Of a stretch of DNA of 10,711 nucleotides, positions 1 through 10,711 are shown piece by piece. Each line of letters opens with the position of its first letter. The stretch's first letter is position 1. The translations under genes and the position numbers were made by a program. The stretch is taken from the IMG/VR virus record IMGVR_UViG_2778261215_000003. One strand, given 5' to 3'. This DNA comes from a virus. Taxonomy: Duplodnaviria > Heunggongvirae > Uroviricota > Caudoviricetes. The notes beneath the pieces were generated by a model. The model saw only the letters and a program-made list of their open reading frames with translations. It ran no database searches and had not been told where the DNA came from.

Positions 1-567
1 ATGCTTATTGGCTATGTACGCGTGTCAACAAATGACCAGAACACTGATTTGCAACGTAATGCACTGAACTGCGCGGGATGTGAGCGGATTTTTGAGGATA
101 AAATCAGTGGCACTAAGTCCGACAGACCAGGGCTGAAAAAACTGCTCAGGACACTATCGGCAGGAGACACGCTGGTTGTCTGGAAGCTGGACAGGTTGGG
201 GCGCAGTATGCGGCATCTTGTTACGCTGATAGAAGAGTTGCGTCAGCGAGGCGTGAATTTCCGAAGCCTGACTGACAGTATTGATACCAGCACCCCAATG
301 GGCCGTTTCTTTTTTCATGTCATGGGTGCCCTGGCTGAAATGGAACGCGAACTGATAGTTGAACGTACCAGGGCAGGGCTGGCTGCAGCTCGTGCCAAAG
401 GCAGAGTAGGTGGACGCCGTCCTAAGTTGACCACCGAACAGTGGGCACAGATTGGGCGTTTACTCGAGGCCGGAGAATCAAGACAGCGTATTGCACTAAT
501 TTTTGATGTGGGTGTTTCCACAATTTATAGAAAATTTCCGGCAAATAAGAGTAATGAATCCCCCTGA
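1..567 (+). CDS. Serine DNA invertase, Hin/Gin/Cin/Pin family
   Basis: 188-aa ORF with stop TGA at 565-567. N-terminus GYVRVSTNDQ carries the catalytic Ser at residue 10; conserved VVWKLDRLGRS and MGRFFFHVMGALAEMERELIVERT blocks; C-terminal helix-turn-helix (GVSTIYRKF). Close to Salmonella Hin and Mu Gin by recall. Confidence 0.9.
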   Translation: MLIGYVRVSTNDQNTDLQRNALNCAGCERIFEDKISGTKSDRPGLKKLLRTLSAGDTLVVWKLDRLGRSMRHLVTLIEELRQRGVNFRSLTDSIDTSTPMGRFFFHVMGALAEMERELIVERTRAGLAAARAKGRVGGRRPKLTTEQWAQIGRLLEAGESRQRIALIFDVGVSTIYRKFPANKSNESP

Positions 568-615
568 ATCAGCATTATTTTGATTATCCCTGCAAGTAGA
601 CAAATACCGTCATTT

Positions 616-633
616 TGTGTGAATAACGGCACA
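616..633 (+). promoter_or_regulatory. Candidate Ogr-dependent late promoter element (TGT-N12-ACA dyad) upstream of FI
   Basis: TGTGTGAATAACGGCACA: TGT at 616-618, 12-nt spacer, ACA at 631-633, about 85 nt upstream of the FI ATG. P2/186 late promoters carry such a dyad near -55 (established knowledge). No strong -35 nearby, as expected for activator-dependent promoters. Confidence 0.35.
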
Positions 634-709
634 ACTGCGCTTAGCTGTTTGTCAGGCACAATCACTTCAACATAGGGCGAAGCCTAATCCAATCAGGAGG
701 TTCGCCACT

Positions 710-1882
710 ATGGCTCAGGATTACCACCACGGGGTGCGCGTTGTTGAAGTCAACGAAGGCACCCGATCCATTACCACGGTGAGCACCGCCATCGTGGGCA
801 TGGTCTGCACGGGCGATGATGCCGATGCAAAAATGTTTCCTCTTAACAAACCTGTGCTGATCACTGATGTGCTGACTGCCAGCGGTAAAGCGGGTGAGTC
901 CGGCACGCTGGCCCGTTCGCTGGATGCCATCGCTGACCAGGCAAAACCCGTGACCGTTGTTGTGCGTGTGCCGCAGGGTGAAACGGAAGAAGAAACCACG
1001 ACCAATATCATCGGCGCAGTGACTGCTGAAGGTAAAAAAACAGGCATGAAAGCTCTGTTATCTGCCCAGTCACAGCTCGGCGTTAAACCGCGCATTCTCG
1101 GCGTGCCAGGCCACGATAACAAAGCCGTTGCGACTGAGTTGCTGAGCGTGGCGCAAAGCCTGCGTGGGTTTGCTTACCTGTCAGCGTATGGCTGCAAGAC
1201 GGTACAGGAGGCGATCACTTACCGTGAAAACTTCAGCCAGCGCGAAGGGATGCTGATCTGGCCTGACTTTACGGGCTGGGACACGGTGCTGAATGCCGAA
1301 GCAACGGCATATGCCACCGCCCGTGCGCTCGGTCTGCGCGCCAAAATTGATGAGCAGACCGGATGGCACAAAAGCCTGTCCAACGTGGGCGTGAACGGTG
1401 TCACCGGAATTTCTGCTGATGTGTTCTGGGATCTGCAGGACCCGGCAACCGATGCAGGTCTGCTTAACCAGAACGACGTTACCACGCTTATCCGCAAAGA
1501 CGGTTTCCGCTTCTGGGGTTCCCGCTGTCTGAGCGATGATCCGCTCTTTGCCTTCGAAAACTACACCCGAACCGCGCAGGTACTGACGGACACGATGGCA
1601 GAAGCGCACATGTGGGCGGTGGACAAACCGCTGAATCCGTCGCTGGCTCGCGACATTATCGAAGGTATCCGCGCCAAAATGCGCAGCCTGGTCAGTCAGG
1701 GGTATCTCATTGGTGGTGATTGCTGGCTGGACGAGTCGGTGAACGACAAAGACACTCTGAAAGCCGGGAAACTCACGATCGACTACGACTACACGCCAGT
1801 GCCGCCACTTGAAAACCTGATGCTGCGTCAGCGCATCACCGATCAGTACCTGGTGAATTTTGCCAGCCAGGTCAGCGCGTAA
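710..1882 (+). CDS. FI: Contractile tail sheath protein (P2 gpFI-like)
   Basis: 390-aa ORF with AGGAGG at 695-700, 9 nt before the ATG. N-terminus [19 protein letters not shown] and C-terminal [23 protein letters not shown] match the P2 FI sheath protein by recall; size matches. Confidence 0.93.
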
Positions 1883-1891
1883 GGGGACAAC

Positions 1892-2407
1892 ATGGCTTTA
1901 CCACGCAAATTAAAACATCTGAACCTGTTTAACGACGGGAACAACTGGCAGGGGATCGTTGAGTCGCTGACGCTGCCGAAATTCACCCGCAAATATGAGA
2001 AGTATCGCGGCGGCGGAATGCCGGGTGCAGTGGATGTGGATCTGGGGCTTGATGACAGTGCGCTGGACACAGAATTTTCCATTGGTGGTACTGAACTGCT
2101 GCTGTTTAAACAGATGGGCAAAGCCACGGTGGATGGCATCCAGTTGCGCTTCACCGGCTCTATCCAGCGTGACGATACCGGAGAAGTGCAGGCCGTGGAG
2201 CTTGTGGTGCGTGGACGTCACAAAGAAGTGGATTCCGGCGAGTGGAAGACGGGTGAAAGCAACACCACCAAAGTGACCAGTACCAACAGCTACGCGAAGC
2301 TGACTATCAATGGTGAGGTGCTCTATGAAGTGGACCTTATCAACATGGTGGAAATTGTGGACGGTGTGGACCTGATGGAAGCGCACCGCAACGCCCTCGG
2401 CCTCTGA
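1892..2407 (+). CDS. FII: Tail tube protein (P2 gpFII-like)
   Basis: 171-aa ORF starting 9 nt after the FI stop, with an AAGGGGA ribosome-binding site. Sequence MALPRKLKHLNLFNDGNNWQG matches P2 FII by recall; position and size fit. Confidence 0.92.
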   Translation: MALPRKLKHLNLFNDGNNWQGIVESLTLPKFTRKYEKYRGGGMPGAVDVDLGLDDSALDTEFSIGGTELLLFKQMGKATVDGIQLRFTGSIQRDDTGEVQAVELVVRGRHKEVDSGEWKTGESNTTKVTSTNSYAKLTINGEVLYEVDLINMVEIVDGVDLMEAHRNALGL

Positions 2408-2418
2408 TGTATCTGAAC

Positions 2419-2436
2419 GGCGCGGAATGCCGCGCC
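2419..2436 (+). other. GC-rich stem-loop in the FII-E intergenic region
   Basis: GGCGCGG (2419-2425) pairs perfectly with CCGCGCC (2430-2436) around a 4-nt loop AATG. No U-run follows, so it is not a canonical intrinsic terminator; it may be an mRNA stability or attenuation element. Confidence 0.3.
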
Positions 2437-2461
2437 AGAACCCAATTTACAGGACAGCAAA

Positions 2462-2764
2462 ATGAGCGATAAGCAGACTGAAAAGACTATTCAACTGGAT
2501 ACTCCCATCAAGCGCGGAAAAACGGAAATCACCGAAATTATGCTGCGTAAACCGCAGTCCGGTGCGCTGCGCGGTACACGCCTGCAGGCCATTATGGATA
2601 TGGATGTGAACGCGATGATGACCGTGATCCCCCGCATCTCCAGCCCGGCACTGACTGCACAGGAAATTGCAGAGATGGACCCGGCAGATCTCACCGCCAT
2701 GTCGGTTGAGGTTGTCACTTTTTTGTTGAAGAAGTCGGTGCTTGCCGGTTTACCGACAGCCTGA
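2462..2764 (+). CDS. E: Tail assembly chaperone (P2 gpE-like)
   Basis: 100-aa ORF between the tail tube and tape measure genes, the conserved position of the tail chaperone; contains the slippery heptamer near its 3' end. Confidence 0.85.
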   Translation: MSDKQTEKTIQLDTPIKRGKTEITEIMLRKPQSGALRGTRLQAIMDMDVNAMMTVIPRISSPALTAQEIAEMDPADLTAMSVEVVTFLLKKSVLAGLPTA

Positions 2765-2898
2765 CGGTTGACGATCTGGTGGCAGATATCGCCACCATTT
2801 TTCACTGGCCGCCATCCGTTACTGACGTTATGCCGCTGACCGAAGTGCTGGAATGGCGGTATAAAGCGATTCAGAGAAGCGGGGCCAACGATGAGTGA
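2462..2898 (+). CDS. E+E': Tail assembly chaperone frameshift product gpE+E' (programmed -1 frameshift at 2719-2725)
   Basis: After the T6G slippery run, the -1 frame is open for 57 sense codons from 2725 to TGA at 2896-2898, overlapping the T start at 2891. Predicted fusion about 145 aa. This mirrors the conserved G/GT and E/E' arrangement of long-tailed phages. Confidence 0.75.
2719..2725 (+). other. Slippery heptamer T TTT TTG (translational recoding site)
   Basis: TTTTTTG read in the E frame as A-CT TTT TTG; it is the same heptamer used by P2 E/E' by recall. Confidence 0.75.
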
Positions 2899-5800
2899 TA
2901 ATAACCTGCGCCTGCAGGTCATTCTTAATGCGGTTGACAAACTCACCCGCCCATTCCGTGCTGCACAGGCCAGTTCGAAAGAGCTGGCTGGCGCAATCAG
3001 AAACTCCCGTGACGCATTAAAGCAACTCAATCAGGCGGGTAACAGCCTGGAAAAATTTCGCAAGCTGCAGGCCGATAACAAGAAGTTAGGCGACAGGCTG
3101 AACTATGCCAGACAGAAGGCTAATTTGCTTAGCTCTGAGCTGGAGTCGATGGAACAACCATCACAACGGCACCTTGTGGCTTTAGGTCGGCAAACGCTGG
3201 CAGTCCAACGCCTGGAAGAACAACAAAAATATTTGCAGAAGCAAACGGCGCTTGTGCGTGCAGAACTGTACCGGGCGGGAATTTCTGCGAAAGATGATGC
3301 GGGAGCAACTGCCCGTTTAGCCCGTGAAACATCACGTTATAACCAGGAACTGTCGAAACAGGAGGCGCGGCTGAAGCGACTGGGGGAAGCTCAGCGCAGG
3401 ATGAATGCGGCGCGTGCCAGTTATGCCCGTTCACTGGAAGTGCGTGATCGTATTGCAGGTGCCGGAGCCACCACCACGGCTGCAGGGCTGGCAATGGGGA
3501 CGCCAGTGATGGCGGCAGTAAAAAGCTATACCAGCATGGAAGATGCCATGAAAGGTGTGGCAAAGCAGGTCAATGGTCTGCGTGACGATAATGGCAACCG
3601 TACTGCACGTTTTTATGAAATGCAGGATGCCATCAAAGCTGCCAGCGAACAGTTTCCGATGGAAAACGGTGCGGTGGACTTCGCTGCACTGGTTGAAGGT
3701 GGTGCGCGTATGAACGTTGCAAACCCTGACGACAGCTGGGAAGACCAGAAACGTGACCTGCTGGCCTTCGCCAGCACGGCGGCAAAGGCGGCAACAGCCT
3801 TTGAGCTGCCAGCGGATGAACTGTCAGAAAGTCTGGGGAAAATCGCCCAGCTCTACAAAATACCTACCCGCAATATTGAACATCTCGGTGACGCGCTGAA
3901 CTATCTGGATGATAACGCCATGTCGAAAGGGGCGGACATCATTGATGTCATGCAACGCCTGGGCGGTGTGGCTGACCGTCTGGATTATCGTAAAGCGGCG
4001 GCGCTGGGTTCCACCTTCCTGACACTGGGTGCTGCGCCGGAGGTTGCAGCCAGTGCAGCAAACGCGATGGTGCGTGAATTGTCCATTGCCACCATGCAAA
4101 GCAAGAGTTTCTTTGAAGGGATGAATCTGCTGAAACTCAATCCTGAAGTGATTGAAAAGCAGATGACGAAGGATGCTATGGGAACCATCCAGCGTGTGCT
4201 GGAGAAGGTGAATGCACTGCCGCAGGATAAGCGCCTGTCTGCCATGACCATGTTGTTTGGTAAAGAGTTTGGCGATGACGCAGCGAAACTGGCAAACAAC
4301 CTGCCGGAACTGCAGCGCCAGTTAAAACTGACAGCGGGCAATGATGCGCTCGGCTCCATGCAGAAAGAATCCGACATTAACAAGGATTCACTTTCTGCGC
4401 AGTGGTTGCTGGTCAAAACCACTGCACAGAATACCTTCAGCAGCCTGGGCGAAACGCTGCGCCAGCCGCTGATGGATATTCTGTACACGGTGAAAAGCGT
4501 TACGGGAGCGTTGCGTCGCTGGGTGGAAGCTAACCCGGAACTGACGGGCACACTGATGAAAGTAGCCGCTATTGTGGCTGCGGTTACCGTAGGCCTCGGC
4601 ACCTTGGCTGTGGCGCTGGCTGCAGTGCTGGGGCCGCTGGCAGTGATCCGTCTGGGGTTCTCTGTGCTGGGTATCAAAACGTTACCTTCCGTTACGGCAG
4701 CAGTAACACGAACCAGCAGCGTGTTGTCCTGGCTGGCTGGCGCACCACTGGCACTGCTGCGACGCGGGCTTGCTTCATCGGGCAACGCAGCGGGTTTACT
4801 TACTGCGCCGTTGTCGTCTTTGCGTCGCACGGCATCACTGACGGGAAATGTCCTGAAAACTGTAGCTGGTGCGCCGGTTGCACTGTTCCGGTCTGGATTA
4901 TCCGGTTTACGTGCTGTTGCTGTGATGTTTATGAATCCACTGGCAGCACTACGCGGCGGGCTGGCTGCCGCAGGCGCGGTGCTGCGAGTGCTGGCATCCG
5001 GCCCGCTGGCGATGCTGCGCGTTGCTCTGTATGCCATATCTGGTCTGTTAGGTGCTCTGCTCAGTCCGATAGGTCTTGTGGTTACTGCACTGGCAGGCGT
5101 GGCGCTGGTTGTCTGGAAATACTGGCAACCCATCACCGCATTTCTCGGTGGCGTGGTGGAGGGATTCAAAGCGGCGGCAGGTCCCATCAGTGCTGCATTC
5201 GAACCACTTAAGCCTGTGTTCCAGTGGATTGGCGACAAAGTGCAGGCGTTGTGGGGCTGGTTTACTGATCTGCTGACGCCCGTTAAGTCGACCTCTGCTG
5301 AACTGCAGAGCGCAGCGGCAATGGGGCGACGATTCGGGGAGGCACTGGCGGAAGGGCTGAATATGGTTATGCATCCGCTGGACTCCCTGAAATCTGGCGT
5401 TTCCTGGTTGCTGGATAAACTCGGCATTGTCAGTAAAGAGGCTGCAAAGGCGAAACTGCCGGAAAGCGTGACGCGTCAGCAACCTGCGACGGTGAATGCA
5501 GACGGTAAAGTGATGATGCCATCGGGTGGTTTTCCGTCATGGGGATATGGCTTTGCGGGGATGTATGACAGCGGCGGCTATATCCCGCGCGGGCAGTTTG
5601 GCATCGTCGGTGAAAACGGGCCGGAAATTGTTAACGGCCCGGCAAATGTGACCAGCCGGAGAAATACAGCTGCACTGGCTGCCGTTGTTGCCGGAATGAT
5701 GGGCGTTGCTGCCGCGCCTGCAGAGCTTCCACCGTTGCACCCTTTGGCACTTCCCGCGAAAGGCGGCGAAGCGATGGTGAGTCGTGCAGCCACTGTGCCG

Positions 5801-5968
5801 CCCGTTCAACGGATTGAGGCACCGATGCAGATCATCATTCAGACGCAGCCAGGACAAAGTGCGCAGGATATTGCGCGGGAGGTGGCCCGCCAGCTTGATG
5901 AACGTGAACGCAGGCTGAAGGCAAAAGCCAGGAGTAACTACAGCGATCAGGGGGGATACGACGCATGA
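2891..5968 (+). CDS. T: Tail tape measure protein (P2 gpT-like)
   Basis: 1025-aa ORF. N-terminal part is coiled-coil-like (Q/R/K/E/L-rich), the centre is a hydrophobic Ala/Leu/Gly/Val-rich repeat block, and the C-terminal region carries GIVGENGPEIV, a motif typical of tape measures. Start ATG 2891 overlaps the E' stop. Confidence 0.92.
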   Translation: MSDNNLRLQVILNAVDKLTRPFRAAQASSKELAGAIRNSRDALKQLNQAGNSLEKFRKLQADNKKLGDRLNYARQKANLLSSELESMEQPSQRHLVALGRQTLAVQRLEEQQKYLQKQTALVRAELYRAGISAKDDAGATARLARETSRYNQELSKQEARLKRLGEAQRRMNAARASYARSLEVRDRIAGAGATTTAAGLAMGTPVMAAVKSYTSMEDAMKGVAKQVNGLRDDNGNRTARFYEMQDAIKAASEQFPMENGAVDFAALVEGGARMNVANPDDSWEDQKRDLLAFASTAAKAATAFELPADELSESLGKIAQLYKIPTRNIEHLGDALNYLDDNAMSKGADIIDVMQRLGGVADRLDYRKAAALGSTFLTLGAAPEVAASAANAMVRELSIATMQSKSFFEGMNLLKLNPEVIEKQMTKDAMGTIQRVLEKVNALPQDKRLSAMTMLFGKEFGDDAAKLANNLPELQRQLKLTAGNDALGSMQKESDINKDSLSAQWLLVKTTAQNTFSSLGETLRQPLMDILYTVKSVTGALRRWVEANPELTGTLMKVAAIVAAVTVGLGTLAVALAAVLGPLAVIRLGFSVLGIKTLPSVTAAVTRTSSVLSWLAGAPLALLRRGLASSGNAAGLLTAPLSSLRRTASLTGNVLKTVAGAPVALFRSGLSGLRAVAVMFMNPLAALRGGLAAAGAVLRVLASGPLAMLRVALYAISGLLGALLSPIGLVVTALAGVALVVWKYWQPITAFLGGVVEGFKAAAGPISAAFEPLKPVFQWIGDKVQALWGWFTDLLTPVKSTSAELQSAAAMGRRFGEALAEGLNMVMHPLDSLKSGVSWLLDKLGIVSKEAAKAKLPESVTRQQPATVNADGKVMMPSGGFPSWGYGFAGMYDSGGYIPRGQFGIVGENGPEIVNGPANVTSRRNTAALAAVVAGMMGVAAAPAELPPLHPLALPAKGGEAMVSRAATVPPVQRIEAPMQIIIQTQPGQSAQDIAREVARQLDERERRLKAKARSNYSDQGGYDA
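4741..5030 (+). repeat. Degenerate tandem repeat (5 copies, 63-66 nt / about 21 aa period) inside T
   Basis: Repeat units begin near 4745, 4808, 4874, 4937 and 5003 (CCACTGGCACTGCTGCGACGCGGGCTT and variants), encoding PLALLRRGL / PLSSLRRTA / PVALFRSGL / PLAALRGGL / PLAMLRVAL. Confidence 0.7.
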
Positions 5969-6450
5969 TGATGGTGTTGGGATTGTACGTGTTTATGCTG
6001 CGCACCGTGCCGTATCAGGAGCTGCAGTATCAACGCAGCTGGCGACATGCGGCAAACAGCCGGGTAAACCGACGTCCGTCCACGCAGTTTCTGGGACCGG
6101 ACAACGACATGCTGACGCTTTCCGGTGTTCTTATGCCGGAGATAACAGGTGGCAGGCTGTCGTTGCTGGTACTGGAGCAGATGGCAGAACAGGGGAAAGC
6201 ATGGCCCCTGATTGAAGGCAGCGGCACGATTTATGGCATGTATGTGATTGAGGGACTGAATCAGACTAAAACGGAGTTTTTCCGCGACGGTATGCCGCGC
6301 CGGATTGAGTTCACCCTGTCGCTCAAACGGGTGGATGAATCCCTGTCCGATATGTTCGGTGATCTCAGTGCGCAACTGAATAATCTGCAGGACACGGCAA
6401 CGTCTGCCTTAAGCGATATCAGTAAAACGGTGGGAGGGCTGCTGTCGTGA
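5965..6450 (+). CDS. U: Tail protein (P2 gpU-like)
   Basis: 161-aa ORF; ATG at 5965 overlaps the T stop (TGA 5966-5968); GGGGGA ribosome-binding site at 5951-5956; position and size fit P2 U. Confidence 0.88.
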   Translation: MMMVLGLYVFMLRTVPYQELQYQRSWRHAANSRVNRRPSTQFLGPDNDMLTLSGVLMPEITGGRLSLLVLEQMAEQGKAWPLIEGSGTIYGMYVIEGLNQTKTEFFRDGMPRRIEFTLSLKRVDESLSDMFGDLSAQLNNLQDTATSALSDISKTVGGLLS

Positions 6451-7547
6451 ATTTCAGCTCTGAACTGCTTAACAAAGGCAACAAAACTCCGGCATTCAGC
6501 ATCAGTATTGAGGGCAGGGATATCACCACTGTGCTGGATAACCGCCTGATGAGTCTGACGCTGACGGACAATCGGGGCTTTGAAGCGGACCAGCTTGATC
6601 TGGAGCTGGACGACGCCGATGGAAAAATAGCGCTGCCGCGCCGTGGTGCGGTCATTACGCTGGCGCTGGGCTGGAAGGGGCAGCCGCTTTTCCCGAAAGG
6701 GGCATTCACGGTGGATGAAATTGAACACACTGGCGCACCGGACCGCCTGACTATCCGGGCGCGAAGTGCTGATTTTCGGGAAACGCTGAATACCCGCCGT
6801 GAAAAGTCGTGGCACAAGACCACCGTTGGGGAAGTGGTAAAGGAAATAGCTGCGCGGCACAAACTGAAGATGGCACTGGGTAAAGACCTGTCTGATAAAC
6901 CCGTGGAGCATATAGACCAGACTAATGAGAGTGACGGCAGTTTTCTGATGCGGCTGGCGCGACAGTACGGTGCTATTGCGTCGGTGAAAAATGGCAATCT
7001 GTTATTCATCCGGCAGGGACAGGGTAAAAGCGCCAGCGGTAAACCACTACCGGTGATCACTATCACACGTAAGGACGGCGACAGTCACCGCTTTACCCTG
7101 GCGGATCGCGGAGCTTACACGGGTGTAATTGCCAGCTGGTTGCATACCCGCGAACCCGCGAAGAAAGAAAGCACCACGGTGAAGCGTAAGCGCAGGACTA
7201 AGAAGCAGAAGAAAGAGCCGGAAGCGAAGCAGGGCGATTACCTGGTGGGTACGGATGAAAACGTGCTGGTACTTAATCGCACTTATGCCAACCGGAGCAA
7301 CGCCGAACGAGCGGCGAAAATGCAGTGGGAACGCCTGCAACGCGGAGTTGCGTCATTCTCGCTACAACTGGCGGAAGGGCGGGCAGATCTCTACACGGAA
7401 ATGCCAGTGAAAGTCAGTGGCTTTAAACAGCCGATAGATGATGCGGAATGGACCATTACGACTCTGACGCATACCGTCAGCCCGGATAACGGTTTTACGA
7501 CCAGTCTGGAGCTTGAAGTGAGGATTGATGATTTCGAAATGGAATGA
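6447..7547 (+). CDS. D: Tail protein D (P2 gpD-like, late gene D)
   Basis: 366-aa ORF with a GTG start at 6447 overlapping the U stop (GTGA); position immediately before ogr and size match P2 D. Contains a Lys/Arg-rich low-complexity segment (aa 237-262, nt about 7155-7232). Confidence 0.88.
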   Translation: MNFSSELLNKGNKTPAFSISIEGRDITTVLDNRLMSLTLTDNRGFEADQLDLELDDADGKIALPRRGAVITLALGWKGQPLFPKGAFTVDEIEHTGAPDRLTIRARSADFRETLNTRREKSWHKTTVGEVVKEIAARHKLKMALGKDLSDKPVEHIDQTNESDGSFLMRLARQYGAIASVKNGNLLFIRQGQGKSASGKPLPVITITRKDGDSHRFTLADRGAYTGVIASWLHTREPAKKESTTVKRKRRTKKQKKEPEAKQGDYLVGTDENVLVLNRTYANRSNAERAAKMQWERLQRGVASFSLQLAEGRADLYTEMPVKVSGFKQPIDDAEWTITTLTHTVSPDNGFTTSLELEVRIDDFEME

Positions 7548-7573
7548 TTCTTCGCAATGGAGAACTTTTAAGT

Positions 7574-7600
7574 TTGCAAAATGGAATAATGCGGTATCAT
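7574..7600 (+). promoter_or_regulatory. Candidate sigma70-type promoter for ogr
   Basis: TTGCAA (7574-7579) and TATCAT (7595-7600) separated by a 15-nt spacer, about 40 nt upstream of the ogr ATG. The spacer is shorter than optimal, so this is weak. Confidence 0.25.
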
Positions 7601-7637
7601 TATTGTGAATTTAGCAAAAATGGGGAGAACTCGAAAA

Positions 7638-7856
7638 ATGATGATTTGCCCACTGTGTGGAAGTGCCGCCCATACTCGCAGCAGTTTTCAGGTATCTTCA
7701 TTGACCAAAGAGCGTTACAACCAGTGCCAGAACATTAACTGCAGCCATACTTTTGTTACCCATGAAACTTTTGTTCGTTCGATTGCAACGCCAAAAGAGT
7801 CAAATCCGGTTCAGCCGCATCCAATGAAATCAGGACAGGTGGCGCTCTCTCTTTGA
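7638..7856 (+). CDS. ogr: Ogr/Delta-family zinc-finger late transcription activator
   Basis: 72 aa from ATG 7638, with GGGGAGA ribosome-binding site at 7622-7628. Cys4 arrangement CPLC...CQNINC and the central KERYNQCQNINCSHTF block match P2 Ogr (72 aa) by recall. The upstream ATG at 7605 lacks a ribosome-binding site and would add a non-conserved extension. Confidence 0.9.
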   Translation: MMICPLCGSAAHTRSSFQVSSLTKERYNQCQNINCSHTFVTHETFVRSIATPKESNPVQPHPMKSGQVALSL

Positions 7857-7933
7857 CGCTGCCGCCATTTTGTCGCCATCGTTAAAAAACAGTGCTTCTA
7901 ACATCATGATTTTAAAAGGCATAAATTTCAGGC

Positions 7934-7979
7934 AACAAAAAACCCATCAACCTTGAACCGAAATGGCGGGGTTGATGGG
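7934..7979 (-). terminator. Putative rho-independent terminator, oriented for minus-strand transcripts (downstream of ybjL)
   Basis: 10-bp perfect stem CCCATCAACC (7943-7952) / GGTTGATGGG (7970-7979) with a 17-nt loop that can pair internally (CCG/CGG). On the minus strand the hairpin is followed by TTTTTTGTT (complement of 7934-7942). No U-run follows it on the + strand. Confidence 0.45.
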
Positions 7980-8091
7980 CTCCACAAAATGGGGACATCA
8001 AAGAAAAGCAGTGGCACTAATTAAGACTGATGCCCTGCGGAAAAGTTCTGCGGTTGTGCAAAAAAATTTCATTTTCAGGGCAACTTCAGTT

Positions 8092-9777
8092 TTATCCTAA
8101 TCCTGGCCATACCATGACGATGATTGTCCCTGCCAGCGTCAGCAGGACGTTGGCGATTGCGTAGGTGCCCGCGTAGCCCAGCGCAGGGATGTTACTGCGA
8201 GCTGTATCACTGATGATCTCCATTGCCGGCGCGCAGGTGCGTGCGCCCATCATTGCGCCGAACAACAGTGCGCGGTTCATTCGCAATACATAAGCACCGA
8301 ACAAGAAACAGATAACCACGGGCACAAGACTGACAATTAATCCGGCAATCAACATCTGACCGCCAATCGCGCCCAGGCCGTTATTAATACCGCTACCGGC
8401 GCTCAGACCAACGCCTGCCATAAACACCATCAAGCCGAACTCTTTCACCATGCTTAATGCACCTTGCGGAATGTAACCGAAGGTCGGGTGGTTAGCACGC
8501 ATAAAGCCCAGCATAATTCCGGCGAATAACAACCCGGCAGCGTTCCCCATGCCGAAACTGAATGTGCTGAACTGGAAGGTGATCATCCCGATCATCAGCC
8601 CAATAACAAAGAAGGCGCAAAATGCCAGCAGGTCAGTGACCTGGCTGTGAATCGAGATAAAGCCGATGCGATCGGCGATGGTTTTTACGCGACGGGCATC
8701 ACCGCTGACTTGTAAAACGTCACCTTTGTTAAGCACGACGTTGTCATCTATCGGCATCTCAATCTGGCTACGAATGACGCGGTTAAGGAAGCAACCGTGA
8801 TCGGTCAACTTCAGTTGTGCGAGACGTTTACCTACAGCGTTATGGTTTTTAACGACCACTTCTTCAGTGACGATACGCATGTCGAGAAGGTCACGATCGA
8901 AAACTTCTTTACCGTTACGGAAGCTGGGATCGAGTCGGGCATGGGCGTCGGGATAGCCTACCAACGCTATTTCATCGCCCATTTGTAGCACGGCATCACC
9001 GTCTGGATTTGCCAGAATCCCGTTACGTCGAATACGTTCAATGTAGCAGCCGGTTTGTCGATAAATACCCAGTTCACGCAGATTTTTGCCGTCGGTCCAG
9101 GCCACCAGCTCCGGGCCGACGCGATAGGCGCGGATCACCGGTAAATAAACCTTACGGTTGGCATCAGTGTCCAGGCCACGTTCGCGGGCGATTTGCTGGG
9201 CGCTGGTCTGTAAGTCCTGATGCTGCAATTTCGGCAAGTAACGCGCACCAACAATCAAACTCACCAGACCGATTAAATAGGTTAAGGCATACCCGAGGCT
9301 CAGATTATCCAGTGCCAGTGAGAGCTGCCTGCTTTCCATGCCGGAATGACGCAGTGTATCGCCAGCACCGACCAGAACCGGTGTCGACGTCATAGAGCCT
9401 GCTAACATACCGGCCGTCAGGCCAATATCCCAGCCAAACAGCTTACCTAACCCTAAGGCGATCACCAGCGCACTGCCAACCATCACCAGTGCTAACATTA
9501 GGTAATTTTTCCCATCGCGAAAAAAAATGGAAAAAAAGTTCGGTCCGGCTTCGACCCCGACGCAGAAAATAAACAGCATAAAGCCAAGATTAAGCGCATC
9601 GGTGTTAATGCTGAAATGTTGTTGGCCTAATAACAGCGATACGACTAAAACGCCAATGGAATTACCCAGTTGGATCGAACCAAGTCGTAACTTTCCGAGA
9701 CATAGCCCAAGCGCGAGGACCACAAATAATAACAGAATGTAATTCCCATTTAACAATTCGGCGACGTTTATATTCAC
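8092..9777 (-). CDS. ybjL: Putative transporter, YidE/YbjL (AspT-type duplicated) family
   Basis: 561-aa ORF, hydrophobic N- and C-terminal halves around a soluble central region; sequence and length match E. coli YbjL by recall. GTG start (complement of 9775-9777), TAA stop (complement of 8092-8094). Confidence 0.9.
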
Positions 9778-10046
9778 GGAGGCTAACTTCTTGTTTACTA
9801 GTAAGCTGTTGAAAGAAATGGTAATTTACGATAATGTTTTTTACCAGAATTCAGGGCGCAGATTCATTCAGCGCACCTAAACGATAGTAAAGTAACAATA
9901 TATTTTACTAGTGTAATCACATTAGGTATCAACGGCTATATGAATTGCGTTGGCCTATATTAGCATGGAATGCGAAGCGGCTTTATCTTACTGAACGCCA
10001 CACTGGCGAAAAATGTGTTCGATAGACGCAGTGTCAGGAGGAACGA

Positions 10047-10424
10047 GTGAAACATAAACAACGTTGGGCGGGGGCAATCTGCTGTTTTGTCCTCTTCATT
10101 GTGGTGTGCCTTTTTCTGGCGACGCACATGAAAGGCGCTTTTCGGGCTGCCGGGCATCCTGAAATCGGCTTGCTATTTTTCATTCTTCCTGGAGCAGTCG
10201 CCAGCTTCTTTTCACAGCGTAGAGAAGTCCTGAAACCTCTGTTTGGCGCAATGCTGGCGGCACCCTGTTCGATGCTCATTATGCGGCTGTTTTTTTCACC
10301 GACGCGCTCATTCTGGCAAGAGCTGGCATGGTTACTAAGCGCGGTGTTCTGGTGTGCGCTGGGGGCACTGTGTTTCTTATTTATCAGTAGTTTGTTTAAA
10401 CCACAGCACAGAAAAAATCAGTAA
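10047..10424 (+). CDS. ybjM: Small inner-membrane protein YbjM
   Basis: 125-aa hydrophobic ORF with a GTG start preceded by AGGAGG (10037-10042); sequence and its position between ybjL and grxA match the K-12 layout by recall. Confidence 0.85.
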   Translation: MKHKQRWAGAICCFVLFIVVCLFLATHMKGAFRAAGHPEIGLLFFILPGAVASFFSQRREVLKPLFGAMLAAPCSMLIMRLFFSPTRSFWQELAWLLSAVFWCALGALCFLFISSLFKPQHRKNQ

Positions 10425-10444
10425 AGCCCTCAACGCGAGGGCTT
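10412..10444 (-). terminator. Putative terminator hairpin between convergent ybjM and grxA
   Basis: 8-bp stem AAGCCCTC (10424-10431) / GAGGGCTT (10437-10444) with loop AACGC. On the minus strand it is followed after 6 nt by a T6 run (complement of 10412-10417). It overlaps the ybjM stop codon. Confidence 0.4.
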
Positions 10445-10453
10445 GTCAGACGA

Positions 10454-10711
10454 TCAGGCGTCCAGATTTTCTTTCACCCATGCAGCAAAATCGGTATAGC
10501 CGCCGATATGTTGCTGATCGACAAAAATCTGCGGCACGGTTTCTACGGGTTTACCTGCCTTTTGTTGTAGATCTTCTTTAGTGATCCCTTCCGCACGAAT
10601 ATCTACATACTGATACTGAAAATCATCGCGTTCATTGCTCAATTTCTCAGCCAGATCTTTTGCACGCACACAGTAAGGGCAACCCGAACGACCAAAAATA
10701 ACGGTTTGCAT
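10454..10711 (-). CDS. grxA: Glutaredoxin 1
   Basis: 85-aa ORF MQTVIFGRSGCPYCVRAK with the CPYC active site; matches E. coli GrxA in sequence and length by recall. Start ATG is the complement of 10709-10711 at the window edge; stop TGA is the complement of 10454-10456. Confidence 0.93.
   Translation of the reverse strand: MQTVIFGRSGCPYCVRAKDLAEKLSNERDDFQYQYVDIRAEGITKEDLQQKAGKPVETVPQIFVDQQHIGGYTDFAAWVKENLDA

Follow-up and report, generated by a model that had tools for sequence, protein, structure and literature searches.

A P2-like Escherichia coli prophage with a Pin-type DNA invertase and a probable host-range switch in its tail-fibre gene

The stretch of DNA analysed here, a window of 10,711 nt, opens with the gene of a serine DNA invertase that very probably drives a host-range switch of the Mu G, P1 C, and e14 P type in a P2-like prophage lying beside ybjL in E. 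coli. We directly observed the family of the gene, a pair of inverted crossover sites, alternative tail-fibre cassettes, both natural orientations of the segment with exchange of half-sites between them, and the position and sequence constraint of an enhancer-like element near the 5' end of the invertase gene. The switch is real and functional-looking. It is also of a well-known kind that has already been described at the P2 Z/fun position, and nothing about it is new here; the invertible fibre mechanism has been textbook material since Mu G and P1 C.

An uninterrupted open reading frame in the ORF list, with its ATG at the very first base of the window, runs to a stop codon and encodes a product of 188 aa. 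The protein matches the Pfam families Resolvase (PF00239, E = 2e-53, residues 3-135) and, with its C-terminal helix-turn-helix, HTH_7 (PF02796, E = 1e-15, residues 138-181). Its PHROG is phrog_125, annotated as 'DNA invertase' (E = 9e-101), and over residues 1-184 the protein matches structure 3UJ3, a crystal structure of Gin from Mu (E = 8e-93). A gapless alignment of residues 1-181 gives identities of 85% to Pin of e14, 77% to Cin of P1, and 74% to Gin of Mu, and the catalytic residue Ser9, whose codon occupies nt 25-27, is unchanged across all four proteins. Judged by these comparisons, the gene belongs to the small serine recombinases, within the DNA invertase (Din: Hin/Gin/Cin/Pin) subclass and nearest to Pin. 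The ORF, Pfam, PHROG, structure, and identity data all agree with a sequence-only reading of the window that had placed a Hin/Gin/Pin-type invertase right before the tail gene FI. A resolvase of the Tn3 or gamma-delta type, which would be marked by a res site of three directly repeated subsites, a transposase associated with it, and a lack of Fis-contact residues, was considered and rejected: resolvases matched with E values of 1e-28 to 1e-34, compared with 1e-92 for Gin, the neighbours of the gene are phage tail genes, and its sites are inverted rather than direct. A promoter scan of the 68-nt leader returned no convincing sigma-70 promoter for the invertase.

The genes 3' of the invertase follow the P2-type order FI, FII, E/E', tape-measure T, U, D, and an Ogr/Delta zinc-finger gene, with FI as the first gene of the tail operon, and the prophage genes are succeeded by the host genes ybjL, ybjM, and grxA. 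In the P2 record, fun(Z) occupies the slot just before the pF promoter and FI, which bears out the earlier comparison of the invertase slot with the Z/fun moron of P2. The ogr gene is the last gene of the prophage; its longest ORF starts from a GTG at 7605 (7605-7856, 83 aa), and most annotations put the start at 7638 (72 aa). The prophage-host junction must fall within 7857-8091, a stretch of 235 nt bounded by ogr and by the 3' end of ybjL. The three host genes are ~99.8-100% identical to complete E. coli genomes, compared with ~97-98% in the best complete genome for the prophage part (window 1-7900, against 7900-10,711 for the host part), where mismatches are evenly spread. Over the whole window, the best matches among complete E. 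coli genomes reach 97.8-98.5%, with all of the divergence in the prophage and almost none in the host genes. This pattern fits a mosaic P2-like lineage that is missing from the complete-genome set and present in draft assemblies.

Between the invertase and FI lies a TGT-N12-ACA motif (Table 1) whose centre is ~85 nt 5' of the FI ATG; the annotated activator site of P2 is ~83 nt 5' of FI. The window holds five matches to TGT-N12-ACA against 2.9 expected, an excess that is not significant on its own, and the P2 pF region aligns poorly with the spacer between the invertase and FI, the position of this motif being the sole agreement. We assign the motif, a candidate Ogr activator site, to the neighbouring tail operon and not to the switch.

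Because the window starts at the invertase ATG, a crossover site and fibre cassettes would lie outside it, and we sought them in contigs identical to the window. A look-up by the exact 1025-aa tape-measure protein led to contigs L013, L019, and L018 (Table 1); window position 1 corresponds to position 7111 in both L013 and L018. Complete E. coli genomes were rejected as a proxy for the upstream DNA because their prophage part is too divergent. The invertase protein was likewise discarded as a query for being too unspecific: 9692 blocks of a public assembly collection index exactly this 188-aa protein, and no locus that it returned was identical to the window.

Table 1. Contigs matching the window, and features of the window and of the DNA upstream of it (plain numbers are window positions; contig positions carry the name of the contig)
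Feature	Location	Strand	Details
Contig L013	GCA_014457655.1		0 mismatches to the window over 10,711 nt
Contig L019	GCA_040591595.1		0 mismatches to the window over 10,711 nt
Contig L018	GCA_051568335.1		1 mismatch to the window over 10,711 nt
Tail-fibre gene H	L013 4098-5657		
Orientation A	L013		H of 519 aa with Phage_tail_fib N-terminus and Collar-domain C-terminus; then a 202-aa Caudo_TAP chaperone
Orientation B	L018		H of 560 aa with glycine-rich C-terminus (Pfam Gly_rich_2, E = 7e-10); then a 56-aa ORF
56-aa ORF (MWARIEENKVEEITEINPEGRF...)	L018 5788-5958		After the glycine-rich end, inside the invertible segment
Left-hand 26-bp crossover site	L013 5134-5159, ~1.95 kb 5' of the window		TTCTCACATACC TT GGTTTGGGAGAA; inside H, at about codon 350
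Right-hand 26-bp crossover site	L013 7030-7055, 81 to 56 nt 5' of window position 1		TTCTCTCAAACC AA CGTTTAAGAAAA; core AA at L013 7042-7043
Serine DNA invertase gene, Pin/Din family	1-567	+	ORF, Pfam, PHROG, structure match, identity to Pin/Cin/Gin
Putative Fis-dependent recombinational enhancer	19-90		Homology to the P1 cin enhancer; low synonymous diversity
Fis-consensus site I (putative)	23-37		TGTCAACAAATGACC; 1 mismatch to GNNYRNNWNNYRNNC; centre at nt 30
Fis-consensus site II (putative)	71-85		GCGCGGGATGTGAGC; 0 mismatches to the consensus; centre at nt 78
TGT-N12-ACA motif	616-633	+	TGTGTGAATAACGGCACA; candidate Ogr activator site of late promoter pF
Tail sheath gene FI	710-1882	+	Pfam Phage_sheath_1, Phage_sheath_1C, Gp18_domIII_N

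Like hix, gix, cix, and pix, both crossover sites are built as 12+2+12, and their TT and AA cores are mutually inverted. The core of the right-hand site lies 68 nt from the invertase ATG. Related loci preserve the arrangement: a pix-like right-hand site is found at -81 to -56 in all 18 that have upstream DNA, and the partner site inside H in 17 of these 18. The sequence-only reading had predicted a crossover site before position 1 and proposed a search upstream for 26-bp inverted hix/gix-like sites and alternative fibre cassettes; the predicted site is present at -81 to -56 in the contigs identical to the window, and L013, L018, and L019 contain both the sites and the cassettes. A default inverted-repeat search of L013 and L018 did not detect the crossover sites, since the exact seed common to their arms is short; a comparison of the two orientations and a pattern search that allowed mismatches revealed them.

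The interval from 5146 to 7043 of L013 is the exact reverse complement of the same interval of L018, 1898 bp with 0 mismatches, and extending the match by a single base on either side breaks it. Outside the inverted interval, across ~21 kb of flanks, the two contigs show 1 difference in 5145 positions to the left and 5 in ~16,000 to the right. The perfect match of the inverted 1898 bp, taken together with these near-identical flanks, indicates that the event was recent. The inner half-sites differ at one position only, a G/A polymorphism at L013 5154 and 7035, and the two bases are swapped between L013 and L018. A swap of this kind is expected when strands are exchanged reciprocally at the central dinucleotide, and it narrows the crossover down to 8 bp containing the core. 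The phase-variable segment that had been postulated is thus seen in both orientations across separate assemblies. L019 matches the window without a mismatch yet has the orientation of L018, opposite to that of L013; because L013 and L019 both match perfectly and differ in orientation, the window sequence does not fix the orientation of the DNA upstream of it.

Several contigs start at the sites themselves. L019 starts 8 nt inside the left-hand site (L019 1-40), the metagenome scaffold L021 starts inside the right-hand site (CAAACCAACGTTT..., L021 1-20), and in other enterobacterial genera about twenty draft contigs start at or inside the equivalent site. Contig starts at or inside the invertase-proximal site (AAACCAACG...), among them those of L026, L033, L047, L055, and L059, come from Escherichia, Citrobacter, Cedecea, Kluyvera, Trabulsiella, Yokenella, and other genera. 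Contig breaks at the site are as expected if the reads hold both orientations, and the pattern suggests that assemblers routinely break at these switches. Judging from other isolates, the segment probably continues to flip in the source strain. A BLAST search for the junctions in complete genomes, intended as a count of orientations, gave 428 genomes against 9 and was set aside as uninformative, because the Collar cassette pairs with many different partners.

The part of H common to both orientations comprises residues 1 to ~349-350, and the junction peptide then reads ...LLTYLGL/GEGS... in orientation A and ...LLTYLGL/REGS... in orientation B (the slash marks the junction). Alternative C-terminal cassettes of H, which had been expected upstream, do exist there, two of them and each with its own downstream gene (Table 1). 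The glycine-rich cassette has no recognisable chaperone, and the 56-aa ORF that follows it has no match in Pfam, PHROGs, or NCBIfam; short ORFs of 65-67 aa that resemble it are called in L006, L012, and L018. The fibre of the glycine-rich orientation might be non-functional. It is also conceivable, if unlikely, that the glycine-rich end and the family-less ORF are a receptor-binding domain and its chaperone in a combination not described before. Other cassette pairs occur in close relatives, for example Gp53-like_C with Collar. Mu G(+)/G(-) and P1 C(+)/C(-) suggest by analogy that the two fibres would recognise different receptors and that the host range would change with the orientation. Within the invertible segment of a related prophage in E. 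coli KO11FL / W, we observed an IS element with HTH_Tnp_1 and rve ORFs (L011 7449-8893), which in the W lineage moves the crossover sites further apart, to ~2.9 kb.

The remaining component of such a switch, a Fis-dependent recombinational enhancer, had been expected at nt 30-110 of the invertase coding sequence. The 5' coding part does contain an element with two Fis-consensus sites, and its position is nt 19-90 instead. We placed it by means of the P1 GenBank record, which annotates nt 19-90 of cin as 'enhancer of Cin-mediated C-segment inversion', and a 15-bp Fis consensus; nt 1-150 of the window align with cin, gin, and pin without gaps. Aligning the 5' nucleotides and scoring Fis sites, as the sequence-only reading had advised, yielded consensus cores at nt 23-37 (1 mismatch) and nt 71-85 (0 mismatches) in the window gene, cin, gin, and pin alike. 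The centres of the two sites are 48 bp apart, and site I is ~98 bp from the core of the right-hand crossover site; in the native hin arrangement, ~100 bp separate the core from the proximal Fis site (PMC3798978).

We compared this region across 75 unique invertase genes from a genome scan, which are phylogenetically related. Site II is perfect in 72 of the 75, site I has exactly one mismatch in 74, and the 48-bp spacing of the cores is kept in 72-74. The consensus is degenerate, and among background 15-mers from nt 121-540, 0.25% match it perfectly and ~2.7% with at most one mismatch. Normalised synonymous codon entropy, calculated over 24 codons at a time, is lowest, among the stretches tested, at codons 7-30, at 0.59 versus 0.87 for codons 31-180 (Mann-Whitney p = 7e-4, in genes that share phylogenetic descent). 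Third-codon positions 27, 30, 33, and 36, in site I, are 88-99% conserved, and positions 75 and 81, in site II, are conserved at 95% and 88%, whereas third positions in the 33 nt between the cores are variable (0.35-0.67). These data support an enhancer-like element at about nt 19-90 with two putative Fis sites, although part of the synonymous constraint at the 5' end could come from translation initiation. The protein itself also carries the residues that are uniquely conserved in Fis/enhancer-dependent invertases, which in Hin are K47/R48/K51 and Q151/R154/L155 (PMC3798978). The helix B residues (Hin K47, K/R48, K/R51) are present as K46/K47/R50 and those of helix 1 of the DNA-binding domain (Hin Q151/R154/L155) as Q150/R153/L154; Hin numbers equal window numbers plus one, an offset that we checked against the Hin DNA-binding-domain chain 1HCR. 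Inversion would be expected to depend on Fis.

In the mechanism that we propose, invertase dimers would bind the two inverted 26-bp sites, one at about codon 350 of H and the other 56-81 nt 5' of the invertase ATG, and Fis of the host, occupying the two sites within nt 19-90 whose spacing is 48 bp, would assemble the invertasome. The enzyme would then cut at the central 2-bp core and rotate the strands, so that the 1.9-kb segment flips. Each flip would join the constant N-terminus of H (349-350 residues) to one of two receptor-binding ends, either the Collar end (H of 519 aa plus the 202-aa Caudo_TAP protein) or the glycine-rich end (H of 560 aa plus the 56-aa ORF), and induced virions would carry one fibre type or the other.

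An invertase at this position could instead be an orphan, a leftover or a moron in the P2 Z/fun hotspot of a prophage that has no invertible fibre segment. The orphan state is real in relatives: in E. coli CT29 (L002) and four other complete genomes, nothing but the outer half-site CGTTTAAGAAAA remains and H lacks a partner site, which leaves the invertase orphaned. For the prophage studied here, we give this explanation scarcely any credence, as L013, L018, and L019 all have both sites and both cassettes, in two orientations, and both sites occur in 17 of the 18 loci with upstream DNA. The two orientations might also be assembly artefacts, or ancient rearrangements that have become fixed, with a switch that is no longer active. 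They do come from separate assemblies and not from the reads of one culture, and short-read assemblers can misjoin at repeats; however, the inverted repeats are just 26 bp long, much shorter than reads, and the breakpoints coincide precisely with the 2-bp core, the half-site polymorphism being reciprocally exchanged. Also against this explanation are 1898 bp free of mismatches between near-identical flanks, an invertase gene that is intact, an exact protein found in 9692 collection blocks, and homologous loci that flip in culture (PMC4272514). We therefore consider an artefactual or frozen arrangement very improbable.

A further alternative concerns the enhancer alone. The conservation of nt 19-90 could arise entirely from protein-coding and translation-start constraint, with no enhancer in the gene and an enzyme that acts independently of Fis. 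The peptide encoded there, VRVSTNDQNTDLQRNALNCAGCERIF, contains the catalytic serine and is nearly invariant, gene 5' ends are often synonymously constrained, and the Fis consensus is weak. Coding constraint by itself does not sit well with the distribution of the conserved positions, since synonymous conservation peaks inside the Fis-like cores (nt 27, 30, 33, 36, 75, and 81) and the positions between them vary, nor with a 48-bp core spacing that is kept in 72-74 of 75 genes. In cin, moreover, the homologous stretch is annotated as a functional enhancer, and the protein retains the residues in contact with Fis and the enhancer. On balance, we think it improbable that coding and translation-start constraint explain the element in full.

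The CT29-type loci show a replacement of their own. In CT29, a GT9 gene stands in place of the segment (L002 7748-8945, ~1250 to 56 nt 5' of the equivalent of window position 1). This heptosyltransferase-like glycosyltransferase gene is on the minus strand and low in GC (34-36%), and in CT29 and the four other complete genomes the replacement stops exactly at the 2-bp crossover core. Invertase-mediated recombination with a pseudo-site elsewhere would fit such an end point. A speculative proposal, that the crossover core also acts as a capture point for foreign cargo and, separately, that the glycine-rich end and its 56-aa ORF are an undescribed pairing, strikes us as unlikely.

For annotation, the switch means that the 'tail fibre' recorded for a prophage of this type depends on the orientation caught in the assembly, and that minus-strand 'gp53-like' or 'Collar' ORFs beside the invertase are not genes in their own right but alternative 3' ends of H that are silent. 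Breaks at these sites are frequent in draft assemblies. Host-range prediction and the engineering of P2-like phages or tailocins should count both cassettes as receptor-binding options.

Among known systems, the P segment of e14, a cryptic prophage of E. coli K-12, resembles the present one in its invertase (Pin, 85% identical), in the pix site next to pin (TTCTCCCAAACCAACGTTTATGAAAA, 1-2 positions off the right-hand site and ~80 nt 5' of the ATG), and in its layout of fibre gene, TAP gene, inverted TAP gene, inverted fibre 3' end, and invertase. The e14 segment flips in culture (PMC4272514). Unlike the prophage described here, which has a P2-type late region with FI after the invertase, e14 is a defective lambdoid element with mcrA in that place, and its cassette contents differ from the Collar and glycine-rich ends found here. 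The G segment of Mu likewise has the order Sc-Sv-U / U'-Sv' followed by an invertase (Gin, 74% identical) that reads away from the segment; the distance from the segment boundary to gin is 67 nt, compared with 68 nt from core to ATG here, and gin has Fis-like cores at the same positions, nt 23-37 and 71-85. The differences are that the G segment is ~3 kb long as opposed to 1.9 kb, that gix departs from the sites here at 9 of 26 positions, and that Mu is a Muvirus whereas this prophage belongs with the Peduoviridae. In P1, the invertase (Cin, 77% identical) has its enhancer at nt 19-90, a stretch that aligns without gaps to nt 19-90 of the window, but cin lies on the other side of the C segment and overlaps cixL with its 3' end, whereas the invertase gene described here has its 5' end towards the segment.

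The arrangement is shared by P2-like phages and prophages whose Z/fun hotspot contains an invertase. In the records of Escherichia phages 500465-1 and Cartapus, of Klebsiella phage KP12, and of the 'P2' prophage of O157:H43 T22, the annotated order is H, TAP, inverted cassettes, DNA invertase, and FI, and the invertase of KP12 is 99.5% identical to the one in the window. Goldberg et al. (2014) subjected clonal cultures of EPEC E2348/69 to paired-end sequencing and detected orientations that co-exist in two P2-like prophages (PMC4272514; Table S1). These two loci share the layout and the crossover site of the prophage described here, and their invertases are 80% and 83% identical to that of the window; one of the loci has the same TTCTCCCAAACCAACGTTTAAGAAAA site ~80 nt 5' of the ATG and FI directly after the invertase. 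A survey of P2 hotspots reported that the Z/fun hotspot often encodes a DNA invertase, with adjacent genes inverted (bioRxiv 10.1101/2024.10.15.618418). From these P2-like phages, the prophage described here differs only in its cassette pair.

What the first reader, a model, noticed from the sequence alone, without database searches (positions are those of the whole stretch)
2719..2898. E/E' programmed -1 frameshift: T6G slippery site with a 57-codon open -1 frame ending inside the T start
TTTTTTG at 2719-2725 lies near the 3' end of E, and the -1 frame is open from 2725 to TGA at 2896-2898. This is the conserved tail-chaperone recoding arrangement (lambda G/GT, P2 E/E'). A naive ORF caller misses E', as the supplied ORF track did.
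Basis: partly seen in the sequence, partly recalled or inferred. Interest (0 to 1): 0.45.

Follow-up and report, generated by a model that had tools for sequence, protein, structure and literature searches.

The report
P2-type E/E' tail chaperone frameshift
This is the well-known programmed -1 ribosomal frameshift that lets P2-like phages make two tail-assembly chaperones (E and the longer E+E') from one start codon, here in a Klebsiella/Escherichia-type P2-like prophage; it is real but ordinary.

Summary
TTTTTTG lies at 2719-2725, phased T_TTT_TTG in gene E (2462-2764). The -1 frame is open for 57 codons from 2725 to the TGA at 2896-2898, which overlaps the tape-measure gene start (ATGAGTGA).

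- E is a Pfam Phage_TAC_7 chaperone, and the -1 peptide matches Pfam Phage_P2_GpE over the whole profile (4e-19).
- The conceptual fusion aligns without gaps across the junction to phage P2 E+E' (49% identity, 5e-51). The P2 record annotates that protein as a -1 frameshift product.
- In all 77 related loci with both parts, E' lies in the -1 frame and an in-phase T_TTT_TTN heptamer sits in the overlap. Identity to E goes as low as 34%. The codon before the heptamer encodes 11 different amino acids but always ends in T.
- Sequence diversity peaks at third codon positions of frame 0 upstream of the site and of frame -1 downstream.
- No conserved downstream RNA structure was found, in line with what is reported for P2.

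Two small additions. An SD-like GAGGT sits 7 nt upstream and may be under selection. Database records for the closest phages split E' off as a free-standing 39-aa ORF.

Verdict: already known, low interest.

The parts
1892..2407 (+). FII tail tube gene, the upstream neighbour that fixes the position of the chaperone genes
   Evidence: Pfam Phage_tube 8.8e-60
2462..2764 (+). Gene E: tail assembly chaperone, 100 aa, 10.9 kDa, the product of standard decoding
   Evidence: Pfam Phage_TAC_7 2.4e-18. PHROG 103 'tail protein' 6e-44. Translation, mass.
2707..2709 (+). TGA in the -1 frame. It closes that frame upstream, so the shift must occur between 2710 and 2764.
2708..2716 (+). SD-like GAGGTTGTC (GAGGTGGTC in most relatives), 7 nt from GAGG to the heptamer. 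Possible 5' modulator of the shift (inferred, untested).
   Evidence: It is the strongest anti-SD complement in the E gene in the window (-10.3 kcal/mol) and in 10 of 16 clade representatives. The Glu codon here is GAG 52: GAA 4, against 80: 229 elsewhere in E.
2719..2725 (+). Slippery heptamer T_TTT_TTG, the site of the -1 shift
   Evidence: In phase in 77 of 77 related loci with both parts. Among 75 distinct sequences the last base is G in 60, A in 11, T in 2 and C in 2. The wobble T at 2719 and the TTT codon are invariant. The same heptamer is annotated as the frameshift site in P2.
2725..2898 (+). E' extension in the -1 frame: 57 codons plus TGA. With E residues 1-88 it gives E+E' (145 aa, 16.1 kDa), conceptually join(2462..2725, 2725..2898).
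   Evidence: Pfam Phage_P2_GpE 4e-19 over profile positions 1-37 of 37. PHROG 1756 and 6416. Gapless alignment to P2 E+E'. Diversity peaks at third positions of the -1 frame.
2891..5968 (+). Gene T, the tape measure protein. Its ATG overlaps the E' stop (ATGAGTGA).
   Evidence: Pfam PhageMin_Tail 6.7e-19. The same overlap occurs in P2 as ATGAGTAA.

Best explanation
The window carries the late tail operon (FI-FII-E/E'-T-U-D-ogr) of a P2-like prophage. Its closest relatives are the Elveevirus phages 4LV2017 and Cartapus.

Most ribosomes translating E terminate at 2762-2764 and make the 100-aa chaperone E. A minority slip back one base on U_UUU_UUG (2719-2725), when UUU and UUG occupy the P and A sites. 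They then read GUU at 2725 as the next codon and continue for 57 codons to UGA 2896-2898. The product is the 145-aa E+E', with the E N-terminal domain fused to the conserved ADIATIFHW...WR..A..RSG domain.

The heptamer appears to act without a downstream RNA structure. An SD-like GAGGU 7 nt upstream may modulate the shift.

By analogy with lambda G/GT, the shared E part would bind the tape measure protein T, and the E' part would recruit the tube protein FII. This would fix a high E : E+E' ratio for tail assembly.

Shown here: the sequence anatomy, the homology, the conservation, and the frame-specific selection. Inferred from P2 and lambda work: that the fusion protein is made, its abundance, and the roles of the two proteins.
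For: - Anatomy.
- Homology: E matches Phage_TAC_7 and the -1 peptide matches Phage_P2_GpE. PHROG tail families match both parts.
- The fusion aligns to P2 E+E' at 49% identity over 139 aa with no gaps, 5e-51, with the junction in the same column.
- The P2 and L-413C records annotate a joined E+E' CDS with a -1 frameshift at the same heptamer. Fels-2 (87% DNA identity) carries a slippage note.
- In 77 of 77 loci from Enterobacterales to Burkholderiales, Neisseriales, Pasteurellales and a Rhodobacteraceae MAG, E' is in the -1 frame and an in-phase T_TTT_TTN lies in the overlap.
- The preceding codon encodes 11 different amino acids but always ends in T, and TTT is never TTC.
- Mean diversity at codon positions 1/2/3 is 0.07/0.04/0.36 in frame 0 upstream of the site, and 0.06/0.02/0.21 in frame -1 downstream of the E stop. 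In the dual-coding stretch all positions are low, at 0.02-0.08.
- In about 12 diverged loci the first ATG/GTG/TTG of the -1 frame lies downstream of the invariant ADIATIFHW core, so E' cannot be started independently there.
- Literature: PMC3091744 and PMC3931495 summarise Christie et al. 2002. PMC5009743 describes the lambda G/GT mechanism.
Against: - There is no direct evidence of the fusion protein for this element.
- In this window a GTG at 2779 precedes the conserved core, so independent initiation is not excluded by this sequence alone.
- The junction residue and the shift efficiency are unknown. The roughly 10% figure for P2 is from my memory of Christie et al. 2002, which I could not read.
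- The SD-like element sits closer (7 nt) than the 9-14 nt reported for -1 stimulators.
Confidence: 0.93

Rival explanations
1. E' is a separate small gene, initiated at GTG 2779 to give a free 39-aa protein. This is how GenBank, RefSeq and PGAP annotate it in the closest relatives. No recoding would be involved.
For: A GTG ORF at 2779-2898 exists. It is annotated as a stand-alone CDS in CP019275, 4LV2017, Cartapus and RE-2010. The Pfam PF06528 model begins at exactly that codon.
Against: - The 18 codons between the heptamer and 2779 are open in all 77 loci. They are conserved as protein in the -1 frame (VEEVGACRFTDSLTVDDL against P2 VAELGAVTFPKNLSVDDL).
- The equivalent codon is GTC or ATT in some relatives. 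In about 12 loci the first start codon lies beyond the conserved core.
- SD complementarity upstream of 2779 is weak, at -4.5 kcal/mol.
- According to PMC3931495, P2 E' lacks a ribosome binding site and is read as an extension of E.
Confidence: 0.03
2. The fusion is made by transcriptional slippage. RNA polymerase adds one extra U on the T6 run, and standard translation of that mRNA then gives E+E' with Phe at the junction.
For: The site is a homopolymer run. Some relatives have T7 or T8 runs (L005, L042, L048, L050, L058), where slippage is more plausible. The resulting protein would be nearly identical.
Against: - A run of six is shorter than the runs that, as far as I recall, support efficient bacterial RNA polymerase slippage (from memory, not checked here).
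- The run is always in the X_XXY_YYZ phase with respect to E, in 77 of 77 loci. Ribosomal slippage requires that phase; transcriptional slippage does not.
- The P2 record calls the event a translational frameshift.
Confidence: 0.03
3. The coincidence is chance. A T6G run and an open -1 frame have no function, and only E and T are expressed.
For: Open -1 runs of at least 57 codons are not rare in this window (about 9% of codon boundaries). One TTTTTTG per strand is near expectation.
Against: The Pfam match of the -1 peptide (4e-19), third-position periodicity in the -1 frame, the invariant heptamer, and the open frame across 77 loci.
Confidence: 0.01

Closest known systems
Bacteriophage P2 E / E+E' programmed -1 frameshift (Christie et al. 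2002; NC_001895 P2p25/P2p26)
   Same: - Same heptamer (TTTTTTG) in the same phase and at the same alignment column.
- Homologous E (43% identity) and E' (56% identity), and the same 57-codon extension.
- The E' stop overlaps the T start by 8 nt.
- Same FI-FII-E-E'-T-U-D-ogr gene order.
- No conserved downstream structure.

   Different: E has 12 codons after the heptamer instead of 6, so it is 100 aa against 91 aa. The codon before the heptamer is ACT (Thr) instead of GGT (Gly). The element belongs to another genus (Elveevirus-like rather than Peduovirus).
Fels-2 / RE-2010 / SopEPhi (Felsduovirus) and Klebsiella phage 4LV2017 / Escherichia phage Cartapus (Elveevirus) E and E' genes
   Same: 85-98% DNA identity across E-E', with identical coordinates for the heptamer, the E stop and the E' stop. 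The Fels-2 record already notes that 'translational slippage' forms gpE+E'.
   Different: Nothing substantive. The records of the closest phages list E' as a separate 39-aa CDS rather than a joined one.
Phage lambda G / GT tail assembly chaperone frameshift (Levin et al. 1993; Xu et al. 2004, 2013, 2014)
   Same: Two chaperone products share an N-terminus. They are encoded between the major tail gene and the tape measure gene and are linked by a low-level -1 shift near the end of the first ORF (PMC5009743).
   Different: No detectable sequence similarity: E matches Pfam Phage_TAC_7 only. From memory, lambda uses the heptamer G_GGA_AAG. Lambda has a non-contractile tail, P2-like phages a contractile one.
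E. coli dnaX and IS-element -1 frameshift cassettes
   Same: An X_XXY_YYZ heptamer decoded by bacterial ribosomes, with an SD-like sequence 5' of the site.
   Different: The dnaX SD lies 9-14 nt upstream and is helped by a 3' stem-loop. Here GAGG is 7 nt upstream and no conserved 3' structure is seen. Unlike dnaX, the shift here extends the protein rather than truncating it.

Membership tests
P2-type E/E+E' tail chaperone frameshift | The pair of ORFs lies between the tail tube gene (FII) and the tape measure gene (T) in a contractile-tail operon | tested here: met
   FI sheath, FII tube, T, U, D and ogr identified by Pfam. Same order as P2.
P2-type E/E+E' tail chaperone frameshift | The upstream ORF is homologous to gpE (Pfam PF10109, Phage_TAC_7) | tested here: met
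   2.4e-18, 66 bits against a cutoff of 25. 43% identity to P2 E by tblastn.
P2-type E/E+E' tail chaperone frameshift | The downstream overlapping ORF is in the -1 frame and homologous to E' (Pfam PF06528) | tested here: met
   4e-19, 68 bits against a cutoff of 23, over the full profile. The frame offset is -1.
P2-type E/E+E' tail chaperone frameshift | An in-phase T_TTT_TTG slippery heptamer lies inside the stretch where both frames are open | tested here: met
   Heptamer at 2719-2725. Both frames are open over 2710-2764.
P2-type E/E+E' tail chaperone frameshift | E' has no translation start of its own | tested here: inconclusive
   In the window, a GTG at 2779 with weak SD complementarity (-4.5 kcal/mol) precedes the conserved core. 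In about 12 diverged relatives no start codon precedes the core.
P2-type E/E+E' tail chaperone frameshift | The heptamer and the open -1 frame are conserved in relatives beyond what E's protein sequence requires | tested here: met
   77 of 77 loci. The preceding codon encodes 11 amino acids and always ends in T. Third-position periodicity switches frame at the site.
P2-type E/E+E' tail chaperone frameshift | The fusion protein is produced at a low fixed fraction, and both E and E+E' are needed for tail assembly | not testable with these tools
   Reported for P2 in Christie et al. 2002, cited. The paper itself is not held.
Lambda G/GT family (by homology) | Sequence similarity to lambda gpG / gpT | tested here: not met
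   Pfam returns only Phage_TAC_7 and Phage_P2_GpE for the fusion at E<=0.01. PMC3931495 states there is no amino-acid similarity. This is a functional analogue, not a member.
Known frameshift-stimulating RNA elements (Rfam) | Match to a curated frameshift element, or a conserved 3' structure with covariation | tested here: not met
   - No Rfam match at E<=1 in 2400-3000.
- The alifold consensus shows only a 4-bp hairpin 55 nt downstream, with no real covariation.
- The 50-nt fold has a z-score of -0.98.

The most novel reading that the evidence does not exclude
The SD-like GAGGU(G)GUC that sits 7 nt 5' of the heptamer may be a selected modulator of the E/E' shift, acting at a spacing shorter than the 9-14 nt described for -1 stimulators. 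If so, the E : E+E' ratio in P2-like phages would be set by an rRNA-mRNA contact and not by the heptamer alone. The element is the top anti-SD match of the E gene in 10 of 16 clades, and its Glu codon is strongly biased to GAG.
Probability: 0.25. Interest if true: 0.3.

Novelty: already known. Interest (0 to 1): 0.08.

Why it matters
It matters mainly for annotation. The correct gene model is a joined CDS, join(2462..2725, 2725..2898), alongside E. The free-standing 39-aa 'GpE family' ORF that pipelines and the records of the closest phages give is not the right model.

Biologically it is one more instance of the conserved tail-chaperone recoding of P2-like phages. The comparative panel shows how rigidly the T6N heptamer and its phase are kept across Proteobacteria. 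The possible SD-like modulator is a cheap hypothesis to test, because it can be mutated with synonymous changes.

Tried and rejected
- **Downstream stimulatory structure.** An 80-nt fold gave z = -2.88. This comes from a GUGGC/GCCAC hairpin about 55 nt downstream that encodes the conserved V-A-D-I-A-T peptide. The 50 nt next to the site give z = -0.98, relatives give -1.7 to +1.8, and the alignment fold shows no covariation. Rejected as a stimulator.
- **Rfam scan of 2400-3000.** No match.
- **PDB sequence search with the fusion.** No solved relative at E<=1.
- **Christie et al. 2002 (PMC135442).** Not held. I relied on two papers that summarise it and on the P2 record.
- **Structure prediction and large protein database searches.** Not run, because they would not change the verdict.
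- **Bare-pattern statistics.** The T6G count and the length of the open -1 frame are not significant on their own.
- **Other in-phase heptamers in the operon** (AAACCCT, GGGTTTA, GGGAAAT, CCCTTTG, GGGGGGA in T; TTTCCCG in D). Listed and not pursued.

Full report
**Observation**

Gene E runs from ATG 2462 to TGA 2762-2764 and encodes 100 aa. TTTTTTG occupies 2719-2725, and its 0-frame reading is AC[T TTT TTG], the X_XXY_YYZ phasing needed for tandem -1 slippage. From 2725 the -1 frame reads VEEVGACRFTDSLTVDDLVADIATIFHWPPSVTDVMPLTEVLEWRYKAIQRSGANDE, 57 codons, and stops at TGA 2896-2898. That stop lies inside ATGAGTGA, where ATG 2891 starts a 1025-aa ORF.

The -1 frame is closed by a TGA at 2707-2709. 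The two frames are therefore both open only over 2710-2764, and the heptamer is the only in-phase slippery heptamer there.

The pattern alone is not beyond chance. TTTTTTG is expected about 0.33 times per strand in this window. About 9% of codon boundaries in the window's + strand genes start an open -1 run of at least 57 codons.

**What the pieces are**

- E matches Pfam Phage_TAC_7 (2.4e-18).
- The -1 peptide matches Pfam Phage_P2_GpE over the whole 37-position profile (4e-19).
- PHROGs places both parts in tail families.
- The neighbours are a sheath gene (710-1882), a tube gene FII (1892-2407), a tape measure gene T (2891-5968), gpU (5965-6450), gpD (6447-7547) and an Ogr/Delta zinc-finger gene (7605-7856). 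This is the P2 late tail-gene order FI-FII-E-E'-T-U-D, followed by ogr.
- At the DNA level the stretch is 98% identical to Klebsiella and Escherichia P2-like phages of the genus Elveevirus (4LV2017, Cartapus). It is 85-87% identical to Fels-2, SopEPhi and RE-2010.

**Comparison with P2**

The P2 reference record annotates E+E' as a two-piece joined CDS, 'shares amino terminus with gpE; -1 frameshift', with a marked frameshift site. The P2 sequence has the same TTTTTTG in the same phase, and an E' stop that overlaps the T start as ATGAGTAA.

I built both conceptual fusions and aligned them. They match at 49% identity over 139 residues with no gap (5e-51), and the junctions fall in the same column.

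The Fels-2 record says that gpE+E' forms 'if translational slippage occurs'. Two papers summarise the P2 work. According to them, E' lacks a ribosome binding site, extends back into E in the -1 frame, and is read from a T6G site. They also report that the site is conserved in P2-like phages of Burkholderia and Stenotrophomonas, and that no downstream hairpin is found (PMC3091744; PMC3931495).

**Comparative test**

One scan of species-representative genomes returned 78 loci. I added P2, L-413C, Fels-2 and CP019275. In all 77 loci that hold both parts:

- E' lies in the -1 frame relative to E.
- The -1 frame is open from the heptamer to within a few bases of the T start.
- An in-phase T_TTT_TTN lies in the overlap.

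Identity to this E falls to 34-50% in Chromobacterium, Bordetella, Methylophilus, Histophilus, Gilliamella and a Rhodobacteraceae MAG. Among 75 distinct sequences the last base of the heptamer is G in 60, A in 11, T in 2 and C in 2.

The codon that supplies the first T encodes 11 different amino acids (Thr, Gly, Ser, Asn, Leu, Pro, Phe, Ile, Tyr, Asp, Ala), yet it always ends in T. The Phe codon is always TTT, never TTC. This is selection on nucleotides, not on the protein.

In 28 ungapped relatives (83-98% identical), mean diversity at codon positions 1/2/3 is:

| Region | Frame | Pos 1 | Pos 2 | Pos 3 |
|---|---|---|---|---|
| Upstream of the site | 0 | 0.07 | 0.04 | 0.36 |
| Downstream of the E stop | -1 | 0.06 | 0.02 | 0.21 |

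In the 36-nt dual-coding stretch all three positions are low, at 0.02-0.08.

**Rivals**

*Independent initiation at GTG 2779.* This is how PGAP and the records of the closest phages present E'. The evidence goes against it:

- The 18 codons upstream of 2779 are open in every locus and conserved as protein.
- The equivalent codon is GTC or ATT in some relatives.
- In about 12 diverged loci the first ATG/GTG/TTG of the -1 frame lies beyond the invariant ADIATIFHW core.

*Transcriptional slippage on T6.* It would give almost the same protein. It may contribute in relatives with T7 or T8 runs.

*Chance.* Excluded by the homology and the periodicity.

**How it works**

Most ribosomes terminate at 2762-2764 and make E (10.9 kDa). 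A minority slip one base back on U_UUU_UUG and make E+E' (145 aa, 16.1 kDa).

No conserved 3' structure helps. The 50 nt after the site fold no better than shuffles (z = -0.98), relatives behave the same way, the alignment fold finds only a 4-bp hairpin 55 nt downstream with no covariation, and Rfam finds nothing.

The roles are inferred from lambda G/GT (PMC5009743). The shared part would bind the tape measure protein, and the extension would recruit the tube protein. I recall a frequency of about 10% for P2, but I could not read that paper.

**One thing beyond the finding**

GAGGTTGTC at 2708-2716 (GAGGTGGTC in most relatives) is the strongest complement to the 16S rRNA 3' end anywhere in E. 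This holds in this window and in 10 of 16 clade representatives. The Glu codon there is GAG 52 times and GAA 4 times, against 80 GAG and 229 GAA elsewhere in the same genes. GAGG ends 7 nt before the heptamer, which is closer than the 9-14 nt quoted for -1 stimulators. Its role is open. The sequences are related, so these counts overstate the number of independent events.

**Verdict**

The finding is real and correctly interpreted. It is the textbook P2 E/E+E' recoding site in a close relative of sequenced phages. Novelty: already known. The practical value is a corrected gene model.

Noticed in passing
window 2708-2716: SD-like GAGGT(G)GTC just 5' of the slippery heptamer. It is the strongest anti-SD match in the E gene here and in 10 of 16 clade representatives. 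The Glu codon there is biased to GAG (52:4, against 80:229 elsewhere). The 7-nt spacing is shorter than the 9-14 nt reported for -1 stimulators.
   Followed up: partly
window 2779-2898; L001 3480-3599; L083 680-799; L084 518-637; L085 518-637: Records of the closest relatives (PGAP on CP019275, RefSeq 4LV2017 and Cartapus, RE-2010) annotate E' as a free-standing 39-aa GTG ORF instead of a joined frameshift CDS. The P2 and L-413C records carry the join.
   Followed up: yes
window 1-567: An intact serine invertase (Resolvase plus HTH_7 domains, Hin/Gin type) lies just upstream of the sheath gene. The same gene is a frameshifted pseudogene in CP019275. This suggests an invertible tail-fibre segment beyond the left edge of the window.
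   Followed up: no
window 7856-10424: The prophage appears to end between the ogr-like gene (7605-7856) and host-type genes: an Asp-Al_Ex/TrkA_C permease (8092-9777, - strand; I read it as YbjL-like, from memory) and a Pfam YbjM-family gene (10047-10424). The attachment site should lie around 7860-8090, a stretch with several A6/T6 runs.
   Followed up: no
window 5950-5968: An in-phase G_GGG_GGA heptamer lies 18 nt before the T stop, and its -1 frame is gene U. It is most simply U's ribosome binding site (AGGGGGGA) with ATGA stop/start coupling, not a second recoding site.
   Followed up: no
L001 (CP019275.1, whole record): A 37.4-kb circular E. coli 'plasmid' (p13P477T-2) is 98.5% identical to the window over 2300-3100 and carries the P2-like tail operon. 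It is probably a circular phage genome, or a phage-plasmid, filed as a plasmid.
   Followed up: no
L005 1757-1764; L042 and L048; L050 and L058; L055 and L063: Variants of the slip site occur in relatives: T7G (Escherichia sp. MOD1), T8G (Plesiomonas, Providencia), T7 followed by A (Marinobacterium, Bordetella), and T6C with longer 66-67-codon extensions (Histophilus, Canicola). Longer runs could allow some transcriptional slippage.
   Followed up: partly
window 2779-2797: A GUGGC-N7-GCCAC hairpin is conserved about 55 nt downstream of the heptamer. It coincides with the invariant V/M-ADIAT peptide and shows no covariation, so it is probably a by-product of protein conservation.
   Followed up: yes

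Follow-up and report, generated by a model that had tools for sequence, protein, structure and literature searches.

The 235-bp interval between ogr and ybjL in the window, by which the whole stretch of 10,711 nucleotides analysed is meant, is almost certainly the attR site of a P2/186-like prophage (Peduoviridae, Fels-2/PhiECO1 group) whose tyrosine integrase inserted it into the chromosomal gene rybB, at the 3' end. As read from the alignments, phage DNA runs up to position 7933, an exchange zone covers 7934-7947 and chromosomal DNA follows. The same comparisons indicate that the phage inserts into the 3' end of this small RNA gene and restores it, as other temperate phages do with tRNA genes. 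No evidence contradicting this explanation was found.

The right-hand late region of a P2-like phage makes up the first part of the window, and chromosomal genes make up the rest. The phage genes, all on the plus strand, code for a serine invertase (1-567), the tail sheath (710-1882), the tail tube (1892-2407), gpE (2462-2764), the tape measure protein (2891-5968), gpU (5965-6450) and gpD (6447-7547), and the last of them before the att site is ogr, the late-gene activator (7638-7856). The 72-aa product of ogr matches Pfam PF04606 (Ogr_Delta, E 5e-22) and NCBIfam NF007241, and it is annotated as the ogr/Delta-like protein WP_000972391.1 in UPEC-245U and in E. coli HS. The mechanical open reading frame starts from a GTG at 7605 and gives 83 aa, while the annotated and family-consistent start is the ATG at 7638. 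On the chromosomal side, ybjL (8092-9777, minus strand; aspartate:alanine antiporter family), ybjM (10047-10424, plus strand) and grxA (10454-10711, minus strand) follow in the order of prophage-free genomes, as the first-pass annotation had proposed. Its statement that ybjL is not truncated was also borne out, the 561-aa product matching NF003440 over positions 1-561/561 with 1178 bits, and this protein (WP_001024876.1) is identical in lysogen and prophage-free genomes. Between the ogr stop (7856) and the ybjL stop codon (starting at 8092) there are 235 bp, which had been described as AT-rich and non-coding. At 42.6% GC the interval is only moderately AT-rich, and it is not empty, as Rfam places the complete sRNA gene rybB inside it.

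The extent of phage and host DNA was determined by megablast of window positions 7600-8400 against 5,426 complete E. coli genomes. Matches were found in 5,419, spanning ogr through ybjL in 1,115, and for most of the other genomes sampled among the matches listed the alignment started at query position 322, that is, window position 7921. The junction had been predicted to lie somewhere within 7857-8091, and it does: prophage-free E. coli genomes align from 7921 rightwards only. Positions 7934-8091 are present in these genomes, and the interval is thus neither wholly phage-derived nor absent from prophage-free strains. The reciprocal query, positions 2720-3280 of a prophage-free K-12-like locus, was uninterrupted in 4,294 of 5,423 genomes, indicating that about 21% of the complete genomes of E. 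coli have an occupied rybB site. Among the split matches listed, the left piece always stopped on the final base of the core (query 307-308), and nearly all occupied genomes carry the ogr-type right end (1,115).

From left to right, the interval is made up of four parts. The DNA at 7857-7920 comes from the ogr-side arm of attP and has become the outer arm of attR; it is absent from prophage-free genomes, and it adjoins the core in the uninterrupted attP of KP12 and in the attR of 4LV2017 and E. coli HS. Positions 7921-7933 form an imperfect left flank of the core with the bases of the phage, reading ATAAATTTCAGGC where attB has ATAAGTTTTAGAT (9/13 identical), and this flank is probably a core-type Int binding half-site. 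The exact common core, AACAAAAAACCCAT (AUGGGUUUUUUGUU on the minus strand), occupies 7934-7947 and is shared by attR, attL, attB and attP. The remainder, 7948-8091, is chromosomal DNA outside the core, comprising the rybB body, its promoter and the spacer to the ybjL stop, with 95-100% identity to and continuous with prophage-free genomes. Written out, attB is ATAAGTTTTAGAT-AACAAAAAACCCAT-CAACC, attL is ATAAGTTTTAGAT-AACAAAAAACCCAT-TTATG and attR (window 7921-7947) is ATAAATTTCAGGC-AACAAAAAACCCAT-CAACC. Since the bases left of 7934 are those of the phage in attR and those of the bacterium in attL, both strand exchanges must fall within 7934-7947.

The comparison of the core covered five lysogens (four of E. 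coli and one of Klebsiella), an empty site and a phage attP, with one end only compared for strain 2c3 (attR) and vB_EcoM-813R9 (attL). The 14-mer was found at both prophage ends in UPEC-245U, 4LV2017 (Klebsiella) and E. coli HS, at the attR of strain 2c3 (NZ_CM176618.1), at the attL of vB_EcoM-813R9 and in the KP12 attP, and as a single copy in the empty site of the prophage-free K-12-like genome. UPEC-245U, which is 100% identical to window 7600-8400, carries the full 34-kb prophage, inserted between rcdA and ybjL and with its int beside rcdA, where 174 bp separate the two host genes in the empty site of the prophage-free K-12-like genome. Its order rcdA, int ... ogr, ybjL is the one anticipated from P2-type prophages, with ogr next to att and int at the far end, and the expected direct repeat of AACAAAAAACCCAT was located at the int-side end beside rcdA. 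Naming the rcdA(ybjK)-ybjL intergenic region as the integration site was therefore correct as to place, but attB(rybB) is the better name. The attP rebuilt from attR and attL is only a few substitutions apart from the uninterrupted KP12 ogr-attP-int segment, and GenBank KY271398 already annotates attL/attR as CAGGCAACAAAAAACCCAT.

The target gene, rybB, codes for a sigmaE-dependent, Hfq-binding sRNA and is complete at 7934-8015 on the minus strand. An Rfam scan of 7400-8400 gave a match to RF00110 at 7934-8012 on the minus strand with 105.3 bits (gathering threshold 40, E 2e-22), covering the model from 1 to 79 of 79. The 5' end of RybB (GCCACUG...) we take to be near 8015, from the promoter spacing and the published RybB sequence. 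The terminator has a 12-bp stem (7981-7970 / 7952-7941) and a U-tail at 7940-7934, and its hairpin reaches -21.7 kcal/mol in the centroid fold. The core corresponds to the last 7 nt of the 3' arm of this stem plus the 7-nt U-tail, that is, the last 14 nt of rybB. A simple terminator scan of 7500-8300 returned none; the RybB hairpin was missed because its 17-nt loop exceeds the 3-8 nt limit of the scan. In the empty-site locus, RybB lies at 3014-3092 between rcdA (2461-2997) and ybjL (3172-4857), and the gene is base-for-base identical, with the same Rfam score, in lysogen and empty site. In the uninterrupted KP12 phage attP locus there is no Rfam match to RybB, only the 14-nt core. The absence of a tRNA from the junction, also proposed beforehand, is literally true, since ARAGORN found 0 tRNA or tmRNA genes in the whole window and hence none overlapping the core, yet the phage targets a structured RNA gene here in the way that a tRNA gene would be used.

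Upstream of rybB, a sigmaE-type promoter, GAACTT-N16-TCTTA, is predicted by pattern match at 8022-8048 on the minus strand (8048-8043 and 8026-8022), and this motif ends 6 nt before the presumed rybB +1. SigmaE consensus motifs in rybB promoters, the sigmaE dependence of the gene and its location between ybjK and ybjL have been reported (PMC1804206), and the putative promoter agrees with both the published dependence and the location.

The integrase is a tyrosine recombinase with PF24624 and PF00589 domains, and candidate binding sites for it were found on both arms. On the ogr side, two tandem putative arm repeats of the 186 type lie 11 bp apart on the plus strand, at 7860-7870 (TGCCGCCATTT) and 7871-7881 (TGTCGCCATCG), with the pattern TGYCGCCAYY. 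This pattern has 4 matches in the window against 0.27 expected. The other two, at 1800-1809 (plus strand) in the sheath gene and at 3508-3517 (minus strand) in the tape-measure gene, are single and far from att and probably due to chance. A second pair of arm repeats, TGCCGCCACTT and TGTCGCCACTT, is located on the int-side arm, inside the 3' end of int. The arm-site consensus of 186-type integrases is tgccGCCActt (PMC3448106), and the repeats on both sides match it, from which binding of Int at these positions would be expected. The 25-bp repeat CGCTGCCGCCAYTTTGTCGCCA, present after ogr and inside the 3' end of int, was initially suspected to be a remnant of an earlier int gene, but is better explained by the 186-type arm consensus. 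In addition, a regex scan gave IHF-like sites as consensus matches only, one on the minus strand at 7899-7911, between core and arm sites, where AATCATGATGTTA differs from WATCAANNNNTTR by a single mismatch, and two on the int-side arm (AAACAATAAGTTA); all of them may function in IHF binding.

Downstream of int, in both attP and attL, a 9-bp hairpin (ACCCGUUUA/UAAAUGGGU) with U6 after it is closed by the core. The fold of the 104-nt int-side spacer was no better than that of shuffled sequences (z -0.47), so the 9-bp hairpin and the U6 are all that the case for an int-side terminator is built on. The phage core thus appears to double as an int terminator, mimicking the RybB terminator.

Taken as a mechanism, the phage attP lies between ogr and int, and its core region ATAAATTTCAGGC-AACAAAAAACCCAT also serves as distal stem and U-tract of the short hairpin downstream of int. 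This attP core copies the final 14 nt of rybB, which comprise the U-tail and the 3' part of the terminator stem. Recombination within 7934-7947, with the cleaved nucleotides presumably inside the core, left rybB complete with sigmaE promoter, body and terminator, phage DNA following from 7933 leftwards, and the 14-bp attL copy adjoins rcdA and closes the int-side hairpin. The paired 186-type arm sites and the IHF-like sites on the arms would fit an intasome-dependent reaction, with Int and IHF as the predicted ligands, and the prophage would be expected to be still competent for excision.

The position of the prophage between rcdA and ybjL and the lack of a tRNA gene might also suggest an anonymous spacer or the ybjL terminator as the target, with no RNA gene involved, and the minus-strand hairpin and U-tract downstream of ybjL could also stop ybjL transcripts. 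Indeed, the hairpin was at one point read as the ybjL terminator, an assignment dropped after the full-length Rfam match to RybB. This match, whose last 14 nt are the core, refutes an anonymous spacer as a complete description. As for a ybjL terminator, about 110 nt lie between the ybjL stop and the hairpin, and ahead of the hairpin come a sigmaE-type promoter and the conserved RybB seed region. Since rybB is also named as the target in the literature, a target without an RNA gene is very improbable. There are phages with sRNA or tRNA genes of their own, and phage DNA borders rybB directly at this junction, which would be consistent with the whole interval being phage DNA with a phage-borne copy of rybB instead of a chromosomal target. 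However, prophage-free genomes have the gene in this very position and with no sequence difference, the locus is uninterrupted in 4294 genomes, and the KP12 attP contains the 14-nt core only with no RybB match; this possibility was refuted and can be practically dismissed.

It could be argued as well that the junction is a historical scar, left by a fixed and decayed prophage remnant with non-functional ends, given that the element is found in about 21% of genomes and is vertically inherited in many lineages. Against this stand the full 34-kb P2-like gene set of UPEC-245U, with intact int, cI, apl-like, replication, capsid, tail and lysis genes, the perfect core at both ends and the intact arm sites, as well as the occurrence of a 96-97% identical int-att module as an uninterrupted attP in a Klebsiella phage record. 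A decayed remnant is therefore considered unlikely, and an attR formed by integration at the 3' end of chromosomal rybB is the explanation retained.

Site, phage group and principle have all been described before, and there is no new biology in them; in this respect the identification of the site in the first-pass annotation was not novel. Nilsson et al. (2011) described PhiECO1 (HS 916812-948276), PhiECO2 (ATCC 8739), PhiECO3 (CFT073) and PhiSEN1 as sharing one integration site. The PhiECO1 coordinates in HS correspond to rcdA, int ... ogr, ybjL, and its Ogr is identical to the one here (WP_000972391.1). Archer et al. (2011) listed three P2-like prophages, Rybb*W, Rybb*B (with retron Ec86) and Rybb*Cr, as inserted at the 'rybB ncRNA', Hudson et al. 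(2014) reported a Klebsiella island, Kpn38RybB, integrated precisely within rybB, and hotspot #29 of Hochhauser et al. (2023) is occupied only by Felsduovirus phages within rybB. A literature search pairing ybjL, ybjK or rcdA with a P2-like prophage or integrase gave nothing relevant, the site being indexed under rybB. PhiECO1-3, the Rybb* prophages and those of hotspot #29 have the same locus, the 14-bp core and the 186-type switch genes (CI, CII, Fil, DinI-like) in common with the prophage studied here, and differ from it only in cargo and strain-level sequence.

The Klebsiella elements 4LV2017 (KY271398, Elveevirus) and KP12 have gpD-ogr-att-int DNA 96-97% identical to that of the E. coli prophage and the same annotated core. 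The difference is the host genus, which is Klebsiella for 4LV2017, KP12 and Kpn38RybB and E. coli here. The Klebsiella attB has 19 contiguous bp in common with attP (CAGGCAACAAAAAACCCAT), whereas the E. coli attB has 14 contiguous bp plus 9/13 of the flank (23/27 overall). The 96-98% identity of the int-att module across both genera suggests a recent cross-genus spread. P2 integrates at the cyaR (ryeE) sRNA gene, 186 at a tRNA-Ile gene, and Fels-2 and SopEPhi at ssrA. These four phages follow the same principle, in which a P2-family tyrosine integrase recombines inside the 3' end of a structured RNA gene and the gene is kept intact by a replacement end from attP, but their target RNAs and core sequences differ from those of the rybB prophage. 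The arm sites of P2 are of the P2 type (tgTGGaCa) and not of the 186 type found here.

Several variants were observed at the site. The prophage of strain 2c3 (NZ_CM176618.1, locus 4171-5236) has a different ogr at the same site, and an additional hypothetical ORF (WP_059340324.1; 363 bp, minus strand) separates this ogr from the att arm; the arm spacer differs, while the arm repeats and the core are kept. As for cargo, UPEC-245U (locus 27071-29585 and 17196-18215) has an AAA ATPase and HNH endonuclease, where E. coli B is reported to have retron Ec86 and HS has other ORFs, and a DUF5677 gene; 4LV2017 carries a reverse transcriptase (locus 10905-12888), and the HS cargo consists of two hypothetical ORFs (locus 10166-12520). 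The variable cargo of otherwise similar rybB prophages likely represents defence-system hotspots. The serine recombinase at window 1-567 is of the resolvase/invertase type (PF00239 and HTH_7) and adjoins tail-fibre genes. In the UPEC-245U locus (11156-13152), a gp53-like fragment comes after the invertase, together with two tail-fibre assembly genes in opposite orientations, and the combination looks like a Gin/Cin-type invertible host-range switch. The vB_EcoM-813R9 record (ON470620.1, 1-2500) contains the host genes ybjI, ybjJ and rcdA beyond attL, indicating a computationally excised prophage with an overcalled boundary. Finally, NZ_CM169477.1 and NZ_CP054371.1 have small non-prophage insertions at rcdA-rybB-ybjL, one being an IS1 in rcdA and the other a serine acetyltransferase gene.

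Lysogeny leaves RybB itself unchanged, but the sequence after its U-tract is replaced, being GCCUGAAAU instead of AUCUAAAAC, and the DNA that rcdA transcripts read into is also swapped. It is conceivable, though a long shot, that the altered downstream DNA measurably changes how efficiently RybB terminates, how heterogeneous its 3' ends are or how much antisense read-through comes from rcdA. Outer membrane proteins (OMPs) are phage receptors. If such an effect were true, the sigmaE/OMP response would be prophage-tuned in about one fifth of E. coli strains. As to the locus itself, the annotation of the interval is corrected from an empty spacer to an attR overlapping the 3' end of rybB, and it provides a clean textbook case of an sRNA terminator used as a phage attachment site with the gene preserved.
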